Below, in pieces: positions 1-62,126 of a stretch of DNA of 62,126 nt. The notes below the pieces were generated by a model. The model was not told the origin of the DNA. It saw only the letters and a list, made by a program, of their open reading frames with translations, and did no database searches. The translations under genes and the position numbers were made by a program. Within the stretch, counting starts at the first letter, position 1, and the number at the start of each line of letters is the position of its first letter. Source of the DNA: a virus (taxonomy: Duplodnaviria > Caudoviricetes); IMG/VR virus record IMGVR_UViG_3300045996_000468, positions 1 to 62,126 of that record; one strand, given 5' to 3'.

Positions 1-126
1 AAGGCATGCACTGCATACGAATGAGCGCCAACAGGGCGCGGTGACACACAGCGAGACGCAAGAGAATGGCGCGAGAAAAACGATCAGGGACCGTAGCCCG
101 ACGCGGTCCATCGCGCCGAAACGCGG
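1..126. repeat. Terminal direct repeat, left copy (likely assembly circularisation overlap)
   Basis: 1-126 is identical to 62000-62125; base 127 (C) differs from base 62126 (G). Confidence 0.95.
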
Positions 127-190
127 CGCGAAATTCGCGTATATTGCGCCTTGAAATTCCAGCGTTTTTCTATCTTTAGGGGCCAAAAGG

Positions 191-460
191 ATGCTTGGTT
201 TTACGCTGAAAGTCGAAATGATCGCCGGCATGTCTATTCAGGACGCCGCGCGCGATCTGGTGGCGATGGCGAAGAAACTCGACTGCGCCGTCGAAGCCCG
301 TTTCAACTATGTGCATGTCGTCGCTTTCCCGAATGATGACGCGGCCGATCTGGCGGCGGCCTATTGGCATGAGAATGAAACCGCGACGCTGGAAAATCCC
401 GGCGTTGCTCACGCGGCGGCCGCGCGCGTTCGTCGGCAGAAGCGCGGTGTTCAGCCATGA
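191..460 (+). CDS. Hypothetical protein
   Basis: ATG with AAAAGG upstream; first of a run of small overlapping + strand ORFs. Confidence 0.55.
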   Translation: MLGFTLKVEMIAGMSIQDAARDLVAMAKKLDCAVEARFNYVHVVAFPNDDAADLAAAYWHENETATLENPGVAHAAAARVRRQKRGVQP

Positions 461-632
461 TCGGCAAATCCAGATCAATGACGCTCGCACTTGCTGCGGC
501 AATAGCGGCGGCGCAAATGCCGATGACGCCGCCCGTTGTTAGTCCGGTGGCGAAGCGAAAGGCGAAAGCCGCCAAGATCGACCGCATCAGGATCGCTCGC
601 CCAAAGCGATATCTTGTGAAGGGGCTGCGGCC

Positions 633-845
633 ATGAGCGGCAAGACGCAAGTCGCTGTCACGCCGGGCGGCGCGAAGATGATGCGCCAAGCGCACAAGCA
701 AAACCTGAAGGCGCTGAAGTTCATGCACCGGGACGACGAAGCGCTGCGCCTTGAGCGGCAGAAGCGCGCGGCGCGATTGTCGGAAGCGCTGAAGAAACGC
801 GATCAGGCGCGGAGCATGACGCGCGGGCGGACGGGTGACGTGTGA
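633..845 (+). CDS. Hypothetical basic protein
   Basis: ATGA/TGATG-type coupling to neighbours; ends RGRTGDV like the next ORF. Confidence 0.55.
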   Translation: MSGKTQVAVTPGGAKMMRQAHKQNLKALKFMHRDDEALRLERQKRAARLSEALKKRDQARSMTRGRTGDV

Positions 846-1024
846 TGACGCCGAAGGAACAATACGAAGCGCGCAAAGCGGAGCGCGACAAGTTGAGAAA
901 TATGGAATTTGAATTCAAGCAGCGCACCGAAACACTGATGCTGCTCGATATGCTCGATCGCTTTGTGACGGCGGCCGAACGCATCGCAGACGCGCTGGAG
1001 CGCGGCCGAACGGGTGACGTATGA
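842..1024 (+). CDS. Hypothetical coiled-coil protein
   Basis: Start/stop overlaps on both sides; flanked by 25-nt near-direct repeats. Confidence 0.6.
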   Translation: MMTPKEQYEARKAERDKLRNMEFEFKQRTETLMLLDMLDRFVTAAERIADALERGRTGDV

Positions 1025-1278
1025 ATGTGCGCGCGGATGATCCGCTGGAATTGATGATTTCCGACGCGCTTGATGCTGCCGGCGTGGCGTTCATTCGTGA
1101 GCGTGACAACCGCGACCAGCGTCTCGACTTCTATTTGCCGGGGCCGGGCGTCTATATCGAGTGCAAGCAGTTTCACAGCGAGCGCATCAGCGATCAGATT
1201 AGGCCGTTTGCGAATGTGATCGTTATCCAAGGCCGAACGGCCGCTGAGACATTTTGCAAGATGATCGCTCGAAGATGA
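1021..1278 (+). CDS. Small PD-(D/E)xK nuclease-like protein
   Basis: LDFYLP...VYIECK resembles the PD-(D/E)xK catalytic signature. Confidence 0.55.
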   Translation: MNVRADDPLELMISDALDAAGVAFIRERDNRDQRLDFYLPGPGVYIECKQFHSERISDQIRPFANVIVIQGRTAAETFCKMIARR

Positions 1279-1527
1279 CAAAGCCGCTTCCGTACTACTG
1301 CGACGATTGGGATTGCCCGGCGCGCGTGTCGTGCAAGCACGCTTTCGTGCGACAGAAAGAATATGCGGAAATGAAAGACGGCGGATATCGGCTGTCGTCG
1401 GTTGAGGCGGATGGTTTTTATGATCGCAGGCTTCGCAATGACTGCGATCGATACGAACTCGACAAGCCGAAGCCGCATCTTGCGACGTGGTTTGGAATGG
1501 ACTTGATCAACAAAAGGGCGAACTGAC

Positions 1528-1830
1528 ATGCGGGGGCGTGTGATGGCCGCGATCGCGGCAACGTTAATGTTCGGGCAGATTGCTTTTGCTCACGAAGACA
1601 CCGACGACGAAGGCGGCAAGACTGCGTTCGATCCATGGTGCTGCAATCACGAAGACTGCAAGCGCGTGAAGGACAGCGATCTGTTGACGATCGCCAGCGG
1701 CGCAATCATCCATGTGCCGACTGGCGCGATCTTCAAGCGCGATAACTTCCGCATGTCGACGAACAAGCACCAATACGTTTGCATCCCGCGCGGTGAACCG
1801 CGCTGCGTGTATCTTCGGGCGGGGACTTGA
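1528..1830 (+). CDS. Secreted cysteine-rich hypothetical protein
   Basis: Signal-peptide-like N-terminus ending AFA-H; WCCxxxDC...C...C cysteine pattern. Confidence 0.65.
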   Translation: MRGRVMAAIAATLMFGQIAFAHEDTDDEGGKTAFDPWCCNHEDCKRVKDSDLLTIASGAIIHVPTGAIFKRDNFRMSTNKHQYVCIPRGEPRCVYLRAGT

Positions 1831-2357
1831 TGGCGAAGAAAGCGAAGGCGAAGGCCGCGCCGAAGTTGGCGGGGCTGATCGTGCCGTTGCAGACGCTTGC
1901 GAAGCTTATGGGTGTGACGCCGGCCCGCGTGCACCAACTTGAGCGCGAAGGCATCATCGTCAAGCTTGGTCGCGATCAATACGACGCGCTCGACTGCCTG
2001 CCTCGCTTCATCGCCTATGTGCGCGAAGAGAATAAGCGCAACACGAAGGGAGAGGCGGCGAAGAAAGTTCACGACGTTAAGGCGCGCGAAATCGAAATCC
2101 GGATCGCGAAGGAAGAGGGGCGGCTGATCGACTTGGAAGACGTGGAAGCCGTCATGTCGGAAACATACGGCGCATTCCGATCTGAAATGGACGGACTGCC
2201 GGCGGCGTTCACGCGTGATCTTGATCAGCGCGAAAAACTCGAAAGACTTATTCATGGTTCGTTTGATCGCGTCCGAAGACGGCTTGACGAAGCGAAAGCG
2301 GATAATTTCAGCGGTGAAGACAGCAGCGCTGTGGAAGCCGAAGAAACAAACGCCTGA
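1830..2357 (+). CDS. terS: Terminase small subunit (lambda Nu1-like)
   Basis: N-terminal wHTH (LAKLMGVTPARVHQLEREG...YDALDC), coiled coil, KEEGRLID motif; directly upstream of the large terminase. Confidence 0.88.
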   Translation: MAKKAKAKAAPKLAGLIVPLQTLAKLMGVTPARVHQLEREGIIVKLGRDQYDALDCLPRFIAYVREENKRNTKGEAAKKVHDVKAREIEIRIAKEEGRLIDLEDVEAVMSETYGAFRSEMDGLPAAFTRDLDQREKLERLIHGSFDRVRRRLDEAKADNFSGEDSSAVEAEETNA

Positions 2358-4350
2358 TCAATGGGCGCGTGAAAACCGCATCTATGGCCCGGCGACAGGT
2401 TGGCCGGGGCCGCGTGAACCGTCGATCGCGCCTTACAACATTCCGTTCGCGCGCGCGATGGCGACGGGTATGCACGACGGCCGGCGCTACTCGATCGCGG
2501 TTCTGTGCGAGGCGGCGCAGGGCGGCAAGACTGAAGCGATCATGGATGCGATAGGCGAGCGGATGGATAACCGCCCGGCGAATATGCTCTATGTCGGGCC
2601 GTCCGAACTGTTCAACAAACAGCAGTTCGAACCGCGCTTCAATGATCTGGTCAGCGAGGCGCGCTCGCTTCGCCGCAAGATGATCGGCGGAAGCCCGGAT
2701 AGCAAAAAGCAAACCAAGACGCTGAAGCGCTTCGCTGGCGGCCGCCTGCGCCTCGCACACGCCGGATCATCGATGCAATTGAAGAGCGATCCGGCCGCGA
2801 TCGCGTTCGTCGACGAATACGACGAAATGCTCGCCAACGTGAAAAAGCAGGGCGATCCGCTCGGGCTGGTCACGGCGCGCGGCGATACGTTCGCGGACTT
2901 CATAACCGGCGTCACGTCAACGCCATCGGTGGGCATGGTGGAAACCGAACAAGACAAGGCGAGCGGCCTTTGGTTTTGGAAGATTGCCGATCCGGAAGAT
3001 ATCAAGTCGCCCATATGGCGACTGTGGCAAAGCGGCACGCGTCATCATTGGTGCTGGCCGTGCCTGCACTGCGATCGCTACTTCGTCGTGCGCGCCGATC
3101 TGCTGTCCTATCCGGAAGGTGCCACGCCAGCGCAGGCGTCGCGCAACACGCATGTTGCCTGCCCGAACTGCGGCGGCTTGCATGACGAAGGCGACAAGCC
3201 GGCGCTGAACGCGCGCGGGCGATACGTTGCGCCGGGGCAAACGATCGACGTGGACGGCGTTGTGACGGGCGATGCGGCCGACGTATCAACGCTGTCGTTT
3301 TGGGCGAGCGGGCTGGCGTCGCCGTTCGTCACCTTTGGCAAGCGCGTCGAAACGTATCTGACCGCGATCAAGTCGCGCGAAAGCGACAAGATGCAAACCG
3401 CCGTCAACTCGCAATATGGCGAGCTATTCGTCGAAGCCGGCGGCGATCTGCCGCCATGGGAAGAGATCATGCGGCGGCGCTCGCCGTACAAGAGCGAACA
3501 AATCCCGGCCGGGGCGCGCTGGCTCACGTGCGGGATTGACGTGCAGAAAAACCGGCTGGTGTTCGTCGTGCGCGCGTGGGGCCGGCGGGCGTCGTCTTGG
3601 CTGGTGAAGTTCGGGGAATTGCACGGCGACACGACCGGCGTCGACGTTTGGAATGACCTTCGCGCCTTTCTCGCGCAGCCGATCGGCGGCAAGCTGATCA
3701 AGATTGCCTTCATCGACAGCGGCTTCCGGCCCGGCAAGCGCTTCAATGTCCCGGTGCACGCGGTCTATGCCTTCGCCCGTATGCACAGGCGATTTGTGTA
3801 CGCGACGAAAGGCTCGTCGACGCCGCTTGTGCGGCCGATCGTGCAATCGAAGATCGAAGTCAAGACTTCCGGCAAGTTGGAAAAGTACGGGCTCGATCTG
3901 ATGCGTCTTGATCCTGATCACTGGAAAAGTTTTGTTCATGAGCGGCTTGGTTGGCCGCAAGAGCAAGATGGCGCGTGGTTATATCCCGACGACGTCACCG
4001 AACACTACTGCAAGGCGCTGGTCGCAGAAGTGCGCATCATCGATCCGAACGGCAAACCGAAATGGATTGAGCGCTCGAAGGAAAATCACTTCCTCGATGC
4101 GGAAGCACTAGCGGCGGCGGCAGCAAATCTGTTAAACGCTCAATATCTCGGTGGTCGAAAGACTGGGGCGGGGGCGATTGCCGAGAGTGTCGCGCGTGAT
4201 CCGGATCGTGAGGCGGTGACGGTGGAAGAGGGGACGCCGCTGTTGCCGCCTCCATCGAACGACGAAGCGGAAGCGCAGCCAAGGCCGACGCCGCCGCCCG
4301 TAAAGAAGAAACGATCATTTGCGGATTTAGCTCGTAAGCTGAACCGCTGA
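2215..4350 (+). CDS. terL: Terminase large subunit (lambda gpA family); true start may be ATG 2254
   Basis: Walker A AAQGGKT, Walker B FVDEYD, TSTP motif, CxxC pairs, GIDVQ, IDSG and ENHFLD nuclease motifs. Confidence 0.96.
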   Translation: MILISAKNSKDLFMVRLIASEDGLTKRKRIISAVKTAALWKPKKQTPDQWARENRIYGPATGWPGPREPSIAPYNIPFARAMATGMHDGRRYSIAVLCEAAQGGKTEAIMDAIGERMDNRPANMLYVGPSELFNKQQFEPRFNDLVSEARSLRRKMIGGSPDSKKQTKTLKRFAGGRLRLAHAGSSMQLKSDPAAIAFVDEYDEMLANVKKQGDPLGLVTARGDTFADFITGVTSTPSVGMVETEQDKASGLWFWKIADPEDIKSPIWRLWQSGTRHHWCWPCLHCDRYFVVRADLLSYPEGATPAQASRNTHVACPNCGGLHDEGDKPALNARGRYVAPGQTIDVDGVVTGDAADVSTLSFWASGLASPFVTFGKRVETYLTAIKSRESDKMQTAVNSQYGELFVEAGGDLPPWEEIMRRRSPYKSEQIPAGARWLTCGIDVQKNRLVFVVRAWGRRASSWLVKFGELHGDTTGVDVWNDLRAFLAQPIGGKLIKIAFIDSGFRPGKRFNVPVHAVYAFARMHRRFVYATKGSSTPLVRPIVQSKIEVKTSGKLEKYGLDLMRLDPDHWKSFVHERLGWPQEQDGAWLYPDDVTEHYCKALVAEVRIIDPNGKPKWIERSKENHFLDAEALAAAAANLLNAQYLGGRKTGAGAIAESVARDPDREAVTVEEGTPLLPPPSNDEAEAQPRPTPPPVKKKRSFADLARKLNR

Positions 4351-4369
4351 CGATCTTGGGGGCACGAAG

Positions 4370-5995
4370 TTGGGGAAAGTTGCGGCGAAGCGCGGGGGCG
4401 CTTCACGATCGACGGCAACGACCAAGGCGCGGACGAACACGTCTGCGCCTTTAGCGCGTCCGACGACAGCCGACATTGCCACAGCACCGCGCGTCAAGTC
4501 GCAGTATATGCGCGGCGATCGGCATTCGGTCTTTCACGGCTGGAACCCCACACTGCGCCTTGAGCGCGACGACGTTCTCGCAAGCTACGTGAAGGCGGCC
4601 GCGCGCGCGATCGACATTGCGCAAAACCAAGGCTTCATAGCCGGCGGCCTTGAACAAGCCGCAGTGAACATGATGGGCACCGGCTTGCGCTGCTCGCCCA
4701 AGCCCGACGCTGCGGCGCTTGGCTGGTCGCAGGATCAAGCCGACAAGTGGGCGAACGACGTTGCTCGCCGCTTCGAAGCTTACGCGGCTTGTCCCGGCGA
4801 ATGCGACGCCGCAGAAACAAGCACGCTGCATCAACTCGCGCGCGGCGGCATTGACACCTTTTTCAGCCATGGTGAGCAATTGGCGCTGTTGCCGCGCTTG
4901 CCCAACATTGGCGGTGCAATGACGACCGTGCGCGTCAAGATGCTGCCGCCGCATTTGCTCGTTCAGGACAACAACGAAGAGCAAGGCTTGCGGCAAGGCG
5001 TGTTCGAAAACGTGTGGGGCGCGCCGGTCGCCTATAAGATGGATTTATCGAACGGCCGCCGCCTGCCCGATATCATTCCGCGCTTCGACGACGCGCGCCG
5101 CTTGCAGGTTTTCCACTCGCACAATGGCAAGATCGGATCGCCGCGCGGGATCACGCCGTTCGCGCCCGCGCTGCAAGTCGTCAAGCGCCTCGATCAGCTT
5201 TCCGACGCGACGCTGTCGGCCGCGCTGATACAAGCGATCTTCGCCGCCACCGTGAAGAGCAAGGCACCGTCCGAAGACTTGCTTCGCGCGTTGCAGGATG
5301 ATGACGAGCAAGGCGTCGCCGGTTCGTCGCTCGCGTCACTCATGGAAATGAAGGGCGAGTATTACGAGAATTCGAACCTTGACGTGGGCAACAACGGCAA
5401 GATCGCGCATCTGTTTCCCGACGAAGAGTTGACGTTTCACGGTTCGCAGACGCCGAACGATAACTATGAAGCCTTCACGAAGATGCTGTTGCGCGAAATC
5501 GCGCGCTGTCTCGGGCTCACGTTCGAAGAGTTGACCGGCGACTTCACCGCCGCGACGTATTCAAGCGTGCGCATGGCAACGTCAGTGATCTGGCCTATCG
5601 TGATGGCGCGCCGCGAAGTCATTCCCGCGCGCCTCTATCAGGCGGTGTACGAAGCTTGGCTCGAAGACATGATCGTGGCGAACGTCATCGCGTTTCCCGG
5701 CGGCGCGTTCGGCTTCTATGCGAACAAGCTTGCGGCGTGCGGTTGCTACTGGCGCGGCCCGGCGAAGCCACAAGCCGACGATCTGAAGGCGGCGAAGGCG
5801 TACCACGAATATAAATCGATGGGCATCATGTCCGACGAACGCATCGCCGCCGAACTCGGCTTCGACATTGAAGACGAGTACGATCAGCGCAAGAAAGAAC
5901 TCGAAATGCGCAAGGCGCGCGGTTTGCCTGAGCATGACACGATGGCCGAACCTGATCCGGTTGGCGATGCGCTTGTCTCACGTGAGGGCGCGTGA
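4370..5995 (+). CDS. Portal protein, lambda family
   Basis: GTGLR, RGITPFAP, LTGDF...TYSSVR, W.GP...D.LK motifs; follows terL. Confidence 0.94.
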   Translation: MGKVAAKRGGASRSTATTKARTNTSAPLARPTTADIATAPRVKSQYMRGDRHSVFHGWNPTLRLERDDVLASYVKAAARAIDIAQNQGFIAGGLEQAAVNMMGTGLRCSPKPDAAALGWSQDQADKWANDVARRFEAYAACPGECDAAETSTLHQLARGGIDTFFSHGEQLALLPRLPNIGGAMTTVRVKMLPPHLLVQDNNEEQGLRQGVFENVWGAPVAYKMDLSNGRRLPDIIPRFDDARRLQVFHSHNGKIGSPRGITPFAPALQVVKRLDQLSDATLSAALIQAIFAATVKSKAPSEDLLRALQDDDEQGVAGSSLASLMEMKGEYYENSNLDVGNNGKIAHLFPDEELTFHGSQTPNDNYEAFTKMLLREIARCLGLTFEELTGDFTAATYSSVRMATSVIWPIVMARREVIPARLYQAVYEAWLEDMIVANVIAFPGGAFGFYANKLAACGCYWRGPAKPQADDLKAAKAYHEYKSMGIMSDERIAAELGFDIEDEYDQRKKELEMRKARGLPEHDTMAEPDPVGDALVSREGA

Positions 5996-6258
5996 TGGTC
6001 GACTGGACCGCATTGACGCCGTGTCAACTCGCTGCCGCGCTCAAGCAGGCTTACTATGATCTGCTGACCGGGCAGAAAGAGGAAGTCGTTCGCGCGCGCG
6101 GGCCGAACGCGGAAGACGAAGTCAAGTTCACGAAGGCGAACATCAACGATCTATGGGCGCAGTACGTCGCCGCGCAAGCGGAGTGCGATGGCGCTGGCGT
6201 TGATAGCCCGACGCGGCGGCGCGCGTTTCGCCTTGGCTCGCGGCAAAGGTCAAGCTGA
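5992..6258 (+). CDS. Head-tail joining protein (gpW-like)
   Basis: LKQAYYDLLTG...VKFTKANI...RRRA pattern typical of gpW. Confidence 0.78.
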   Translation: MMVDWTALTPCQLAAALKQAYYDLLTGQKEEVVRARGPNAEDEVKFTKANINDLWAQYVAAQAECDGAGVDSPTRRRAFRLGSRQRSS

Positions 6259-6260
6259 AC

Positions 6261-7610
6261 ATGACTGACGAACGCGCACGCGCACTGTCGTACATTGCCA
6301 ACGCGCTGCAAGCGCCCCTGGCGATCATGCCGGAAAAGCTGGCGGTCATCTTCGGCGTTCTCGAAGGCCGCATCGGCGTCGACGCATCCGACATGCAAAC
6401 GCTGGTCGACGAACGCTTGCTTGCCTACGTGACCAAGCCGAAGTCAAACCGCTTCGTCGGTGACGTTGAATTGGCCGATCCGACGAAGCCTTACGGCAAG
6501 ATCAAGCCGTATCGCACGCAAGCCGGCACGGCGATCATCAACGTTGTCGGCAGTCTCGTTAATCGCGGCGCATGGGTTGGCTCGAAGAGCGGAATGACAA
6601 GCTATGAAGGCTTGACGCATCAGCTTCAGACGGCCGCGCGCGATCCGTCCATCAAGTCGATCGTTCTCGATATCGATAGTCCCGGCGGCGAAGCGGTCGG
6701 CGCGTTCGAAGTCGGCGCGCTGGTCGCGGAAGTGAACAAGACGAAGCGCGTCGTCGCGCACGTCAACGGGCTGTGCTGTTCGGCCGCTTACGCAATCGCG
6801 TCCGGTGCATCGCGGATCGAGGCAACCTCGACAAGCATCGTCGGCTCGATCGGCGTTGTCATGTCGCACTTCGATCAAAGCGCGCGCATTCACCAAATGG
6901 GCATCAAGCCGACGCTGATCTTCGCGGGCGCGCACAAGGTCGACGGCAATCCTCTTGAACCGCTTTCGGCTGAAACGAAGGCGCGCATGCAAGAGGAAGT
7001 GAACAAGTTCTATGAAAAGTTCGTGCAGCAAGTCGTGTCGGGCCGCAAGGCTGCGGGCATGACTGCGAAAATGGTGCGCGATACGGAAGCCCGCACGTAT
7101 GTCGGCAGCGACGCGGTGTCACTGAAACTTGTCGACGCAATCGCAACGTTTGATGCAACGCTTGGCGGCATTCATCGCCGCAGCAAAACGGGGATGACCA
7201 TGGAACCAATCTTCACGCAGGCACAGCACGATCAGCTTGTCGCTTCCGCTGTCGCGAACGCTCGCACTGAGGCAACCGCCGCAGAAGCGACGCGCCTTTC
7301 GACGGAGCATGCGGCCGCGATCGCCGCCGCGCGGATCGAGGGCGCAACGGCCGAACGCCAGCGCATCAATGCCATTCTCGGCATGGATGAAGCGCAGGGC
7401 CGTGAGGCGATGGCGCGCACGATCGCGACGACGACTTCGCTTTCGGTCGACGAAGCCAAGCCGCTGCTCGCCGCCGCGCCGAAGGCCGCGCCCGCCGCCG
7501 GCGGCCCGGTGCCGGGTATCCAGTTCGGTGCGAACTCCGCGCCGCCGAAGGTCAACGCCGCATCGATTTGGGACGATGCGCGCAAGGAAGCGAACGAGCG
7601 TTCGAAGTAA
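6261..7610 (+). CDS. S49 prohead protease with C-terminal scaffold (lambda gpC/Nu3-like)
   Basis: LDIDSPGG, CSAAYAIAS, VGSIGV motifs; C-terminal ATAERQRINAIL scaffold motif. Confidence 0.94.
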   Translation: MTDERARALSYIANALQAPLAIMPEKLAVIFGVLEGRIGVDASDMQTLVDERLLAYVTKPKSNRFVGDVELADPTKPYGKIKPYRTQAGTAIINVVGSLVNRGAWVGSKSGMTSYEGLTHQLQTAARDPSIKSIVLDIDSPGGEAVGAFEVGALVAEVNKTKRVVAHVNGLCCSAAYAIASGASRIEATSTSIVGSIGVVMSHFDQSARIHQMGIKPTLIFAGAHKVDGNPLEPLSAETKARMQEEVNKFYEKFVQQVVSGRKAAGMTAKMVRDTEARTYVGSDAVSLKLVDAIATFDATLGGIHRRSKTGMTMEPIFTQAQHDQLVASAVANARTEATAAEATRLSTEHAAAIAAARIEGATAERQRINAILGMDEAQGREAMARTIATTTSLSVDEAKPLLAAAPKAAPAAGGPVPGIQFGANSAPPKVNAASIWDDARKEANERSK

Positions 7611-7675
7611 CAGCAGGGCGCAAGGGCTAATCGCCAGAACGACGAAAAGACACACCAACACACAAGGGGACTAAA

Positions 7676-8368
7676 ATGGTCGCTACTGTTTTCTCTGAGA
7701 CCCTGCACGACGGCGCTTTCATCGTGCAGGAAGGTCCGGGCTTCTACAGCCGGGACAGCCTGACCGTCGCAGCGTCGCAGACGCTTACGCCGGGCGAAGT
7801 CTGCGGCATTGCGCTCACTGCCGCGCTCGCCACCGCTGGCGCAACGGCGTCGGTTGCTGCTGAAGCAACCAACACCGGCAACGGCGTCTTCACGATCGAT
7901 CCGACGAACCCGGTTCTGGCCGATGGCAAGAATGGCGTCTATCGCGTCGTGTGTATCGAAACGAACGCCAACCTCGGCACGTTCGAAGTGTTCGATCCGG
8001 CTGGCGTGTCGATCGGCCGCTACATCGTCGGCGCTGCCGCGTTCTCCAGCCAAATCAAGTTCACGATCGCGGACGGCGCGACGGACTTCGTTGCCGGCGA
8101 CGCGTTCAGCGTCACCGTTGGCGTCGAATGGGGCACCGATCGTCATGCGAAGGCGCTCGACACCGCCGGCACCGATGGTTCGCAGACGGCCGCGTGCATC
8201 GCGTTCGGCTCGACGACGACGGGCGTTGGCGAGACTGCCAAGGCGACGTTCATCACCCGCAACGCTGAAGTGCGCGCTTCCGATCTGACGTGGCCGGGCG
8301 GCATCACCGCCGCGCAAAAGGCTGCGGCGATCGAGCAGCTTCGCGGCGTCGGCATCATCCTGCGCTGA
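7676..8368 (+). CDS. Head decoration protein (gpD/HDPD-like) with internal beta-rich insertion
   Basis: YSRDSLT...GEV.G, DGSQTA, AEV...L.WP, L...GIILR; strong RBS; between protease and capsid genes. Confidence 0.88.
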   Translation: MVATVFSETLHDGAFIVQEGPGFYSRDSLTVAASQTLTPGEVCGIALTAALATAGATASVAAEATNTGNGVFTIDPTNPVLADGKNGVYRVVCIETNANLGTFEVFDPAGVSIGRYIVGAAAFSSQIKFTIADGATDFVAGDAFSVTVGVEWGTDRHAKALDTAGTDGSQTAACIAFGSTTTGVGETAKATFITRNAEVRASDLTWPGGITAAQKAAAIEQLRGVGIILR

Positions 8369-8438
8369 TACGTCAGCGCAGACACCATCAATCGGGGCAA
8401 ACGAGCGTTAGGACGCTCAAAAGGGGAAAGACACTACA

Positions 8439-9491
8439 ATGCTCGGCATGAACGTTTTCAACGCAAACGCGTTTCAGCCCGTCGAAATGCTCGCTTCACT
8501 GCGGCGGATCGACTACCGGCCAAGCTTCCTTTCGGGGCTGGCCGGTTTGATCCGGCCCGTGCCGGTTCGCACTGAACACGTGTTCATCGAACAGTCTTCG
8601 CGCGGCTTCCAGATCGTTCCGTTCTCGCCGCGTGGCGCACCGCCGAACCAAGTCGGCGGCGATCTGCGCAACGCGCGCGGTTATCAGACGCTCCGCTTCG
8701 CGGAAGCGTCGCGCATCACCGCTTCCGAACTCTCATTCGTGCGCGAGGAAGGCGAGGAAAACATGGTGAAGGCGGTCGCGACGGAAGTCGCGGCACGTCA
8801 GAACAAAGTCGTGCAGGACATGCAGATCACGAAGGAATATCACCTTCTCAATCTGGTCACGCAGGCGAAAGTGATCGACAGCGACGGCACCACCGTCAAG
8901 TACGATTGGGCGAGCGAATTCAGCTTGTCCATCCCGGCCGAAGTCGACTTCGACCTCGACAACGCAACGCCGGCTTCGGGCGCGCTGCGCAAGAAGTGCA
9001 CCGCCGTTCGTCGCTCGATCGAAATCGCGCTGAAGATGGGCCGCGACGCTGCGGCGCAGGGCGTGCGCATCGTCGGCCTGTGCGGCGATGCGTTTTGGGA
9101 TGATCTGACGGCGCACCCGGAAGTCGAAAAGACGTATCTGAACTGGCAGGCGGCCGCTGATCTGCGCAACGATCACGGCGGCGCATGGCGCACGTTCCGC
9201 TATGGTTCGCTTGAGTTTGTGAACTATCGAGGCACCGATGCCGGCGCGACCGGCGCTTCACTGTCGATCAACACCGATAAGTGCAAGTTCTTCCCGGTCG
9301 GCACTGGCATTTTCCAGCATGCCATGTCGCCCGGCGAGACGTTCCAAGATATCGGGCGTCCCGGTCAAGAGTGGTACTCGATGATCGTGCGCGACAAGGA
9401 TCGCGACATGTGGGCGGACGTGGAAATGTATTCGTATCCGCTCTTCGTCTGCACGCATCCGAACGCGCTCTATCAGGCGCGCCGCACCTAA
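8439..9491 (+). CDS. Major capsid protein (lambda gpE family)
   Basis: SPRGAP, LCGDAFWDDL.AHPEV, F.NYRG, C-terminal SYPL.VCT.P..L. Confidence 0.95.
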   Translation: MLGMNVFNANAFQPVEMLASLRRIDYRPSFLSGLAGLIRPVPVRTEHVFIEQSSRGFQIVPFSPRGAPPNQVGGDLRNARGYQTLRFAEASRITASELSFVREEGEENMVKAVATEVAARQNKVVQDMQITKEYHLLNLVTQAKVIDSDGTTVKYDWASEFSLSIPAEVDFDLDNATPASGALRKKCTAVRRSIEIALKMGRDAAAQGVRIVGLCGDAFWDDLTAHPEVEKTYLNWQAAADLRNDHGGAWRTFRYGSLEFVNYRGTDAGATGASLSINTDKCKFFPVGTGIFQHAMSPGETFQDIGRPGQEWYSMIVRDKDRDMWADVEMYSYPLFVCTHPNALYQARRT

Positions 9492-9518
9492 TCGGTCGGC
9501 GCTACTTAGGGGCGGGCG

Positions 9519-9917
9519 ATGGCAGACTTGACGGCGCGACGGGCTATGCTGTCGCGCGCTGTTGAAAGGGCCTTCGGTGAAGTGTTCACCTTCACCGCCC
9601 GAAAGCACGACGCGGCCGACGTTGATCTGCCGCGTATTGCTGACGGATCGCGCGCCGCCTTCGATTGCACGGGCCGATGGGAAGGTCCGGCGAAGGCTGA
9701 TTATCCTCGCGCGCGCGGCAGCACGTCGGATGATCAGTCGATCCGGATCAACGTCCCTTATGCCTGCGTGCGGATCGCAAATGACGCGCTTGCATGGCCG
9801 CTCGTTAATGGCGACCAGTGCTTGCGCCAGAAAGACAACACGCGATGGCGCGTCGCCAACGTGTTGCCAGTCGATCACGACGCCGTCGTTGTGTTTCTGT
9901 CGGATAAGAGGGCATGA
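9519..9917 (+). CDS. Head-tail adaptor / head closure protein (gpFII-like)
   Basis: Position after capsid, size, beta-rich pattern (FGE.FTF, GD...W.V). Confidence 0.6.
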   Translation: MADLTARRAMLSRAVERAFGEVFTFTARKHDAADVDLPRIADGSRAAFDCTGRWEGPAKADYPRARGSTSDDQSIRINVPYACVRIANDALAWPLVNGDQCLRQKDNTRWRVANVLPVDHDAVVVFLSDKRA

Positions 9918-11035
9918 CGCTCGCTCGCACCGCGCTTAGGCTGATCACCGTTGCTGCAATTCGCGGCGCGACGACGGCCGGCGCGCGCGTGTACGACAGC
10001 CGCATCGATGATCTTGCGCCAGACGTATTCGGTGACGACGCGAAGCCGACGATCATTGTCACGACGGACGAAGACAAAGGCGACGGATTAAGCGATCAAG
10101 ATGGCGGGCCGCCGTTCCTGCGCGCGGTTGAACTCTGCTTTCAGATCGGCATGCTTCAGCGCGTGAAGGTCGAAGGCGATCCGGCCACGATCGGCGCGGA
10201 CGAGTACGATCTGATCTATCCGGAAACCGACGCGCAACTCGAAGCCGCGCTTGATCTGATCGAGCATCAAATCGCGCGCCGGCTTGGCAGCGAGCCAGAA
10301 GACGAACTATGCGTGAAGTGGCGCAAGGTCGCGCGCAAGGTCATCAAGTTCGATAGTCACCGGCAGATCGTCGACGAAGCCGGGCAGCGTCTTGCGGTGC
10401 GCCTGATGACGTTCACGTGCGAAATGGCCGACGACTACAGCCGCGCCTATAACTATGTGATCGATGCGGAGCCAACGTCTTACGCTCGCTTGCCGTGGCC
10501 GCTTAGCGAAGTCGCGCCGCTGATGCCGGTCGGGTCTGCGATGAAGGCGACGTGCGATCTTCTCGTCTCGCAGATCGTGCCGCTTGAAGTGGAAAACCTC
10601 GAAGGCGTCGACATTATCGCGGAGCCTGTCGAACTAGAGGCGGGGGAAGCAGAGGACGAAATGATCTCATTCTCGGCTGAACTGTCGTCTGCGCTCGACG
10701 TGCCGATCAACTATGCGACTTCAAGCGAAGTCGAAATCAACTATGCGCGCGGGTTTTTCCAGAAGCTGATTTTGCAGGCGAACGTTACATCGATCACAAT
10801 CCGGAATTGGCCGCGCATCGGTCGCACCGGGCGATTGATTTTGCAGATCGAGCAAACCGGAAATTTCACGATCGCACCGGAAGCTTGGCAAAATACGCAA
10901 TGGCCGAATGGTGGCGGCGACTTCCCCGTGATAACGCTTGGCGCTGGCGCAATTGATTTGGTCGTCTTGGCGACGGTCAACAATGGCACCAACGTTCTAG
11001 GCAACCTCATCGGGCAAGAGTACGGGGCACCATAA
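9914..11035 (+). CDS. Tail completion/terminator-like protein with C-terminal beta-sandwich extension
   Basis: N-terminal TLARTALRL...T.AG.RVYDSRI...LEAALDLIE.QI neck-family motifs; extra ~110 aa fibre-tip-like C-terminus. Confidence 0.7.
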   Translation: MTLARTALRLITVAAIRGATTAGARVYDSRIDDLAPDVFGDDAKPTIIVTTDEDKGDGLSDQDGGPPFLRAVELCFQIGMLQRVKVEGDPATIGADEYDLIYPETDAQLEAALDLIEHQIARRLGSEPEDELCVKWRKVARKVIKFDSHRQIVDEAGQRLAVRLMTFTCEMADDYSRAYNYVIDAEPTSYARLPWPLSEVAPLMPVGSAMKATCDLLVSQIVPLEVENLEGVDIIAEPVELEAGEAEDEMISFSAELSSALDVPINYATSSEVEINYARGFFQKLILQANVTSITIRNWPRIGRTGRLILQIEQTGNFTIAPEAWQNTQWPNGGGDFPVITLGAGAIDLVVLATVNNGTNVLGNLIGQEYGAP

Positions 11036-11328
11036 TGGAAACACGCGATCACTTCGTCGGCCGGCTTCTAGGCGAGCAATACAAGCGCACATTCAAGACG
11101 GACAACTATGTGTGCATCCCGCCTGCGCTGTTGATAACCGACGAGCGCGGCGACACATGGTCGATCGGCAGCGACTACATTCAAGACGGGCAACGGTTTT
11201 ATTGGGGCGTCATCCGCAACGACAAGCACATGGACGAACACGCGGAGCGGATCGAGTACAAGGCGGGGCGTGTTCGTATCTATACCACTCTAGGCCCGAA
11301 GGTCTGGAATGGTCGGACGTTCATCTGA
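11035..11328 (+). CDS. Hypothetical protein
   Basis: TAATG coupling to the upstream gene. Confidence 0.65.
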   Translation: METRDHFVGRLLGEQYKRTFKTDNYVCIPPALLITDERGDTWSIGSDYIQDGQRFYWGVIRNDKHMDEHAERIEYKAGRVRIYTTLGPKVWNGRTFI

Positions 11329-11357
11329 ACTTCAACTGAGGAAGAGGGGACTAGACT

Positions 11358-11846
11358 ATGCGTGAATTTGCTATCTCTGCCGGTGGCGTGACTGTTGCCG
11401 GTGCAACGACGATGATCTTCGTCAATCCGCCGGCCGCGCCGAACATGAACATCGCGTTTCGGCGTTTTTGGGTTGGTCAGTCGGCCAACGCCACCAGCGC
11501 ACAGCAGCGCGTTCAGCTTGAAACGCAGGTCACTGCGTTCCCGACGCTGACCGCCGCGACGCCTGCGAAGCTGAAGCACGCCGATCCGAACGCTTCCGTG
11601 ATCACGGGCGGCACCGCTGGCGCTGCCGGCACCGCCGGCACCAACGCTTCGGCCGAAGGCGCGGGCGCGAAGACGGCGCGCATGGACGACGCCTTCAACG
11701 TGCTGAACGGCTGGCTCTATGTGCCGACGCCGGCAGAACTGCTGATCCTGCCCGCAGGCTTCGCGAGCGGCTTGGGCTTGTTCTTCCCGGTAGCGCCCGC
11801 GACGCTGACCAATTGGGCGTTCGGTCTGCACTTCAGCGAAGAGTAA
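11358..11846 (+). CDS. Putative abundant virion protein (beta-rich)
   Basis: Strong GAGGGGACT RBS, Ala/Thr/Gly-rich, followed by a terminator. Confidence 0.7.
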   Translation: MREFAISAGGVTVAGATTMIFVNPPAAPNMNIAFRRFWVGQSANATSAQQRVQLETQVTAFPTLTAATPAKLKHADPNASVITGGTAGAAGTAGTNASAEGAGAKTARMDDAFNVLNGWLYVPTPAELLILPAGFASGLGLFFPVAPATLTNWAFGLHFSEE

Positions 11847-11879
11847 AATCGCGAAGGCTCTGACGCGGTTTGAAAACAG

Positions 11880-11913
11880 GGCCGATTGCGCAGCAACGCA
11901 ATCGGCCTCTTTT
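11880..11913 (+). terminator. Intrinsic terminator
   Basis: GGCCGATTGCG-cagcaa-CGCAATCGGCC 11-bp stem followed by TCTTTT. Confidence 0.75.
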
Positions 11914-11925
11914 CAGTTTTGAAGG

Positions 11926-12612
11926 TTGATCAGCATGAGCCGGGATTTTGCGATCTATGGGCGCGAGCGCATGCGCGGGCCGGGGCCGGCGAATGTCGGC
12001 GGCGGCGCGCCGACTTGGACAAAAAAAGCTGGCCCGGCCATTCAAGACGAAGCGTTCGGATCAACGTCTTCCACGTTCACCGCGCAGCCGATCAACAACG
12101 CATCGTCTAGCGATACCATCATTGTGACGGTTTCAAACTCGCAGCGGGAAACGGCTGGCGTCACCATCGACGGCAACGCAATGACGTTGGTCGTCGCGAG
12201 CCATGCGGGCAGCAATCAGACTTCAATCTGGAAATATACCGGAGCGGTTCTAACCACGGCGAACATTGTCGTTTCGTCCGCGCTGGCTTTGGGACAGGTC
12301 GGAATTTCTGTCGGCGTGCTGACGGGTGTCAACGCTGCCGAAACAGACACGGCGGTCAAGCCGTTTGCGTTCTCGGCAAACCCGCAAGAGACTTCAACGT
12401 CATTGACGGTCCCGGCGTCTGGCTTCGGCATCGTCGTTTATTGTCAAGCCGACGTTGGCAACGTTACGCCAAATGTAGGTTTTGAAGATTACGACACGGG
12501 TGGAGCGTTCTTCACACACTGGTCCGGCTATATGACGGCGAGCGACACGCCGTCAGTAAATGGTCAAGCGTCGGTCGGGCAATCAATGGCAGCAGCGGCA
12601 TGGGGACCATAA
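11926..12612 (+). CDS. Putative virion accessory beta-sandwich protein
   Basis: Ser/Thr/Ala-rich beta-strand pattern (IIVTVS...VTIDGNAMT...SIWKY); start may be ATG 11935. Confidence 0.65.
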   Translation: MISMSRDFAIYGRERMRGPGPANVGGGAPTWTKKAGPAIQDEAFGSTSSTFTAQPINNASSSDTIIVTVSNSQRETAGVTIDGNAMTLVVASHAGSNQTSIWKYTGAVLTTANIVVSSALALGQVGISVGVLTGVNAAETDTAVKPFAFSANPQETSTSLTVPASGFGIVVYCQADVGNVTPNVGFEDYDTGGAFFTHWSGYMTASDTPSVNGQASVGQSMAAAAWGP

Positions 12613-12615
12613 ACA

Positions 12616-12867
12616 ATGCATGACGGCTGGCATCCATATCCCAACGATCCATTCAAGCGCCCGGTGCATCCGAACACGCATCGCGTCATCATGTACCCGA
12701 TCCAGTACGGGCCGGGCGACGTTGTCCGCTGTCGCGTGATGGAAAAGAACTTCACGTTCCCCGAACCGGACGAAGGCCAGCCACGGCATTTGCAATTTTC
12801 ATCCGAACAGGATTTGCAGAACTACATCTGCATGTGCATCGCGGAGGAAGAAAACAATGCTCACTGA
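12616..12867 (+). CDS. Hypothetical protein
   Basis: Fills the gap in the operon and overlaps the thioredoxin start. Confidence 0.55.
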   Translation: MHDGWHPYPNDPFKRPVHPNTHRVIMYPIQYGPGDVVRCRVMEKNFTFPEPDEGQPRHLQFSSEQDLQNYICMCIAEEENNAH

Positions 12868-13309
12868 CGCCGACTATTGGGACAAGGTCAGCACCGGCAT
12901 CGTCGTCGTATCGATGGAGATACCCGGTTGCCCGGCGTGCGCCGAACTGAAAGAGGCGATGGTCGCGGTTGAAAAAGAGTGTCCCGGCGTTCGCTTCGAG
13001 CGCATGAACACCGCGATCAATCCGCAGACGACGCGCGAACTGCAAATCGTTCACGTGCCGATGCTGTTTCTTTATCGCGACGGCAAGTTCAAGGGGCGCG
13101 CGATCGTCTCGCCGGTCCCGACAAAGGATCGGCTTGTCGAATGGGTGAACTTCCGATCGACGTATCAAGTGCCCGAACCGCCGCCGCTGGTCGAAAAGCC
13201 TGAAGAGTGTTCGTTCTGCATGAACGTTCGCCGCAAACTTTTCTCATGGTTGCCGCGCCGCATCGGGCGATGGCTGGAGGCGCGCTATGCCAACATGTCT
13301 TGGCGTTGA
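12857..13309 (+). CDS. Thioredoxin-like protein
   Basis: CPAC active-site motif and cis-Pro VPMLFLYRDGK; extra C-terminal CSFC. Confidence 0.85.
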   Translation: MLTDADYWDKVSTGIVVVSMEIPGCPACAELKEAMVAVEKECPGVRFERMNTAINPQTTRELQIVHVPMLFLYRDGKFKGRAIVSPVPTKDRLVEWVNFRSTYQVPEPPPLVEKPEECSFCMNVRRKLFSWLPRRIGRWLEARYANMSWR

Positions 13310-14537
13310 ATACGATAACACGACGGTCGCGCCGCTAGGCGACATTGCGAGCAACTTCACCGTTGCCGACTGGCTCGTCGCGTCTGTCGGCAATCCCGGT
13401 TGCTTCACCGATGGCGCGGACGGCAAGCTTCGTATCAACTGCATGCCCAGCCATCTGCTTTACGATGATCCGATCTTGTATTATGGCGAGCCGGGCCGGG
13501 CGCATCTGCATCATTTCTTCGGCAACACACAAGCGAGCAACGCCTCGACCTTTTCCAGCCTGCGAACAACCGGCGATGGCACGTGTTCGGGCGGCCCGAT
13601 CAATCGGACTGCATACTGGCATCCGGCGATGATCCGCCCGCAGAATAATAAGGTCGTCAAGCCGACGAGCTACACCATTTATTATACGGTGAATGAGGAA
13701 CGCGACGATCGTTGCGACGCCGTCTTCGGCTGGCAGTACGCGGCGCAGTTTTTGCCGCGCGGATTTTCTTTCATTGGCGGCTGGCCCGATCGTGTGCTGT
13801 CAACGCATGCGGTGACGACTTCCGTTCCGGAAGAGCCGTTCAAGCTGTACGCGGAGCCAACCAATACTTTCCTTTGGAGCATGACATATGACAGCGGCAA
13901 CGCTGCTGTCGGTCCCGCCGGAACGCTCGACGATTTGGCTGATCTGGCGGACGCGGCCGGCGGATTGGCAACGCAGGCGAGCGATCACGCAAATGAAAAG
14001 TTGATCGGACGCTTCAGTCTGCCGACGTGTTGGGACGGCAACAATCTGACTTCGGCCAACGGCAGAACTCACGTCACGTACAAAAGGCAAAACGGCCTTG
14101 GTCAACCCGGATGCCCGGCATCGCATCCGCATCATATTCCCGATCTTCTGTTCGCCGTGAACTATGATCACAACGGCCCGTCCGACTTTCGTCAATGGTA
14201 TCTGTCATCGGACAACGGGCACGGCGAGCCCGTCGCGACTTATCCCGGCGGGCACACGATGCATACGGATTGGTTTGGCGCATGGGATCAAGGCATCATT
14301 GACATTGCGTCCGATAACGTCATGGGCATCGGCGCGGGCAGTACGCATGTCACTTGCAACAATGGCGGGCTGAACAACGACACGGCGCTAAAGGAAAGTC
14401 ATCTGACGGATACGAGCTTCCGATCTGAAGCGATCCGCTACGCTGACATTCCCGATCCGCCGAACTTCGTCGCGCCGATCAACAAATCGAACAAGGGCCG
14501 CAAGCACCAAGCGCACTTCAACACGGGCTGGAGATAA
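13287..14537 (+). CDS. DUF1996 domain protein
   Basis: DDPI...HLHHFFGN, N.TAYW.P, P.CWDG.NL, CPASHP..IP, H.DWF..WD hallmark motifs. Confidence 0.9.
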   Translation: MPTCLGVEYDNTTVAPLGDIASNFTVADWLVASVGNPGCFTDGADGKLRINCMPSHLLYDDPILYYGEPGRAHLHHFFGNTQASNASTFSSLRTTGDGTCSGGPINRTAYWHPAMIRPQNNKVVKPTSYTIYYTVNEERDDRCDAVFGWQYAAQFLPRGFSFIGGWPDRVLSTHAVTTSVPEEPFKLYAEPTNTFLWSMTYDSGNAAVGPAGTLDDLADLADAAGGLATQASDHANEKLIGRFSLPTCWDGNNLTSANGRTHVTYKRQNGLGQPGCPASHPHHIPDLLFAVNYDHNGPSDFRQWYLSSDNGHGEPVATYPGGHTMHTDWFGAWDQGIIDIASDNVMGIGAGSTHVTCNNGGLNNDTALKESHLTDTSFRSEAIRYADIPDPPNFVAPINKSNKGRKHQAHFNTGWR

Positions 14538-14546
14538 ACAACACCG

Positions 14547-17546
14547 ATGCCGAGTTGGGGGCAACTCAAAGGCACGTTCACAGGCAACGCCGTATCGATC
14601 GGCACGTCGATCGCTGCCTCGACGTTGGCTTTTGGCTCTGGCGCGGTTGTCGCTGGCGATCTTGTGTTCGTCGTCGTCGGCGAGCAAACAACCGCGACGA
14701 ATACAAGCGTCACTGACAATCTAGGCAACACTTACAACCCGGTTCATGCGGCCGTCGACACCGGCACCGCGACGGGGCGGCCTTACTTCTCGCTCGTCAC
14801 GAACCCCGGCACGATCACCAGCGTTACCGTCACGGCAAACGGCGGCTCGCAGAACGGCGCGGTCGCAGTCGCCATCTATAGCGGCCCGTTCAAGGCGTCG
14901 CCGCTCGACAAGTTTCCAACGGCAGTCAGCGACAACACTTCGCCGTTCACCGCGCCGACGACCGGCACGCTGTCGCAAATCTATGAACTTGCCGTCTCAT
15001 GGTGCGTGTCGACCGGCAACGCGACATTCTCCGCGACTGCGCCGAACACGAAGGCCGTCGAAATTGCGACGGCGTCCGTTCTGTCGGTTCGCATCGGTCA
15101 TCAGACGGTCGACGACACTTCGGCACTGACACCGGCTTGGACCGGAACGAACCCGACCGACGGCATGGCCGGCGTCGCAACGTTCATGGTGCCGATCGAT
15201 GATCCGCGTCCCGGCGGATCGAAGCTTCTCAAAGGCGCAAGCATCGCGGCCGCGCTCGCAACGGCATGGATTGCCGCGCCCGATCTGCCGACGCTGAAGA
15301 ACAAGTTTTCTGCCGCGCTGTTCGAAGCCGCTGCGCCGGACCCTGATCAAGCGCCGGCATTGGGATCACCGCGCTTCGTCGAAGCGCCCGACGATCCGTT
15401 GCCGACGCTTCGTCGGAAGTCTGATCCGACCATCTTCGAAGCACCGCCGCCGCCGACTGTCGACGCACCGCCCGGCGTTGGCGCGCCGATCTTCGTTGCA
15501 ATTCCGGATTGGGTGCATGAGGCGAACTATCGTCGCCGCATGCTGCCGCAAGCGGGCGCGGCCGCGCCGGTCGACGATCCGCCGTTCCGTCGCCTGCGCT
15601 TCCACACTTGGACGCATGACGCGCCGACGATCACCGACATTTCCGGCGGCGGCTTGATCGTTGACGCTGATCGACCGATCTATCGTCGTTACCTCGATCT
15701 GACTGCGTTCATTCCGCCGCCGCCAATGCCGACGCTGCGGACGAAGATCGCGGCGGCAATCTATCAAGCGCCCGCGCAAGTCGACAATCCGCCGGGCAAG
15801 CGTCACCGCATCATCGTTGATGACTGGTGGAATGAGACGCCGCCGCTTCAGGCGGCTGTTCGAAAGCTGACGCCGCCGTCCGTCGACAACCCGCCGCGAT
15901 TGCGCCGGCAACCGATCACGAACGCCGTCGATCAAGGTGCGGTCCCGACGCTTCCGCGCAAGATCGCGGCGACGTTGACGACACCGATTGCGCAAGTCGA
16001 CAATCCGCCGTTCGGTCGCAAGCGTGTCTTCCACACTTGGACCTATGACGGCGGCACGACGGTCGACGTGTCGGGCGGCGGGCTGATCGTCGACGCCGAT
16101 CGCGCGCCGTACCGCCGCTATCTCGACTTCACACATTGGTTGCCGACGCCGCCCGCGCCGACGCTGCGCTCGAAACTCAATCCGGCGATCCTCGACAACA
16201 CGGTCGCCGTCGTCGACCAGCCGCCCGGCCTCGCTGGCGTGCGCATCGTGCCGCAGCCGGATCAACCGTTGCCGACGCTTGGGCCACGCAAGATCGCGGC
16301 GTTCGCCGGCACCGTTGTCGTCACCGACTATCCGCGCCGCCGGCCGCTGCTTGACGCTGCGTTCTGGAACGATCCGCAACCGCTGCCGACGCTGCGCCGA
16401 AAACTTACGCCGCCATCGATCGACAATCCGCCGCCGCGTCGCCGGCATGTCGCGCACGTCTATGAAGCGCCAGCGCTGCCGACGCTTCGTCCGAAACTGC
16501 CGCCGCAGATCACGGCTGTTCCGGTCAACGATCCGCCGGGCCGCCGCGCGAGCGCGCCGCTTCAGCACTGGCTTGAGCTCGACCAGCAGATCGCCCGGCG
16601 CAAGCTGGTCGCCGCGATCGCCGCCGTTGTCGCCGCGCCCGATGCCGTGCCGTTCAAGCGCCGCACCGATCTGTCTGCATGGTGGCAGGACGATGCGCCG
16701 GTTCAATTGCGCCGCCGCCTGTTGCCGCCACAGATCACGGCGGTTGCTGCCGATAGCATCCCGGCGAAGCGCCGGCCGGATATCGGGGCATGGTTCGAAG
16801 AGCCAGCGCAGGCGACGCGGCAGCGCAAGTTGCCGCCGCAGATCACCGCCGTTCGCGTCGACAACCCGGTCGGCGTGCGCCGGCCGGATATCCGCGAATG
16901 GTGGCTGGCCGACGTTCAGCCGGCCGTCCGCCGCAAGTCGCTGGTCATCGGGGCCGCACAAGCGGTTGATAACCCGCCGCCGCTGAAACGGGCGCTGCCG
17001 CTGGAATGGTGGCAGATCGAGCAGCCGGGGCCGGTGGTAAGCCGGAAACTTCCGGCCGCCGTGACGGGTGTTCAGGCGGACAACCCGCCACCGCCGCGCC
17101 GGCCCGATCTGTCGGCATGGCACGCGCCCGTGCCGCCGATCGAGCAGCGGCAAGCGCTCGCCGTTCCGCCGTCCGTCGACAATCCGCCGCGTCTGCGCCG
17201 ATACGATCTTTCAGTGTGGTTCGCGCCAGACTTCACGCGCGCGACGGTCGCCGCGAAGATTGCCGGCCACACACAACAGGATAGCCCGCCGCCAAAGCAA
17301 CGGCGCGACGTTACACATTCGGCATGGTCGGTTGATGCCGCCGCGTGGCCGGTGCAAATCCGGCCGATTGCTGCAATCTCGGATGCGGCGACGCCGGTCA
17401 ACGATCCGCCGCCGCGCAAGCCGATATCGCACGACTTCGCGACGGCTTGGCTTCCGCCGCCGCCGCTGCCGACACTGCGCGGTTTCCTGATGCGGCGTCG
17501 TCGGGAAGGTTCAACAGATCAGCCAAGAGGCGCGCTGTTGATATGA
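14547..17546 (+). CDS. 999-aa putative virion protein: N-terminal beta domain plus Pro/Arg-rich VDNPP/PTLR.K repeats
   Basis: N-term AGDLVFVVV...SVTDNLGNTY beta-sandwich pattern; many degenerate VDNPP-RR-W-LPTLRRKL units. Confidence 0.8.
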   Translation: MPSWGQLKGTFTGNAVSIGTSIAASTLAFGSGAVVAGDLVFVVVGEQTTATNTSVTDNLGNTYNPVHAAVDTGTATGRPYFSLVTNPGTITSVTVTANGGSQNGAVAVAIYSGPFKASPLDKFPTAVSDNTSPFTAPTTGTLSQIYELAVSWCVSTGNATFSATAPNTKAVEIATASVLSVRIGHQTVDDTSALTPAWTGTNPTDGMAGVATFMVPIDDPRPGGSKLLKGASIAAALATAWIAAPDLPTLKNKFSAALFEAAAPDPDQAPALGSPRFVEAPDDPLPTLRRKSDPTIFEAPPPPTVDAPPGVGAPIFVAIPDWVHEANYRRRMLPQAGAAAPVDDPPFRRLRFHTWTHDAPTITDISGGGLIVDADRPIYRRYLDLTAFIPPPPMPTLRTKIAAAIYQAPAQVDNPPGKRHRIIVDDWWNETPPLQAAVRKLTPPSVDNPPRLRRQPITNAVDQGAVPTLPRKIAATLTTPIAQVDNPPFGRKRVFHTWTYDGGTTVDVSGGGLIVDADRAPYRRYLDFTHWLPTPPAPTLRSKLNPAILDNTVAVVDQPPGLAGVRIVPQPDQPLPTLGPRKIAAFAGTVVVTDYPRRRPLLDAAFWNDPQPLPTLRRKLTPPSIDNPPPRRRHVAHVYEAPALPTLRPKLPPQITAVPVNDPPGRRASAPLQHWLELDQQIARRKLVAAIAAVVAAPDAVPFKRRTDLSAWWQDDAPVQLRRRLLPPQITAVAADSIPAKRRPDIGAWFEEPAQATRQRKLPPQITAVRVDNPVGVRRPDIREWWLADVQPAVRRKSLVIGAAQAVDNPPPLKRALPLEWWQIEQPGPVVSRKLPAAVTGVQADNPPPPRRPDLSAWHAPVPPIEQRQALAVPPSVDNPPRLRRYDLSVWFAPDFTRATVAAKIAGHTQQDSPPPKQRRDVTHSAWSVDAAAWPVQIRPIAAISDAATPVNDPPPRKPISHDFATAWLPPPPLPTLRGFLMRRRREGSTDQPRGALLI

Positions 17547-17627
17547 TGCACAACGACTTGCGAATGTGTTATTTGGCGATCCGTGGGGATCGATTGGGGC
17601 GCGCTTCGTGCGCGAGGGGGAAAAGCG

Positions 17628-17855
17628 ATGGCGAAAGCCGAGACGACGCACGTCTATGTCAAGCCGCGCGACGGCGCGAGGATCATCCAACCAAATCGAA
17701 ATCATCGTGTCATGCCGGCCGAAGGTGACTTCGTCGACATGAACGATGTTTTCTATGTTCGGCTCTTGGGATGGGGCGACATTGTTCGCGCCGATCCGCC
17801 CGCCGAACCGAAGGCGGCGAAGCCGACGAAGCCGGCGACTTCAGACGACAAGTAA
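17628..17855 (+). CDS. DUF2635 family protein (Mu gp38-like)
   Basis: YVKP..G..I..P....MP.EG..V....FY.RLL..GD.V; immediately before the sheath gene. Confidence 0.8.
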   Translation: MAKAETTHVYVKPRDGARIIQPNRNHRVMPAEGDFVDMNDVFYVRLLGWGDIVRADPPAEPKAAKPTKPATSDDK

Positions 17856-17919
17856 AAGGGGACTGCGCGGCTTCAGTGTCGGGCCGTGATCAACGCAACA
17901 TGATGGGGGACTTTCGACG

Positions 17920-19431
17920 ATGACCGTCGCTTTCAATAACATTCCGGCGAACCTTCGCGTTCCGCTCTTCTATGCGGAAGTGAACGCAGGTCCGAACGCG
18001 TATCAAGGCCAGTCGCGCTTGCTTGTGATCGGGCAGACAACGTCCGGTGCAACGATGGCGGCGAACGCCGTGCAGCTTCTGTCCGATCAGCCGAACACGC
18101 TCGCGGGCTTGGGCTCGCAGCTTGCCGACGCGCTGGTGTATGCGCGGCAGAATAATCCGTTCGGTGAAATTTGGGCGGGCGCGCTCGCTGATCCGGCCGG
18201 CGTCGCGGCAACGCAGACGATCACGATCGGGGCCGGCATTCTCGGAAGCAGCGGCACCGTCGTCGTCTACGTCGCGGGCGAGCGCGTGGAATGCGCGGTT
18301 GCTTCGACCGATGCGAACACGACCGTTGCAACGAACCTCGCTGCCGCGATCAACGCGGGCTATACGAAGTTCGGCCGGCCGATGACGCATCCGATGCTGG
18401 CGTCGGTGGTTTCGAACGTCGTCACGCTGACTGCGCGCAACGTCGGCACGCTTGGAAACAAGATCGGCGTCGACAAGGATTTGGTTGGCGACGAAGGCAC
18501 GTTGCAGACTTACCTCACGATCGCGACCGGCGTCACCGGCACCGGCGTCCCGTCGCTGACGACGCTGCTTGCGAACTGCGGCGATATCGAATTCGACTGG
18601 ATCGCTGCACCGTATGCGGACAGCACGTCGCTGAACTCGATCAAGACGTTCCTCGATGAAATCTCGGGACGCTGGTCGCCGCTGAAGCAGCTTTATGGTC
18701 ACTACCTGACCGCGCTCTTCGATAGCTACGGCAATCTCACGACTGCCGGCGCTGCGCGCAACGATCCGAACGTGTCGATCATGGGCGTTGCGAATTCGCC
18801 TTCGCCGCCGTGGCGCTGGACCGGCGCGCTTGGCGGCGTCGTCTCGCGCTCGAAAAATCTCGGCAGCGAAGTTTCGCAGGCTGTCGAAATCAGCCGGCCG
18901 CTGCAAACGCTGCCGCTGGTCGGCATCCAGCCGCCGAAGGCCAAGACGGATTGGTTCGATATCACAACGCGCAACACGCTCTATCAGAACGGCATCGCGG
19001 GCTTCCGCGTCATGGCCGATCTGACGGTGTTGATCGATCGCGTCGTGACGACGTATCGGCTCAACTCGTTCTCGCAGCCCGATATCACGTGGCTCGACGT
19101 TGAGACGCGTGCACAGATGGTCTACTTCGTGCGCTACATGCGCCAGCGCATCACGCAGAAGTATGGCCGCCACGCGCTCGCCAACGAAAATCCGAACTCG
19201 CAACAGGGTTTGGTGACGCCGAAGATTTTGAAGGCGGAATGCGTTCACGCCTATCAAGAACTCGAAATGAACGGGCTCGTCGAAAACTCCGCGCTGTTCG
19301 CGGCGTCGCTGATCGTCGAACGTTCGAGCGATCCGAACCGGGTGAACGCTTATCTGCCGGTCGACGTTGTCAATCAGTTCCGCGTCTTTGCAGTGAACGC
19401 AACCACGTTCCTGCAATACGAAGCGGCTTGA
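17920..19431 (+). CDS. Tail sheath protein (Mu gpL-like)
   Basis: FNNIP.NLRVPLFYAEV, RPLQTL.L.G, RN.LY.NGI, VTP..LKAE, DPNRVN..LP.D.VNQ.RVFA. Confidence 0.96.
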   Translation: MTVAFNNIPANLRVPLFYAEVNAGPNAYQGQSRLLVIGQTTSGATMAANAVQLLSDQPNTLAGLGSQLADALVYARQNNPFGEIWAGALADPAGVAATQTITIGAGILGSSGTVVVYVAGERVECAVASTDANTTVATNLAAAINAGYTKFGRPMTHPMLASVVSNVVTLTARNVGTLGNKIGVDKDLVGDEGTLQTYLTIATGVTGTGVPSLTTLLANCGDIEFDWIAAPYADSTSLNSIKTFLDEISGRWSPLKQLYGHYLTALFDSYGNLTTAGAARNDPNVSIMGVANSPSPPWRWTGALGGVVSRSKNLGSEVSQAVEISRPLQTLPLVGIQPPKAKTDWFDITTRNTLYQNGIAGFRVMADLTVLIDRVVTTYRLNSFSQPDITWLDVETRAQMVYFVRYMRQRITQKYGRHALANENPNSQQGLVTPKILKAECVHAYQELEMNGLVENSALFAASLIVERSSDPNRVNAYLPVDVVNQFRVFAVNATTFLQYEAA

Positions 19432-19437
19432 TCACTG

Positions 19438-19460
19438 CGCGCGGCTTCGGCCGCGCGTTT
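19438..19460 (+). terminator. GC hairpin with TTCG loop between sheath and tube genes
   Basis: CGCGCGGC-ttcg-GCCGCGCG followed by TTT. Confidence 0.5.
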
Positions 19461-19492
19461 CACCTTGGGGCAATCTTTAACGGGGGAATTAC

Positions 19493-19876
19493 ATGCACAC
19501 CGCAGGCGGTCGCGTTCAGGTCACTATCGACGGGCGCACTTACAAGGCGCGCGGAGAAATCACGCTCGATCCATCGGGCATCGAAACCGAAGGCGCGGCC
19601 AATCAGGATGGCTCGATCTATCGCACTGTGAAGGCGAAGCCGCGAACGGCAGAAATGACGTTCGATCGCTTCGTCGACGACAACGGGCGTCCGCTGCAAT
19701 GGTCCGACAACATCATGTTGCTGGAAAACGTCGCCGCAACGTTCGTCGAAACCGATACCGGCGCAACGCATCTTCTGACCGGCGGTTTTTTCACCGGCTC
19801 GCCCAAGCACAACACGGCAACCGGCGAAGTCAGCGGTCTCGGGTTCGCGGCTGAGCGTTACAACACGATCAACTGA
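19493..19876 (+). CDS. Tail tube protein (Mu gpM-like)
   Basis: Follows sheath; GG.V.VTIDG...RG...N.DG pattern; 127 aa. Confidence 0.88.
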   Translation: MHTAGGRVQVTIDGRTYKARGEITLDPSGIETEGAANQDGSIYRTVKAKPRTAEMTFDRFVDDNGRPLQWSDNIMLLENVAATFVETDTGATHLLTGGFFTGSPKHNTATGEVSGLGFAAERYNTIN

Positions 19877-19878
19877 TC

Positions 19879-20271
19879 ATGGCAAAGCCGGGCAAAGGAT
19901 CGCGCGCGCTGCCTGACGCGCGCGGAGAGGCGACGGCGGCATCAACCGGCGATGCCGCCGTCGTCTCGACTAACAAGGGCTTCGAAGTTCGCGACGACGG
20001 CGCGCGCGTGCGCAAGCTGTCGAAGACGATCATGGGACACCAAGGGCCGATCAGCGAAATCGTGCTGCGGCGTCCAACCTATCGCGACTTTATGGATTTG
20101 GGCGATCCGAAGACGTTCATCGTCATCGAAGGCGGATGGGTGCCGCAACACGATCTGCAATTGATCGAGCGATATGTCGAAAGACTGAGCGGCATTCAAT
20201 CGCTGTTGCTCGTTCAGTGCGACTACACCGATGGCATCGCGTTGCGGGACGCAGTGCTGAGTTTTTTTTGA
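19879..20271 (+). CDS. Tail assembly chaperone
   Basis: L.K.I......LRRPT..D motif; ends SFF on a T8 slippery run. Confidence 0.85.
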   Translation: MAKPGKGSRALPDARGEATAASTGDAAVVSTNKGFEVRDDGARVRKLSKTIMGHQGPISEIVLRRPTYRDFMDLGDPKTFIVIEGGWVPQHDLQLIERYVERLSGIQSLLLVQCDYTDGIALRDAVLSFF

Positions 20272-20420
20272 GTAGCGAAGAGACGGAAGAGTGGCTTAAC
20301 GGCTGCGACTTTCTTCTGTTCTGGCTTGGGTGGACACCGCAAAGCGTCGAAGCGCTGACGATGCCCGACGTTGCGCACTACCTGACGCGCTACGTCGCGG
20401 CTAAGAAAAGGTGGAAGTGA
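20262..20420 (+). CDS. -1 frameshift extension of the tail assembly chaperone (gpGT/GpE-like)
   Basis: T TTT TTT at 20262-20268; the -1 frame reads DFLLFWLGWTPQSVEALTMPDVAHY up to the TMP start. Confidence 0.8.
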   Translation, partial: FFLSSEETEEWLNGCDFLLFWLGWTPQSVEALTMPDVAHYLTRYVAAKKRWK

Positions 20421-22300
20421 TGGCGACGACGATCGAAGCAAGGGCCATACTTTCAGCCGCCGACAAAACCGGCGGCGTTTTCGCAAACATCGCGCGCAAG
20501 GTCATGGGCATGAACGCCGCAGCCGCGCGCGCAAATCAAACCATGGTCGCGGGCGGCCGCGCGTCCGCGATCGCTGCCGGCGCGTCGCGCAGCGCAGCGA
20601 TGGCGAACGGCGCGGTTCTCGCCGCTGCCGGTCGCGTGCTTGCGCCGGCCGGTGCTGCGATGGCGGGCGGCAAGGCGCTCAAGAATTTTGCCGACGCCGA
20701 TCTTCGCGTGACGCGCATCGGCATCACGGCTGACGCTTCGGCGGAGCAAATCGCCAAGCTTCAGACGGGCCTTCGCATGTTGGGACGCGAAAGCGCACAC
20801 AGCTTCGGTGAAGTCGCGGGCGGCCTCGAAAGCCTTGTCGCGGGCGGCATGGATTTGAAAGACGCAATGAAGGCAATGCCCGCCATCACGAAGACGGCGC
20901 AGGCGGCCGGCGCTGAAGTGCACGACATTGCGTCGACGACGCTTGCGCTCAATCAGAACTTAGGCATCGCCACCGACAAGATGCAAAACGCTTTCGACAT
21001 TCTCGTCAAAGGCGGCAAGGAAGGAAAGTTCGAACTGAAAGACATGGCCGCGCACATGGCATCGATGGCACCGGCCGCCGTCGCCATCGGCATGAAAGGC
21101 GAGGAAGGATTGATGCGCCTTGTCGCCGCGCTGCAAACCGTGCGGCAGGGCAGCGGCAGCACTGAGGAAGCCGCGTCATCGATGCAAAACATCTTCGCCA
21201 AGATGGAAAGCGAAGAGACGACGAAAAAATTCAAAAAGTTCGGCATCGATCTGCGGAAGGAAATGGAGCAAGCCCGCAAAGAGGGGAAAGACTTGCTGCA
21301 AGTGTTCGTCGATCTATCGAACAAGGCGGTGAAAGGCGATCTGTCGAAGGTGCCGCAACTGTTCACCGACATGCAGCTTGCACGCGGCATGCGCGCGCTC
21401 ATGTCGTTCGGGGATTTGAACAAGCGGATTTTGGGAGAGTTGCGCAACAGCGCGGGATCGACCTCGAAGGATTTGAACAAGGTCTTGCAGACGCCGGCCA
21501 TGTCGATCAAGAAACTACAAACGGCATGGGACGATCTGACCGCATCGCTAGGTCACTTCATCGAAAAGCAGGGCAATGCCTCGAAGCTTTTGAAGACGGT
21601 TTCCGATCAAGTGCGCGGCCTCGCGGACGAAGGCTTGTCCGGATTGAACAAGCGTGTCGAAGAGCGCAACGCGCAAGTGCTGCGGGACATGCAGCTTGCC
21701 GGCATCAACAATCAACTGGCGTCGCTTTCCAAGCAGTCGCCCGCCGATCGCGAAGCGGCAATCGCGAAGTGGCGCATGGCGCATCCGGGGAAAGAACTGC
21801 CGCCGGGGCTTCGCGACAGCGGCGGCGCGCTGCGCATGCGCAAGTTCGATCTTGAGCAAGAAAGTCATTGGGCATCGTTTCGCGACATGCCGTCGCTCGA
21901 TGACGATATCGCGGCGCTTCGCGCTGAACGCAAAGCCGCTGAAGACGCGGTCAACAGCCTGCGCGACTACATCAACACGCATCATCCGCAGACGATGAAG
22001 ACGCGCAGCCCGTCCGGAAAGCTTCTGCCGACGCGCGATCCGCGCCGATCGTCGCTTGAAGACGCGGCGGCCGCGTCGCCCGTGCAATCGCTTGAAGTCA
22101 AGACGGAAGTGCATGGCGAAGTGAAGGGCGAAACGGCCGTCACCGTGAAGGTCGAAGCGACAAACGAATTCATGCGCGTTGTCAACGAAGCGAAGGCCGT
22201 CGCGGCGATGGCGGGGCAAATTCGCGGCAACGGCTCGGGCTCGACCGGGCGATCGTCGCCTGATGCCGCGCCGTCGCTTGGCAGCATGGGAGCGCCGTAA
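20420..22300 (+). CDS. Tape measure protein
   Basis: A.DKTG start, GKEGKFELKDMA motif, helical Ala-rich; follows the chaperones. Confidence 0.93.
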   Translation: MATTIEARAILSAADKTGGVFANIARKVMGMNAAAARANQTMVAGGRASAIAAGASRSAAMANGAVLAAAGRVLAPAGAAMAGGKALKNFADADLRVTRIGITADASAEQIAKLQTGLRMLGRESAHSFGEVAGGLESLVAGGMDLKDAMKAMPAITKTAQAAGAEVHDIASTTLALNQNLGIATDKMQNAFDILVKGGKEGKFELKDMAAHMASMAPAAVAIGMKGEEGLMRLVAALQTVRQGSGSTEEAASSMQNIFAKMESEETTKKFKKFGIDLRKEMEQARKEGKDLLQVFVDLSNKAVKGDLSKVPQLFTDMQLARGMRALMSFGDLNKRILGELRNSAGSTSKDLNKVLQTPAMSIKKLQTAWDDLTASLGHFIEKQGNASKLLKTVSDQVRGLADEGLSGLNKRVEERNAQVLRDMQLAGINNQLASLSKQSPADREAAIAKWRMAHPGKELPPGLRDSGGALRMRKFDLEQESHWASFRDMPSLDDDIAALRAERKAAEDAVNSLRDYINTHHPQTMKTRSPSGKLLPTRDPRRSSLEDAAAASPVQSLEVKTEVHGEVKGETAVTVKVEATNEFMRVVNEAKAVAAMAGQIRGNGSGSTGRSSPDAAPSLGSMGAP

Positions 22301-22302
22301 GC

Positions 22303-23520
22303 ATGGCAACCGCGCGCGACTGGACGAAGACACTTTTCGCGGCGTCTTACAAAGGCGTCGCGTTTCGCGTTGAGCGCGACACCGAAGGCGGATCACGCCG
22401 CATCGTTGAACATGAATTTCCGAACCGCGACGTTCCGTTTCTCGAAGACTTGGGCGAAGGCGTTCGTCACTATGAAGTGACGGCATACGTTGCTTCGAAT
22501 GAGGCGGACAGCGAGGCGGCCGCCGTCATGTCGATCTGCGCACAGCGCGGGCCGGGCGTGCTTGTGCTGCCGATGAATGGTCCCGTCGTCGTGCGCTGTC
22601 TGGACTTCCGGCGCAACTTCGACAAAGACAAAATGGGCTATAGCGCGATCGAACTGAAGTTCACGCGCGAAGGATTTAGCGGCGCGCTCGCGACCGTCTC
22701 GTCGCTGGCGAACCTGATCTATGTGCAGACGGAAGCCGCCGTCGACGCAATCGCGGCGATCTTCGTGCGCAATACGGAAGTTCGCAACGTTCCCGACTAT
22801 GTCGCGCAGGCTGTCACCGATGGCGCGCAGACGGCGCTTTCGACGTTCGAAGCGGTGCGCACGTCGCGCGCGATCGACGTGACCGTGAGCGCGACGCAAC
22901 GCGATGTGATCGCGGCGACATTCGACGACGTGCCGGCGATCGTCGCCAGCGAAGACACCGAACAGCTTGCAGAACTTGCGTCGACAATCGTCACGATCGC
23001 AACCGATCTGGCGGCGGGCATGGAAGCGAGCGTTGCCGTTGCCGCGTTCGAAGAAATCATCACGTCGGTTGCTGCGAGCGTTGATGCTACAGTCGGCTCG
23101 CAGTGGCAAACGTCAGTCGCGCGCAATCGCAATGCGTCGAACACGCTTCTGCGGCTGGCGGCGTTCGCGGCTTACTGCGAAGCGATCGAGCGGCTTTCGA
23201 TCTTCGATCGGCAGACGGGCATCACGTTGCGGGCGAACGTTGCCGAATACTTCGACGAACAGCTTCAGGCGATGCCGGCCGACGATTATGAAATTTATGT
23301 GCCGGTCACGCGCATGCGCGACGCCGTGATCGATTATCTTTCGCGCGCGATCACGACGCTTGTGCCATCGGTGCAAGTCGAAGCCAGCGCTTCAATGCCG
23401 TCGCTCTATTGGGCATGGCGTCTGTACGCCGATCCGAACCGCACCGACGAACTTGTGTCGCGCAATCGCGTCGTGCATCCGTCTTTCATGCCCACGTCAT
23501 TCGACGCGCTCGCGGAGTGA
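22303..23520 (+). CDS. DNA circularisation / tail protein (Mu gpN-like)
   Basis: ASYKGV.F.V...HEFP.RD.P..EDLG; C-term PSL..A.RLY.D..R..ELV.RN.V.HP.FMP. Confidence 0.92.
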   Translation: MATARDWTKTLFAASYKGVAFRVERDTEGGSRRIVEHEFPNRDVPFLEDLGEGVRHYEVTAYVASNEADSEAAAVMSICAQRGPGVLVLPMNGPVVVRCLDFRRNFDKDKMGYSAIELKFTREGFSGALATVSSLANLIYVQTEAAVDAIAAIFVRNTEVRNVPDYVAQAVTDGAQTALSTFEAVRTSRAIDVTVSATQRDVIAATFDDVPAIVASEDTEQLAELASTIVTIATDLAAGMEASVAVAAFEEIITSVAASVDATVGSQWQTSVARNRNASNTLLRLAAFAAYCEAIERLSIFDRQTGITLRANVAEYFDEQLQAMPADDYEIYVPVTRMRDAVIDYLSRAITTLVPSVQVEASASMPSLYWAWRLYADPNRTDELVSRNRVVHPSFMPTSFDALAE

Positions 23521-23523
23521 TGC

Positions 23524-24582
23524 ATGGGTCCGGAAATCGTCACGGTCAGCGTCGGCGGGGTCAACTACACGGCCTTTAAGCACATGACGGTGAATGCCGC
23601 ATTCAACGAAGCGGCGCGCGACTTCTATCTCGAAATTGCGTGCGAACTTGGAGCGTCGGCAACGAACCGCATCTTTCGCACGGGCGCGAAGGTCACGATC
23701 AGTTCGAACGGCAGCCTGTTGCTGACCGGCTTCGTCGATCGCAAGCAGCCTGAGATTGACGACAAGATGGCGCTGATCAAAGTGTCTGGCCGATCGAACT
23801 CGGCCGATCTTGTCGACAGCACGGCGAAGCATCAAACCGGCCGGTTCAAAAACAAGACGCCGCTGGAAATCGGCAACGAAGTCTCGACCGGCATCGGCGC
23901 GAAGTTCACGACTGACACGCAGCTTGAGAAGATCGAGCAATACCAATTGCAGCCGGGCGAGAGTTGTTTTCGCTGCGTTGAAAAGATGGCGCGCCTTCAG
24001 GGCAAGACGATCACCGGCACGGCAGACGGCAACGCGAAGATCACCAAGGCGAGCGGTCAGCGTCACGCCGGCATGCTGCTCGAAGGCGGCAACATTCTCA
24101 AAGGTCAAAGCGATCACAACGACAGCAACCGTCATAGTGAAATCACGGTCAAAGGTCAGCGGCCTTATGGGCACGGCACCGATAATCTGGAAATCAACGC
24201 GAAGGCGCGCGACAGCAGCATCAGCCGTCATCGCCCGTTCGAAATCATTCTCGACAGCGACACGACGAAGGAAGTCGCAAAGAAGCGCGCCAAGACGCGG
24301 CGCGATCGCGCGGCCGGCCACGCGCTGAAGGCGACGATCGTCGTGCAGGGCTTTCGTGATGATGGCGGCGCGGTGTGGGAGCCCGGCCACTTGATTTACA
24401 CCGAAAGCGCGACGCTCGATATCTCGCAAGACATGCTGATCGAAAAGGCGTCGTTCAAGCAGGACGACAAGGGAAGCGTGACGACGCTCAATCTGACCGA
24501 TCCGCGCGCCTATGACGGCAAGGCGGGCAAGGGCAACAAATCGGGCAGCGAGTGGAACGTCGACACAAGCGAGGCGGAATAG
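23524..24582 (+). CDS. Baseplate hub protein (Mu gp44/gpP-like)
   Basis: LLTGFVD, GRS..ADLVDS, QPGES.F, W.PG motifs. Confidence 0.92.
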   Translation: MGPEIVTVSVGGVNYTAFKHMTVNAAFNEAARDFYLEIACELGASATNRIFRTGAKVTISSNGSLLLTGFVDRKQPEIDDKMALIKVSGRSNSADLVDSTAKHQTGRFKNKTPLEIGNEVSTGIGAKFTTDTQLEKIEQYQLQPGESCFRCVEKMARLQGKTITGTADGNAKITKASGQRHAGMLLEGGNILKGQSDHNDSNRHSEITVKGQRPYGHGTDNLEINAKARDSSISRHRPFEIILDSDTTKEVAKKRAKTRRDRAAGHALKATIVVQGFRDDGGAVWEPGHLIYTESATLDISQDMLIEKASFKQDDKGSVTTLNLTDPRAYDGKAGKGNKSGSEWNVDTSEAE

Positions 24583-25128
24583 ATGCAATGGGAACATGAC
24601 GACGCGGTGCGCGCTGTTCTCCGTCGCTTCCGCGTTCTGGAAACCGACGACAGCGGCACGCAGCAAAAGACGAAACTCGCCGGCTTGAAGAATGAGCGGC
24701 CGGAAGAAATCGTCCGCATCCAAGGTCACGGCATCACATCGCACGCGCCGAAGGAAAGCGAAGGCGTCGGCATTCCGTTGGGCGGCCGCGCCGATCGGCT
24801 CATGATCTTGGGGCTGGAACATAAGGACAAGCGGCCGAAAAATCTGCCGGAAGGTGGCGTCGCGCTCTATGACGCGGACGGCAAGGTTTTGAAGATCGTC
24901 AAAGACAACACGACATGGAACGCCGGGGACAAGCCTTGGGAGTTGACCAATGCAACCACGGTAAAAATCAACGCCGCGAACGATTTGGCTATCGGTGTCA
25001 ACGGTCGCTGGATTAGAGTGCGGCCGGGGCGTGTTGATTTGGGCATCACTTCACCGACAGGCACGGCACCGCATGGTGTCGAAACGGCGGGCGGGACTTC
25101 GGCAATCGTCTTTGCGGTTGTCAGCTAA
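24583..25128 (+). CDS. Baseplate spike (Mu gp45-like)
   Basis: Q..G.TS, LGG, RP.NL.EG.VALYD motifs. Confidence 0.9.
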   Translation: MQWEHDDAVRAVLRRFRVLETDDSGTQQKTKLAGLKNERPEEIVRIQGHGITSHAPKESEGVGIPLGGRADRLMILGLEHKDKRPKNLPEGGVALYDADGKVLKIVKDNTTWNAGDKPWELTNATTVKINAANDLAIGVNGRWIRVRPGRVDLGITSPTGTAPHGVETAGGTSAIVFAVVS

Positions 25129-25152
25129 AGCGGCACAGGGGCGGGGGCTTAC

Positions 25153-25731
25153 GTGCTACGGGTTCGAATAAATGAGGGCGCAAGCCCGCAACCAAATCTG
25201 TTGTGGGACAGCATTTGGAAACCATGGGACGGCGTCGCTGATTGGGCGATCGCTGATGCCGACGAACCGCAAAATCGCGGCGGCCTTCGCGCGAAGGCTG
25301 CGCTTCATACCGCAATCATCATTTGCCTGTTCACTGATCGGCGCATGCCGAAGACGCATCCGCTTTACAAGTTCGTCGACGACGGCGATCAACGCGGCTG
25401 GTGGGGCGACGGCGAAGACGTGCGCGACGATCTGCACGAAACCGAACTCGGCTCGTATCTGTGGGTTCTGGAACGCGCGACGCTCACGGAAGAGGTTCGT
25501 CGCTATGTCGAAATCTTCGCGATCGAGGCGCTGTCAACGCTGATCAGTCAAGGCGTCTGCGCGCGGATCGAGGCGCAAGCCGTGGCGCAATTCGCAATCA
25601 ACCGCTGTGATCTGAGCGTTCAGCTTTACGCGCGCGACGGCACGCTCGCTGTCGACGTGCGCTTCGATGATCTGTGGAAACAATCGCTAACGTCGCCCAA
25701 GCCCGAACGCTTCCCGACGACGCCGCCATAA
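25153..25731 (+). CDS. Baseplate protein (Mu gp46-like)
   Basis: L.TAIII.LFTD.R...RGWWGD...LGS.LW.L.R. Confidence 0.92.
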   Translation: MLRVRINEGASPQPNLLWDSIWKPWDGVADWAIADADEPQNRGGLRAKAALHTAIIICLFTDRRMPKTHPLYKFVDDGDQRGWWGDGEDVRDDLHETELGSYLWVLERATLTEEVRRYVEIFAIEALSTLISQGVCARIEAQAVAQFAINRCDLSVQLYARDGTLAVDVRFDDLWKQSLTSPKPERFPTTPP

Positions 25732-25743
25732 GGACCGCACGCG

Positions 25744-26871
25744 ATGTATGTACTACCGGACCTCAAAGAACTTTTACAGCGCACGCGGGTCGCGTTCCGA
25801 ACGCATCTTGCCGGCAGCGATGCTTGGCTGTGGCCGAACAATATCTTTGTCTCGGCAAAGGTCATCGCCGGCAAGACGTTCGAACTGTTCGGCTTCGCAG
25901 CCTACATTCAAAAGCAAATCTTCGTTCACACGTCGCCCGATATCGAAAGCCTGACGCTGCACGGCAACGAATTCGGCATCACGCGCAAGCCTGCCGCGCC
26001 GGCTGAAGGCGATATCATCTTCACGTCGACGGAAGACTTGATCGTTGCCGATGCTGCGGTTCTGCGGCGGACGGACGGCGTTGAATATCGCGTCGTTTCG
26101 GGTGGCACGCGATCGGGCGCGGGCACGTTGACCGTGAGCGCGATCTGCACGACGGACGGCATCACCGGCAATCTCGAAGCGGGAGCTTCGCTCGAAATCA
26201 TTTCCGGTGTGACCGGCGATGCAACGGCCGTTGTCGCGACGGGCGGCTTCGTGCTTGGCGTCGACGTGGAAGACATGGAAAGTTTTCGGCAGCGAATTCT
26301 TTTCCGCAAGCGCAATCCGCCGCACGGTGGCGCGCCGGCCGACTATGTCATGTGGGCCGGGCAAGTTGCCGGCGTGTCGTTTCGTGAAGATGGCGAACCG
26401 ACCGTTTTCGTTGAGCGCTTATGGGATGGTCCCGGCAGCGTTCGCGTGTTCCCGCTGATGTACGATCTTTACAGCGACGGCATTCCGTTGGCGGCCGACG
26501 TTGAGCGCGTCGAAGATTATCTTGCGACCGTGCAGCCGGCGGGCGCTGCGGTCACGGTTGCCGCGCCGGTTGCCGTGCCTGTTGCGATCGTCATCAACGG
26601 CATGGAGCCCGATACGCCAGCGGTGCGCGAGCAAGTGGAATTGGAATTGCGCGACGCGTTCAAGCGGCTGTCGCGCGTCGCCGGCAGCGACGCCAACTTC
26701 GGATCAATGCCCTATCTCGCATACCCGACGACGTTCTCGACCTCATGGATTTGGCAGGCGGTTGCCAACGCGAGCGGTGAAGAGCGTCACACGATATCTG
26801 CGCCGGCCGCCGACATTGCGCTCACGGCCGGGCAGATCGCGACGTTCGGCACGCTGACGTTCAACCCGTAA
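25744..26871 (+). CDS. Baseplate J-like wedge protein (Mu gp47)
   Basis: G..GN...G, E..E.FR.RIL...RNPP.GG...DY..WA..V.GV, G.G.V.V motifs. Confidence 0.93.
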   Translation: MYVLPDLKELLQRTRVAFRTHLAGSDAWLWPNNIFVSAKVIAGKTFELFGFAAYIQKQIFVHTSPDIESLTLHGNEFGITRKPAAPAEGDIIFTSTEDLIVADAAVLRRTDGVEYRVVSGGTRSGAGTLTVSAICTTDGITGNLEAGASLEIISGVTGDATAVVATGGFVLGVDVEDMESFRQRILFRKRNPPHGGAPADYVMWAGQVAGVSFREDGEPTVFVERLWDGPGSVRVFPLMYDLYSDGIPLAADVERVEDYLATVQPAGAAVTVAAPVAVPVAIVINGMEPDTPAVREQVELELRDAFKRLSRVAGSDANFGSMPYLAYPTTFSTSWIWQAVANASGEERHTISAPAADIALTAGQIATFGTLTFNP

Positions 26872-26882
26872 GAGGCGAAGGA

Positions 26883-27503
26883 ATGTTCTGCCCGACGATC
26901 GAACAAACTCTAGACGCGGTGCTGAAGTTGCTGCCGCGCGGTCGCGCGTGGCAGACGAACGAAGGCTTGCCGAAGTCGCCTAGCATTCTGTGGCAGTTCT
27001 GGCGCGCCTATGCGGACGTTGCGCAATTCTTCGTCGATACGATCTGCGCGCTTCGATTGGAATTCTGGTGTTCAACGCACAGCCAGACGCATCCCGAATG
27101 GCTGATCGAGTATGGCTTGCCCGATGCGTGCGATCCGTTTCCTGATCTATGCACGAAGGTCGCGGCGATCGGCGGCACGCGCTGCGAATACTATCAAGAG
27201 ATTGCCGCGCGCATGGGCTGGTCGATCATCTGCGAAGACGCGCGCGTGTCGTGCGGAAGTCGCGCCGGCTGTTCGCGCGCAGGCGTCGCGCGCACGGGCT
27301 CGACACAAAATCATGCAGCGCTGCGCATCGTCGTGCTGATCGATGAAAGCGAAGCGCTCGATCAGAATTATCGGAAGGTGCCGCGCGCTGGTCGCATGCG
27401 TTCAGGAACGCAAAGCGGCTGCGGCCCGAACTTCTCCGATCTGAAGTGCATCCTGACGCGCGTCATTCACGCGGAAATTCTCACCATCTATGAGGGGCGG
27501 TAA
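26883..27503 (+). CDS. Baseplate wedge protein (Mu gp48/DUF2313-like)
   Basis: LLP.G.AW, EW..EYGLPD.C, C.L....AE motifs. Confidence 0.88.
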   Translation: MFCPTIEQTLDAVLKLLPRGRAWQTNEGLPKSPSILWQFWRAYADVAQFFVDTICALRLEFWCSTHSQTHPEWLIEYGLPDACDPFPDLCTKVAAIGGTRCEYYQEIAARMGWSIICEDARVSCGSRAGCSRAGVARTGSTQNHAALRIVVLIDESEALDQNYRKVPRAGRMRSGTQSGCGPNFSDLKCILTRVIHAEILTIYEGR

Positions 27504-27506
27504 ACT

Positions 27507-28580
27507 ATGGCTTATGATCTTGGCGGACCAACCACCGGCAATCTCGGCACGACGATCCGGCCGGGCGAGACGCGCGCAGCAAGCGCGCTCGATACGTGGT
27601 TTCAGGATTGCACGACGCCGGATGCCGAAGACGGCACGATGTTCGCATCCGCCATCTTCAATGAATGGCTGGCATGGATGCGCGAAATCGCGCGCGTCAA
27701 CGGCAACACGGGCGGCGGCTCGCCGGTTGTCGCAGAAGCGCTGAACGATGATGCGCTGCTGCTCAATGCGATCCGGCATTTGATCCAGCGCGGCCAGCCA
27801 TCCTACGCCGTCGACAGCGGCACGGCCGACGCGCTTGTCGTCACGCTCACGCCAGCGCTTGCCGAATACAAGGCGGGCGGTCAGCCGATCTGGATTAAGA
27901 AAAGCGCACTCGCGAACGCGACGACGACGCCGACCGTCAACATCAACGGCCTTGGCGCGAAGACGATCACCAACGTTGACGGCACCGCGCTCGATATCGG
28001 CCAGCTTGCGGCAGACGTTGCGTTCTCCGTCGTCTATGACGGCACGAACATGCGCATTGCGTCCGCGCCGCGCCCGGCAACGAAGACGGAAGCGGAAGCC
28101 GGCGTCTTGACTGGCGCTTACATTTCGCCGGCCACGCTGTTCAATCGACGCACGCCGTATTTCTTCGCGACCGGCAGCGTGTCGCAAAGCATCCCGGATA
28201 ACGCGGATACGAAGGTCACAAATCTCGACACGCTGTCGTCCAGCTACTTCAACACCGGATCGTCGTATGCGGCCGACACGTTCACGTGCGGCGCAAAGGA
28301 TGCTGGCGCATGGCTGTTCACCGGCTATTCCGCGCTCACGCTCGCCACTCCATCGGCCGGCGGCAAAGACTATCGCGCGGCGATCTGGAAGAATGGCGTC
28401 GGCGCGTCGTTCATGTCGTCCTATATCAGCGAAGCGTCGACTTACGGCATCATCGTTTCAACGCCGCTGATCGTCGCGGCCGGCGATACGATCGATCTGC
28501 GCGTGTTCCAGAACACCGGCACTAACCGCAACATCGGCGCGACGCAACTCGTCGGCGTTCGCCTCTCGGGCACGGTGTAA
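27507..28580 (+). CDS. Tail fibre protein with C1q/TNF-like C-terminal domain
   Basis: N-terminal baseplate anchor, YA.DSGTA.A...T.NINGLGAK segment, C-term F.A...FT....G.W.F...I.KNG...AGD.I.LRV.Q. Confidence 0.8.
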   Translation: MAYDLGGPTTGNLGTTIRPGETRAASALDTWFQDCTTPDAEDGTMFASAIFNEWLAWMREIARVNGNTGGGSPVVAEALNDDALLLNAIRHLIQRGQPSYAVDSGTADALVVTLTPALAEYKAGGQPIWIKKSALANATTTPTVNINGLGAKTITNVDGTALDIGQLAADVAFSVVYDGTNMRIASAPRPATKTEAEAGVLTGAYISPATLFNRRTPYFFATGSVSQSIPDNADTKVTNLDTLSSSYFNTGSSYAADTFTCGAKDAGAWLFTGYSALTLATPSAGGKDYRAAIWKNGVGASFMSSYISEASTYGIIVSTPLIVAAGDTIDLRVFQNTGTNRNIGATQLVGVRLSGTV

Positions 28581-28582
28581 GC

Positions 28583-29392
28583 ATGCCGCTGATCATCAAC
28601 GATCCGAACACGACGCAAGCGCTGTCGTCCGATATCGTGAACTCGACGCCGAACGGTGCCGCGATCATCATCGGGCCGAACGCGCACAATACGCGTGTGA
28701 TCGTCGATCGACAGGTCGTCAATCACGGCGCGCTGCCGATCAACGATGCTTCGGTCGGCATTCTCATTCAAGGCGCGTCGAACGTGACGCTGATCGGGCA
28801 CGGCGGGTATCTCGCCGGCTTCAAGTATGGCGTTGCAGCCAGCGCGCCATCTTTCCGAACGACGGTGCGCGGGCTCACGATCCGCGACAGCCGCGCGTCG
28901 GCAATCACGCATGTTGGCGATCGCTTGACGGTGCGCGACTGTGAAATCGAGGAAGTCGGCGGCGCGTCGCTCAACGTGTTCGGCACAGAATTTTTCTATG
29001 GCATCCGATCAATGGGGCGGCGGCCGACGATCATCAACAACGTCATTCGCAACGTCGTCTGCCCGGTGTGGGAAGCGGTCGGCATTTCATCCGACAGTCG
29101 CGGCGAGCGCGGCGTGATCAAAGGCAACTCGCTGATCAACGACGAACTTGCGACCGGGCTCACGCCTCATAATCTTCATCACTCATGGGGCATATGGGTC
29201 GGTGACGAGCCCGGCTTCGACGAAGACTTGAACATCACACACAACTTGCTGCGCAACTGGCAAACCGGCTTCGGCTTGGCGGGCAACTCGCAAGGCATTC
29301 TTGGCGTGTCGAATGTTCTCGCCGGCTTCGAGACCGCAGCGAACAACATTCCTGATCACTGGCATCCGGGTTGGCCGGGCGATCCGGACTGA
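28583..29392 (+). CDS. Right-handed beta-helix repeat protein (possible depolymerase or receptor-binding protein)
   Basis: Repeated GI.I....V.I..N.I stacks; directly follows the fibre gene. Confidence 0.7.
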   Translation: MPLIINDPNTTQALSSDIVNSTPNGAAIIIGPNAHNTRVIVDRQVVNHGALPINDASVGILIQGASNVTLIGHGGYLAGFKYGVAASAPSFRTTVRGLTIRDSRASAITHVGDRLTVRDCEIEEVGGASLNVFGTEFFYGIRSMGRRPTIINNVIRNVVCPVWEAVGISSDSRGERGVIKGNSLINDELATGLTPHNLHHSWGIWVGDEPGFDEDLNITHNLLRNWQTGFGLAGNSQGILGVSNVLAGFETAANNIPDHWHPGWPGDPD

Positions 29393-29413
29393 CACAACGA
29401 AGGGGCGGGGGCC

Positions 29414-30322
29414 ATGAACTTCATCGGATCAGGAAAGCGGATCAACGATTGGGATATTCCGCGCATCGGCCACACGATCGGCGTCGGTGAAGACGAAATT
29501 CATGCGTTCATGGAAGTCGAAGCGGGAAGCAGCGGCTTCGATCGACAAAACCGTTTGAAGATGCTGTTCGAACCGCTGTGGTTTTATCGGCATCTAACAC
29601 CGGACGGCTTGAAGGGTCGGCCGAAGCCGAACACGCCGGCCGGCAATGCGATGCTGGTCAACCGCGCGCGCGCCGTGTCGCTCGGGCTCGCGTCACCGAC
29701 GCGGCCCATGAGCTATCCGCCGGAAAGCTACACGCGCTTGCATGCGGCCATGGCAATCGACGAGACGGCCGCGCTGCTGTCGGCGTCTTGGGGCCTTGGT
29801 CAGATCATGGGCTTCAATCATCGCGTCGTCGGCTACTCGACCGTGCAGGCAATGATTGCAGCGTTCTGCGCCGACGAAGCGAACCAGCTTCAGGCGATCG
29901 TCGACTACCTGATCGCCAACAAACTTGACGACGATCTTCGCGCGCACAACTGGCGCAGTCTCGCGCGCGGCTACAACGGCGAGGGATACGAGCGCGACGG
30001 CTATCACATCAAACTGGCGAACGCCTATGCGAAGTGGTCGCGCATTCCCGACACGCCATGGAAGCCGGGACAGGTCACGCCGACGCATCGGCCGGTCATT
30101 GTTTCACGTGAAACAATGGCGACAGGTGGCGTGACTTCCGGCGGCGCGACCATGGGCACCGGCAAGCCTGTAGGCGCGCCCGTGGACACGATGGCGACGG
30201 GGCCGGTGGCAAATAAGCCGGCCGCCGCGCCGTCGAATGTGGGGCCGCCTGTGCGCGATGGCGGCGGCTTCTGGTCGAATATCTTCGGCTCGATCGCGGG
30301 AGCGTTCAAAAGTAAAGCCTGA
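29414..30322 (+). CDS. Endolysin, N-acetylmuramidase (DUF3380/Muraidase family)
   Basis: VEA...GF...LFE..WF, AL.SASWGLGQIMGFN, W...ARGYNG.GY...Y..KLA.AY. Confidence 0.93.
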   Translation: MNFIGSGKRINDWDIPRIGHTIGVGEDEIHAFMEVEAGSSGFDRQNRLKMLFEPLWFYRHLTPDGLKGRPKPNTPAGNAMLVNRARAVSLGLASPTRPMSYPPESYTRLHAAMAIDETAALLSASWGLGQIMGFNHRVVGYSTVQAMIAAFCADEANQLQAIVDYLIANKLDDDLRAHNWRSLARGYNGEGYERDGYHIKLANAYAKWSRIPDTPWKPGQVTPTHRPVIVSRETMATGGVTSGGATMGTGKPVGAPVDTMATGPVANKPAAAPSNVGPPVRDGGGFWSNIFGSIAGAFKSKA

Positions 30323-30363
30323 AGTTGCATGCGGGATCTTGGGGTTCAACCAATGGGGGCAAA

Positions 30364-30732
30364 ATGTTTCTAAATCCGATCTGGTCGTTCATGCTGATCG
30401 CGCTCGCAGCCGGCGTCTATGCCGGGTATGTGCGGCCGCGCCTTCGCGCCATGATGCCGAACCTGTACGCCGACTTTGACAGCGCATGGGCGCGGGCTTG
30501 GGCGATCGTCACCAAGTTCAAGAAAACGTTCGCCGTCATTGCCGGCATCGTCATCACGGCGCTGCCTGACATTCTTGTGCAGTTCACGCCGCTCGACTTC
30601 TCGAAGTTCTTGCCGGAAGGCCATGGGCATTGGGCGGCGATTGTCGGGCCGACGATCACCGCAATCGTTCTGATCATGCGCGGCATCGAAGCGGCGAACG
30701 CCGCGAAGGATGCTTCGAAGACGGGCGGTTGA
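30364..30732 (+). CDS. Membrane protein (holin candidate)
   Basis: About three hydrophobic segments; follows the endolysin. Confidence 0.6.
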   Translation: MFLNPIWSFMLIALAAGVYAGYVRPRLRAMMPNLYADFDSAWARAWAIVTKFKKTFAVIAGIVITALPDILVQFTPLDFSKFLPEGHGHWAAIVGPTITAIVLIMRGIEAANAAKDASKTGG

Positions 30733-31178
30733 TGATGTTCGGCTTCCTGACTGCGCTGCCGATCGTCGGCAAGGCGTTCAGCTTCATCGTCGACAAGATC
30801 GGCGGCTTCTATCTGCAAAAGCGCGCGCAGGATTTGCAGGCGGCGAACTCGCATGAGGCGAAGGTCGTCGAAATCGTCAAGCGCGTTCACGATCTTGACG
30901 AGCGCGAAGCCGAATTGAACGCGCAGCAAAACGCGATCGACAGCGGCGGCGGCTTCTATCAGTACGGGCCACGATCGACAATCGGATGGATCGTGACAAT
31001 CCTGCTTGGCAAGGTTCTGCTTTGGGATTTGGCGTTTCATCAATGGACTGGCGGGTGGACGCCGAACCCGCAACCGGCGATCTGGCAAATCATCATGCTT
31101 GTGATCGTCGCATTCTTCGGCACGCGATCAATTGAGAAAGTCAGCACACTGATCGCTCGCTTATTCAGTGGGAAGTGA
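30732..31178 (+). CDS. Holin-like membrane protein
   Basis: Hydrophobic N-terminus, coiled coil, PR..IGW two-TM segment and FFG.RS.EK tail typical of 3TM-holin-like proteins. Confidence 0.65.
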   Translation: MMFGFLTALPIVGKAFSFIVDKIGGFYLQKRAQDLQAANSHEAKVVEIVKRVHDLDEREAELNAQQNAIDSGGGFYQYGPRSTIGWIVTILLGKVLLWDLAFHQWTGGWTPNPQPAIWQIIMLVIVAFFGTRSIEKVSTLIARLFSGK

Positions 31179-31179
31179 A

Positions 31180-31404
31180 ATGGACTTGACGCAATGGCTG
31201 GACAAAGGCGGCTTAATGTTCGCAATCGGCTTGCTGGTGTATCTGCTGAAGAAAGCGGACGACCGGACGGACGCGGAGCGCGCGCACAACGTTACTATCC
31301 AGAAAGAGCGGGTCGACGAAGCCCGATCGATGCAAGCGAGCATCGATCGGAACACGCAGGCGATCGAAACGTTGACGCATGCGGTTGCCAACCGAAAGCC
31401 CTGA
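31180..31404 (+). CDS. TM plus coiled-coil protein (lysis cassette)
   Basis: One TM helix followed by a coil. Confidence 0.55.
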   Translation: MDLTQWLDKGGLMFAIGLLVYLLKKADDRTDAERAHNVTIQKERVDEARSMQASIDRNTQAIETLTHAVANRKP

Positions 31405-31415
31405 AGGGGCCAATC

Positions 31416-31619
31416 ATGAACTTCGTCCGCAAGCTGTTTCGAATGTTCTTCGGTGACACGCCAGCCGAACGGCTGGAATGCGTCGCTGCGGAACGACAGG
31501 TCAAGGAAGTGCTGGCGGACTTGCATGAAAGCCGGCGAAAGAATGCGCACGCTTCCGCCGTGTTGACGCGATTGATCCGCGCCAAGCAGACGCACAGCGG
31601 CGGAATTGATTTTTCCTGA
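31416..31619 (+). CDS. Hypothetical protein, last gene of the late operon
   Basis: ATG with GAAGGGG RBS; abuts converging - strand genes. Confidence 0.5.
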   Translation: MNFVRKLFRMFFGDTPAERLECVAAERQVKEVLADLHESRRKNAHASAVLTRLIRAKQTHSGGIDFS

Positions 31620-32239
31620 TCATCGCTTGACGTAGTGCGCTGCGCGCTGCGCGTCGCGCGTCGTCGGATCATCACCGGGCTTCGGATTGTCGTCGGTGTG
31701 ATACTTCAGCAGTTCGATCGCGCGATGCACGCGCTTAAGCGTTGATAGCGGCAGCGTCTTCAGTGCTGCCGCTATTTCTTTTTCGAGTGATGCGCGCTCG
31801 CGATCTTCGGTCAAGGATTTTGCTTCTGTGTGGCGGCCTGTCGTTCGTCTCGCAGGAAACCGATGCCGTATTCGCAACCAACGCAAACCTTGCGCCGGTC
31901 AGCGCCCCATCCAGAAGTAGCTTTACCTACCGCTAGGTCGCCGTCCTTGACGTAGCATGGCGTCATTTCAGATTTTGCTCTGGGGCACTTTGCCATAGGT
32001 TCTAACTTTCGCTTCATCCTGCCTCACTCCTTCAATTCCGCGCTGGAAATAATCAGATGCGACGCTTCGGAAAGCGATCCACCTTCTGAACCTTGACCCT
32101 GACCATTTGCCATCCCGACTTGCGCGCGACTTCCCAACCGCCGCCGTTGAACCATTCGGCGATGTTGGCTTTCACATCAACTCGGCGACGACCGATAACG
32201 CGGAAGCCCGCTGGGTCACTCCAAAGCGCCCACATGTAT

Positions 32240-32560
32240 TCAGGCTTCTTCATTTGCAGCCTTGCTCCCATGGGAGATATCGCGCGGCGGTCTAAGCGTT
32301 CGTGTCCATCCGCTCGTCGACCAACCCCGCTGCCACATGAACGCGCAGTAGGCGGCGACATCGAGGGGATCGCCTTTCGAGATGTGCTCATGGAGTTGGC
32401 CCCGGCACTGGTTCTGCCAGTCATCAGTTAGCCAGCCGTTGGTGTAGCCATACTTGATCTCGGCTGCGTGCAGCTTGTCCGCCAGCGCGTTAGCGAACTC
32501 GTGTACGAGTTTGGCCGTATCGGGGTGGAGGCCGCGAGCTTCGTAATCTGCTTGGCTCAT
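32240..32560 (-). CDS. Conserved phage hypothetical protein
   Basis: LHP.T..LV..FA.ALA.KL..AE.KYGY..GW...H..KGDP.DVA.YCAF.W motif seen in many phages. Confidence 0.75.
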   Translation of the reverse strand: MSQADYEARGLHPDTAKLVHEFANALADKLHAAEIKYGYTNGWLTDDWQNQCRGQLHEHISKGDPLDVAAYCAFMWQRGWSTSGWTRTLRPPRDISHGSKAANEEA

Positions 32561-32581
32561 GTCCGCACTCCTCATTCGCGG

Positions 32582-32875
32582 TTAGGAATTGCCGAGCGCT
32601 GCGCCTTCGCAGAAGGCCTGACGCAGCGCCTTGTGTTCCGGTGTGTCATCAGGCCACCTGTAGCAGGCGACCTCTGAGGCGCTGAGCGCGCGTTGGGCGC
32701 CCTCGCTACGAGCGGTGAGGGCATCTACAAACAGCTTCGCCTCAGCACAGCCGGCTTCCTCGTCGTCATCCATAAAGTACACGCTGGCAACAACGCGGTC
32801 AGGCGCTCGGACGACAAAGCAAGGATGAACGTCGTGCTCGTAGTGCAACGGACCGTCGATTTCAAAAACTGCCAT
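32582..32875 (-). CDS. Hypothetical protein
   Basis: ATG with AGGTGAG RBS, in the - strand run. Confidence 0.55.
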   Translation of the reverse strand: MAVFEIDGPLHYEHDVHPCFVVRAPDRVVASVYFMDDDEEAGCAEAKLFVDALTARSEGAQRALSASEVACYRWPDDTPEHKALRQAFCEGAALGNS

Positions 32876-32948
32876 GTCTCACCTTTTCGACGTTTCCCAA
32901 TGATTTGCGGGCTGCGCAATCGCGTCGCAGCCCGCGCGTGAAGTTTAT

Positions 32949-33905
32949 CTATTCTTGCGGTTGCGCGTGCGCTTCGTTGAATGCCTCACGATACGCGGAC
33001 AGTTCGTCGCTTCCCCACGTGTCGGGCATGTCTTCGATCGGGCGGTTGATGTTTGCAGCACCGTCCGCCTTGCCTTGTTCGCGCGCTTTCTCGATCTGCT
33101 CGCGCGCTGCGGCTTGTTCTGCCGTCTCGCCTTCGATCACCGTCGCCTTTGCCGACTTCGCAACGTCAGCGATCTGATCTTCGACGTTCTTTGCGTCGAA
33201 GCCCTTCGCGCCGCCGCGCACAGTGCGGCGTCTGTTGTTCTGAAGGCGCTCGACCAGCGCGTTCGCTTGCGTTGCCTGTTCAGCCGGCGGCGTCGGCGTC
33301 ACGTCGCGCGGCTCGTTCGGCAATTCCTCTTCGGCATAGATGCCAAGGATCACGTCGGGGCAATACATGCGCGCCCAATCGCGTGTTGTGTCATAGAAGA
33401 GCGCAAGTTCTGGCTTCGCCGTCCACAGTGGCGAGCCTTTCGGCTGGCCGCCGATCTTCAGTCGCGCCTTCGCCAGAACTTCCGACGTGACTTCGTGCGG
33501 CGTGTCTTCGCCTTTGAACGTGCCCCACACTTTGCAGCGACGCTGATCGCCTTCGCCAATAATCTCATGACGAAGCCGGCCCTTCAGCGGCGCGCGCGCT
33601 TCGACGATCGCGTGAATAAGCTGGCTTTCATACGCGATGCGATCGTTGACGAAATAGCTTTTGTTCGCGACGGCGAACGGCGACATGCGCCATTCCAGCG
33701 CTTGAACGCAGACGGCGAGACATGCGCCGGGTTCGCCGCGAAGATGCGGCGGCACCGCGCCTTTCGCGACGGCCATCATCTTTGCGAATTCCATCACGTC
33801 GCCCATGGACGTGAACTGAACGCCGCCGATCTGTTCGGATATGGCGACGGCGCTCGATCGAGCAACGTCAATGCGTCGTTCCAACTCTTCAACGTTCGCG
33901 GGCAT
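32949..33905 (-). CDS. recT: RecT-family single-strand annealing recombinase
   Basis: VP.HL.G.PG.CLAV..QA..W.M.PFAVA.K.Y.VN...YE.QL..A; WAR.YCPDVILG.Y..EE. Confidence 0.9.
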   Translation of the reverse strand: MPANVEELERRIDVARSSAVAISEQIGGVQFTSMGDVMEFAKMMAVAKGAVPPHLRGEPGACLAVCVQALEWRMSPFAVANKSYFVNDRIAYESQLIHAIVEARAPLKGRLRHEIIGEGDQRRCKVWGTFKGEDTPHEVTSEVLAKARLKIGGQPKGSPLWTAKPELALFYDTTRDWARMYCPDVILGIYAEEELPNEPRDVTPTPPAEQATQANALVERLQNNRRRTVRGGAKGFDAKNVEDQIADVAKSAKATVIEGETAEQAAAREQIEKAREQGKADGAANINRPIEDMPDTWGSDELSAYREAFNEAHAQPQE

Positions 33906-34108
33906 TAGTCGCGGTCCTTTCTTCGGTGTTTTGGCTCGCCTTTTGCGACTTCCGCCGCTAGGCATCTGAATGAACAAAAATGCTTGGTGTTGTACCACGG
34001 ATGCATGGTCATGCTGTGATCGAGTGAGTAGCGGCCGCTATAGCCGTCGCGGTCGCTGTCGATTGTCTCGCCGCACGTGTCGCACGTCGTCACTGTCGTC
34101 GTCGTCAT
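33905..34108 (-). CDS. Small zinc-binding protein
   Basis: CDTC...HFCS..C motif; lies between the recE-like gene and recT. Confidence 0.6.
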   Translation of the reverse strand: MTTTTVTTCDTCGETIDSDRDGYSGRYSLDHSMTMHPWYNTKHFCSFRCLAAEVAKGEPKHRRKDRD

Positions 34109-35061
34109 CGTCGCTCCTTTTTGTGATCGAAGCCTGCGATCTGAAGCCGCGCGTCGATCTGATCGCGCTGCCATGATGGCAGGAACATCGGGTGAATGTG
34201 CATGTTGCCCGGCATCGGCCAGTCGCGGTGGTCGATGCCGTGCCTGATCTGTCGCAACGCGTGGCGGTTCTGAAGCCGCCCGCGCGTCAAGTCGTCTTCG
34301 TCAACGACAATGATCCGCACGCAATGCGGCGGCTTGCTTTCGACGAAGACGAGATTAAACGATGTGAACTCCATCCCTAGAAGTTCGCAGCACTCCCACA
34401 CCAGCGCGCCTTGCTGGTGGTATCCGTTCGATCCGATCGCCGTCGCAATTCCATAGTCTGAAATATCGGCAATCGTTTTCAGGTCCGCGAAGTCGCCCGA
34501 CGTTGTCGGGATTGCGTCGGGGCGCGCGAGCAACAGCAGCCCGGTTTCAGGATCGCGCGCAACCATACTGCATTCGACTTCACCGCGCAGCAAATCCATT
34601 GCGGCGGGCCATGCTGCGATCGAGCGGCCGATGCCGACGATCGCTTCAAGTTCGCCGTCTTTCAGGATCGTGCGGCCGGCCTTGCGCTGCTCTTCGTTCC
34701 ACTCTTTGCATTCCGTGCGGTTGTTATTCCACGGAACGATGCCATCCTTTTCCGATCGCACCTTGTCGGGCTGACCGACGAACAGCGTCTTGAAGTGCGC
34801 TTCGCCTAACAGAAGATGATGCGTCGCGCGGCCTAAGATCATCGGCTTCGTCGCGTTGTCCTGCGCACGATTGGGATTGCATCGCCACTTGTGAAACATA
34901 TGGCGCGGGCTGTAAGCCCAGCACGTGCGCAAGTCGGACGACGACACGGCATGCGCCGCGCCGCAGAATTCCGCGCTGTGATAATCCTCGATCGCCACGC
35001 CGCCATAGATGCCCGGTGCAGCGATCGGCAGCTTAAACTTCCGTCTGATTTTGACCGGCAT
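34105..35061 (-). CDS. RecE/exonuclease VIII-like PD-(D/E)xK nuclease (DUF3799)
   Basis: PGIY...YH...SSS.L...SP, G.A.H..LL, ARPD...DLKT, Y..Q.A; upstream of recT. Confidence 0.9.
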   Translation of the reverse strand: MPVKIRRKFKLPIAAPGIYGGVAIEDYHSAEFCGAAHAVSSSDLRTCWAYSPRHMFHKWRCNPNRAQDNATKPMILGRATHHLLLGEAHFKTLFVGQPDKVRSEKDGIVPWNNNRTECKEWNEEQRKAGRTILKDGELEAIVGIGRSIAAWPAAMDLLRGEVECSMVARDPETGLLLLARPDAIPTTSGDFADLKTIADISDYGIATAIGSNGYHQQGALVWECCELLGMEFTSFNLVFVESKPPHCVRIIVVDEDDLTRGRLQNRHALRQIRHGIDHRDWPMPGNMHIHPMFLPSWQRDQIDARLQIAGFDHKKERR

Positions 35062-35338
35062 CGTTGTCCCCTTTTCGCAGTTCATCGATGATGGCGGTCA
35101 GAAGCGCGATCATCTTGTCTTTGTGCTTTGCCGGCGTGCATAGCTCGTGAAAGAAAACGAGCAAACACATATAGCTCATGGCCGTCTTTTGCTTGTCGTC
35201 GTCGCCATCTTTGTAGAATTGCGGGATTAATCCAAGCACCATGCGCGCGGCGATCGCAAATGATTGCGCCATCGTCACGGGCGGGAATTCCAGAAACTCT
35301 TTTATCTCGGCAAGCTTGCTTTCGGTCTCGTCACTCAT
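35033..35338 (-). CDS. Hypothetical protein
   Basis: Coupled to the upstream ORF; AGGAAAC RBS. Confidence 0.55.
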   Translation of the reverse strand: MSDETESKLAEIKEFLEFPPVTMAQSFAIAARMVLGLIPQFYKDGDDDKQKTAMSYMCLLVFFHELCTPAKHKDKMIALLTAIIDELRKGDNDAGQNQTEV

Positions 35339-35530
35339 TCTGTTTCCTTCGGGATGATGTAAACGATCTTGCTGTCCGGTCTGTTCATGATCCTGAAGCC
35401 TTCAGCCGGACAGCGGCGGCAGTGAAGGAAGATCGCCGGCACGACGCATCGATCGTGAAACGTCGTGCCCTTTCTCAAACGCTTGTGCGTGAAGTCGATA
35501 TAGCTCGCGCGCTCGCCGGTTGGCGTCCAG

Positions 35531-35809
35531 TCATGAGCGGCGCAGTTCATCGGGCTTCGCGGCTGCGACCGTCAGCGACGGAAAGAATGCAGAAATCGGT
35601 TCGTCTAACAGCTTGGCGATCGCGAACAGCGTGCTTGCCGGAATGCGCGTGACGCCGGTTTCGTACTTGTTCACTTGCTGCGGCAAGAGCCCGAGTTTGT
35701 CCGCCATCTTGCGCGCTTCTATCCCGTAGCGCATGCGCACGGTTCTGATGTGTCGACCTATGTGCAGGTCGACCGAAGTCGGCTTCGTCATTTTTAATCT
35801 TTGCTCCAT
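35531..35809 (-). CDS. XRE-family HTH transcriptional regulator
   Basis: VD.HIG..IR..R...G.....A.KLG...QQV.KYE.G..RI.AS.L..IA..L..PIS.FF, the alphaproteobacterial XRE signature. Confidence 0.9.
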   Translation of the reverse strand: MEQRLKMTKPTSVDLHIGRHIRTVRMRYGIEARKMADKLGLLPQQVNKYETGVTRIPASTLFAIAKLLDEPISAFFPSLTVAAAKPDELRRS

Positions 35810-35829
35810 TGCGCGCCGATAGGAAAAAA

Positions 35830-35852
35830 TTGGCGAAGCGCGCATTCGCCAA
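35830..35852. promoter_or_regulatory. Candidate operator, inverted repeat TTGGCGAA-N7-TTCGCCAA
   Basis: Perfect 8-bp inverted repeat just upstream of the XRE gene in a divergent intergenic region. Confidence 0.5.
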
Positions 35853-35886
35853 ACTGCATTTTGTTCGGGATTTTGTAAAGTTCTCT

Positions 35887-35915
35887 TTGACGCTTTTCCC
35901 TGTCGCGCGTAGGCT
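35887..35915 (+). promoter_or_regulatory. sigma70-like promoter TTGACG-N17-TAGGCT
   Basis: Near-consensus hexamers with 17-nt spacing upstream of the 36022 gene. Confidence 0.6.
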
Positions 35916-36021
35916 TCGCGCAACCTGATTTGCAGAATTCCCCGGCCGGACTTTAATCCCCACACCGAACAAGCGAACGACGCCGGCCGGGCCGTCGTGT
36001 CGCTTCAGCAAGGGGCCATAC

Positions 36022-36576
36022 ATGGCAAAATCCGCAACAGCCGCCGCCGCATCAACCGCCGACTATGACGGCAAGAAGATCGACGCTCTTCTCAAAAAGG
36101 TCATGGGCAAGCATGACGAACTGGATAGCCTCGCCGGCTCGCACATGAAGAAATGCCAGACGGTGCGCAAAGGCATCGCCGGGCTGATCGAGGAAGCGAA
36201 GGCGATCGGCATTCCAAAGCGCATCATGCGTCTTCAGATCACAATCGAACTCGGCAAGCGCAAGCTGAAGTCTGCGATCGACGACCTTGAACGCGAAGAT
36301 CAGATCGAGGCGCGCTTGGTGGCCGAAGCCCGCAAAGACGGCGTGCAAATGTCGCTGTTCGGCTGGACGAAGGAAAACAAGCCGACGAAGGATGCGATCA
36401 AGAAAGCCCGCGCGAAGATCGAAGGCAAGACGCCGTCGATCAAGCCGAAGGGCGATAACGTCGTTCCCCTTACGGCGAACGGCAAGCAGCCTGTCGGCAA
36501 GACTGGCGATGAACTGAAGGGCGACGAATTCAAGCCGTTGCATCCGACGCCGGAAGAGCGCGAAACGGCGCACTGA
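36022..36576 (+). CDS. GapR/DUF2312-like nucleoid-associated protein with basic tail
   Basis: I...IEEAKA.GI.K.IMR..I resembles the GapR EAK..G.D.K..R..I motif; QMSLF motif. Confidence 0.6.
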   Translation: MAKSATAAAASTADYDGKKIDALLKKVMGKHDELDSLAGSHMKKCQTVRKGIAGLIEEAKAIGIPKRIMRLQITIELGKRKLKSAIDDLEREDQIEARLVAEARKDGVQMSLFGWTKENKPTKDAIKKARAKIEGKTPSIKPKGDNVVPLTANGKQPVGKTGDELKGDEFKPLHPTPEERETAH

Positions 36577-36636
36577 TCAAGCGCTGCGTCCCCTCGTTTT
36601 ATAACGCTCTGGAAAAAACGAAGGCGCAAAGCTTGG

Positions 36637-36670
36637 GGCCGTGACGTGGAAAGGCGTCACGGCCTTTTTT
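36637..36670 (+). terminator. Intrinsic terminator
   Basis: GGCCGTGACG-tggaaagg-CGTCACGGCC followed by T6. Confidence 0.85.
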
Positions 36671-36695
36671 CCAACCGCACATAGGGAGTTTCGAA

Positions 36696-36944
36696 ATGGC
36701 AAAAGTTGAACTAGGCGACACCGCCCGCTGCATGATCACCGGCTTTGAAGGCGTCGTCGTCGGTCTCGTCAACTACATCACCGGCTGCACGCAATGTCTT
36801 CTCGCGCCGCCCGTCAACGATAAGGGCGAACCGCGTGAGGCGCATTGGTTTGATATTCAGCGCGTACAGCGTCGCGATCCGCCGCGCATCGTTCTGCAAA
36901 ACGCCGCGACGCCGGGCTTCGACAAAGCCGCGCCGAAGCGATGA
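36696..36944 (+). CDS. Conserved phage hypothetical protein
   Basis: LGD..R..ITGF.G.V.....YITGC.Q....P...WFD..R pattern; GGGAG RBS. Confidence 0.75.
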   Translation: MAKVELGDTARCMITGFEGVVVGLVNYITGCTQCLLAPPVNDKGEPREAHWFDIQRVQRRDPPRIVLQNAATPGFDKAAPKR

Positions 36945-37489
36945 CCGATCACGAAAACACGATGCTGCTCACGCTCGACCTTGCGTCGCGCGTGGGCTTC
37001 GCCTTCGGCCGCTGCGGCGACGCCAAGCCGAAGAGCGGCAGCATTCTATTCGGCAACAAAGACACGCCGCGCCCGCGCAGATATCGCCGCTATCGCGAAT
37101 GGCTGGTCGACATGGTCAACACGGTCGGCGCGGATATCGTGACCTATGAACGGCCGTTCGCCGGCCAGAACATTCAGACGGCGCGCTTCCTGTTCGGCTT
37201 GTCCGAACACACCGACGAAATCTTCGATCAAACGCACGTGCAGGTTTTTGAAGCGAGCGTTAGTCAAGTTCGGATGCACTTCATCGGCAGCAATCCGAAA
37301 GGCGACGAAGGCAAGCGCCGCGTGCAGGCGAAGTGCAATGATCTTGGTTGGGAGTTTGAAGACAGCGACGCGGCCGACGCAATGGCGGTCTGGTCCTATC
37401 AGCGGTCTATTCTCGTTCCCCGCCACGCCGTCGCGGCGCTTCCGATGTTTCGTGGCGTGGAAGGCTCAAAGCCGCGAGCATCACGATAA
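36941..37489 (+). CDS. RuvC-like Holliday junction resolvase
   Basis: LTLDLA..G.A, YE.P, D.DAADA.AVW acidic motifs. Confidence 0.82.
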   Translation: MTDHENTMLLTLDLASRVGFAFGRCGDAKPKSGSILFGNKDTPRPRRYRRYREWLVDMVNTVGADIVTYERPFAGQNIQTARFLFGLSEHTDEIFDQTHVQVFEASVSQVRMHFIGSNPKGDEGKRRVQAKCNDLGWEFEDSDAADAMAVWSYQRSILVPRHAVAALPMFRGVEGSKPRASR

Positions 37490-37833
37490 CGATCGTCGTC
37501 GCGATCGTCAGAACAAACCACATCGCGGCGAACTCGAAGACGTTCATCGCGATCGTCTGCTTGATCTTCATCGTCAGCGAATAGCTGCAACCCCATAGTG
37601 CGACTGTTGTGCGGATCATCACGATTGCCTTTGATCGAAGTGCGCGCAGGAAAAGTTGTCAGCCGTCCACAGCGTCGCGCTTTGCATGTCCGGATCACTG
37701 ACGAACATCATTTGCTGCGGATCGCCGTCACAGTCAGTAACGTGCAATGCCTTATCGCAAGCGCCTAGCCTCACTCTGCGCGGTGTTGTGAATGCCCTGC
37801 TGGCATCCCAATGCCGACATTGATCGCATCTGT

Positions 37834-38304
37834 TCATCGCCTGATCACTTCCCCATTCATGCGGCGCTTGATGCCGCTGGCCTTCGTGCCCGGCATTGGG
37901 CGCGAACGTGGCGCGGTGCGCTTCATCTTCGCGCGCCGTCGCTTCTGAACGCGCGGTGCTGGCGCGTCCGGATTTTCTTTCAAGTAGCGCGCGACGTGAT
38001 CGAGCGCGAGCGCAAACACATCGTTGACGCCGTGCGCTCGCCACCATCCTAGCTCATCGCCGTGCGCGTGCTGCGCCATGTGATGCGCATGCTTCAGCGG
38101 AAGCGCCCAACGATCATCGGGCTTCATCGCCATGCCGGCGAGTGGCGGCTTATTGTATTTGAGCGAGCCCGATCGAATGTGCGCGGCGTCGCACGGCGGG
38201 GGCTGTAAACACCCGCACGCGCAACGCTGCTGACGAAGCCAGATCAGATAGGCGTCATCGATCAGGCGCGGCGATCGCTGCCGCACCGGACGTTGTTCGG
38301 TCAT
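37834..38304 (-). CDS. DUF968-like putative HNH nuclease
   Basis: YL.WLR...C.C...AAH.R...G...KPDD.W..PL...HH..QH..G.E..WW. Confidence 0.82.
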   Translation of the reverse strand: MTEQRPVRQRSPRLIDDAYLIWLRQQRCACGCLQPPPCDAAHIRSGSLKYNKPPLAGMAMKPDDRWALPLKHAHHMAQHAHGDELGWWRAHGVNDVFALALDHVARYLKENPDAPAPRVQKRRRAKMKRTAPRSRPMPGTKASGIKRRMNGEVIRR

Positions 38305-38663
38305 CGGAATTTGATACTCGATCCGATGCGCGCGTGTTCCTGCTCGCGCGTGTGCAGTTCGGTGTTCGCAGCAAGGCGAAGATATTCGTCATACTCTTCC
38401 GGCGTCATGATGCCTTTGTCGATCAGCAGGCACACCAGCGCGAGCATGTCGGCCTTTTGCATATCGATGCCGACGCGCAAGTGTTTTGGCAGCGTCGCCG
38501 TTTTGCCGCTGCTCATGTCGAATGCGATCGCCGCCTGTACGCCATGCGCGGCCGCTTCATAGCTCAAGCCTAGATCGGTCATCTTGTCTTTGCCCGGCGT
38601 GCCCGGCGTCTCTTCCGGCGGCGGAGTGTTGACAGCGTTGGAAGTCGTTTTGTTGTTTGCCAT
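38301..38663 (-). CDS. Hypothetical protein (start uncertain)
   Basis: H.VQ....PKHLRVG.D motif recurrent in phages. Confidence 0.6.
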   Translation of the reverse strand: MANNKTTSNAVNTPPPEETPGTPGKDKMTDLGLSYEAAAHGVQAAIAFDMSSGKTATLPKHLRVGIDMQKADMLALVCLLIDKGIMTPEEYDEYLRLAANTELHTREQEHARIGSSIKFR

Positions 38664-38732
38664 AGTTCTTTCGTCTTTCCTCTTGTGATGGTTCGGCCCG
38701 GCCGATCGACCGGGCCGTCGCTTTATCCTCGA

Positions 38733-39194
38733 TCAGCGATCAAGGTTATCAATCAACGTCTGCGCCAACTCGCGCGCGCGCTGGCTGCGAATGGCGGCCG
38801 TCTGGATTTGCTCGAAGAGCCCGGCCGCGCGCTCGCGATACTTCTCCGCGACTTCGGCATATTCCTGCGCCAACTCGCGGCCGACACGCGCCGCATCTTC
38901 GCCGGCACGCTCGTATTCCTTGCCGGCTTCCTCGATCGCGTTCGCCGCTGAAAGCAATTGCTGCGCGGCCGCCGTCGACGACAGCCGGCCGGCGTCGCTC
39001 ACGCCTTCAATGTGTATGAAGCTATCCGGCAGCTTCGGCGGCGGCGCGAACGTGGCGCGCGGGTCTGCGGCTTGCGCTTCGACGACGCCGTTCATCGCCT
39101 TCGTCGCATCGTTGTCCGCGATCAATTTCGTCACGTCCAGCGCTTCGCCTCTGGCGATATCTTCGATCTGCTTTGCTTGGGACTTGGTCATCAT
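38733..39194 (-). CDS. Hypothetical coiled-coil protein
   Basis: AGGAG upstream; helical composition. Confidence 0.6.
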   Translation of the reverse strand: MMTKSQAKQIEDIARGEALDVTKLIADNDATKAMNGVVEAQAADPRATFAPPPKLPDSFIHIEGVSDAGRLSSTAAAQQLLSAANAIEEAGKEYERAGEDAARVGRELAQEYAEVAEKYRERAAGLFEQIQTAAIRSQRARELAQTLIDNLDR

Positions 39195-39236
39195 GGCTCT
39201 TTGCTCCTGCTTGGTGTTGCGCCCGTGGCGCGGGGG

Positions 39237-39512
39237 TTAAACGTCGTTGACGGCGGCGGCGATCTGATCTGCGATCGATTGCGTCAATGCGCCGTCAAAC
39301 CATTCGCGAACGCGCTCGCGTTCGTCGTCGTTCGCGCTGGCGATCTGCGTCGCGGCGACAAGCGCCATGACGTTCAAGATCACGAATGCGTTTTCGGGGC
39401 GCGGCCCGTGCCGGGCGTTCATGTGTCGCTGGAATTTGCCAGTCTCGTCTAAGACGGTTCCTGCGAAATGATTGAAGTCGTCCATATCTAGGGACATGCG
39501 TTTTTCGCTCAT
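39237..39512 (-). CDS. Hypothetical protein
   Basis: ATGA coupling with the upstream ORF. Confidence 0.55.
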   Translation of the reverse strand: MSEKRMSLDMDDFNHFAGTVLDETGKFQRHMNARHGPRPENAFVILNVMALVAATQIASANDDERERVREWFDGALTQSIADQIAAAVNDV

Positions 39513-39781
39513 TTGCTCTTCGCCTTTCTGCGCTTCGCGCTCTTGCGTTTCAAAACCTTGCGCGGCCGCCCGCGCGTGGCCTTATTCAACGTCGCTTCAT
39601 CCGGCATCTGAAAGACGCCGGGCTTCGTGCGCGGCTTGCGCTTCGGCATCGGATTATCGAGTGATGATCCGGGCTTCAGCGGCTCGGCTGATCGAATGCC
39701 GGGCCTAAAGTAATTGTCACCGCGCCGCATTCGCAGCGCGATCACGCTCGCCTCTTTCGGGCCTATCTCTCTTTTCGCCAT
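39509..39781 (-). CDS. Small basic protein with RGRPRK (AT-hook-like) motif
   Basis: GGGAAG RBS; Lys/Arg-rich C-terminus. Confidence 0.55.
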   Translation of the reverse strand: MAKREIGPKEASVIALRMRRGDNYFRPGIRSAEPLKPGSSLDNPMPKRKPRTKPGVFQMPDEATLNKATRGRPRKVLKRKSAKRRKAKSK

Positions 39782-39790
39782 GTGCTTCCC

Positions 39791-40546
39791 CTACAGTGAC
39801 ACGCCGCGACGGCGCAATTCGTGTTGGCAAGTGAAGATCATGTCTTCGTCGTCTTTGAACGTGTCGACGATCCATCGCAGATAGCCGGCATCGATCTGAT
39901 CGAACGTCAAATCTTTCAGCTTAGGATCGTTGCGCGTGCCGCCGATCGGTGTCGCTGCGATCCTGCACCGATAGAGTAATGCAGGCTGCGAGCTAATCTC
40001 GATCATGTCAGCGATCGTCAGCTTCGCGAGCGCGCGAACAAGCACGCTCGCAGTGACGAAAGTGTCCGCGCCCGCGCGGTGCGGCGGATGCGCCCGCGCC
40101 GGATCAAGCTTCAAGCGAAGTGCATACGCCATCGCCCAATTTTTATGGCTGTCCAGTTTCGGCGCGAGACGAAGCGAGACTTTCCACGTGCAAATCCATG
40201 GCGCATTCGTCGGCGCGAGATTGGCAAGGCGTTCTCGATCGAAAGATGCCACGTGCGCAGCGTAGGCTTCGATCGGGTCGACCGTTCCGTCTTTATGCGT
40301 GAATGGCTCGTAAACGCCATGATCGCGGATCACTTCGGAAAGCAACGGCTTCCCCTTCACGTCTTCGTCGACAATATGATGCGTCGCCATTGCGCCGAAC
40401 TCGATCAAGCAACCGGGATCGACCAGCCATGACCGCGTTTGCCCGATCGTCCATTCGCCATCCGTCATCCGAAAAACATCGGTGTGCGCTATCTCGACGA
40501 CTTCGCCGTTCAGCCCGGTTGTTTCAGTGTCAAGAACTCGCAACAT
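39791..40546 (-). CDS. DEDDh 3'-5' exonuclease (ExoX-like)
   Basis: LDTETTG, AH.A.FD, WICT.K, HRA..D motifs; GGGAGG RBS. Confidence 0.92.
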   Translation of the reverse strand: MLRVLDTETTGLNGEVVEIAHTDVFRMTDGEWTIGQTRSWLVDPGCLIEFGAMATHHIVDEDVKGKPLLSEVIRDHGVYEPFTHKDGTVDPIEAYAAHVASFDRERLANLAPTNAPWICTWKVSLRLAPKLDSHKNWAMAYALRLKLDPARAHPPHRAGADTFVTASVLVRALAKLTIADMIEISSQPALLYRCRIAATPIGGTRNDPKLKDLTFDQIDAGYLRWIVDTFKDDEDMIFTCQHELRRRGVSL

Positions 40547-40569
40547 TTCCCCCTCCCTTTTTCTTCCAA

Positions 40570-41059
40570 AAACAAAAAGCCTGCCATGCCATGCCCAACG
40601 CGGCTGCGCCGGTCCCCGACGAGCGACGCCTGCCGTGCTGCGCCATGCCTAACCACGCGCGGAAGTGCCTCGACACGCCCGCCCTGCCATGCCCACACAC
40701 GCCACGCATTGCCCTGCCGATCCGGTCCAAGCCTGCCATGCCTATGCGTGCCACGCCTGCCAAACCGCGCCATGCCAAGCCAAGCCTAAACGTGCCCAAC
40801 CCCGACGGGCCTGCCGTGCCATGATCTGCCGCGCCTCGTCCTGCCGTGCCGTTCCCGTTCACGCCTGCCGGGCGTCGCCGATGCTTGCGCAGCCCTGCGC
40901 ATCCATGCCTTGCCTGCCGCGCCTAACCAACGCCTTGACGAGACAAACCCCGCCGATCCGTGCCTAGCCTGCCAAGCCCGGACATGCCTAGCGCGAACTA
41001 GCCTAGCCATGCCTGCCGAACCTAACCGCGCCTGTCACGCCTAACCGCGCCCGATTGCA
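40570..41059 (-). ncRNA. Putative multi-unit guide RNA precursor with gapped dinucleotide code
   Basis: Co-oriented with and directly downstream of the RAMP-like gene pair; ends in GGCAGGC-UUUUUGUUUUU; the dinucleotides decode to conserved protein motifs. Confidence 0.75.
40579..41053. repeat. Array of 5-nt steps (+ strand RCC-NN; - strand NN-GGY) divided by GCCTGCC/GGCAGGC into 10-11 units
   Basis: Boundaries at 40579, 40628, 40677 (GCCCGCC), 40731, 40755, 40809, 40863, 40912, 40967, 41011 and 41030 (GCCTGTC); spacings 49,49,54,24,54,54,49,55,44,19 (5n+4 except one). By hand count 54 of 86 triplets are exact RCC. Confidence 0.95.
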
Positions 41060-41509
41060 TCACGCGCTTGCGCGTGACGCCGTCTTGTTCGGCCGCTTGT
41101 CTTTCGCTCGATCGACAGCGGACCAAACTTCGTTGAGCGCTTGCACACGTTGAAACTTCGCTTGCACGCGCGATAGTTCTTTCATCGCATCATCAAAAAG
41201 AACTTCCATCAAGTCGCGCGATGCTGCGACTTCATCGATCGCCCGATATCCGCCGCCGTCGACGCGGTCGATCGACAGTGACACCAGCACGGGCGATCCA
41301 TCCGCCTGCACAACATGCAACTGGATCAATCGACGCGCTTGCCAAAGGCGATATTCCTTCGCGGCTTCGGCGTCATCCCAAATGAACATTGAGTTCAGTT
41401 CGCTGCGCTTATTCTTGCGCGCGAAGTCGACGACATCTTCAGCGTGAAGCATGCCGTCTTTGCTGGCGGCTTTCACCGCCAGCAATTCATTTTTCAGCTT
41501 TACCGACAT
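41060..41509 (-). CDS. Accessory protein of the RAMP-like/array locus
   Basis: G.L....VV..A.....L...F.WDD.EAA..YRL.QAR.LI phage family; GGAG RBS; its stop codon abuts the array. Confidence 0.82.
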   Translation of the reverse strand: MSVKLKNELLAVKAASKDGMLHAEDVVDFARKNKRSELNSMFIWDDAEAAKEYRLWQARRLIQLHVVQADGSPVLVSLSIDRVDGGGYRAIDEVAASRDLMEVLFDDAMKELSRVQAKFQRVQALNEVWSAVDRAKDKRPNKTASRASA

Positions 41510-41523
41510 TTCGCTCCGTTCCT

Positions 41524-42240
41524 TTACGATACGAGTTCAAACAATCCCCAACCAAGCCCGGCAGAATTGCGACTGTCTGGCCGCCCCTCACCGATGCCGA
41601 CTTGCAAGCCGACGCGCGCGAACAAGTTCGCAACGTCGCTTGCGGAAAACTGCGCGGCATCCCAACGAATGCGCACGACAGCTTCCCAACCTTCGCGCCA
41701 CATCGGGCGGCACCGAATATCGGTGCTGCCGTTGTCGTTTCGTGCTGGCGCGAAATGCCGTTCCGGATCGCCCTTCGTGATCTTCACAAGTGGCGTCCCG
41801 TCGACGGCATCGAAGCCGTCCGCCTCGACGAACAGCGACAGCTTCGCCAGCGTCATCTTGAAGCCGATCGTTCGGCACGCGGATATCATCGCGTTTCGGA
41901 ATGCCGGCGCGGGAATGCCGCACCATCCTTCGGTCGACTTGTGTTTCGCGCCTTCGAAGACGGCGTCGAAATCTTTCGGATCGCGCTGGCGTCCTTTGCG
42001 CGCCTGCGATCCGGCCATTTGCGTTTCGATCATCGTCTGTTGTGACTTCTGACTGAAAGCATGCTGCACATACGGCGACGTTCCGCGAATGCGGATCGCT
42101 GCGGTTTCGAACTTCGGCGGCGCGATGATCGCCTGTCGTGTGTTCGGATCGCTCGCGATCTTTTTTGCTGCTGTGATTTTCATCGGGACCACTTCAGCGG
42201 TGGCGACTTTCTTTGGCTTAGGCACTTGCGTTTGCTCCAT
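41524..42240 (-). CDS. Cas7/RAMP-fold-like RNA-binding protein (putative guide-RNA effector)
   Basis: N-terminal strand I.I.G.SPY..H, IP..AF.NAM..A helix (compare RAMP IPGSS.KG.LR), C-terminal Gly-rich loop G..VGIGEGRP......G.GWG.F. Confidence 0.75.
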   Translation of the reverse strand: MEQTQVPKPKKVATAEVVPMKITAAKKIASDPNTRQAIIAPPKFETAAIRIRGTSPYVQHAFSQKSQQTMIETQMAGSQARKGRQRDPKDFDAVFEGAKHKSTEGWCGIPAPAFRNAMISACRTIGFKMTLAKLSLFVEADGFDAVDGTPLVKITKGDPERHFAPARNDNGSTDIRCRPMWREGWEAVVRIRWDAAQFSASDVANLFARVGLQVGIGEGRPDSRNSAGLGWGLFELVS

Positions 42241-42287
42241 TTTAGAAAATGCGCTGTTGCGGCCAGCGCGTTGCCGGTTCGGTAGTT

Positions 42288-42554
42288 CTATTGCGGCGTC
42301 CCTCGCTCTTCCTCGATCGCCTGCAATCGATCGACGATCACCCTGCGAAGCGAAGTGACGACGGCGTCCGCGCCCTGCGCTTCGGCAACTTCGATCGCGT
42401 CTTCGAGCCCTTCAATGGTCGCGCGATTGAAAGCGGTCGCGAGAATTTCAAATCGATCGCTATCGGTTAAAGCTTGCGCCATCTGGCGGAAGACGCGGAC
42501 TTTCCACGCCGCGCGATCCTGCACAATGCGTTCGCCTTTCTCACTCAATGCCAT
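42288..42554 (-). CDS. Hypothetical protein
   Basis: AGGAG RBS; helical. Confidence 0.55.
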   Translation of the reverse strand: MALSEKGERIVQDRAAWKVRVFRQMAQALTDSDRFEILATAFNRATIEGLEDAIEVAEAQGADAVVTSLRRVIVDRLQAIEEERGTPQ

Positions 42555-42927
42555 CGTGTTTTGCTCCTGCTATGGCGTTGCGGTCTAGTACGGCTTCGAT
42601 CTGCTTGTTCAGTTCGTCGCTGACGATTGTGAAAGCTTTGACGGCTTTCAATGCTTCAAGCCGCGCCGCCAATTCGTGCGGCGTCGGTTCGCTCTTGGTG
42701 CGATCGCGGTTATCGATGCCCCACGTCTCGCCGCCGTAGCGCTGGCGCAGTTCGTCTAGCGATAGGCGTGGCGCGTCGCGCTGGCGTTCGCGACGGCGTA
42801 TCTCTGCGGCTTCCGCATTCTCGCGCGCAATCGTGTTGTGCGCGGCGTTGCGCTGCTTGCGCGCTTCAAACTCGCGCTGCATTTCGCGCTGCGCTTCGTC
42901 CCATGCAATGAAGTCGTCAGGCATCAC
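42541..42927 (-). CDS. Hypothetical protein
   Basis: Part of the coupled - strand run. Confidence 0.55.
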   Translation of the reverse strand: MMPDDFIAWDEAQREMQREFEARKQRNAAHNTIARENAEAAEIRRRERQRDAPRLSLDELRQRYGGETWGIDNRDRTKSEPTPHELAARLEALKAVKAFTIVSDELNKQIEAVLDRNAIAGAKHDGIE

Positions 42928-43085
42928 TCTCGTCCATCGCTTCAGCGACTAAGCACGCCGTCGACACATACAGCGCGCCGCTCGGCGCGATCATTCGTTC
43001 GGGTTTGTCGGTGAACGTCAGGATGCCGAAATAACGTAGCGCGCCGACGTTGATGCACCAAGCATCAAGAAACTCTTGCGGGTTG

Positions 43086-43382
43086 TCAGTCATCGTGCAG
43101 CCGCGACTTGATATCAGCGATCAGCGTCACGATGCTCATGCCCGATGGTTTCCATTGCCGGCCAAGCGCATCGCACAGAAGCTTTTCAATCTCGATGAAG
43201 TCGGCAAGCACTTTATCGGTGTAAACGTCGTCGCCTGTTGTGTTGAACGCGGCGGCGATGCTGTCGATCAACTCTTCCGCTTGGCGCTCCGTCCCGATGA
43301 TGACGTTATGACCATCGGGGCCGCTATAAAGCTTGATGTGATAGCCCGCGCCGGTCCCCGTTCCTCGATATTCAAGTTTCAT
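43086..43382 (-). CDS. Hypothetical protein
   Basis: ATGA coupling with the upstream ORF. Confidence 0.5.
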   Translation of the reverse strand: MKLEYRGTGTGAGYHIKLYSGPDGHNVIIGTERQAEELIDSIAAAFNTTGDDVYTDKVLADFIEIEKLLCDALGRQWKPSGMSIVTLIADIKSRLHDD

Positions 43383-43990
43383 GGCTTGTCACTTTCTGCG
43401 ATCGCCGCTGATGGTCGCACTGTCCCAACTGCGACGCGATCGAGTTTCGCGTGTTCATTGCAGACGAACTTTTCACCGATGAACATGCCTTGTGGGCTCT
43501 TGGTGTCGACCGGCTCTTTGAACGTGCAGCCGGGCGCGCTGCATTGGCGGAAGGCTTGCGGCCTGTCGATGGGCGGATCGCGGGCAAGCAGCTTTTCGTG
43601 AATGTCCACCAGCTTTTCAAACGCGTGATCGAATGCGGCGAGTTGCTTGCGGTCAATGCGGCCTTCGTTCGCTGCGATCTTTCGCTCCTGCAAGTCGGCG
43701 TGCGCAACGGGTATCAGTTCGCCAATCTGCCGCGTCAGGTCAGCAACGAACTGCTTTGACTTTTCCATTTGAGCCCGACCGCATGCAACGCAGATCGTCG
43801 GCACGTAGCCGGCCGGCGCGCCCGCGAAAATCTTCTCTTCCTTGCCGCACACTGAACAGAAGAAAGAAGTTTTCAGGATGGCACGTGCGCGACGTTCCTC
43901 GCGCCGAACTCGCACCTTCGGCACGCTGGTCACTGGCGGGCCGCCATCGCGCCCGATGTATTTGTCGGCTGTTCGTTTTGCGTCGCTCAT
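43379..43990 (-). CDS. Hypothetical zinc-finger protein
   Basis: CSVC, CVAC, C...C, C..H motifs; coupled starts and stops. Confidence 0.55.
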   Translation of the reverse strand: MSDAKRTADKYIGRDGGPPVTSVPKVRVRREERRARAILKTSFFCSVCGKEEKIFAGAPAGYVPTICVACGRAQMEKSKQFVADLTRQIGELIPVAHADLQERKIAANEGRIDRKQLAAFDHAFEKLVDIHEKLLARDPPIDRPQAFRQCSAPGCTFKEPVDTKSPQGMFIGEKFVCNEHAKLDRVAVGTVRPSAAIAESDKP

Positions 43991-44220
43991 GGCTCGCCCT
44001 TTCGCTGATAGTCGCCGCACCAATCGTCACGGTCGACGATCGGCCATCGCGTCACGGGTCTGATGAATTTTTCCGACGTTTCGTTGCCGGCGGCGTCACG
44101 CGAAAATCGCTCGCCGGCCACTTCCTGAAATATCGCCGGGCTGTGCCGGCGGCATTGATATTCAGCCGACACCGTCAAGTAATAGACGAAGCGGCAGTTT
44201 CGACATTCCTCACCGATCAT
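43987..44220 (-). CDS. Small Cys-rich phage protein
   Basis: C..C.F....CRR..P....WP.V...DWCG.Y family motif. Confidence 0.7.
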   Translation of the reverse strand: MIGEECRNCRFVYYLTVSAEYQCRRHSPAIFQEVAGERFSRDAAGNETSEKFIRPVTRWPIVDRDDWCGDYQRKGEP

Positions 44221-44606
44221 TTGTCGCGCTCCATTTCGCTTGGCGTCTTATCGAGCGGCTTCCAATGCGTGAAGAAACCTTCGGGATACGCGGGGCCATC
44301 GGCAACGTGCCATCGATACGGGCCGGGGCCTTCGTTGTTGTAAAACACGACTTGATGAAAGCCGCCCTGCACGGCGTTGTCGATCGCGAGAATATCCGTT
44401 CCGTCTTTCGGCGCGGTGTCGATCGGTTGCCATTCTGTGATGACGGCGCGCTTATTCCACGCGCTCAAAACCATCGGCTTTGTCGGGAATAGTCCCGACG
44501 TTGTCGCGCACTTCGGACTGTTGCACTCGATCTGAAAACCGATCGGCGGCGATCCGAAGCTTGCGCGCCCGCCGCAGTGGGCACAATTGTCTGGCGTGTC
44601 TTTCAT
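44217..44606 (-). CDS. Lar-like (restriction alleviation) zinc finger fused to a DUF551-like domain
   Basis: C.HCGG.A...C...C...AWN.R followed by WQPI.TAPKDGT...THW.PL. Confidence 0.75.
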   Translation of the reverse strand: MKDTPDNCAHCGGRASFGSPPIGFQIECNSPKCATTSGLFPTKPMVLSAWNKRAVITEWQPIDTAPKDGTDILAIDNAVQGGFHQVVFYNNEGPGPYRWHVADGPAYPEGFFTHWKPLDKTPSEMERDK

Positions 44607-44685
44607 TGCGTTTGCTCCCTTTTCGCAAGTGCATTTCAAACAAAGATGAAACCGCTGGCGGCACAAGCGGTCATGGCCGGTCAGA

Positions 44686-45069
44686 TCACCGCGAAACACT
44701 GTCATCGTGTTTGCTCCGTGCGCGCGCGTCGACTTCCTTGATCGCGGCGCGGATCAACTTCGGTCGGCTGTAAATGTAGCGCGTCATCGGCTTGCTGCTG
44801 TGCTTGCCGACTTTGCGAAACTTCAGTGCAAGCTTCAGCAACGCCTTCGCGCATTCAATCTCGTTCAATGCCTGATGCACGTGAACGCGCGCGAAGGCGT
44901 ATTGCTCCCAATCGTCACGCGCGCCCGCGTCTTTTTCGTCGCGAGCGCGCGCCTTGTTTCTGAAGTAGCGCTTCACATCTTCGATCGCCGCTTGCGCGAT
45001 CGCGCCGGGCGGCATCGTGAAAGCTTCCGTGCCGTGTTTCTCAAGAATGTTGATCGGTCGCTTTGCCAT
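44686..45069 (-). CDS. Hypothetical protein
   Basis: In the - strand run; helical and basic. Confidence 0.5.
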   Translation of the reverse strand: MAKRPINILEKHGTEAFTMPPGAIAQAAIEDVKRYFRNKARARDEKDAGARDDWEQYAFARVHVHQALNEIECAKALLKLALKFRKVGKHSSKPMTRYIYSRPKLIRAAIKEVDARARSKHDDSVSR

Positions 45070-45607
45070 TGATCAGTCTTTCCGCGATGCTGGCTCGCCA
45101 TTTTTCCATTGCAACAATTTCCCGCGCGATCTTACGAAGCTGTGGCGGGCGCGGCCCAAGCCGATAGAGGAACGGCGAACCGTCGCTGTCCAATCCGGCA
45201 TCACCGCAATTCCAGCGACGGAACGCTTCGCGGATTGCCCACACGGGCACGTCGTCGATCGCGTCGCGGAACGCTTCGCCCCACGCCATATCATCGGCTT
45301 CCGACTTCTCGCGCGGCCCGTACACCGATGCGATCTTGACGACGATCGTTGCCGCTTCGAGCGCGGCCGCGTTGCTTGCGTTCGGTGTTGAGTTGACCAG
45401 CGATTGCGTCACCGCTTCGCGATAGTCCTGCACTTGCCTGCGCTCGTGCGGCGGAAGCGGAAGCCGCGCAGCGATCTGCCGCGCGACTTCGTCCGCCCTA
45501 CTGTTTCGAAGGTTGTCGCAAAAATGCTGAAGCCATTGCGGTAGCGCGTCCAGCGGCGCGGCGATTGATTGCGGCTGTCTTGGGGTCGGTGTCTGGCGGC
45601 GTGTCAT
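45041..45607 (-). CDS. Putative replication helicase loader/partner
   Basis: AF.DAI.DVP.WAI.EA.RRW..G...P.P..LR motif, commonly found after phage initiators. Confidence 0.55.
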   Translation of the reverse strand: MTRRQTPTPRQPQSIAAPLDALPQWLQHFCDNLRNSRADEVARQIAARLPLPPHERRQVQDYREAVTQSLVNSTPNASNAAALEAATIVVKIASVYGPREKSEADDMAWGEAFRDAIDDVPVWAIREAFRRWNCGDAGLDSDGSPFLYRLGPRPPQLRKIAREIVAMEKWRASIAERLINGKATDQHS

Positions 45608-46121
45608 GGCTCATGCTCAATTGGTTTTGATACTCTTCGGATCGAAGGAAGCGGCGCGCTTGCATCACGTATTCGGTGCCGATCTTGCCTTCGCGCTCAC
45701 ATCGCTCGCGATACGCGATCACGCCGCGAATGATCTGTTCGGGATTGTTGCCGCGCTTGATCGCAGCGTCCCATGCTGTCTTTGCATCGCGCCGGCTGTC
45801 GGTGCCGCCGCGCCTTGGTCGCTCACGCCAGAACACTTCGAACGTCCACACGTCGCCCGGCGCTGGCGGAACGTTCGTCGGAACGTTCGTCGGCGTGACC
45901 GTCACAAGTTGCCGGCTAACGTCGGCGTTGACCATGAACGATAACTGTTGCGCGCATTGCTGCACTTTCGTCAGCCGTCGCAGTGCGTCGGCCGTTTCCT
46001 TCAAGAGCGCATAGCCCGCGCCTTTCGGCTTGTCCTTATGCGCTTCCAAGAATTCATCCGCACGCCTTACAAGATCACGAACGCCATCCCCTTTGGCGAT
46101 TGATCGCGCGGCCATTGCCAA
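45498..46121 (-). CDS. Replication initiator-like protein (C-terminal domain recognisable)
   Basis: FE.FW...PRR.G...A..AW..A.K.G..P..II.G...Y....GKIGTEY..QA..FL....Y. Confidence 0.7.
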   Translation of the reverse strand: MAMAARSIAKGDGVRDLVRRADEFLEAHKDKPKGAGYALLKETADALRRLTKVQQCAQQLSFMVNADVSRQLVTVTPTNVPTNVPPAPGDVWTFEVFWRERPRRGGTDSRRDAKTAWDAAIKRGNNPEQIIRGVIAYRERCEREGKIGTEYVMQARRFLRSEEYQNQLSMSHDTPPDTDPKTAAINRRAAGRATAMASAFLRQPSKQ

Positions 46122-46403
46122 CTTCTCCCCTTTGCTATGATGGAAAATAATCTTTCGACGAAAAGACGAACAGATCGTTCAGCGGCTCTGATGACATTGC
46201 TTGCATCGTGAGCATGACGAGCGTCGCGTGTTCGATGTGATCGAACGTATCAAGTTCGCCGCATTTTTCTTCTAGCCCAAGCGCAACAACTGCCGCGCGG
46301 TGTAGCGACGATAAATTGCGCCCGATCGCGTGTTGCCCGATCATATAGAACGGCTCGATCTTGACCATGTCCGATACGTCGACTGTGATTGCTGGCGTCT
46401 TCA

Positions 46404-46778
46404 TCATCCGAACTCCGCTCGTGTCTCGCGTCGAAACTTTATGTTGTGTTCGATCTGTTCGAAGCGCGCCGCTTCCTTGCGTGAAAGGTGCATCTTTTCA
46501 CAGATGCCTGCCAGAAAATTCCGCTCCCATGCCGAAAGACAATCATCATGGTTGCGGAGCATGTCGCGGCACTTGTCGACGTGGCCGAACTCGACATGCG
46601 ACAGCCGCATCGGCTGCGGCTCTTTGACTGTGAACATTTCCGCCAGCACTTCGGTCCACACCATGCCGGCGTCTGCGATGATCTTGTCCGCGCGGTTGAA
46701 CGCCGCCGCGCGCTCGCCGTCTTTGTCGCTGTCGAACAGCGCGACGATCCGCGCAAGACGTTCAAGGTCGACGTTCAT
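46404..46778 (-). CDS. Hypothetical protein
   Basis: L..I.AL..SD.DGER.AA and LS.WE..F...I....LS.K motifs recurrent in phages. Confidence 0.65.
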   Translation of the reverse strand: MNVDLERLARIVALFDSDKDGERAAAFNRADKIIADAGMVWTEVLAEMFTVKEPQPMRLSHVEFGHVDKCRDMLRNHDDCLSAWERNFLAGICEKMHLSRKEAARFEQIEHNIKFRRETRAEFG

Positions 46779-47930
46779 TTGCGGCTGTCGAAATGATGCC
46801 GGCAATAAATCCGCCGAACATCAATAGAGGGATTGCGACCGGCCACAGCAGCGCGCGCACGATCCTGTAGGTTGTCGATCGCGACGGCACAACGGCGAGG
46901 ATCATGACAAATCCCCACACATACAGCCAAGCGAATAGCATCGTTTCGAATGTCACTATGATCATTTTGGTTTGCTCCTGCCAACGCAGCAACGAAGGCG
47001 CGTCACCGCGCACACTTCGGGCAAAGGTCCAGCCATTCGGCTTCGACTTTCTCGCTCTTCCATCCGGCTTCGCGCTTTGCGTCGACCGCATCGCCAAAAA
47101 CGCGCTCGTTCGTTTCAAGCGTTTCGTCGCAGCAGTCGCATTCAAAGACGACGTTGCCGTGTATGCGTGTGTTCGCCATCAGTTCGGTTTCTCCCTGTTA
47201 TCCGCAATCGTATAGATCGCGTTTTCGACGTGTGCGCTTACGAACAACGCCAACTCACGCGACGGAAGATTTTCGAAGTAAAAGATCAGCGTGAACGTGC
47301 CGTCAATTTCCGGACGACACACCGAATGCATTTCCATCGTGAACTTCTGCATGTCTGGCGTCATGGCGATTATCCCTTGAGAAAATTTCACGAAGAGCGG
47401 CGCGCGTTTGCTCGAACAGCTTCACGCGCAAATCATTGTCCGCCGCCTTTATGATTATGGTGCCGCGCCAGTCGAAGCGACTGCCAATCCGGCGCGACAC
47501 CCGAATTTCCCCAAGTTCGTTGAACGAAAAGCTATCGACGTTCTTTTCAGCGAGCCAATGCGGCAGCGCTGAAAACGCGCGCTCGCTGGTAACGAAGAAA
47601 GCGCGACGGTTGCCGCGCTTGTATTTGTGCTGGTCGCTCACAGCGTCGCCTCGATCTGCGCGTCGATCTTCGCCATCACTTCCGGCGTCAATCTCATGCC
47701 GCGCTCAACAGCTTGGCGCATGAACTCGCTGCGCATGCGCGCTCGATCGACAGACGGCCGCCGGCCCGCGCGCCATGCGTTCAGAAACACGTTCACCGTG
47801 CCGGCGTGATCGAGCATCGATGATCGGTGCAGCTTGCTCATGTGGCGGCCTTCAAGCGAGCGAGCTCGTTCGGCTTTCTGGTCGCGATAGTGAAGCGCCG
47901 TGAAGTGGCGCGGATCAATGAACGTTGCCA

Positions 47931-48242
47931 TCACTGCTTCACCGCTGTCTGTTCGGCAATCTGTTGCGCGACAAGGTTCGTCGCTTGATCAATCATGATG
48001 ATCACGCGTGAGCGAAGTTCGGCGCGAAACTCCAATGGCACTTGCCCGAGATAGTTCGCGGCGATCTGCGCGATGATCATTTCGAAGTAAAGCGCGCCTT
48101 CGACTTGATCACGGCCGGCGGCGTGCGCGACGCGATCGAGCATTTGCGCCGTCTTCACGACGCTGTTGCAGTGATTGTTGACGTGAACCGTCAAGCGCTC
48201 GATCACTTCACGCGACGGCATTTGCATTTCCTGCATGGGCAT
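47931..48242 (-). CDS. Hypothetical protein
   Basis: GAGG RBS; in the coupled - strand run. Confidence 0.5.
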   Translation of the reverse strand: MPMQEMQMPSREVIERLTVHVNNHCNSVVKTAQMLDRVAHAAGRDQVEGALYFEMIIAQIAANYLGQVPLEFRAELRSRVIIMIDQATNLVAQQIAEQTAVKQ

Positions 48243-48431
48243 TTCAGTTTTCCTCTTTCTGTTCGCGTTCGATCTTCGCCAGTATTTCGCTCATGATGCC
48301 GATGCAGTTTTCAGGATCGAGCCCGGCAGAGACAGCGGCTTCGATCAACCGCGTTTGTTCAGCCTGCATGTTTCGCAAGTTCGCCTCGATCAATTTTGCA
48401 AATTCATCGAGCGTCATTTTTTCAGTCATGT

Positions 48432-48986
48432 TCACTCCCCTTTGATGGCGATACCTAACTCGACTTTCTTGCGGTGGCGCGCGCGCCGCTCTTCTGGATC
48501 GCTCGCCTTGAGACGCGCGACTTCCTTGTCGACTTCGGCGTTCACATCGATGCCGTGAACGTGCGCGAGACATTCGAGCGTGAGCATTGCTTGCGCCAGT
48601 TCTTTCGCGAACGCTTCGCGTCCCGGCATCGGGATATTTTCGTAGCTGTAAACGCGATCGATGATCCGATCCAGAACGATCACCGGAAGCAAGCCGGCGT
48701 GCGCGGTCTCGATCGCCTCTTCGACGAAGCGCATCAAGCGCTCGCTTTTGTTCAGCGCGACCGGGCCGAACGTGTCGACTGCCCATTGCGTCATTTCCGC
48801 GCCGCGCGTCGCGGGCTTGCTTGTGACGTTTGCATCGAAATCGCTTACAGGCGCGTTCGTCCAGATCACGCGCGCCTTGATCGTCATTTCGAGCGGACGA
48901 AAATCGCTGAGGCCGGATTGATCGACGCGCAAAACTTCAACGTCATCGCGGCTGATGAAGTTGATCGCCATTTGCTTGATCGTCAT
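48432..48986 (-). CDS. Hypothetical protein with MazG-like C-terminal half
   Basis: W...TFG.....ER..RF.EEA.E...E.A.....L..LA...G.D pattern resembles the all-alpha NTP pyrophosphatase family. Confidence 0.55.
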   Translation of the reverse strand: MTIKQMAINFISRDDVEVLRVDQSGLSDFRPLEMTIKARVIWTNAPVSDFDANVTSKPATRGAEMTQWAVDTFGPVALNKSERLMRFVEEAIETAHAGLLPVIVLDRIIDRVYSYENIPMPGREAFAKELAQAMLTLECLAHVHGIDVNAEVDKEVARLKASDPEERRARHRKKVELGIAIKGE

Positions 48987-48990
48987 GGCG

Positions 48991-49398
48991 TCACGCCTTC
49001 AGGTTCGCAGCGGCGGCGATCGCGGCGCTGACTTTCTGCATGATCATCGCGTCAAGGCGCTTTTCGATCAGCGCACTCGTCCAGCCGTCAAGGTTTTTGA
49101 CCTTGTCGCTAATGGCGTTGTGGACAGCAATGTCAGCCAACCGGCTGATGCGATCTTGCAAAAGTTTGTCGATCATTCCGTCGATCGACTTTCGCAGTTC
49201 GGCCGGAATGTTGTACTGCCGAAGCTGGCGATTGATGTTCTCGATCACGTCTTGCGCCATCCGCCCGCTATCGACCTTGCGGATGATCTGCGCGGCGACA
49301 GCGTCGGCGGCGAATTTTTCCAGTTCGACGGTCACGTCGGGATTTGCAGCGATCAACGCGGCGAGCGAAGTCGGGTCGATCTTGATGCGAACAGTCAT
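48991..49398 (-). CDS. Hypothetical helical protein
   Basis: GGGGAG RBS. Confidence 0.55.
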   Translation of the reverse strand: MTVRIKIDPTSLAALIAANPDVTVELEKFAADAVAAQIIRKVDSGRMAQDVIENINRQLRQYNIPAELRKSIDGMIDKLLQDRISRLADIAVHNAISDKVKNLDGWTSALIEKRLDAMIMQKVSAAIAAAANLKA

Positions 49399-50464
49399 TG
49401 AGTTTTCTCCCCTTCGACGGATATCCCGTCTTTCATGATGATGCGAACGGGCGACGCCGCGCCGCTGCTTTGCCGATCATCGCGCCATGCCGTGCTGTAC
49501 GCGCTCCAGCGCTGCGATGATCTGCCGACGCGGCCCGCGACGCGTCGAATGATGGCGGCTTGTGATAATCCTTTGATATCGATGCCGCGCGCCGTTGCGA
49601 GCGTGACGGCGGCATGCAGCGCATTCTCATACGGTTGACGCCTTCGCGACATTTCGCGAAGCAGAATATCGCCGCACTCTAGCGCAGCTGTTTGTGCGGC
49701 GGCATTCATCACAGCAAGACGCACAGCGATTTTTTCACCGGCCGCCGCTGCTTGATCACGCTTCCGTCGTCGTCGCCCTCTTGGCATCCCGTTCTCCCAA
49801 TGCATTCGCCTTCCCTCCAGAGATACCCAATCAAGGGGATTGCTCTGCCGCCCTACAGGCGGAGCGCAGCATTGGCGCTGCGCCGGGTACTTCGTTGCCC
49901 TCTCTGATTTTGGCGAGCCTGAATTGCGTCAACGGCGCGAGACCAATATCCCGCGTTCCCCTTCGCCATGGGTCGTCCTGCTTTCGGAAGCAGCAAACCC
50001 GATCACGATTGGCGTCTCTAGCGGGCTGATCCTTCGCGAGCCCGCACAACTGTCAAATCGTGACGACTGCCGGCGCGAACGCTGAACAAGGCGCGGCGGT
50101 AGGTTCTGCGATGTGACGGAATGAGCGCGCTTTGGATTGGGGCCGGGGCCGCTTGAACACGCGCGTACAATCGCGTATCTCTCGGGCCTCACGGTGTCGA
50201 TCCGAAGTGAGCAGACTTCGTCGCCATCTTCCGGCCCGCGTTCGAAGCGCGGGCCGGTTTGCGTTTATGGTCCGCGTCGCGCTGATTTGGCAAGCGGCCA
50301 GAATTCGGCCCGTGTGAACTGCGGGGACACCGCCCATTGACTTCGCATGGCCGTCCGATCATTTTCCCCGGGCTCTCCGTTAGGTCTGGCGACTTCGGAT
50401 GGCTCTTGCGGCGGCCGCCCGGTGGTTTGCTCCTACGGGCGGCCGTTCTATGTCGGCGGCATTC

Positions 50465-50539
50465 GTCCCCGTCTTCTAGCGGTTAGGAAAGCGGCCTTTC
50501 ACGTCGCAAACGCCGGTTCGAACCCGGCCGGGGACGCCA
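50465..50539 (+). tRNA. tRNA-Glu (TTC)
   Basis: Acceptor stem GTCCCCG/CGGGGAC, anticodon loop CT-TTC-AC, T-arm GCCGG-TTCGAAC-CCGGC, encoded CCA. Confidence 0.95.
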
Positions 50540-50630
50540 AGCGAACGGCCAGAAACGGCCCGCCCATGCGCCCGGCGTTTCCCGGCGCGGAAAGTGGCGG
50601 CCCGGCCGGAATAACGCGCGGGCGGCCGCC

Positions 50631-50813
50631 CTACAGAAGCCGCTCGCCTTTCTCGGCTTCCGCATAGTCGGCCTTGATCGCCTCGAATATGGCGATCTGC
50701 AAGTCTGCGAGCTTTTGCGTCATCTTTCCGGCGGCGACGCGTCCGGGATACACGAAGCGCCGATAGTTCAACTCGCGCTCGATCGCCTCGCGCTTCTGCT
50801 TGGCTGTGAACAT
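50631..50813 (-). CDS. Conserved phage hypothetical protein
   Basis: ERE...R..VYP..V..GKMTQ..AD..I...EAI motif. Confidence 0.7.
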   Translation of the reverse strand: MFTAKQKREAIERELNYRRFVYPGRVAAGKMTQKLADLQIAIFEAIKADYAEAEKGERLL

Positions 50814-50946
50814 CGTAAAAAATCCGATCTTTGAGAGGAACGATTGGCCGGGGTATGAATTGCCGGGGTTACTGACCGCACTCCCCTGCCCCTTGTGCGG
50901 TCTCAAAGGCGGCGATCTTCCCCCCATTAGATCGCCGCCATTTTTT

Positions 50947-51297
50947 TTAGCGAAGCAGGCTTCGCCAGTTCGTCAGCGGCCGCGCGTGCGACGACTTGCG
51001 CCGCGATTGCGTGACCGTATTCGTCCGCTCGCACCATCCAAGCTTTGCGGCACGCATCATCACCGGGCCGAACGCGCGCGGATCATGCGTGCGAGGCGGC
51101 GACGGCTCTTTGTCGTACATGTCGAAAACGTCGTCGGCGTTGAACTGATCGAACAGCCGGCAGACACGTTCCACAAGTTGCAGCATCAATCGCGACCATG
51201 CTTCGTCGGCGTTGTCTTCCGACTGCTGCATGCCGGCGCGCTTTGCGGCGTTCGCTTCGGCGCGGCGTTCGGCGTGTGTGAAAAGATCGTCGGCCAT
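50947..51297 (-). CDS. Conserved phage hypothetical protein
   Basis: F.ADDV...PRA.G.V...AA..G...S.R..SH.RP...W.S pattern. Confidence 0.7.
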   Translation of the reverse strand: MADDLFTHAERRAEANAAKRAGMQQSEDNADEAWSRLMLQLVERVCRLFDQFNADDVFDMYDKEPSPPRTHDPRAFGPVMMRAAKLGWCERTNTVTQSRRKSSHARPLTNWRSLLR

Positions 51298-51927
51298 GCG
51301 ATCAGCCTTTCAACTTGGTGTAAAGCGGCCAATCATGCACCATGCCGCTAAAGGTCATCGTGCTTGTGATGCGACTGTAACGAAGGCCGCCGCCGGCATA
51401 TGATCCGGTGTATCCAATCAACGATTTGTCGGGCAGTGTTATCAACTGCGGGATTTTTCCCTCTGCTTCCACAGTGATTGTGAACTGAATGCGCGGTTCC
51501 TCTTCGACGCCGACGAAAAACGTGACGCTCATGGTTTTTGCTCCTGCTGTTGTTCACACTCTGGCGTGCGATTGTTGTCTGTGACGATGCGATGATCGTC
51601 GCGATAAAATTCAATCCACGGAAAGCCGTCGCCGTCATGCCGTGTCGTCTTCGTGATGCCGCACTTGATGCACGTTCGTTCGGTGCGATATTCGGTGCGG
51701 TGCGGATCGCTCCACTTGTGCCGCGCTGTCATTCCTCGATGATCGCTTCAAGCGATTGGCAGACGGCATGCACGGCGGCGATCGGCGCTTTCTTGTTCAG
51801 CGCTGCGCGCTTGATGCGTTCAGCCAACAGTTCGCGCAGACTGTCGATATCGTCCAAGCCGGTCGACAGTGCTTTCATCCCTCGCAGCGATCGAGTGACG
51901 GCTTGCTGTTTCTTGACGACGTGACTT

Positions 51928-52446
51928 TTAGCCTTGCCCATAGTTTCTCCCCAAGTGCTGCATGACGACAAGATCACGCGACGGGGCGGCGCACTTCACT
52001 TCGTTGATGACGCCGGTCACGTTTGCATCTTGCACGATCCGATCGGCTTCCGCCTCGCTGTAGCGTCCAGCCATAGCGGTCACTGTTGTATAACCCCGGC
52101 AATGCGGTGCCCACCATGCGCGATGTTCGTTTGACCAGATCAGGAAGTCAGCCGCGCCGCCATCACGCTTCCCTTTCCGCCAAACGCCGCATTCGGTTTC
52201 AGCGACGTGAACAACGCCAACTGATCGAACGCGATCCAGCTTGCTTAGTCGGCTGGCCGTCTCGTCCGCGTCGCCCTTAAAGTAATCGATCATCGCGGAA
52301 ACGACGCCGTTGTGATCGTTGCGGGAGAATGTCACGTCAAAATCGCTGCGACATTCATTTTGCGCCCACTGCCTGAAATGATATCGCTGCTCAAGCGTGT
52401 CGGGAAACTGATCGTCAAACGCGATCGTTATTCGGTAGTGGCTCAT
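51928..52446 (-). CDS. Hypothetical protein
   Basis: LIWS.EH.AWW....GYT.....AGRY...EA domain common in phages. Confidence 0.6.
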   Translation of the reverse strand: MSHYRITIAFDDQFPDTLEQRYHFRQWAQNECRSDFDVTFSRNDHNGVVSAMIDYFKGDADETASRLSKLDRVRSVGVVHVAETECGVWRKGKRDGGAADFLIWSNEHRAWWAPHCRGYTTVTAMAGRYSEAEADRIVQDANVTGVINEVKCAAPSRDLVVMQHLGRNYGQG

Positions 52447-52658
52447 GCTTCCTCCATCCCGTCGACGACGACACCGCGCTCGATCGCGATGCAAGCGAGT
52501 TGAATGTAGCGCGGCGTATCCGTCGCGCCGTTCTCCCAATTGTCGATCGACGCGCGGCCGCAGCCAAGCAGGCGCGCGAGTTCTGACTTCGAATAGTTGC
52601 GCGCCTCACGCCACTCTTGCAGCGTCCAAGGCGGCTTCGGCGTTTTCTTCGCGTTCAT
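52443..52658 (-). CDS. XRE/Cro-like HTH protein
   Basis: L.EWR....S..ELA.LLG....I.NWE.G....P.YI.LAC; GGGAG RBS. Confidence 0.85.
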   Translation of the reverse strand: MNAKKTPKPPWTLQEWREARNYSKSELARLLGCGRASIDNWENGATDTPRYIQLACIAIERGVVVDGMEEA

Positions 52659-53712
52659 TGCACTAACTCCCTGTTGTGTGTTTGATCAGTCGGGCGCGCG
52701 ATATTTCCAATTCGTCGCCCTCGCGCCCGCCTTGTCCAGCCATTGCGCGACGCGATCCATCGCGTTGACCGCGTCCGCAAAGCGATCGCAGTCGGCGTGA
52801 ACGGCCGCGCGCTTCGCAGCGTGCGATGCAAGCACCGCCCAAGTGTTTCTGATCGCTTCGTCGACCGTCTTCGATCGCGGGTTCATAAAACTTCATCCCT
52901 CTGGTCTGCTGGTTTGAATGCGTGCCGCAAGCGCGACCATGCCGCGAAGACGTGCGCTTGCGATGCCGCGTCTTCGGGATCGATGTGAAGTCGCACGGCG
53001 TCGCCGCCGTTCGAATAAGCGTCAATGACGACGCTGCCGTCATCGTTGATCATGACTGCGATGCCATCGGCATCAATGATGCGCTTGCCTTCGCCGCGCG
53101 CACCGTGGCGGCCTTTGGACACGTGCGTCATCAGAACAACTCGGCTTTGAAGTTGGGGCCGGTCTTGGCGAGCCCGCATCCTTTCCCGTCTCGGCATCTT
53201 GAAGCTTGAAGGTATAGGCGCATGGGGCTTGCGAAGATGGCTTGCAATCCGACCTTGTCACCGACGCTGTTCGTCATCATGATCGCGCCGTCTGTCGATC
53301 GCACCAAATACAATTCATTGAAGGAGGCGCTTGTGATCATGATCCGGAACGGTGCGCATGTCGGCTTCAGCACTTCGCGCAAATCCTCGATCGCCTTCAA
53401 GAGCGGTGCCAAGTCGATCTGTCTGTCGAAACTCATTTTGTGTCGCCTCTCTGTTGGGGGAAAAACGTGGCGCGTCATTTGATGATGTGCGCGCGAGTGA
53501 TGCCGCGATTGCGGATCGCGCCAAGCGCGAATTGAGCGTGATTGAAGCCGTCTTCGATGCCGCGCGCGTACACGTGCGCATCGTTTTCGTTGTGGCACGG
53601 GACCGGCTGCGTCGTGTACCCGCTCGCGAATTTGACGATCACTTCCCATGCGTCGCCGTTGCGGCGAACGAACACTTCGGTTTCCATCTTGGTTGCCTTT
53701 CGATTGTGAGGG

Positions 53713-53761
53713 GAAAGCAAAAGGGCCGGGCTCGATCGCTGGCGATTGGATCGGCCCGGCC
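53713..53761 (-). terminator. Intrinsic terminator
   Basis: Long hairpin GGCCGGGC...GCCCGGCC (53724-53761) followed on the - strand by TTTTGCTTT. Confidence 0.6.
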
Positions 53762-54011
53762 TAGTTTGCTTGCGGCATTGTCCAGAAGCGTGTCGCCATT
53801 GAAACGCCTCGCCGCAAGGGTTCGAAAGTGTAATCGCTGCGCCTGCACTGCAATAGTGGTCGTTCGTCCGCAGCCGGACTGCCACGCTACGTCTCCGCTT
53901 ATTCCCCGCGTCGGGACCGCTCCCGATATTCGCTGTCTTCTTCGCGCGTCTCTTGGGCCGAAGTCTTACGCCGTGCAGGCGACGCGGGCCGAAGCCCGCG
54001 CCTATTCGTTG

Positions 54012-55505
54012 TCAGTGCGCGCCAACGTCGATTGCCGGCGCTTCCCATGGCGTCGCCGCCATCAATGCCTTGACCATCTGCGGATAGCCGAACACCGCGA
54101 ACAACACCGGCACCGATGGCATGGGGCCGGGATCACCGATCAGAAGATCAGTGAAGTTGATGATCAACGTCGCGTCGCTGTGATGCTCTTCGACGTAGCG
54201 ATATGCGGGCCTCATGTCGGTGCCGCCGCCGCGTATCGAGGCGAACTCGATATCGTCGCCGGCCGCGTACTCGTCAACGCGGATAACTTGCGTGTCGCAA
54301 TAGATCACGACGAGTTCATTCAAGATGCCTTCATCCATCACCGCTTGCACTTCGTCGCGTACCATCGCTTGCGCAATGTCGTCGACCGAACCGGAAACGT
54401 CATTGATGATGACAACCTTATTGATGCCGTCGCGCTGCGAGCCCGGCAGCATGACGCCGCGCCCGATAAAGCGCTTGTTCGGGCGGTTCCAAGTTTCGAT
54501 CCGCTCCGCGCCTTGATCGAAGAAAGCGCGAAGCTGTTCACGCCAATCTTGCGGGCGATTGTTCGAAGCCTCAATCTCGCGCGCAACATGCGCCGGCAAC
54601 TGGCCGACGCCGCGCGATATCGATGCGGCTTGGCGCATGATCCGCTCCCAATTGGGCGCGGGCGCTTCGCCTAGCTCCGGTTCAGGCGCGTCGATAACTT
54701 CACCGCAGCTAACGCGCTTGCCTGAAGTGTTCGGAACGCCTTCGCCTTCGCCGCCGTCTTCACCGGCCGCGTCGCCGTCAGCTTCGCCAGCTTCCGCGTC
54801 GCCACGATCAGAATTGCCGCCCGTGGCGTCATCACCGGCTGCATCCCCGTCGCCGTCAGCACCGCCGCTCGATGCGCCAGCGTCTTCGCCATCGCTCGCG
54901 TCATCGCCTGCACCTTCACCGGATGCGTCGCCGTCGTCTTCGGACGCATCGGCCTCGTCGTCGGCTTCGGTTTGTTGATCGCCATTATCGATAGCGTCTT
55001 CAGCGGATCGCGCGCCATCCTCTTCCGCATCGTCGCCCGCGTCACCGGCATTGTCGTCTTCCTGCTGTTGCTGCTGTTGCGCCTGCTCTTCCAGTTCAAG
55101 CGTGCGATAAATGTCTTCGGCGGACATGCCGGCGAAGCGCGGATCATAAAAGCTGTCGGCCGGAAGCTTGAAGCCTTCAGCCTTCAGGTCGCACATGATC
55201 GAATAGTCGCACGACTTATTCCATCGCTTCGGATCGCGGCCCGCGCGGCGTGATGAATGCTGCCGCGCGTCGTGTTCGGTTTCTTCCGCGATGACCGTCA
55301 GCAGTTCGTCTTGATCGAGCGTCGCGACATAGTCGGGATTATAGAAGTGATGCACGCTATCGGTTGCCAGTGTCGCATGCTTGCGCGACAAAACCGGCGT
55401 CGTGTTCGTCACCAGCACGCCATAGAAGCGGCGCGACAGGATCAATTCGGAACGTGCCTTCAAGACGCGCTCTGTGGCGAGCGCGTCAATCTCTGTGCGG
55501 TCCAT
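54012..55505 (-). CDS. DUF2201-like metallopeptidase domain, acidic linker and VWA domain
   Basis: T.ATD....YNP, WN.A/SCDY.I, Asp/Gly/Ala-rich linker, MIDAS DVSGS and GGGTD.RP. Confidence 0.9.
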   Translation of the reverse strand: MDRTEIDALATERVLKARSELILSRRFYGVLVTNTTPVLSRKHATLATDSVHHFYNPDYVATLDQDELLTVIAEETEHDARQHSSRRAGRDPKRWNKSCDYSIMCDLKAEGFKLPADSFYDPRFAGMSAEDIYRTLELEEQAQQQQQQEDDNAGDAGDDAEEDGARSAEDAIDNGDQQTEADDEADASEDDGDASGEGAGDDASDGEDAGASSGGADGDGDAAGDDATGGNSDRGDAEAGEADGDAAGEDGGEGEGVPNTSGKRVSCGEVIDAPEPELGEAPAPNWERIMRQAASISRGVGQLPAHVAREIEASNNRPQDWREQLRAFFDQGAERIETWNRPNKRFIGRGVMLPGSQRDGINKVVIINDVSGSVDDIAQAMVRDEVQAVMDEGILNELVVIYCDTQVIRVDEYAAGDDIEFASIRGGGTDMRPAYRYVEEHHSDATLIINFTDLLIGDPGPMPSVPVLFAVFGYPQMVKALMAATPWEAPAIDVGAH

Positions 55506-55544
55506 TGTGTTTGCTCCGGTTAATTGTGCCATTCTTCCCGGCAA

Positions 55545-56435
55545 TTATCCGAGAAGCCCGCCGACTGCTTTGACGATTTGATCCGCGCTCTTCTGCACGG
55601 TGACGCAAACGTCTTCGTTGCGGCGAAGTGTTTCGGCGTCTTCGACGCACAGTTCGTTGACGATGCGCTTCGTGATCTTTGCCAACTCCGGATCATCCGT
55701 GAGATTGAACGCCGGAAGCAATTTCGCAAGGTCGCGCACGTTGTCGACCAAGCTATTCATGAAGAATGCGCGCTTGCCGTCTTTCGGCTGCGTGTATTTC
55801 TTAAGCTGATCGTTCATGTGCCCGACGACTTCGACGATCTGGCGCGCCGTCTCTTGCAGCGTGTGACGCTCAACGTCGCGCGTCGTCTCTGCAAGTTCGT
55901 TGCGAAGCTGGTCGACAATATCGTCGTCCAATTGCTCGACGCGGAAGTCGCCAGCGTCGGGCAGCGGCAAGACAACCAAATCCATCTTGAAGCGCTTCCG
56001 CATTTCGGTTGGCGATGGATAGTCGCTATCCTTGAACATGCGACCGAGTTGCTTGCGCCGCTCGTCAACGTATGTCGCATAGTTTGCCGTGAACGTTGCC
56101 GCCTCACGCTCGAACTCGCGCTTGATCGTGCGGAACTGATTTGAGAAATCAACGAACAGCACGTTCGCGAGAATGCGCGGGCCTTCATCCATCCAAGGCA
56201 AGGTCATCGTATAGTGCAGTTCACGCGCCTGCCTTACGAGCGCGGTCAGCTTCGAAAGGTGCTTGCTGTCGATCAACAGCTTATTGTAACGGCCGGCATC
56301 GTTGGCCGCTTCGTGATCGGCGTTGACCTTTTCAGTCACGGCCTTGTCGACCTTGCGCGCGGTCCATTGCGAAATGTTGACCGATACCAGCACGGCCTTG
56401 CGGGACAGCGGCGTGGAGAGTTGCTTAGCGTTCAT
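55545..56435 (-). CDS. DUF3150-like protein
   Basis: A.LV...IS.W..RK.D, K.L, TLPW...G.R, YP...E.R.RF; sits between the AAA and VWA genes. Confidence 0.75.
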   Translation of the reverse strand: MNAKQLSTPLSRKAVLVSVNISQWTARKVDKAVTEKVNADHEAANDAGRYNKLLIDSKHLSKLTALVRQARELHYTMTLPWMDEGPRILANVLFVDFSNQFRTIKREFEREAATFTANYATYVDERRKQLGRMFKDSDYPSPTEMRKRFKMDLVVLPLPDAGDFRVEQLDDDIVDQLRNELAETTRDVERHTLQETARQIVEVVGHMNDQLKKYTQPKDGKRAFFMNSLVDNVRDLAKLLPAFNLTDDPELAKITKRIVNELCVEDAETLRRNEDVCVTVQKSADQIVKAVGGLLG

Positions 56436-56474
56436 GATTTGCTCCGTTATGTTTGTTTGGCGACTTCGGTTTGA

Positions 56475-57512
56475 TCAGGCGGCTTGAACGATCAGGTCTT
56501 GGTTTTTGATCGCCCAATTTGTATAGGCCGTCGTATTCTTCAGGCGCTTGTCGCGCGTCGTTGCGTCGTGAACGACCAGCAATTGAAACTCGCGCGGCAG
56601 TCGGTTGGCGTATGCGACGACGTTGTCGAAGTTCTTTGTCGTCGCCATGCGTGCGATCGCGGTGCAGATCGCATAGCGCAGTGAAGGCTCGCTAGGAATG
56701 AGCGCGTTCTGCGGATCGCGCACAAACTTTTCAACGTCGCCCACTGTCTCATACAGATCGAGGAACGCGTCGAAGTCGGCGGCGGCAACGTCGCCAACAT
56801 GGCCGGCGATCACGCCGAAGCGAATGTCGCGATCTGCATCGATGCACTCGCCAGCCTTTTCCCATGAGCGCGGCGTCGGGAACGAGTTTTCATCGCCCTT
56901 CGGCATCACGTGGAAAATATCGCGCTCGCGCAATTGCAGGAAGGCAACCAAGATCGGGCTAACGCCTTCGCGGTTAGCCCATTCCTTCCACGCTGCAAAG
57001 TCGGGCTTGACGTGAATATGCGCGAAGCGATTGCGCAACGCTGTCGGCATCCGCTGCGCGGCCGCTCGATCGCTCACGCGGTTGCCCGATGCGATGACCG
57101 TCCAGCCTTCCGGCAACACATAGTCACCGATGCGGCGTTCAAGCACCAAGCCCATCATGACCGCCATCATTTGCGTGGTGCCGGTGTTAATCTCGTCGAT
57201 ATACAGAATGCCGAACTCGCCATCGCGATCAACGCGCGGCAGTTCGTCGGGCACATACCATCGCGTCGTGCCGGTCTTTGCATCCGGCATCGGAATGCCG
57301 CGCACGTCGACCGGCTCGCGAATGTTGGTTTTGAATTCGATGATCTTGCACTTAAGTTCGCGGCCTAGCTGCCACACGCTTTGCGTCTTGCCGATGCCGG
57401 GCGCGCCCCACACCATGCAGGGGTGACGCTTGCCGACATAGAACTTCATCATCGCGTAGCACTGCGCGATCGTGTATTCGCGGGCGGACAGGTTTGTAAT
57501 TGCTGGCGACAT
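56475..57512 (-). CDS. MoxR-like AAA+ ATPase
   Basis: Walker A GAPGIGKT, Walker B LYIDEIN, SGNR..D, ALRNRF, PTPRSW. Confidence 0.93.
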   Translation of the reverse strand: MSPAITNLSAREYTIAQCYAMMKFYVGKRHPCMVWGAPGIGKTQSVWQLGRELKCKIIEFKTNIREPVDVRGIPMPDAKTGTTRWYVPDELPRVDRDGEFGILYIDEINTGTTQMMAVMMGLVLERRIGDYVLPEGWTVIASGNRVSDRAAAQRMPTALRNRFAHIHVKPDFAAWKEWANREGVSPILVAFLQLRERDIFHVMPKGDENSFPTPRSWEKAGECIDADRDIRFGVIAGHVGDVAAADFDAFLDLYETVGDVEKFVRDPQNALIPSEPSLRYAICTAIARMATTKNFDNVVAYANRLPREFQLLVVHDATTRDKRLKNTTAYTNWAIKNQDLIVQAA

Positions 57513-58277
57513 TGTTTTTTCTCCGTTGATGTTTGGCGACTTCGTTTTACTTTGTGACCGTGATCTTGATATCGATCGACGTGTAATCCTTTTCGGCAAT
57601 CGCTTGCCGAAGTTTCTCCTGCAACAGGCGATCGTCCAGCGCGTCATATGTCGGCGCGCTGATCGGATGCGGTTCGTCGGCGTATGTGAACTTGGCCTCG
57701 AACTTATATCTTCGGCTCATTGTCGTTTGCTCCGTTGTGTTGGCGACTTCGTTTCAGCGGTGAAGCATCATCGCGTAAATCGCGACCATGCTTGCGAGGA
57801 AGATCGCAGCGAGCGCGATATCGATCGCGGTTTGCAGCGTGGCGACTTGCTTGATGGTCATCTGGCGTTGTCCCTCTTGCGTTGTCGTGCATCAGCGCAC
57901 GGCGAAGCGGCGGGGCATGCCCGCCGCTCTAACTTGTGCTGATGTGATATCGTCCGCGCAATTTCCTTTGCTCACGAAATTGCGTGTCCGTACTCGTCCC
58001 TACTTTCCTTCCGAACACCTTCGCTGTCGTTATGGCGTGCAGCGTCACTGTTCGTCTGCGCATCTCTGCGCTTGGTTTGGTTTCGGTTTCGTTGGCCGCC
58101 GCCTTGTCGGGATTGCGTGATCAACGCAGTGCATCCGTTTCGGCTTCGTCGTCTTCGGTTCGGCCTTGCTACAGGTCCCCCACTTTAACCGGCTCTAGCG
58201 TAAATGAACGTCCTGCCGGTCAGTGGCCCCGGATCGTGAAGTAAGGCGAATGAAGCCCGCATCCGAGGGATCGAATA

Positions 58278-58313
58278 TGCCTAAATATAGGCGATTGCCC
58301 ATATATAGGCAAT
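58278..58313 (-). promoter_or_regulatory. sigma70-like early promoter (TTGCCT-N17-TATATT) overlapped by two tandem 18-bp quasi-palindromic boxes
   Basis: -35 at 58307-58312 and -10 at 58284-58289 on the - strand; boxes TGCCTAAATATAGGCGAT and TGCCCATATATAGGCAAT are 15/18 identical. Confidence 0.7.
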
Positions 58314-58466
58314 AGCGGTTTTCCGCCGAAAAACGGGGCATCTGGCCCGGCCCGGGGCGGTGGAAAGGGGCCTTGCCGTAGAAAGCCGGTATAGCGGCCG
58401 GGTTGCCCGTGTGGCATTGTGCCTGCGCCGGTTGATTTGGCAGGGTAAGCCGGCAGGGGCAAAGCA

Positions 58467-58658
58467 ATGGGGTGTAATTGCAAGCAGCGCGCGGCCGCAA
58501 TCGGTCGCGCGTTCAAGGCGATCAAGTCGCGCGATGAAAACGCAGCGCAGATCGTCAAGACTGAAGCGCGCGCAGTGATCACCAGCGCGATCGACGATGT
58601 GAGCAAGTTCAAGCAGCGCGTATCAGCAGCCAGATCGGCTTTGATGATGCGCCGATGA
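58467..58658 (+). CDS. Hypothetical protein (MGCNC start)
   Basis: AGGGG RBS; first gene of the rightward block. Confidence 0.5.
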   Translation: MGCNCKQRAAAIGRAFKAIKSRDENAAQIVKTEARAVITSAIDDVSKFKQRVSAARSALMMRR

Positions 58659-58853
58659 TGACGCTTGCGCGCTGGATCGTCGGATTTGCCGCCATGGTGA
58701 TTTGGTGTGGCGCGCTGGTGTTCGTCGTGCTGGCCGACGCATGCGATCACGCCGCCGAATGGTGTCGCAAGCAATCGCTCAAAGGCGATCCGATCAAGCG
58801 CGCCGGGCGATGGCTGTCTGATGCGCTCGATCGCGTGGCGAAGGATGATCGCC

Positions 58854-59417
58854 GTGATTGAATTGCAGATCGACGCGACGCAATGGAAGCGGCTTCAGGA
58901 AATGTACGCGCGCGCCTCGAAGAAAGCGCCGACCGCGCTTGCTCGCGCGCTCAATCGCGCCGGCAGCAAAGCCAAGACGAAAATGAAACGCGCGCTCGTT
59001 CCGCAGACGGGCTTGAAGTCGTCGACCATCAATCGCGCGCTGAAGTCAAAGAACGCGTTCGGCGCGGGCGGTCAGTTCGTCATCTACTCGCAGGGCGGCA
59101 ACATTCGGCTGAAGTTTTTCAAGCCGCGCGAGAAAGGCAAAGGCGTCGTCGCAAAGCCGTGGAACACGCCAACTGAATATCCCGGCGCGTTCACGCGTGG
59201 CGGCCGCAAAGGAAAACGCGTGCCGCTGCGGTTCGGCGGCGAAGTGAAGCGCCGCGCTGGCGGATCGCGACTGCCGATCAAAACCGTCAAGTCGGGATTG
59301 TTCATTCCGAAGGAAATGGTCACGAAGCAATCCGAAGCCGCGTTCTATGGCACGGCGCAAAGCGAGCTACCGAAAGAACTGTTGCATCAACTCAAATTCA
59401 TCTTGGGGAAGCTGTGA
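58854..59417 (+). CDS. Minor tail protein Z-like (neck/tail completion)
   Basis: ALARALN..G...K......QTGL, I.LK.F..RE...GV.A.PW, F..GG, R.G..RLPI....SG..IP.EM. Confidence 0.75.
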   Translation: MIELQIDATQWKRLQEMYARASKKAPTALARALNRAGSKAKTKMKRALVPQTGLKSSTINRALKSKNAFGAGGQFVIYSQGGNIRLKFFKPREKGKGVVAKPWNTPTEYPGAFTRGGRKGKRVPLRFGGEVKRRAGGSRLPIKTVKSGLFIPKEMVTKQSEAAFYGTAQSELPKELLHQLKFILGKL

Positions 59418-59509
59418 TGATGACGCACCTAGCATTGTTCGCGTACTTCGCCGCGTGCGCTGCCGCTGTCGTGCTGATCTGTTATCAGCCAACCGAACGG
59501 CGTTGATCT

Positions 59510-59710
59510 ATGACAACTCCGTCGATCGAATTCTATTGCAACAAAGCCGGCAAATGGTCGTGGCGTCTGCGCGCCGCGAACAATCGGATCATCTGCACGC
59601 CGGGCGAAGACTTTTGCAGCCGGCGCAATGCGATGAACAACTTCGCGGACGTTGTCGGTGTGATCAACAATCCGGCGACGCGCAGAGAAAACCGCGAGGC
59701 GAAAAAGTGA
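59510..59710 (+). CDS. YegP/DUF1508 family protein
   Basis: FY....G.W.WRL.A.N..II...GE....R.NA. Confidence 0.8.
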   Translation: MTTPSIEFYCNKAGKWSWRLRAANNRIICTPGEDFCSRRNAMNNFADVVGVINNPATRRENREAKK

Positions 59711-59948
59711 GCGCGTGGAAAATGAACGTCGCGCTGTTGATGCTGGTGCTGTGGTTCGCCGGGCTCGCGCTCTTCTGCGCATGGCAAGGCGACAACAAAT
59801 ACACGCTGCGCTATCAAACCGGCGAAGATCAGCAGCATCGATCCTATTATCTGTTCGCGCTCATGTTCGCATTGCTCGCGGTCGCCGCCGCAATGGTCGG
59901 CTTGTCGCGATTGCTGTTGCGCATGGCCGTGATCTTGGGGGCAACGTG

Positions 59949-60197
59949 ATGCACTCGATCGTCGTCGCGCTCGTTCTCGCATCAAGCGCCGCAATGGCGC
60001 ACGATGCGTCGACGACAGCGAAGGCGCACAGAAGCGATCGCCCGACAGAACTTCAGTGCGAGCAAAAGCCGCCGAAGACGTGCGACGAAGTTCGCGAATT
60101 CGTGCGCTGCTTTGGCAAGGTGCGATCGCGCATCATCGCGCGGTTCATGGGCGCGAGCGCGGCGGATATCAAACGCGCGGAGGAATGTCTGCGATGA
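59949..60197 (+). CDS. Secreted hypothetical protein
   Basis: Signal-peptide-like N-terminus (AMA-H); TC..VR..V...G...A..CL. Confidence 0.55.
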   Translation: MHSIVVALVLASSAAMAHDASTTAKAHRSDRPTELQCEQKPPKTCDEVREFVRCFGKVRSRIIARFMGASAADIKRAEECLR

Positions 60198-60395
60198 CGC
60201 GCGTGCGGCTGATCATGCAGGCGATCGGCTTCCTTTACGAGCGCTCGACGGTGTGGCGATTGTCGGCGTGCAGCGGCGTGCATCCTGCTTGCGATTGGCA
60301 CGTGAAGAACAAGAATGCGTGTTCGCGTTGCGTAAAAGCTAGACCAATGGAAAACGTGAAAGCGCTGGTAAAGCGCGCAATCGAGGAAACAGAAG

Positions 60396-61238
60396 ATGAC
60401 GGTCATTCAACGGCAGTGCGCAGCCTGCAAGAAAATGTTTCGGTGTGACGACGCATCAAAGGCGCGCGAATGCGGCTGGTGTATGCACGACGCACTGAAT
60501 GCGAACGCGATCGCTCACAAGCCCGCAGATCAATTCAACCCGATGCACGAAGGCGACGGTTGGGACGCGGCGTTGCGCGAGATTGAACAGCGCGCAAACG
60601 AAGATGACGGACTGAACTTCGGGCCGCACTACTTCGTCAGTGATGCGCTGTATGACGCGATGAAAGCGCAAGGCGTCAACATGAGCGCATATCGTCGATA
60701 TCAATATCCGAAGGTCAGTGAAGCGGCCATGACGACGTTCAAGCAGAATGACGATACCAGCGTATTCGCATTTCGTCTTGACGATGCGCCAGTCGATCCG
60801 CAATCGCTGCTGATCAACGGCATGAGCGCAGAAGAGTACGCGCGGCGCGATGATAGCGCGCTTGATGCGGTCAAGATCGTCGTTGATCCGTCCGACAAAA
60901 TGAAAACCATCGCGGCTCAAGTCGATCGCATGCGCAAAGAGCGCGAGAATGCGAAGCGCAAAAGCGAGGTGACGGACTTCGATGACTTGATGCGTTTTCG
61001 CGACGGCAAGGCGTCACGAGCGCTGCGTGAAGTCGATCGACGCATCGCAGAAGATCGCGCCGCGCTCGCGTTCAATCTGTGCGTCGCGCTCTATCGTCAG
61101 TGCATCATCAACGCGATCACGTTCATGTGCCCGATCGACGAAGCGCCATTGATGATAGATCAAAGCGGACGCTGGCCGACAACGCACGTCATTCGCGCGC
61201 TGCCGTGCAACGAAGGCGAAGGGGAGATTGCGATATGA
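60396..61238 (+). CDS. Hypothetical protein
   Basis: 280-aa ORF with GAGG RBS and N-terminal CxxC...CxxC. Confidence 0.55.
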   Translation: MTVIQRQCAACKKMFRCDDASKARECGWCMHDALNANAIAHKPADQFNPMHEGDGWDAALREIEQRANEDDGLNFGPHYFVSDALYDAMKAQGVNMSAYRRYQYPKVSEAAMTTFKQNDDTSVFAFRLDDAPVDPQSLLINGMSAEEYARRDDSALDAVKIVVDPSDKMKTIAAQVDRMRKERENAKRKSEVTDFDDLMRFRDGKASRALREVDRRIAEDRAALAFNLCVALYRQCIINAITFMCPIDEAPLMIDQSGRWPTTHVIRALPCNEGEGEIAI

Positions 61239-61999
61239 AGGGCGCGCCGTTCTCAAACCTAATTCGCAAATCATCAGGCGGTGGCGCTGGCGATGATCAC
61301 GCCGACGCAATGCTCGCGATGGATCGCGAAGACGAACACGAAGCGATCGATCGCGCTCACTGGAATGCGCACGTTGCGCGCATTCGATTGTTCAAGGTGA
61401 CGATCGGCATTTTGACGGCGTGTTTGCTGATCATCACAGCCGCAGCGGTGCTGCGATGACTGTGCCTCACGTGCCGTTGCTGGTGGCCGCTGTCGCTCTA
61501 TACGCATGGTGCATCCTATGACGACGACAATGAAGGGCGAATGCGAGCATTGTCTAAACAAAGACAAGAGCCGCTATCGCACGCAATGCAAGTATGTTGG
61601 CGACTATCCATCGCGCCGCGCCTTCGTGCTGTCGACGTTTGATGCGCCGTGTGTATGCGATGCGTTCGACATTGCTCGATCACATCGCACGCTCATGCAG
61701 CGGCTTAGGCGCGTGCGCTGTTGGTTGCGCGGGTATCATCGCGACACGCCGACGATTGGCGCATTCCGTTATGACGTTGATGGCATGTGCTGCGACTGCG
61801 GAAGAGTAGGCACGGGACACAGCGAAAGGGGCGAGTGATGAAGCCGACAACGATCGTATCAATGACAATGACCTTTGTGGTGGCTGTCACCGGGTTCGTA
61901 TTCGGCTGGCTCACAGCGGAGCTAGCGGACACGACTGTTCGGCTGTTCGCATCGATGCTTGCAGGGTGACAGCGTGGGGCGCTTCCCCTTCCCGTGGTG

Positions 62000-62125
62000 A
62001 AGGCATGCACTGCATACGAATGAGCGCCAACAGGGCGCGGTGACACACAGCGAGACGCAAGAGAATGGCGCGAGAAAAACGATCAGGGACCGTAGCCCGA
62101 CGCGGTCCATCGCGCCGAAACGCGG
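62000..62125. repeat. Terminal direct repeat, right copy
   Basis: Identical to 1-126. Confidence 0.95.
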
Positions 62126-62126
62126 G

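Follow-up and report, generated by a model that had tools for sequence, protein, structure and literature searches.

We identified, on a 62-kb contig from a myovirus-like soil phage, a locus that is very probably (roughly 0.88 by our own estimate) a VIPR (Viral Interference Programmable Repeat) locus of the staggered array form, with its mechanism read by analogy to published systems. The contig (IMG/VR record IMGVR_UViG_3300045996_000468) was analyzed over its full length of 62,126 nt, which we refer to as the window. The observations made here, on which our identification draws, are the homology and modeled fold of the protein, the statistics of the array, a cassette conserved across a clade of relatives and an in-phase target match for one guide (U6). 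VIPR has recently been described as an RNA-guided, CRISPR-like means of gene silencing that is used by phages against their rivals (10.64898/2026.04.26.720920). Because VIPR is already in print as bioRxiv preprints from 2026 (10.64898/2026.04.26.720920; 10.64898/2026.04.26.720927), the locus is another member and we make no claim of novelty. A first-pass annotation of the DNA had suspected that an architecture of this kind might have been reported under the name VIPR, which is borne out both by these preprints and by homology to the SUSP1 Vipr protein.

A minimal cassette of two genes and a noncoding array

The locus was confirmed to be one cassette, encoded on the − strand throughout and consisting of a vipr gene (41524..42240, −; 238 aa), a vap-like accessory gene (41060..41509, −; 149 aa) and a 481-nt noncoding tract of YNNGG pentamers (40579..41059, −), the latter forming a staggered vrRNA array of ten tail-less units joined at 4-nt GGCAGG junctions. 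The two genes are separated by 14 nt and are open reading frames just as first annotated (42240-41524 and 41509-41060, both −). Directly 3' of the last GGCAGGC is a T-rich tract with the sequence TTTTTGTTTTT (40568..40578, −), which likely marks the end of the array transcript; no hairpin terminator was called there by a consensus scan. Just upstream of vipr, a terminator-like hairpin (42251..42269, −; a consensus match only) suggests that transcription of the cassette is independent of the gene preceding it.

PADLOC detected no cas genes among 74 ORFs plus the two cassette genes, with the sole exception of a match to a DEDDh exonuclease model, and Tandem Repeats Finder reported no CRISPR-like array or period-5 row in the 62-kb contig. 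These results agree with the first-pass annotation, in which no cas1/2/3/5/6 or CRISPR repeats had been recognized, and the label 'non-CRISPR' was correct. The locus has the minimal form of a VIPR locus, with vipr and one vap gene, without cas genes and without a CRISPR array. Its neighbors in this phage genome include replication and recombination genes, among them a replication initiator-like ORF (45498-46121), a DEDD exonuclease (39791-40546) and RecT; the gene matched by the DEDDh exonuclease model of PADLOC (a 'CAS-associated' model) is the one next to the cassette. Sequencing runs matching positions 39700-43000 comprised two soil-metagenome DNA runs and no RNA run.

The 238-aa protein is a Vipr homologue with a predicted RAMP fold

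Searches with the 238-aa protein gave no match in Pfam, NCBIfam or PADLOC and, as a single sequence, none in the PDB, and its match in PHROGs was to a family with no function assigned there (PHROG 4652, E = 1e-10). A profile built from 100 family members matched PDB entry 36pp_D, 'SUSP1 Vipr protein' (E = 2.3e-5), and picked out the SUSP1 vipr gene in NC_028808.2 (E = 1.4e-6). Alignment with SUSP1 Vipr using hhalign gave a probability of 94.2 and an E value of 1.1e-7 over 171 columns (residues 46-238 of the 238-aa protein and 3-189 of SUSP1), and these sequence comparisons identify the 238-aa protein and SUSP1 Vipr as homologues.

Structure prediction pointed the same way. The AlphaFold2 model of the 238-aa protein (pLDDT 92.4) comprises an RRM core, a thumb hairpin at about residues 159-181 that includes R178, and a G-loop at residues 211-234, preceded by an N-terminal extension of about 45 residues that was modeled with low confidence; the thumb was assigned through the alignment of R178 with SUSP1 R138. 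Of the 45 PDB matches that Foldseek returned at E ≤ 1e-3, those listed were CRISPR RAMP-containing effector complexes or Cas6, while the top 28 rows from VIA-align were all CRISPR RAMPs, with a best Z score of 12.2 over 150 residues. The model thus has a minimal RAMP fold of the Cas7/Csm3/Cmr4 type, with a single RRM core, a thumb and a glycine-rich loop, as expected from the first-pass proposal that the protein was Cas7/RAMP-like. The two motifs on which that proposal had relied were both found, IPAPAFRNAM at residues 109-118 and GLQVGIGEGRP...GLGWGLF at residues 211-234, the latter coinciding with the G-loop, in which G211, G215, G219, R220 and G232 are invariant or near-invariant in the family.

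Residues of SUSP1 Vipr that contact RNA are named in the available text of the structural preprint (10.64898/2026.04.26.720927), and we located their counterparts by alignment. Of the five GGY-contact residues (H17, R138, D177, W178 and R179), four are kept, all but W178: H17 aligns with H60, R138 with R178 (arginine in 98 of 100 family members), D177 with E218 (glutamate in 77 of 100) and R179 with R220 (100 of 100). M72 of SUSP1 additionally aligns with M118. The G2-stacking W178 aligns with the invariant G219, which is followed by an 8-residue insertion in the G-loop; we speculate that W231 might serve as a substitute.

The array is built of phased pentamers

The array (41059-40579, −) is 481 nt long and 44% G, and its 5-nt periodicity is far stronger than expected from composition. 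Identity at lag 5 was 0.458, compared to 0.303 ± 0.021 in 1,000 dinucleotide-preserving shuffles (z = 7.5; none of the 1,000 reached it, with a maximum of 0.361), GG-to-GG pairs spaced 5 nt apart numbered 41 against 15.8 ± 3.4 expected from shuffles, and GGCAGG occurred 12 times (shuffle mean, 2.2; maximum, 8). When the phase was anchored at the 3' end, the array resolved into 86 pentamers, with GG at positions 4-5 in 53 and the full YNNGG motif in 41, in runs of up to six consecutive pentamers. An earlier hand count of 54 exact GGY triplets among 86 five-nucleotide steps was therefore closely reproduced by the recount. According to the available text of the preprint, VIPR arrays are called from at least four tandem YNNGG repeats (10.64898/2026.04.26.720920), a rule that this array satisfies.

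Two of the 12 GGCAGG occurrences (40845 and 40718) lie in phase as ordinary pentamers, leaving ten units, each followed by CAGG: U1 (41062-41016, −), U2 (41011-40972, −), U3 (40967-40917, −), U4 (40912-40868, −), U5 (40863-40814, −), U6 (40760-40809, −), U7 (40755-40736, −), U8 (40731-40687, −), U9 (40682-40633, −) and U10 (40628-40584, −). From U1 to U10 they contain 8, 8, 10 (+1 nt), 9, 10, 10, 4, 9, 10 and 9 pentamers. GGCAGG is kept at all unit junctions and about 8-9 of the 10 units have a length of 5n+4. The original description of GGCAGGC-punctuated 5n+4 units of mostly 8-10 steps holds overall, the exceptions being U3, which departs by a 1-nt insertion, and U7, which has only four steps. 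Around unit boundaries only GGCAGGC is conserved, with no structured 3' tail, and no Rfam family or hammerhead ribozyme was matched in the array. Several ORFs overlap the array (for example, 40530-40862 on the − strand and 40665-40967 on the + strand) and were rejected as coding, because no reading frame could accommodate a 5-nt period interrupted by 4-nt phase shifts. A GG-periodicity scan identified the array as the sole such region of the window; a weak periodic spot at 58389-58393 (+) proved on inspection not to be a vrRNA.

Array architecture is conserved across a clade of relatives

Relatives of Vipr form a large, mostly environmental clade (6,030 proteins at E ≤ 1e-3), and the tail-less staggered architecture of the window is found across it. 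Among 84 homologue loci, 78 carry a same-strand pentamer array between −600 and +2,000 nt of vipr, a result in line with the first-pass expectation that homologues would have adjacent 5-nt-periodic arrays, and 74 have a vap homologue downstream of vipr on the same strand. Elsewhere on the vipr strand, no arrays were found in the 597 kb spanned by these loci. Junction spacings across the clade equal 4 modulo 5 (5n+4) in 322 of 384 cases, and the 4-nt GG-xx-GG steps have CA as xx in 508 of 615. The NN positions turn over fast across the clade while GGY is kept, and loci with vipr genes 89-95% identical have no guides in common.

Relationship to known systems

VIPR systems, of which the preprint's authors count 667, are divided into types I-VII by Vipr phylogeny, vap family and array architecture (10.64898/2026.04.26.720920). 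The closest characterized relatives are the type II VIPR systems of Escherichia phage SUSP1 and a Pseudomonas fulva prophage (10.64898/2026.04.26.720920; structures in 10.64898/2026.04.26.720927; PDB 36pp), which are likewise phage-encoded and have a homologous Vipr. SUSP1 also shares the order of vipr, an accessory gene of about 146-149 aa and the vrRNA region on one strand, as well as guides made of about 8-12 YNNGG pentamers, and the locus may resemble type II VIPR in its candidate targets, which are predicted to lie in other phages and to have wobble positions as the skipped bases. In SUSP1, by contrast, every vrRNA is a gene of its own, with a leader and a structured tail of about 40 nt and without GGCAGG, whereas here neighboring units meet directly at a 4-nt CA junction. 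No sequence similarity was detectable between the accessory proteins, and the Vipr described here differs from that of SUSP1 by an invariant glycine in place of W178, 8 additional residues in the G-loop and the N-terminal extension.

The lack of a structured 3' tail excludes the type II architecture but not VIPR, because tail-less staggered arrays are listed in the available text of the preprint (10.64898/2026.04.26.720920). The 4-nt step at GGC/AGGC fits the 'staggered vrRNA arrays' as worded in the legend of that preprint's fig. S18. As far as the available text goes, small-RNA sequencing confirmed only ribozyme arrays and the single-vrRNA architecture, and not staggered arrays (10.64898/2026.04.26.720920).

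The Cas7 family (Csm3, Cmr4, gRAMP/Cas7-11 and type IV Csf2) shares with the 238-aa protein the RRM/RAMP fold, thumb and glycine-rich loop (Z = 9-12). Fixed-step polymerization along a guide RNA is established for Cas7-family backbones and for SUSP1 Vipr. Unlike class 1 CRISPR-Cas, the locus is without CRISPR repeats, Cas5, Cas6, Cas10 or Cas1-2, and the VIPR step is 5 nt with three bases hidden, giving a non-contiguous guide, compared to 6 nt with one base flipped in class 1 CRISPR.

One guide has a credible candidate target in a capsid cement gene

We searched for targets using the gapped NNx code (1-nt skip), which reads two target bases and passes over the third, and scanned IMG/VR with guides U4, U5, U6, U8, U9 and U10, allowing no mismatch in the eight 3' NN. 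Guide U6 (NN = CC GG TG AC TA TT TT AT GC TT) matched at 20 of 20 NN bases in five IMG/VR contigs, all other proviruses, where its predicted target lies between −6 and codon 8 of a Phage_cement_2 (PF09956) capsid cement gene and the skipped bases fall at wobble positions. Its first eight NN match the conserved MKNYVQPG codons, and at least 16 of 20 bases match in 78 of the best 80 homologues. By a rough estimate, 0.1-0.25 such complete matches would be expected by chance, and among the six guides scanned U6 is the only one with a credible candidate for a natural target.

None of the matches for U9 (n = 25), U5 (n = 28) or U10 (n = 2) in IMG/VR was complete. One 18/18 match for U8 (among five matches) was judged to be chance, on a contig with a GC content of 0.44 where the skipped base fell at codon position 1 of a real ORF, as were two 18/18 matches for U4 (among 18), on giant contigs with a GC content of 0.23; perfect gapped matches therefore do arise by chance. 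Within the window, skip-1 matches of the guides did not rise above background, and when the other nine window guides were compared with the U6-matched proviruses, their best scores were equal to those of the skip-0, skip-2 and skip-3 controls, with no convergence on these proviruses.

We also applied the code clade-wide, comparing 206 guides of at least 9 NN with 1.33 Mb of sequence at a threshold of at least 90% of NN bases. Skip-1 gave three matches (one of them 20/20), compared to one for skip-0 and none for skip-2, either of two shuffles or reversed guides, although these numbers are small. The 20/20 match pairs a guide from one locus (L005), in wobble phase, with the codons for Walker A in an AAA_24 ATPase of a sibling phage (L006), and the copy of AAA_24 in L005 itself matches that guide at 17 of 20.

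Alternative interpretations

The alternative that survives best, which we consider improbable, is that the cassette is decaying and non-functional, with intact genes and an array so drifted that most units no longer load or target. The fraction of GG-carrying pentamers is 0.65, the fourth lowest in the clade (median, 0.86), and both the 1-nt insertion in U3 and the short U7 could be read as damage, but internal degeneracy of vrRNAs is noted as frequent in the available text of the preprint (10.64898/2026.04.26.720920), GGCAGG persists at all junctions and 8 of 10 units are still 5n+4. Missing targets for five of the six scanned guides would also fit decay, yet they are expected where soil phage rivals are poorly sampled and scans tolerate no mismatch in eight NN, and U6 does have a perfect in-phase target. 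Both ORFs are intact, with the near-invariant family residues kept.

It is less probable still that the pentamer tract acts as DNA, as iterons or as a protein-binding or recombination site for the replication neighbors, with the RAMP-like protein having an unrelated RNA-binding role. Such a site would be at home among the initiator-like ORF, exonuclease and RecT genes, and all sequencing runs matching the locus are of DNA. The comparative data argue otherwise: the array is on the vipr strand in 78 of 84 loci, with only two opposite-strand regions anywhere, and it travels with vipr and vap while the flanks change (exo, up88 and up128 are each found in 0 of 84 loci). Moreover, fast turnover of NN with retention of GGY fits guides rather than iterons, and Vipr has a homologue whose structure was solved with RNA of this kind bound.

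That the 238-aa protein is a lone Cas7/Csm3 left over from a degenerate class 1 CRISPR-Cas system and unrelated to the repeats, as its best structural matches (Cmr4, Csm3 and gRAMP) and the adjoining 'CAS-associated' exonuclease might suggest, is hardly credible for a protein with sequence homology to Vipr and no match to any Cas family, on a 62-kb contig without cas genes or a CRISPR array and beside an exonuclease linked to vipr in 0 of 84 loci.

Proposed mechanism and implications

As a VIPR system, the locus would work much as the first-pass annotation had supposed, with one protomer per pentamer, GGY hidden and NN serving as guide, a scheme that matches published VIPR and is supported here by analogy. 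In the available text of the preprints, the mechanism is demonstrated only for the SUSP1 and P. fulva type II systems (10.64898/2026.04.26.720920; 10.64898/2026.04.26.720927), and it is from these published systems that we infer RNA expression, the one-to-one binding of protomers to pentamers, DNA binding and silencing. On the − strand, transcription of the array would follow that of vipr and vap, and Vipr protomers would bind its RNA, one on each pentamer, sequestering the GGY triplet through R178 of the thumb and E218 and R220 of the G-loop and leaving the NN dinucleotide exposed. The exposed NN of one unit (8-10 pentamers) could then recognize double-stranded DNA through the gapped NNx code, thereby blocking transcription of genes in competing phages or prophages. 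Guides would lack both a leader and a structured 3' tail, and would be delimited only by the conserved GGC-A-GGC junction, at which one step is cut to 4 nt.

More tentatively, and with the odds somewhat against it, we propose that at this 4-nt step one Vipr filament gives way to the next, or else that the step marks a cut site, giving rise to tail-less guides, and that these guides aim at those codons of widespread phage genes that are best conserved. On such a reading of the junction, one transcript might yield guides of 8-11 pentamers with no need for a ribozyme, a capping pseudoknot or a Cas6-like nuclease site. The codons aimed at would include the Walker A motif of AAA_24 ATPases and, in PF09956 cement genes, the initial MKNYVQPG. 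If guides do aim at conserved codons, a single guide would be enough to disarm an entire family of rivals.

VIPR stands as the first RNA-guided system whose guide code is non-contiguous, and an ancestral relationship to CRISPR RAMPs has been proposed for it. The locus adds nothing categorically new to it; rather, it is a compact example of the least characterized array form, made up of two small genes and 481 nt of array, and it offers a concrete candidate for a natural target, at the start of the coding sequence in a family of capsid cement genes. Statistics from the clade (5n+4 spacing, a CA-specific junction and fast guide turnover) frame questions about guide biogenesis in staggered arrays.

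The accessory protein

The 149-aa vap-like protein matched PHROG 15946 (E = 3e-12; function unassigned there) and nothing in Pfam, NCBIfam or PADLOC. A profile of the protein found nothing in the PDB below an E value of 0.2, a search of the ESM Atlas returned unnamed viral clusters only, and no similarity to SUSP1 vap1 was detectable. Its model (pLDDT 90.4) has an N-terminal domain (residues 1-96) and a long C-terminal helix (98-138), with the N-terminal domain weakly resembling a winged helix (Z scores of only 5-6 for winged-helix matches).

A Vipr protein with a CRISPR RAMP fold

VIPR had already been reported, as the first-pass annotation suspected: three 2026 bioRxiv preprints (10.64898/2026.04.26.720920, 10.64898/2026.04.26.720927 and 10.64898/2026.10.15.759431) define the same architecture as the cassette in the window. 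As described there, a VIPR system has three parts: Vipr, which is a minimal RAMP protein, the accessory gene vap, and guide RNAs (vrRNAs) of 9–16 YNNGG repeats, each repeat binding one protomer. Double-stranded DNA is read by the NN dinucleotides, which skip one base at every step; the targets usually lie in coding sequences of rival phages or of satellites, where the skipped base falls on the wobble position. These accounts distinguish seven types and several forms of array. We conclude that this soil phage carries a genuine VIPR system with a staggered array, which adds a member to the published group and is not a new system.

ORF calls and inspection of the tract agree on two minus-strand genes running into an array, and the first-pass description of the cassette is confirmed in all essentials. 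The vipr ORF (42240-41524, -; 238 aa) is separated by 14 nt from the vap ORF (41509-41060, -; 149 aa), and a G-rich non-coding array of 481 nt (41059-40579, -) begins at the vap stop codon. The 238-aa protein belongs to no Pfam, NCBIfam or PADLOC family, falls only in a PHROG of unknown function and, as a single sequence, had no match in the PDB. Its family comprises 6030 proteins at E <= 1e-3 in a 90%-clustered collection (2147 representatives at 50% identity), and a profile of 100 members matched the 'SUSP1 Vipr protein' in the PDB (36pp_D, E 2.3e-5), the sole other entry being a weak, chance-level match to CopZ (E 0.29). The same profile matched the SUSP1 genome (NC_028808.2) at one place (28522-28659, -; E 1.4e-6), in a gene annotated as coding for a hypothetical protein, after which come a 146-aa gene and a 530-nt intergenic region; hhalign aligned profile and SUSP1 protein over 171 columns, nearly the full length of both (probability 94.2, E 1.1e-7). 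The text of one preprint names six cryo-EM contacts of SUSP1 Vipr to GGY, namely H17, R138 (thumb), M72, D177, W178 and R179 (10.64898/2026.04.26.720927). In our alignment H17 corresponds to H60, M72 to M118, R138 to R178 (R in 98/100 family members), D177 to E218 (E in 77/100) and R179 to R220 (R in 100/100), while W178 lacks a counterpart and aligns with the invariant G219, which is followed by an 8-residue G-loop insertion.

The proposed RAMP/Cas7-like nature of the protein was borne out by structure prediction and two fold searches. The AlphaFold model (pLDDT 92.4, lower for residues 1-40) gave 45 PDB matches at E <= 1e-3 with Foldseek, those listed being Csm, Cmr or type VII complexes or Cas6, and CRISPR RAMPs filled all top 28 rows of an exhaustive structural search, led by Cmr-beta (6s6b_I; Z 12.2, rmsd 3.2, 150 residues) and Csm3 (9g9a_D; Z 11.9). 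The Vipr entries are more recent than the fold library searched, so Vipr itself could not appear among these matches.

A staggered guide array

The 5-nt period that the first-pass annotation described in the array lies well beyond chance. Compared with 1000 dinucleotide-preserving shuffles, lag-5 identity was 0.458 versus 0.303 +/- 0.021 (z 7.5; 0/1000 shuffles reached the observed value), GG pairs spaced 5 nt numbered 41 versus 15.8 +/- 3.4 and GGCAGG occurred 12 times versus a mean of 2.2. With the phase anchored at the 3' end of every piece bounded by GGCAGG, the array contains 86 pentamers; GG occupies positions 4-5 in 53 of them, and 41 fit YNNGG completely. Two of the 12 GGCAGG (40845 and 40718) are in phase and are ordinary pentamers, and the other 10 are 4-nt steps bounding units of, in order, 8, 8, 10 (+1 nt), 9, 10, 10, 4, 9, 10 and 9 pentamers. 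In the third unit (U3; 40917-40967, -) one extra nucleotide separates the 7th pentamer from the 8th (CAAGG C GTTGG), which puts the two parts of the unit out of register; U3 could be a dead guide or include a 6-nt step, and 46 clean 6-nt steps occur in 102 arrays of the clade. The window array is degenerate, with a GG pentamer fraction of 0.65 versus a clade median of 0.86 (4th lowest in the clade). GGCAGGC closes the array, and after it comes TTTTTGTTTTT, whose T-tract would be the end of the array transcript; the next minus-strand gene starts at 40546. A periodicity scan found no second comparable GG-periodic tract elsewhere in the window, and neither an Rfam family nor a hammerhead ribozyme was found in the array.

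The window fits the form that the preprint's text calls 'staggered arrays with overlapping vrRNAs', arising from 1-nt overlapping positions (10.64898/2026.04.26.720920), because the 4-nt step GGC/AGGC is the product of a 1-nt overlap of two pentamers; the likeness is to that text description, as distinct from a figure, type or junction motif. In contrast, the vrRNAs in the SUSP1 genome stand apart from one another, each with a leader and a hairpin tail, and they contain 0 GGCAGG. The same text reports confirmation by small-RNA sequencing only for ribozyme-interspersed arrays and the single-vrRNA form (10.64898/2026.04.26.720920), so that the locus offers a compact test case, with a concrete candidate target, for a staggered form outside that confirmation as described.

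Conservation of the cassette and turnover of guides

The expectation that homologues would adjoin 5-nt-periodic arrays held across 84 related loci (75 from IMG/VR and 9 from MAGs of several phyla): in 78, a GG-periodic array on the strand of vipr lies between -600 and +2000 nt from that gene, and elsewhere in 597 kb such regions number 0 on the vipr strand and 2 on the opposite strand. Among the six remaining loci, L045 has just 100 nt downstream, and L018, L024, L031, L033 and L072 encode a vipr homologue with 0 GG-periodic array <=4 kb downstream by the criterion used. Four of these five keep a vap homologue, and L072 is without vap. Such loci may use another repeat consensus or have lost their arrays; further consensuses given in the preprint's text are NNNGG, YNNNG and NNNNG (10.64898/2026.04.26.720920). 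Gene orders include vipr-vap-array (as in the window), vipr-array-vap and vipr-array-vap-array, and since the window's flanking genes are present in 0/84 relatives, the cassette moves as a unit.

Unit boundaries follow the same rule across the clade. The spacing between successive GGCAGG[CT] motifs equals 4 mod 5 in 322/384 cases (modes 44, 49, 54 and 59 nt), and a count made without presupposing the motif found CA in 508/615 4-nt GG-xx-GG steps of the 102 arrays. Only GGCAGGC is conserved around the junction, and because conservation stops there, the units lack a tail. GGY is kept while NN turns over fast, since in a group of 11 loci (L035-L050) pairs with 89-95% identical vipr (nucleotide) have 0 guides in common, and pairs with identical vipr have 3/7 or 7/10 in common. 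Guide content in this group changes much faster than the vipr gene.

A vap homologue lies downstream of vipr on the same strand in 74/84 loci, and 5 of the 10 others have <400 nt of DNA after vipr. The 149-aa protein is unnamed in the family collections searched (PHROG 15946 only) and has no detectable similarity to SUSP1 vap1 (hhalign probability 0.5). Its model (pLDDT 90.4) has an N-terminal domain followed by a long C-terminal helix, the former weakly resembling winged-helix DNA-binding domains (MecI, PerR, Fur, Z-alpha and forkhead) at Z 5-6, under the tool's trustworthy range. The preprint's text sorts vap genes into six families and predicts winged-helix-like DNA binding for some of them (10.64898/2026.04.26.720920), and the modeled fold suggests that this protein may likewise bind DNA.

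By analogy with published type II work, one Vipr protomer would occupy each pentamer, hiding GGY and presenting NN; the resulting RNP would bind double-stranded DNA with a 1-nt skip, and binding would silence transcription. The 4-nt CA junction could end one filament or mark a cut between guides. What our analysis shows of the locus itself is Vipr homology and fold, array statistics, cassette conservation, junction specificity and guide turnover, and, for targets, one strong match plus a few supporting ones.

Candidate targets

At skip 0, 1 or 2 (bases passed over after each NN), neither the window nor 75 related loci gave the ten window guides a match over background, and at skip 3 the sole matches were the array itself; the system therefore has no self-target in the window. 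For six guides, the eight NN nearest the 3' end then served to query IMG/VR, and the matches were scored over the NN left out of the query. The sixth unit, U6 (40809-40760, -), returned 68 matches, of which five (L119, L123, L128, L136 and L149; local sequence identical, GC 0.65) reached 20/20 NN and a homologous sixth (L118) 19/20, the other 62 scoring 0-2 of 4 extra bases. About 0.25 such full matches are expected by chance under a uniform model, and fewer to judge by the observed spread. The site lies at the start of a 111-aa gene (Phage_cement_2, PF09956, E 3e-30), beginning 6 nt before the ATG and ending at codon 8; all skipped bases are wobble positions, and the predicted vrRNA is complementary to the coding strand. 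Cement genes of this family occur very commonly, at no fewer than 561 IMG/VR loci, and among the best 80 of these U6 scored 20 in 2, 19 in 6, 18 in 31, 17 in 22, 16 in 17 and 13 in 2. In U6, the first eight NN cover near-invariant codon positions 1-2 of MKNYVQPG, and variability sits in the two NN in the 5' UTR. The window's own decoration gene (7676-8368) is unrelated. A credible target was thus found for one of six scanned guides: U5, U9 and U10 gave 0 full matches, and we rejected as chance an 18/18 match of U8 (GC 0.44 contig, skip on codon position 1) and two 18/18 matches of U4 (GC 0.23 giant contigs). The other window guides had no matches in three whole proviruses.

Across all loci, we compared 206 distinct guides of >=9 NN with 1.33 Mb of vipr loci plus the window, arrays masked. 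At >=90% NN, 3 guides matched with skip 1 (one at 20/20), 1 with skip 0 and 0 with skip 2, compared with 0 and 0 for two NN-order shuffles and 0 for reversed guides. The 20/20 match is that of a guide of L005 (L005:5362-5411) to the sibling phage L006 (L006:2611-2639), over the Walker A codons (YGQPGVGKTT) of an AAA_24 ATPase gene (PF13479) just downstream of the VIPR cassette of L006, with skips on wobble positions; L005's own copy scores 17/20 (3 mismatches), which looks like sibling-phage targeting with self-avoidance. A guide of L064 (L064:4692-4746), whose Vipr is 50% identical to the window's, scores 20/22 in wobble phase at L183:3876-3907, in an AAA_24 gene of a provirus (G001) from the family matched by U6. 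Small in number, these matches point the same way as the preprint's skip-1 rule.

Phage setting

The window is a contig of 62,126 bp with genes for a terminase, portal, prohead protease, decoration and major head proteins, tail sheath, tape measure, baseplate, endolysin, RecT and an exonuclease, and is therefore a myovirus-like phage. Its sequence is present only in two sequencing runs, both of soil-metagenome DNA, and the cassette lies in a leftward early/replication gene block. PADLOC (74 window ORFs and the two cassette genes) found no cas genes, a DEDDh exonuclease model match aside, and Tandem Repeats Finder found no CRISPR-like array in the window, in agreement with the first-pass reading. 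The exonuclease, of DEDD/RNase T type (39791-40546, -; PF00929, E 2.5e-12; phrog_192), directly follows the array and matches the PADLOC 'DEDDh, CAS-associated' model (E 3e-22). Because no homologue adjoins vipr in any of the 84 related loci, this adjacency is probably incidental. A 144-aa HTH-domain ORF (35531-35965, -; PADLOC RmrA/HTH_VI models, E 5e-7) is probably a phage transcriptional regulator.

Though the family is abundant in metagenomes, only 5 of 50,697 isolate phage records match Vipr (UmaThurman entered twice). Cyanophage Cy-LDV1 (BK059895.1, 31484-32074, -) encodes a homologue 61.6% identical and annotated as hypothetical, and the Gordonia phages ODay, UmaThurman and Ecliptus (MW534375.1, NC_031249.1 and OP820472.1) encode homologues ~29% identical.

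What the first reader, a model, noticed from the sequence alone, without database searches (positions are those of the whole stretch)
40628..40676. Array unit decodes to VAIYTRVST, the serine-recombinase catalytic motif, under a wobble-skipping code
Seen: the + strand parses as gcct|gccGT|gctGC|gccAT|gccTA|accAC|gcgCG|gaaGT|gccTC|gacAC. Treating each dinucleotide as codon positions 1-2 with the third base skipped gives GTn GCn ATn TAn ACn CGn GTn TCn ACn = V-A-I/M-Y-T-R-V-S-T. Established: (A/G)(I/Y)YxRVST contains the catalytic serine of resolvases and large serine integrases. Inference: the guide recognises a gapped 2-of-3 target, which is immune to synonymous escape, in the most conserved part of a competing element's integrase. 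A 9/9 match to such a well-known motif is the strongest internal evidence for the code. I recognised no serine recombinase in this phage, so self-targeting is not expected.
Basis: partly seen in the sequence, partly recalled or inferred. Interest (0 to 1): 0.95.

Follow-up and report, generated by a model that had tools for sequence, protein, structure and literature searches.

The report
VIPR guide matching serine-recombinase active site

Summary
Window 40632-40681 parses into ten 5-nt steps (RCC-like triplet plus dinucleotide), and nine dinucleotides read as codon positions 1-2 give VAIYTRVST.

The "wobble-skipping code" is the published 1-nt skip rule of VIPR systems (bioRxiv 10.64898/2026.04.26.720920). 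The locus is a VIPR locus:
- The 238-aa gene at 41524-42240(-) is a Vipr homologue. Its clade profile hits PDB 36pp "SUSP1 Vipr protein" at E=6.3e-06, and the wider family profile at 1.6e-37.
- A 149-aa partner gene and a ~480-nt GGY/NN array follow on the same strand.

The gapped pattern found 22 viral and at least 120 genomic stretches. All 144 hits are in frame at the start of serine recombinase genes. Four controls (reversed order; 0-, 2- and 3-nt skips) found 0. The phage has no self-target and no serine recombinase. A second unit spells MKNYVQPG, the start of phage cement genes.

Limits: host and natural target are unknown, there is no RNA evidence, and the guide is not pan-recombinase (2 of 29 unselected resolvases reach 15/18).

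A guide next to a recombinase's catalytic serine is already in print (10.64898/2026.10.15.759431). This scan has noted VIPR on other DNA many times. Verdict: new member of a known kind.

The parts
41524..42240 (-). vipr gene (238 aa, P0001): lone RAMP/Cas7-like protein of the VIPR system
   Evidence: A profile of its 7-member clade hits PDB 36pp_D 'SUSP1 Vipr protein' at E=6.3e-06. The 53-sequence family profile hits it at E=1.6e-37. The AF2 model has pLDDT 88.9, and its best Foldseek hits are Csm3/Cas7-type subunits of type III and type VII CRISPR effector complexes, at E of about 1e-5. It matches phrog_4652 and no Pfam family. P0001 alone gives no phmmer hit in the PDB.
41060..41509 (-). probable vap (VIPR accessory) gene, 149 aa (P0002)
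   Evidence: It lies between vipr and the array. It belongs to a 13-member family, 12 of whose members sit immediately upstream (in the direction of transcription) of GCCNN arrays in other viral contigs. It matches phrog_15946. The AF2 model has pLDDT 87.3 and is helical. The only fold matches are non-significant forkhead/winged-helix rows at E of about 0.5-3.
40579..41059 (-). vrRNA array: about 10 contiguous guide units of GGY/NN pentamers, separated by 4-nt steps (GGC-A-GGS in the RNA)
   Evidence: 57 GCC against 3 GGC and lag-5 autocorrelation 0.45. Punctuation sites lie at 40579, 40628, 40682, 40712, 40731, 40755, 40809, 40863, 40912, 40967 and 41011, and each unit parses in register after its site. 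No Rfam family reached its gathering score; the one evalue-mode row (RF02939, 41916-41991, E 0.67) lies outside the array. Identical fragments occur in contigs of two soil-metagenome runs, one of which may be the source sample.
40632..40681 (-). the guide unit in question: 10 steps, NN (read on +) = GT GC AT TA AC CG GT TC AC CG. The first nine spell VAIYTRVST under the 1-nt skip rule.
   Evidence: Searches give the parse. Searches give 144 of 144 exact hits in frame in serine recombinase genes. Searches give 0 hits for the four controls. In one search (which, unlike, joins the loci with N spacers and scores both strands over all 10 steps), 2 places match all 10 steps (20/20).
40759..40808 (-). 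second guide unit whose last eight steps spell MKNYVQPG, the start of phage cement protein genes
   Evidence: 116 of 120 read MKNYVQPG from an ATG, and 120 of 120 stay open for 25 aa. 4 of 4 sampled ORFs are PF09956 Phage_cement_2. The phage has no PF09956 gene and no self-target.
39791..40546 (-). DEDDh exonuclease gene just downstream of the array (a neighbour; membership in the system not shown)
   Evidence: PF00929 RNase_T at E=2.5e-12 and phrog_192 'DNA polymerase exonuclease subunit' at E=3e-30. It did not recur beside other arrays: it sits in a singleton cluster.

Best explanation
Window 40632-40681 (transcribed from the minus strand) is one guide (vrRNA unit) of a phage-encoded VIPR system.

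Inferred mechanism, taken from the published SUSP1 system:
- Vipr protomers (the 238-aa protein) bind one per pentamer. They sequester each GGY triplet and expose the NN dinucleotides.
- The NN dinucleotides pair with a DNA strand while every third target base is flipped out.
- The resulting R-loop triplex blocks transcription.

Shown here by computation: the nine dinucleotides of this unit are complementary, at codon positions 1-2, to the sequence encoding V-A-I-Y-T-R-V-S-T. This is the first beta-strand and catalytic-serine motif at the very start of a sub-lineage of serine recombinase genes, both large integrases and small resolvase/invertase types.

Inferred function: a phage that has no integrase of its own silences the integrase/excisionase gene of a rival mobile element (prophage, satellite or other) in its still unknown soil host. 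The precedent is SUSP1 vrRNA4 acting on satellite recombinases.
For: (1) The system is VIPR. A Vipr homologue is present. A GGY/NN pentamer array lies on the same strand. A conserved partner gene is present.
The same gene-array association holds across viral contigs. 73 Vipr-family ORFs from 66 loci were found among 259 distinct ORFs flanking arrays in 122 loci plus the window. In 51 arrays both flanking genes lie opposite the GCC strand, against 6 on the GCC strand, out of 157 arrays by crude ORF calling.

(2) The published rule is 1-nt skip with wobble alignment, acting on either strand with no PAM.

(3) Target test. All 144 hits read VAIYTRVST. 137 of 144 have no stop in the next 40 aa. The motif lies a median of 3 codons from an in-frame start. 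Of the 121 ORFs that end inside their locus, 54 run 450 aa or more past the motif and 47 run 150-300 aa. 8 of 8 sampled ORFs are PF00239.

(4) Controls found 0 hits: reversed order, 0-, 2- and 3-nt skip. 30 permutations reached at most 16/20 in 1 Mb of recombinase loci. 50 permutations reached at most 15/18.

(5) There is no self-target and no PF00239 or PF00589 gene in the record, which CheckV rates 100% complete.

(6) A second unit independently decodes to a conserved gene start.

Against: - No RNA data exist for this phage, so transcription, processing sites and unit ends are inferred.
- 4 of 10 GGY triplets in this unit are degenerate (RNA GUC, UUC, CGC, AGC). Perturbing GGY abolished silencing in SUSP1, although that paper's methods note frequent internal degeneracy in natural vrRNAs.
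- The Vipr G-loop reads E-G-R where SUSP1 has D-W-R.
- The tenth step (CG) is matched at only 2 places.
- The host and the natural target are not identified.
- Exact hits are rare in the class that holds the best-named terminase relatives: 0 of 400 further genomes of the class of G001.
- Of 29 resolvase loci not selected by the pattern, from 41 genomes of one order, only 2 reach 15/18 and none reaches 16/18.
- None of the other arrays among the 157 scanned (39.6 kb in all, the window's own included) carries a Y.RVS guide.
- The other units of this array do not match the recombinase loci better than permutations do.
- Because the pattern equals a restricted back-translation, hits falling in recombinase genes follow from the decoding. 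The evidence lies in the contrast with the controls.
Confidence: 0.78

Rival explanations
1. The array is a real VIPR array, but this unit is decayed or otherwise inactive, or its working target is something other than a recombinase gene. The match to the recombinase motif would then be a relic or irrelevant.
For: 4 of 10 scaffold triplets are non-GGY. The tenth step is rarely matched. No natural target was found in a plausible host group. There is no expression evidence.
Against: A perfect 18/18 match over nine consecutive steps is hard to keep without selection. The controls gave 0 hits. Other units of the same array show similar scaffold degeneracy, 3-8 canonical triplets per unit. The published methods mention frequent internal degeneracy.
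Confidence: 0.15
2. Coincidence: the decoding is numerology on a C-rich periodic stretch and the recombinase motif arose by chance.
For: Another of its decodings (RIYRYY, 40971-41010) behaves like chance: 49 hits in 48 viral stretches, 48 of them with stop codons in frame, mostly in AT-rich contigs.
Against: 22 viral and at least 120 genomic exact hits were all in one frame of one gene family, against 0 for four controls. A second unit was independently validated. The code is experimentally established for this family.
Confidence: 0.03
3. The periodic stretch is not a guide array but a DNA-level element, such as a replication origin, protein-binding iterons, or an R-loop or G-quadruplex-prone tract. 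This was my own first idea.
For: It is G-rich on the sense strand, lies among early/replication genes, and sits next to an exonuclease gene.
Against: It is tightly coupled to Vipr homologues across 66 loci. Its dinucleotides decode to conserved coding motifs. The published biochemistry of such arrays shows them to be guide RNAs.
Confidence: 0.03

Closest known systems
VIPR (Viral Interference Programmable Repeat) systems; reference system type II of Escherichia phage SUSP1 (bioRxiv 10.64898/2026.04.26.720920 and 10.64898/2026.04.26.720927)
   Same: A lone RAMP-like Vipr protein, an adjacent small accessory gene, GGY/NN pentamer guide RNAs on the same strand, phage-borne, 1-nt-skip targets aligned to codon wobble positions, and no self-targeting.
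   Different: The units here are 44-55 nt and contiguous, separated by a 4-nt step, with no room for the ~30-40-nt 3' tail/pseudoknot of SUSP1 vrRNAs. The G-loop reads E-G-R, plus an insertion ending in GWG, instead of D-W-R. The accessory protein has no significant fold match. The VIPR type (I-VII) could not be assigned because the classifying figures and tables are supplements I could not see.
SUSP1 vrRNA4 against the excision recombinase of F5 satellites (bioRxiv 10.64898/2026.10.15.759431)
   Same: A VIPR guide read entirely at codon-determining positions of a serine-type recombinase's catalytic core, next to the catalytic serine. The predicted effect is immobilisation of a rival element.
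   Different: That guide has a six-unit, 18-bp footprint at residues 79-84 of one satellite family and was tested experimentally. This one has nine matched units at residues ~1-13, covers the serine codon itself, has no identified natural target, and has not been tested.
'Staggered' vrRNA arrays (legend of fig. S18 of 10.64898/2026.04.26.720920; legend text only, seen)
   Same: Adjacent vrRNAs with no spacer, where the end of one marks the start of the next, with a 1-nt offset. This fits the GGC-A-GGC 4-nt steps seen here.
   Different: The figure itself was not visible, so the equivalence is an inference.
Class 1 CRISPR Cas7/Csm3 backbone filaments
   Same: The RAMP fold (Foldseek E of about 1e-5). 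One protomer binds per repeat of the guide, with periodic base flipping.
   Different: There are no CRISPR repeats or spacers and no other cas genes. The period is 5 nt with three sequestered bases, and only 2 of every 3 target bases are paired.

Membership tests
VIPR system | Vipr protein: stand-alone RAMP (RRM core, G-loop, thumb) homologous to SUSP1 Vipr | tested here: met
   The clade profile A3 hits 36pp_D at E=6.3e-06 over 173 positions, including the G-loop. The family profile A1 hits it at E=1.6e-37. The best Foldseek hits of the AF2 model are Csm3/Cas7-type subunits. P0001 alone gives no phmmer hit.
VIPR system | vrRNA of tandem YNNGG (GGY/NN) pentamers, at least 4 units, with conserved triplet and variable dinucleotide | tested here: met
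   57 GCC against 3 GGC, lag-5 autocorrelation 0.45. There are 8 units of 8-10 steps, with 3-8 canonical triplets each, plus three short ones of 3-5 steps.
VIPR system | Array next to and co-oriented with vipr, in a viral genome | tested here: met
   The genes at 41524-42240 and 41060-41509 and the array are all on the minus strand. G000 is a virus record.
VIPR system | Accessory vap gene with a DNA-interaction fold | tested here: inconclusive
   The 149-aa gene recurs beside arrays, in 13 family members. The fold search gave only non-significant winged-helix rows at E of 0.5 or more.
VIPR system | Guides match natural coding targets under the 1-nt skip rule, with skips on wobble positions and not under other skip lengths | tested here: met
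   This unit gave 22 viral hits against 0, 0 and 0 for 0-, 2- and 3-nt skips, and 0 for reversed order. 144 of 144 hits are in frame. A second unit is validated. A third unit (40971-41010) is not supported.
VIPR system | No self-targeting at 80% NN match or more | tested here: met
   0 matches in the window at up to 3 mismatches for both validated guides.
VIPR system | Conserved 3' tail / pseudoknot capping each vrRNA (type II feature) | tested here: not met
   The units abut each other at 4-nt steps and no tail-sized spacer exists. The paper describes other architectures, so this bears on the type, not on the family.
VIPR system | G-loop residues that read G1, G2 and Y3 (D177, W178, R179 in SUSP1) | tested here: inconclusive
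   P0001 and its six clade relatives have E-G-R at these columns. The R is conserved in 51 of 53 sequences of A1.
VIPR system | vrRNA expressed and bound by Vipr; binding and silencing of target DNA | not testable with these tools
   No RNA holder is listed for this sequence.
Serine recombinase (target gene family, PF00239) | The matched sequence lies in frame in the Resolvase N-terminal catalytic domain | tested here: met
   8 of 8 sampled target ORFs are PF00239, from profile position 1-2. Two also carry PF07508 and one PF13408. That the S of RVST is the catalytic nucleophile is recalled knowledge. One search gives the paper's own wording for its satellite recombinase.

The most novel reading that the evidence does not exclude
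A divergent, tail-less VIPR clade has an E-G-R G-loop and units separated by 4-nt steps, and tolerates 40% non-GGY scaffold triplets. It is carried by an integrase-less soil phage and uses a guide that covers the catalytic serine codon itself, disabling a whole VAIYTRVST-type lineage of serine recombinases (integrases and resolvases alike) in rival elements. If so, VIPR scaffold rules would be looser, and guide targeting more motif-centred, than the SUSP1 model shows.
Probability: 0.25. Interest if true: 0.5.

Novelty: new member of a known kind. Interest (0 to 1): 0.35.

Why it matters
VIPR was described only in 2026 and few natural targets are documented. This locus adds a soil-phage example from a divergent Vipr clade. 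Two of its guides can be read outright: one against a serine-recombinase catalytic motif and one against the start of phage cement genes.

It supports the published idea that VIPR guides settle on codon-determining positions of functionally invariant residues, and that recombinases of rival elements are a recurrent target. It also offers a natural test case for how much GGY degeneracy a Vipr filament tolerates.

It does not open a new class. The code, the protein family and a recombinase active-site target are already in print.

Tried and rejected
- My first hypotheses were a replication origin, an R-loop or G-quadruplex tract, a TRAP-like or annealing-protein binding array, or an RNA sponge. 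I dropped them once the flanking-protein clustering and the PDB profile hit led to the VIPR papers.
- The Rfam scan of 39500-42000 found nothing on the array.
- P0001 alone against PDB sequences gave no hit. Only the profiles worked.
- Broad-spectrum ('pan-serine-recombinase') reading, tested and weakened. Of 30 best PF00239 loci from 41 genomes of one order, only the seed locus (itself chosen by the pattern) is 18/18. Two others are 15/18 and the other 27 score 11-14. Permuted guides scored a mean of 11.9 per locus. 0 of 400 further genomes of that class had an exact hit.
- Convergence of several guides on one element: none found. Other units score no better than permutations in the recombinase loci. 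The recombinase guide reaches at most 15/18 in the cement-gene loci, and the cement guide at most 14/16 in the recombinase loci.
- No Y.RVS guide other than the window's own occurs among the 157 arrays scanned.
I treat it as chance in that frame.
- Host inference is only weak.
- No RNA holder is listed for this sequence. The contigs of runs X1 and X2 only show that identical fragments exist.
- Protelomerase (PF16684), tyrosine integrase (PF00589) and Resolvase (PF00239) were not found in the record.
- The fold search on the Vap model gave no significant match.
- The punctuation motif is not a clean marker in clade relatives.
- I could not see the supplements of the VIPR papers (target tables data S3/S4, figs S16-S22). 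They may already list this clade, its type, or serine-recombinase targets.
- The metagenome-contig scan, complex prediction and the protein atlas were not used.

Full report
**Observation**

The stretch lies in a 514-nt non-coding region (40547-41060). The region sits between two minus-strand genes: a 251-aa DEDDh exonuclease (39791-40546; PF00929, phrog_192) and a 149-aa gene (41060-41509).

The region is strongly 5-nt periodic. Identity at lag 5 is 0.45, against about 0.25 in the neighbouring gene. It is also strand-asymmetric, with 57 GCC against 3 GGC.

The phase of the pentamers slips by one base at recurrent GCC-T-GCC sites. These lie at 40579, 40628, 40682, 40712, 40731, 40755, 40809, 40863, 40912, 40967 and 41011. 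They cut the array into units of 15 to 51 nt, eight of them with 8-10 steps.

After each slip, the unit parses as triplet plus dinucleotide. The unit in question is 40632-40681, with ten steps. Its dinucleotides are GT GC AT TA AC CG GT TC AC CG. Six of its ten triplets are RCC and four are degenerate.

**How the system was identified**

A distant blastn of the region hit cluster-F-type mycobacteriophages (Cheoctovirus: Quico, Florinda, BobaPhett and others). These carry even more regular non-coding arrays of about 48 GCCNN units among early genes.

Most have varied dinucleotides.

I oriented the arrays with GCC on top and called ORFs crudely. Of 157 arrays, 51 had both neighbours on the opposite strand and 6 had both on the same strand.

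Clustering the 259 distinct flanking ORFs gave one dominant family: 73 proteins from 66 loci, median 214 aa. A second family of 13 contains the window's 149-aa protein. The window's 238-aa protein (41524-42240, P0001) carries the dominant family's C-terminal glycine-rich motif.

A profile of 53 family members hit one PDB entry, 36pp 'SUSP1 Vipr protein', at E=1.6e-37. A profile of only P0001 and its six closest relatives (46-68% identity) hit the same chain at E=6.3e-06. P0001 alone gave no hit. The AF2 model (pLDDT 88.9) is most similar to Csm3/Cas7-type subunits of type III and type VII CRISPR effector complexes.

**What is in print**

A paper search found three 2026 preprints on VIPR systems.

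- 10.64898/2026.04.26.720920. I read the abstract, Results, Discussion, methods sections 20 and 27, and passages.
  - vrRNAs have 9-16 YNNGG repeats plus a 3' tail.
  - The NN dinucleotides pair with DNA under a '1 nt skip rule', with the skipped base generally at the codon wobble position.
  - Either strand can be targeted and there is no PAM.
  - Guides are aimed at competing phages and satellites.
  - There are seven types with variable array architectures, including 'staggered' arrays.
- 10.64898/2026.04.26.720927. I read the abstract and the first part of Results. One Vipr protomer binds per repeat, GGY is sequestered, and an R-loop triplex forms.
- 10.64898/2026.10.15.759431. I read the abstract, section 6 and passages. 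[quoted passage not shown]
- A fourth preprint, 10.64898/2026.10.21.760802 (passages only), recovers 99 period-5 VIPR-like clusters.

**Test of the specific claim**

The 1-nt-skip pattern of the nine dinucleotides has no match in the phage record, nor at up to 3 mismatches.

Among the resulting hits:
- All 144 translate to VAIYTRVST, never M or a stop at the ambiguous positions.
- 137 of 144 have no stop in the next 40 codons.
- The motif lies a median of 3 codons from an in-frame start.
- Of the 121 ORFs that end inside their locus, 54 run 450 aa or more past the motif (large serine recombinases). A further 47 run 150-300 aa (resolvase/invertase size), 4 run 300-450 aa, and 16 run under 150 aa.
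- Eight of eight sampled ORFs are PF00239 starting at profile position 1-2. Two also carry PF07508 and one PF13408.
- The skipped positions show all four bases (T or C only after TA; no G after AT). There are 121 distinct 26-mers among the 144 hits.

Controls in the same viral collection all gave 0: reversed dinucleotide order, 2-nt skip, 0-nt skip and 3-nt skip.

The pattern is a restricted back-translation, so finding recombinase genes follows from the decoding. The evidence is that this particular dinucleotide order and gap length, and no control, correspond to abundant real sequence.

**Support from the rest of the array**

The unit at 40759-40808 spells MKNYVQPG with its last eight steps.
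- 116 of 120 read MKNYVQPG from an ATG, and 120 of 120 remain open for 25 aa.
- ORFs have a median length of 111 aa, and 4 of 4 sampled are PF09956 Phage_cement_2.
- The phage itself has no PF09956 gene and no self-target.

The unit at 40971-41010 is different. It gave 49 hits, 48 of them with in-frame stops and mostly in AT-rich contigs. I read that as chance.

**Results against a bolder reading**

- The guide is not a general anti-serine-recombinase guide.
  - In 41 genomes of the order of a Labrys genome, 29 carry PF00239 genes.
  - Of the 30 best loci, only the seed (itself chosen by the pattern) is 18/18. Two are 15/18 and the other 27 score 11-14. Permuted guides scored a mean of 11.9 per locus.
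  - The commonest local motif, (I/L)IGYARVST, gives 12/18.
  - None of 400 further genomes of that class had an exact hit.
- The tenth step is matched at 2 places only.
- No other array among the 157 scanned has a Y.RVS guide.
- Other units of this array do not match the recombinase loci better than permutations.
- The two validated guides do not converge on the same fetched loci.
- The host is unknown.
  - Sequencing runs that hold the phage are soil metagenomes.
  - The best-named terminase relatives are Bradyrhizobium (59%) and Brucella (55%).
  - The nearest isolated phages are labelled cyanophages.
- No RNA evidence exists.

**Differences from the reference system**

- Units abut without a tail. 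This fits the legend of the paper's 'staggered arrays', but I could not see the figure.
- The G-loop of P0001's clade reads E-G-R, followed by an insertion ending in GWG, where SUSP1 has D-W-R.
- Scaffold triplets are often degenerate, but the position corresponding to Y3 is kept in all ten steps of this unit.
- The 149-aa partner is helical, with only non-significant winged-helix similarities.

**Verdict**

The element is a new member of a known kind, not a new kind. This scan has already noted VIPR loci on much other DNA: 510 notes in at least 390 genomes. One later check recorded there warned that 'breadth' claims for motif-directed guides had failed, which prompted the breadth test.

Noticed in passing
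L001 2448-2686; L002 2477-2726 (Mycobacterium phages Quico and BobaPhett): Cheoctovirus (cluster F-type) mycobacteriophages carry a ~240-nt, ~48-unit GCCNN array just upstream of a Vipr-family gene annotated 'hypothetical protein' (QUICO_57; BobaPhett gp52). In BobaPhett a 54-aa 'hypothetical protein' (gp51) is annotated over the array. 'Mycobacteri' does not occur in the main text of the VIPR discovery preprint.
   Followed up: partly
window 40759-40808: A second guide unit spells MKNYVQPG, the start of PF09956 phage cement protein genes. 116 of 120 viral hits read it from an ATG. The phage lacks that family.
   Followed up: yes
Its target is unknown.
   Followed up: partly
whole window (G000): The record is rated 100% complete by CheckV but holds no serine recombinase, tyrosine integrase or protelomerase match. 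Its terminase is nearest to Microcystis phage Mae-JY30 (48%), then to the phages VP882 and phiHAP-1 (36% and 34%). Its lifestyle is unclear.
   Followed up: partly
window 41524-42240 and L033, L054, L056, L068, L079, L095: A Vipr sub-clade has E-G-R in place of the D-W-R G-loop triad of SUSP1, plus a conserved insertion ending in GWG. This may go with the looser GGY scaffold seen in this array.
   Followed up: partly
L004, L014, L021, L024, L044, L049, L119 and others: Many viral contigs show repeated modules of array, ~200-aa Vipr gene, array, with arrays about 640-730 nt apart. One contig with such arrays has only 39% GC.
   Followed up: no
window 41057-41080: An 11-nt inverted repeat (91% complementary, 2-nt gap) straddles the stop codon of the 149-aa gene at the upstream edge of the array. 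It could be a processing or termination hairpin.
   Followed up: no
window 50465-50539: A single tRNA-Glu (anticodon TTC) lies on the + strand, inside the minus-strand early region.
   Followed up: no

What the first reader, a model, noticed from the sequence alone, without database searches (positions are those of the whole stretch)
40755..40808. Array unit decodes to xx-MKNYVQPG, the start of DUF2190 capsid-cement genes
Seen: dinucleotides AA GC AT AA AA TA GT CA CC GG give (K/N)-A-(M/I)-(K/N)-(K/N)-Y-V-(Q/H)-P-G. Established, from recall of the family: DUF2190 phage head-cement proteins typically begin MKNYVQPG or MKNFVQ.G. Inference: the guide spans the start codon and about 6 nt upstream of a head gene of a rival phage class. 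This phage uses a gpD-like decoration protein instead, and I recognised no DUF2190 gene in it.
Basis: partly seen in the sequence, partly recalled or inferred. Interest (0 to 1): 0.88.

Follow-up and report, generated by a model that had tools for sequence, protein, structure and literature searches.

The report
Phage VIPR guide targeting rival head-cement gene
One unit of a phage-encoded repeat RNA array is a gapped guide that matches, two bases out of every three, the start of a head-cement gene carried by other phages; the guide system itself (VIPR) was described in 2026 preprints, so this is a well-supported new example and not a new kind of system.

Summary
Window 40762-40808 reads AA GC AT AA AA TA GT CA CC GG, separated by GCC-like triplets and bounded by two GCCTGCC marks.

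The array, with the 238-aa and 149-aa genes upstream on the minus strand, is a VIPR system (Viral Interference Programmable Repeat; bioRxiv 10.64898/2026.04.26.720920). That system has a RAMP-like Vipr protein, GGY/NN pentamer vrRNAs, and a "1-nt skip" code in which the skipped base is usually the codon wobble.

- The exact gapped pattern hits 5 IMG/VR contigs, which are one lineage. Each hit lies 6 nt upstream plus the ATG of a 110-aa ORF starting MKNYVQPG, which is Pfam PF09956 (Phage_cement_2, formerly DUF2190), E 3e-30.
- Two shuffled guides gave 0 hits each.
- In 401 Rhodobacterales genomes there were 21 sites at 2 mismatches or fewer, against 0 for the reversed pattern.
- All 120 of 120 stored IMG/VR sites carrying the 8-codon core start a homologue of that ORF.
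- The phage itself has no PF09956 gene, has a gpD-like gene, and has no self-target.

Novelty: a new member of a known kind. The host, expression of the array and the silencing step are inferred, not shown. This scan noted the system on this same window before (e1-6264207).

The parts
41524..42240 (-). vipr gene (238 aa, P0001): RAMP/Cas7-like guide-binding protein, phrog_4652
   Evidence: A profile of 89 family members hits PDB 36pp_D 'SUSP1 Vipr protein' at E 1.5e-5, over the C-terminal strand and G-loop (GxGxxRP). The AF2 model has pLDDT 92.5. Foldseek gives 49 PDB matches at E <= 1e-3; those listed are chains of type III Csm/Cmr and type VII effector complexes. There is no Pfam family. The match to phrog_4652 is E 1e-10.
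41060..41509 (-). vap-like accessory gene (149 aa, P0002), phrog_15946
   Evidence: A homologue lies on the same strand as vipr in 63 of 75 related IMG/VR loci. It is 29% identical to BobaPhett gp53, which sits next to that phage's vipr homologue. It has no Pfam family and no PDB sequence match. Which of the published vap1-6 it corresponds to could not be tested.
40577..41051 (-). vrRNA array: about 97 steps of GGY-like triplet plus NN, cut by 4-nt GGCA|GGC steps into units of mostly 8-10 pentamers (a 'staggered' architecture)
   Evidence: It is intergenic between minus-strand ORFs 41060-41509 and 39791-40546. It has no Rfam family.
40762..40811 (-). The unit in question: 10 pentamers. Sense-strand NN = AA GC AT AA AA TA GT CA CC GG. 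It is the predicted guide against the start of PF09956 head-cement genes.
40755..40761 (-). Punctuation GGCAGGC (+ strand GCCTGCC) at the 3' side of the unit on the RNA
   Evidence: The same GGCA|GGC 4-nt step punctuates arrays in related loci.
40809..40815 (-). Punctuation GGCAGGC at the 5' side of the unit on the RNA; its GGC is the anchor of the first pentamer
40635..40679 (-). Neighbouring unit. Sense NN = GT GC AT TA AC CG GT TC AC, which decodes to VAIYTRVST, the serine-recombinase catalytic motif.
   Evidence: There are 22 exact IMG/VR matches. All are in frame at ...VAIYTRVST... near the N-terminus of ORFs, in contigs of GC 0.32-0.64.
7691..8356 (+). The phage's own head-decoration gene (gpD-like, PF02924). 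It is not a target.
   Evidence: E 7.2e-23, above the family cut-off. No PF09956 was found in this genome.

Best explanation
Window 40577-42240 (minus strand) is a VIPR system. It comprises a Vipr RAMP-like protein, a conserved accessory protein, and a staggered array of GGY/NN pentamers.

The unit at 40762-40811 is one guide (vrRNA). Vipr subunits are expected to hold the GGY triplets and present the ten NN dinucleotides. [quoted passage not shown] That gene lies in the late structural operon of other temperate phages, mainly of Alphaproteobacteria. Because the unread bases fall on codon third positions, one guide covers many diverged copies of the gene.

Binding is expected to block transcription through the site, in the manner of CRISPRi. 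That would deprive the competitor of cement protein and probably of the connector and tail genes downstream.

Shown here: the anatomy, the protein homology, the conserved linkage of protein and array, the exact and family-wide complementarity at the gene start, and the absence of a self-target.

Inferred from the preprints, which tested a different VIPR type: RNP formation, dsDNA binding and silencing.

Not established: the host of this phage, and expression and processing of the array.
For: System identity:
- A P0001 family profile hits 'SUSP1 Vipr protein' (36pp_D, E 1.5e-5).
- The fold resembles chains of Csm/Cmr/type VII effector complexes.
- 74 of 75 IMG/VR loci encoding a P0001 relative have a strong period-5 window within 1.5 kb of the gene. 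None of the 75 has one further than 1.7 kb away (arrays shown).
- A P0002 homologue is co-oriented in 63 of 75 loci.
- The same trio occurs in Mycobacterium cluster F phages.
- The published description matches: GGY/NN repeats, 1-nt skip, wobble alignment, a >= 80% NN threshold and no self-targets. The 'staggered arrays' with 1-nt overlap are described in the fig. S18 legend.

Target:
- 5 exact 20/20 matches in IMG/VR, all at the same site 6 nt upstream plus ATG of a PF09956 ORF.
- The match is coextensive with the unit.
- 0 hits for each of 2 shuffled guides.
- 21 sites at <= 2 mismatches in 18 of 401 Rhodobacterales genomes, against 0 for the reversed pattern. Of the 21, 19 read ATG-AAR-AAY-TWY-GTN-CAR-CCN-GG.
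- 75 of the 80 closest homologues in genomes score >= 16/20.
- 120 of 120 stored IMG/VR sites with the 8-codon core start an ORF homologous to the target (blastp E <= 1e-5), and score 16-19/20.
- 77 sites at >= 80% in a 534-kb local set, against a mean of 0.1 (max 1) in 100 shuffles.

Self versus non-self:
- No PF09956 in the phage.
- No site within 3 mismatches.
- Best own-genome score is 14/20, equal to the shuffle mean.

Target context: portal, protease-capsid fusion, cement, DUF6441, tail tube, tape measure.

A second unit behaves the same way, with 22 exact hits that are all VAIYTRVST.
Against: - The five exact hits are one lineage: identical over at least 59 nt. A naive expectation for 20 fixed bases in a collection of roughly 1e11 bases is a few tenths of a hit, so the exact match alone is weak. 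The case rests on frame, position, the family-wide signal and the controls.
- 0 exact matches in 596 Gb of genome contigs. The best cultured-genome match is 19/20.
- The set of 80 homologues was retrieved partly with the peptide MKNYVQPG, so the count of 75 of 80 is inflated.
- Other units of the array show nothing in the target prophage or in the 534-kb set. Two 10-step units had 0 exact IMG/VR hits.
- The host is unknown. 0 of 201 sampled Alphaproteobacteria genomes hold a P0001 relative, and the closest cultured relatives are phages recorded on cyanobacteria.
- The experiments in the preprints were done on type II systems with tailed vrRNAs, not on this staggered type.
Confidence: 0.82

Rival explanations
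1. The unit is a real VIPR guide, but it acts on the mRNA. It is antisense to the message and covers the spacer and start codon, so it would block translation initiation of the cement gene and would not silence transcription on DNA.
For: The RNA (minus strand) is complementary to the coding strand, hence to the mRNA. The footprint spans the 6 nt before the ATG plus 8 codons, which is a classic antisense site.
Against: The preprint shows specific dsDNA binding, repression from either strand, and natural targets on both strands. I have no data of my own on this type.
Confidence: 0.1
2. Chance resemblance. The dinucleotides are unconstrained spacers of a protein-binding repeat RNA, and the match to MKNYVQPG is a coincidence picked out by eye.
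For: The five exact hits are one lineage. The naive expectation for 20 fixed bases is not far below one hit.
Against: The match is in frame, is at a start codon, and is coextensive with the unit. There are 0 hits for 2 shuffles, 21 against 0 in 401 genomes, 77 against a mean of 0.1 in local shuffles, and 120 of 120 core sites at the same gene start. A second unit gives 22 of 22 in-frame hits to another conserved motif.
Confidence: 0.02
3. The guide is real, but its natural target is not a competing phage of the same host. It could be a domesticated prophage remnant, a satellite that borrows head genes, or a decoy or regulatory site.
For: The host is unknown. The second preprint describes satellites and decoy sites as VIPR players (abstract). 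IMG/VR classes three of the five target records as proviruses of 28-63% estimated completeness.
Against: The target record carries a full head-to-tail module: portal, protease-capsid fusion, cement, tail tube, tape measure. The same gene order occurs in cultured Rhodobacter and Paracoccus phages.
Confidence: 0.06

Closest known systems
VIPR systems (Viral Interference Programmable Repeat), type II of coliphage SUSP1 and a Pseudomonas fulva prophage (bioRxiv 10.64898/2026.04.26.720920; 10.64898/2026.10.15.759431)
   Same: A small RAMP-like Vipr protein and an adjacent accessory gene. Guides are built of GGY/NN pentamers. The target is read as NN-x-NN with the skipped base on the codon wobble. 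Targets lie in other mobile elements, and there is no self-target.
   Different: P0001 is only distantly related to SUSP1 Vipr (47 aligned residues, E 1.5e-5). The units are 45-50 nt and separated only by a 4-nt GGCA step, with no conserved structured 3' tail. The target here is the start of a late structural (cement) gene, whereas the main texts describe regulators, recombinases and other vipr genes.
'Staggered vrRNA arrays' (fig. S18 legend of the first preprint)
   Same: The legend describes adjacent vrRNAs sharing a 1-nt overlap, so that the end of one marks the start of the next. This fits the GGCA|GGC 4-nt steps here and in most related loci.
   Different: I saw only the legend. The figure, the VIPR type it belongs to and the supplementary tables were not available, so type assignment is open. 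The preprint says experimental confirmation by sRNA-seq covered the ribozyme-interspersed and single-vrRNA forms, not the staggered form.
Class 1 CRISPR-Cas backbone (Cas7 family: Csm3/Cmr4) with crRNA, and CRISPRi
   Same: An RRM-based fold with a glycine-rich loop. A protein filament holds a guide and breaks pairing periodically. The expected outcome is a transcriptional roadblock.
   Different: There are no CRISPR repeats or spacers, no cas1/cas2, and no other cas genes. Pairing is 2 nt per 5-nt guide step, where Cas7 pairs 5 nt of every 6. The system is encoded by a phage.
PF09956 Phage_cement_2 (formerly DUF2190) head-cement proteins - the target, not the system
   Same: The target ORF scores E 3.1e-30 over positions 1-102 of the 103-position model. 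It lies just after the protease-capsid gene, as in Rhodobacter phage RcKemmy and Paracoccus phage Pben1.
   Different: Only the subfamily that starts MKN[YF]VQPG is covered at >= 80%. Other members score 12-13 of 20.

Membership tests
VIPR system | Vipr protein: a minimal RAMP homologue with RRM core, G-loop and thumb | tested here: met
   A profile of 89 homologues hits PDB 36pp_D 'SUSP1 Vipr protein' at E 1.5e-5, aligned over the last strand and the G-loop GxGxxRP. The AF2 model has pLDDT 92.5. The listed Foldseek hits are Csm/Cmr/type VII complex chains, E 1e-5 to 1e-3, TM 0.32-0.53.
VIPR system | vrRNA locus: tandem 5-nt units of a GGY (or related) triplet plus a variable NN, at least 4 units, next to vipr | tested here: met
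   About 97 steps at 40577-41051. 74 of 75 related loci have such an array within 1.5 kb of the gene, and 0 of 75 have one elsewhere in the locus.
VIPR system | An accessory vap gene in the operon | tested here: inconclusive
   A conserved co-oriented 149-aa neighbour is present in 63 of 75 loci. I had no vap1-6 sequences to compare, and there is no Pfam or PDB match.
VIPR system | Natural targets under the 1-nt skip rule at >= 80% NN match, with the skip base on the codon wobble | tested here: met
   Unit 40762: 20/20 at a PF09956 start, plus a family-wide signal. Unit 40635: 22 exact in-frame hits. Two other 10-step units gave 0 exact hits. The remaining units were checked only against the local sets.
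VIPR system | No self-targeting at >= 80% NN match | tested here: met
   The best own-genome scores for 8 units are 70-79%, within the shuffle range. There is no site within 3 mismatches for this unit.
VIPR system | vrRNA is expressed, processed and bound by Vipr; the RNP binds dsDNA and represses transcription | not testable with these tools
   No RNA run is listed for this DNA. The biochemistry is known only from the preprints, for type II.
VIPR type II (SUSP1 / P. fulva clade) | About 100-nt vrRNAs, each with 9-16 repeats followed by an invariant structured 3' tail | tested here: not met
   Units are 45-50 nt and abut through a 4-nt GGCA step. There is no conserved tail between them. I therefore do not file it as type II.
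PF09956 Phage_cement_2 (the target gene) | Score above the Pfam gathering cut-off over the full-length model | tested here: met
   105 bits against a cut-off of 24, E 3.1e-30, model positions 1-102 of 103.

The most novel reading that the evidence does not exclude
This staggered-array VIPR type may work as a broad-spectrum anti-mobilome array. Its guides are tuned to family-wide protein motifs, not to particular rivals. Examples are the cement-protein N-terminus MKNYVQPG (120 of 120 viral sites, locus GC 0.43-0.70) and the serine-recombinase catalytic motif VAIYTRVST (22 of 22 sites, GC 0.32-0.64). In effect it would recognise peptides through DNA. Because this guide sits on the start codon and its upstream spacer, it may act on both the DNA and the mRNA.
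Probability: 0.3. Interest if true: 0.6.

Novelty: new member of a known kind. Interest (0 to 1): 0.38.

Why it matters
This is an independent, blind confirmation that the VIPR 1-nt skip code predicts natural targets outside the two clades studied experimentally, and in the 'staggered' array form for which I saw only a figure legend.

It adds a target class that the main texts of the two preprints do not mention: a late structural gene, hit exactly at its start. The terms 'cement', 'DUF2190' and 'start codon' have 0 occurrences in both. 'Capsid' has 0 occurrences in the first; its 13 occurrences in the second are not about VIPR targets in the 12 passages I saw. The supplements were not seen.

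The finding also gives a concrete 29-bp site and a 50-nt guide for a reporter test. In addition, it shows that Mycobacterium cluster F phages, which are easy to work with, carry the same module.

Tried and rejected
- Rfam: only a tRNA in the window and nothing on the array.
- Megablast of 25 kb against cultured phages: no match.
- Literature search for 'pentanucleotide repeat' plus 'mycobacteriophage': one irrelevant paper, listing only.
- Before finding the preprints I considered three other readings: a TRAP-like protein-binding RNA, two-tier G-quadruplexes, and an R-loop origin. I dropped them once the PDB sequence search named Vipr and the target test succeeded.
- Other units against the target prophages G001/G002 and against 534 kb of related prophage DNA: nothing above the shuffles.
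- Exact IMG/VR search for units 40816 and 40684: 0 hits each.
- Exact search of genome contigs for this unit: 0 hits.
- Host of the phage:
  - Cluster look-up of four close Vipr homologues gave no names.
  - 0 of 201 sampled Alphaproteobacteria genomes had a P0001 relative at E <= 1e-10, which the tool itself calls uninformative.
  - The terminase is closest to Microcystis phage Mae-JY30 (48%) and the Vipr to Cyanophage Cy-LDV1 (62%).
  - The host remains open.
- The DEDDh exonuclease downstream (39791-40546) as a system partner: it is found in 0 of 75 related loci, so I rejected it.
- Promoter/terminator scan of 40300-42400: no minus-strand promoter-like site and nothing useful at the array ends.
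- Expression: no RNA holder is listed. Two soil-metagenome DNA runs hold part of the stretch.
- Complex prediction, the protein-atlas search and the metagenome-contig scan were not used.
- Supplementary files of both preprints (type tables, target lists, figs S16-S22) were not opened. They may already list this clade, its type, or cement-gene targets.

Full report
**The observation.** On the + strand, the stretch 40755-40815 reads GCCTGCC, then AA-ACC-GC-GCC-AT-GCC-AA-GCC-AA-GCC-TA-AAC-GT-GCC-CA-ACC-CC-GAC-GG, then GCC-TGCC. The stretch lies in a 510-nt gap between two minus-strand ORFs, 41060-41509 and 39791-40546. The gap has by far the strongest 5-nt periodicity in the window: identity at lag 5 is 0.45, against about 0.21-0.22 at lags 2, 3 and 7, and the six best 300-nt windows all lie at 40551-40801. 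Read on the minus strand, it is a chain of about 97 steps of a GGC/GGT-like triplet plus two variable bases. The chain is interrupted by 4-nt steps (GGCA|GGC), which cut it into units of mostly 8-10 pentamers. The unit in question is exactly ten pentamers between two such steps, at 40762-40811.

**What the locus is.** The two genes upstream on the minus strand have no Pfam family. They match phrog_4652 (238 aa, P0001) and phrog_15946 (149 aa, P0002). A distant blastn of the array region hit 12 Mycobacterium phage records of genus Cheoctovirus. There the same NN-GCC array lies beside genes that are 31% and 29% identical to P0001 and P0002.

P0001 belongs to a very large unnamed family. There are 6030 proteins at E <= 1e-3 among 6399 candidates in the 90% clusters, and 2147 representatives at 50% identity.

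Of 75 IMG/VR loci that encode a relative, 74 have a strong period-5 window within 1.5 kb of the gene. None has one more than 1.7 kb away. The exception ends about 100 nt after the gene. The arrays show the same GGCNN steps and GGCA punctuation. Some lineages use other anchors: AGC/AGT in L034 and GGA in L016. A P0002 homologue is co-oriented in 63 of 75 loci, while the downstream DEDDh exonuclease is in none.

A profile of 89 family members hits one PDB sequence, 36pp_D 'SUSP1 Vipr protein' (E 1.5e-5), aligned over the last strand and the glycine-rich loop. The AlphaFold model (pLDDT 92.5) resembles chains of type III Csm/Cmr and type VII effector complexes (49 matches at E <= 1e-3).

**What is known.** A search for 'Vipr' and 'phage' found two preprints.

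From the first (10.64898/2026.04.26.720920) I read the abstract, Results, Discussion, methods sections 20 and 27, and figure legends by term search. It describes VIPR systems as follows:
- a Vipr RAMP protein and a vap gene;
- vrRNAs of 9-16 GGY/NN repeats;
- dsDNA recognition in which NN pairs and one target base is skipped, mostly the codon wobble;
- targets in competing phages and satellites;
- no self-targets at >= 80% NN match;
- seven types, including 'staggered arrays' in which adjacent vrRNAs overlap by 1 nt.

From the second (10.64898/2026.10.15.759431) I read the abstract, the outline, passages by term search, and section 17. It shows that a SUSP1 guide reads invariant codon positions of a satellite recombinase. 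It is not type II, because the units here carry no conserved 3' tail.

**The target claim.** All five share one sequence, AAGGCC-ATG-AAG-AAC-TAC-GTT-CAG-CCC-GG. It is preceded by an AAGAGG ribosome site and opens a 110-aa ORF starting MKNYVQPGNTITL.... That ORF scores 105 bits (E 3.1e-30) on PF09956 Phage_cement_2, the former DUF2190. The third dinucleotide lies on the ATG, and every skipped base in the coding part is a codon third position. All ten steps match.

The five contigs are one lineage, so I did not rest on them alone.
- Controls: two shuffled guides gave 0 hits each in the same collection.
- In 401 Rhodobacterales genomes the pattern found 21 sites at <= 2 mismatches in 18 genomes, against 0 for the reversed pattern. 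Of the 21, 19 read ATG-AAR-AAY-TWY-GTN-CAR-CCN-GG. I judged these by sequence only, not by Pfam.
- Among the 80 closest genomic homologues of the target protein, 75 score >= 16/20 at their start. The best are 19/20, for example in a Sphingomonas ursincola record. This set was retrieved partly with the peptide MKNYVQPG and is therefore biased.
In all 120 stored loci the site opens an ORF homologous to the target (blastp E <= 1e-5). Scores were 16-19/20 and locus GC was 0.43-0.70.
- In a 534-kb local set the real guide has 77 sites at >= 80%, against a mean of 0.1 and a maximum of 1 in 100 shuffles.
- Across 79 homologues the read positions of the eight codons agree with the guide in 84-100% of sequences. 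The two upstream steps agree in only 6-82%.

**Limits of the target claim.**
- No exact match exists in genome contigs.
- Cultured phages with annotated cement-like genes mostly escape: RcKemmy 12/20, Pben1 13/20 and LPPA33 13/20. Synechococcus phage Sc-Yong805-1 scores 18/20.
- The motif therefore marks a subfamily, not all of DUF2190.

**Self and non-self.** The phage has no PF09956 match. It has a gpD-like PF02924 gene at 7691-8356. It has no site within 3 mismatches of the pattern. No unit scores above its shuffle range on the phage's own genome.

**Context of the target.** In provirus record G001 the gene order is portal, protease-capsid fusion, cement, DUF6441, then tail tube and tape measure. 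A roadblock at the cement start would sit inside the late operon. The other units do not hit this prophage.

**A second guide.** The unit at 40635-40679 decodes to VAIYTRVST. It has 22 exact IMG/VR matches, all in frame near the N-terminus of ORFs that continue like serine recombinases, in contigs of GC 0.32-0.64. The label 'serine-recombinase catalytic motif' is from my own knowledge; I ran no family search on those ORFs. This parallels the recombinase target reported for SUSP1 and supports the reading of the whole array. Two other 10-step units had no exact hit.

**Mechanism and confidence.** The anatomy, the homology, the linkage of protein and array, and the complementarity are shown here. 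RNP formation, DNA binding and silencing are inferred from the preprints, which tested another type. Three things are not established: expression and processing (no RNA holder listed), the host, and whether the mRNA is also a target. I put 0.82 on the statement that this unit is a VIPR guide whose natural target is the start of PF09956 cement genes of other phages.

**Verdict.** Novelty is limited to a new member and a new target example of a system that is already in print as preprints. The supplements of those preprints, which I could not open, may already cover this clade.

Noticed in passing
window 40635-40679 (minus strand): The neighbouring unit decodes to VAIYTRVST. All 22 exact 1-nt-skip matches in IMG/VR are in frame at that motif near the N-terminus of ORFs that continue like serine recombinases, in contigs of GC 0.32-0.64. 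The name of the motif is from my own knowledge; no family search was run on the hits.
   Followed up: partly
L001 2940-3200 (Mycobacterium phage Florinda) and L002 2990-3235 (BobaPhett): Cluster F (Cheoctovirus) mycobacteriophages carry the same module: a GGCNN array with GGCA punctuation, followed by homologues of Vipr (BobaPhett gp52) and the accessory protein (gp53). It lies downstream of the Cro/Ant early genes. In the records part of the array is annotated as a hypothetical protein (FLORINDA_59, BobaPhett gp51). 'Mycobacter' has 0 occurrences in the main text of the first VIPR preprint.
   Followed up: partly
L034 4640-4940; L016 4630-5300; L055 and L060 about 4850-5300: The anchor triplet differs between lineages: AGC/AGT in L034, GGA in L016, and mixed GGT/GGC in L055 and L060. 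A GCAGG-like punctuation persists in all of them. This fits the 'related consensus' repeats mentioned in the preprint.
   Followed up: no
window 39791-40546 (minus strand): A DEDDh (RNase_T, PF00929) exonuclease starts about 30 nt after the array, but it is absent from all 75 related VIPR loci. It is probably not part of the system.
   Followed up: yes
phage records BK059895.1, MW534375.1, NC_031249.1, OP820472.1: Only 5 cultured-phage records hold a tblastn match to P0001: Cyanophage Cy-LDV1 (62% identity) and 4 Gordonia phage records (about 29%), all annotated as hypothetical protein. The Mycobacterium phage homologues fell below that search's threshold.
   Followed up: no
L003/L004 about 4690-5110, against window 40577-41051: Gene order varies. 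It is vipr-array-vap in L003, L004 and L034; vipr-vap-array in the window; and array-vipr-vap in the mycobacteriophages.
   Followed up: no
L175 253-639 (Synechococcus phage Sc-Yong805-1): The annotated CDS of the cement-like gene starts 48 nt upstream of the Met that aligns with the family's MKNF... start. The annotated start may be too early.
   Followed up: no
window 50465-50539: A tRNA-Glu (anticodon TTC) on the + strand, within a region where the other genes run on the minus strand.
   Followed up: no
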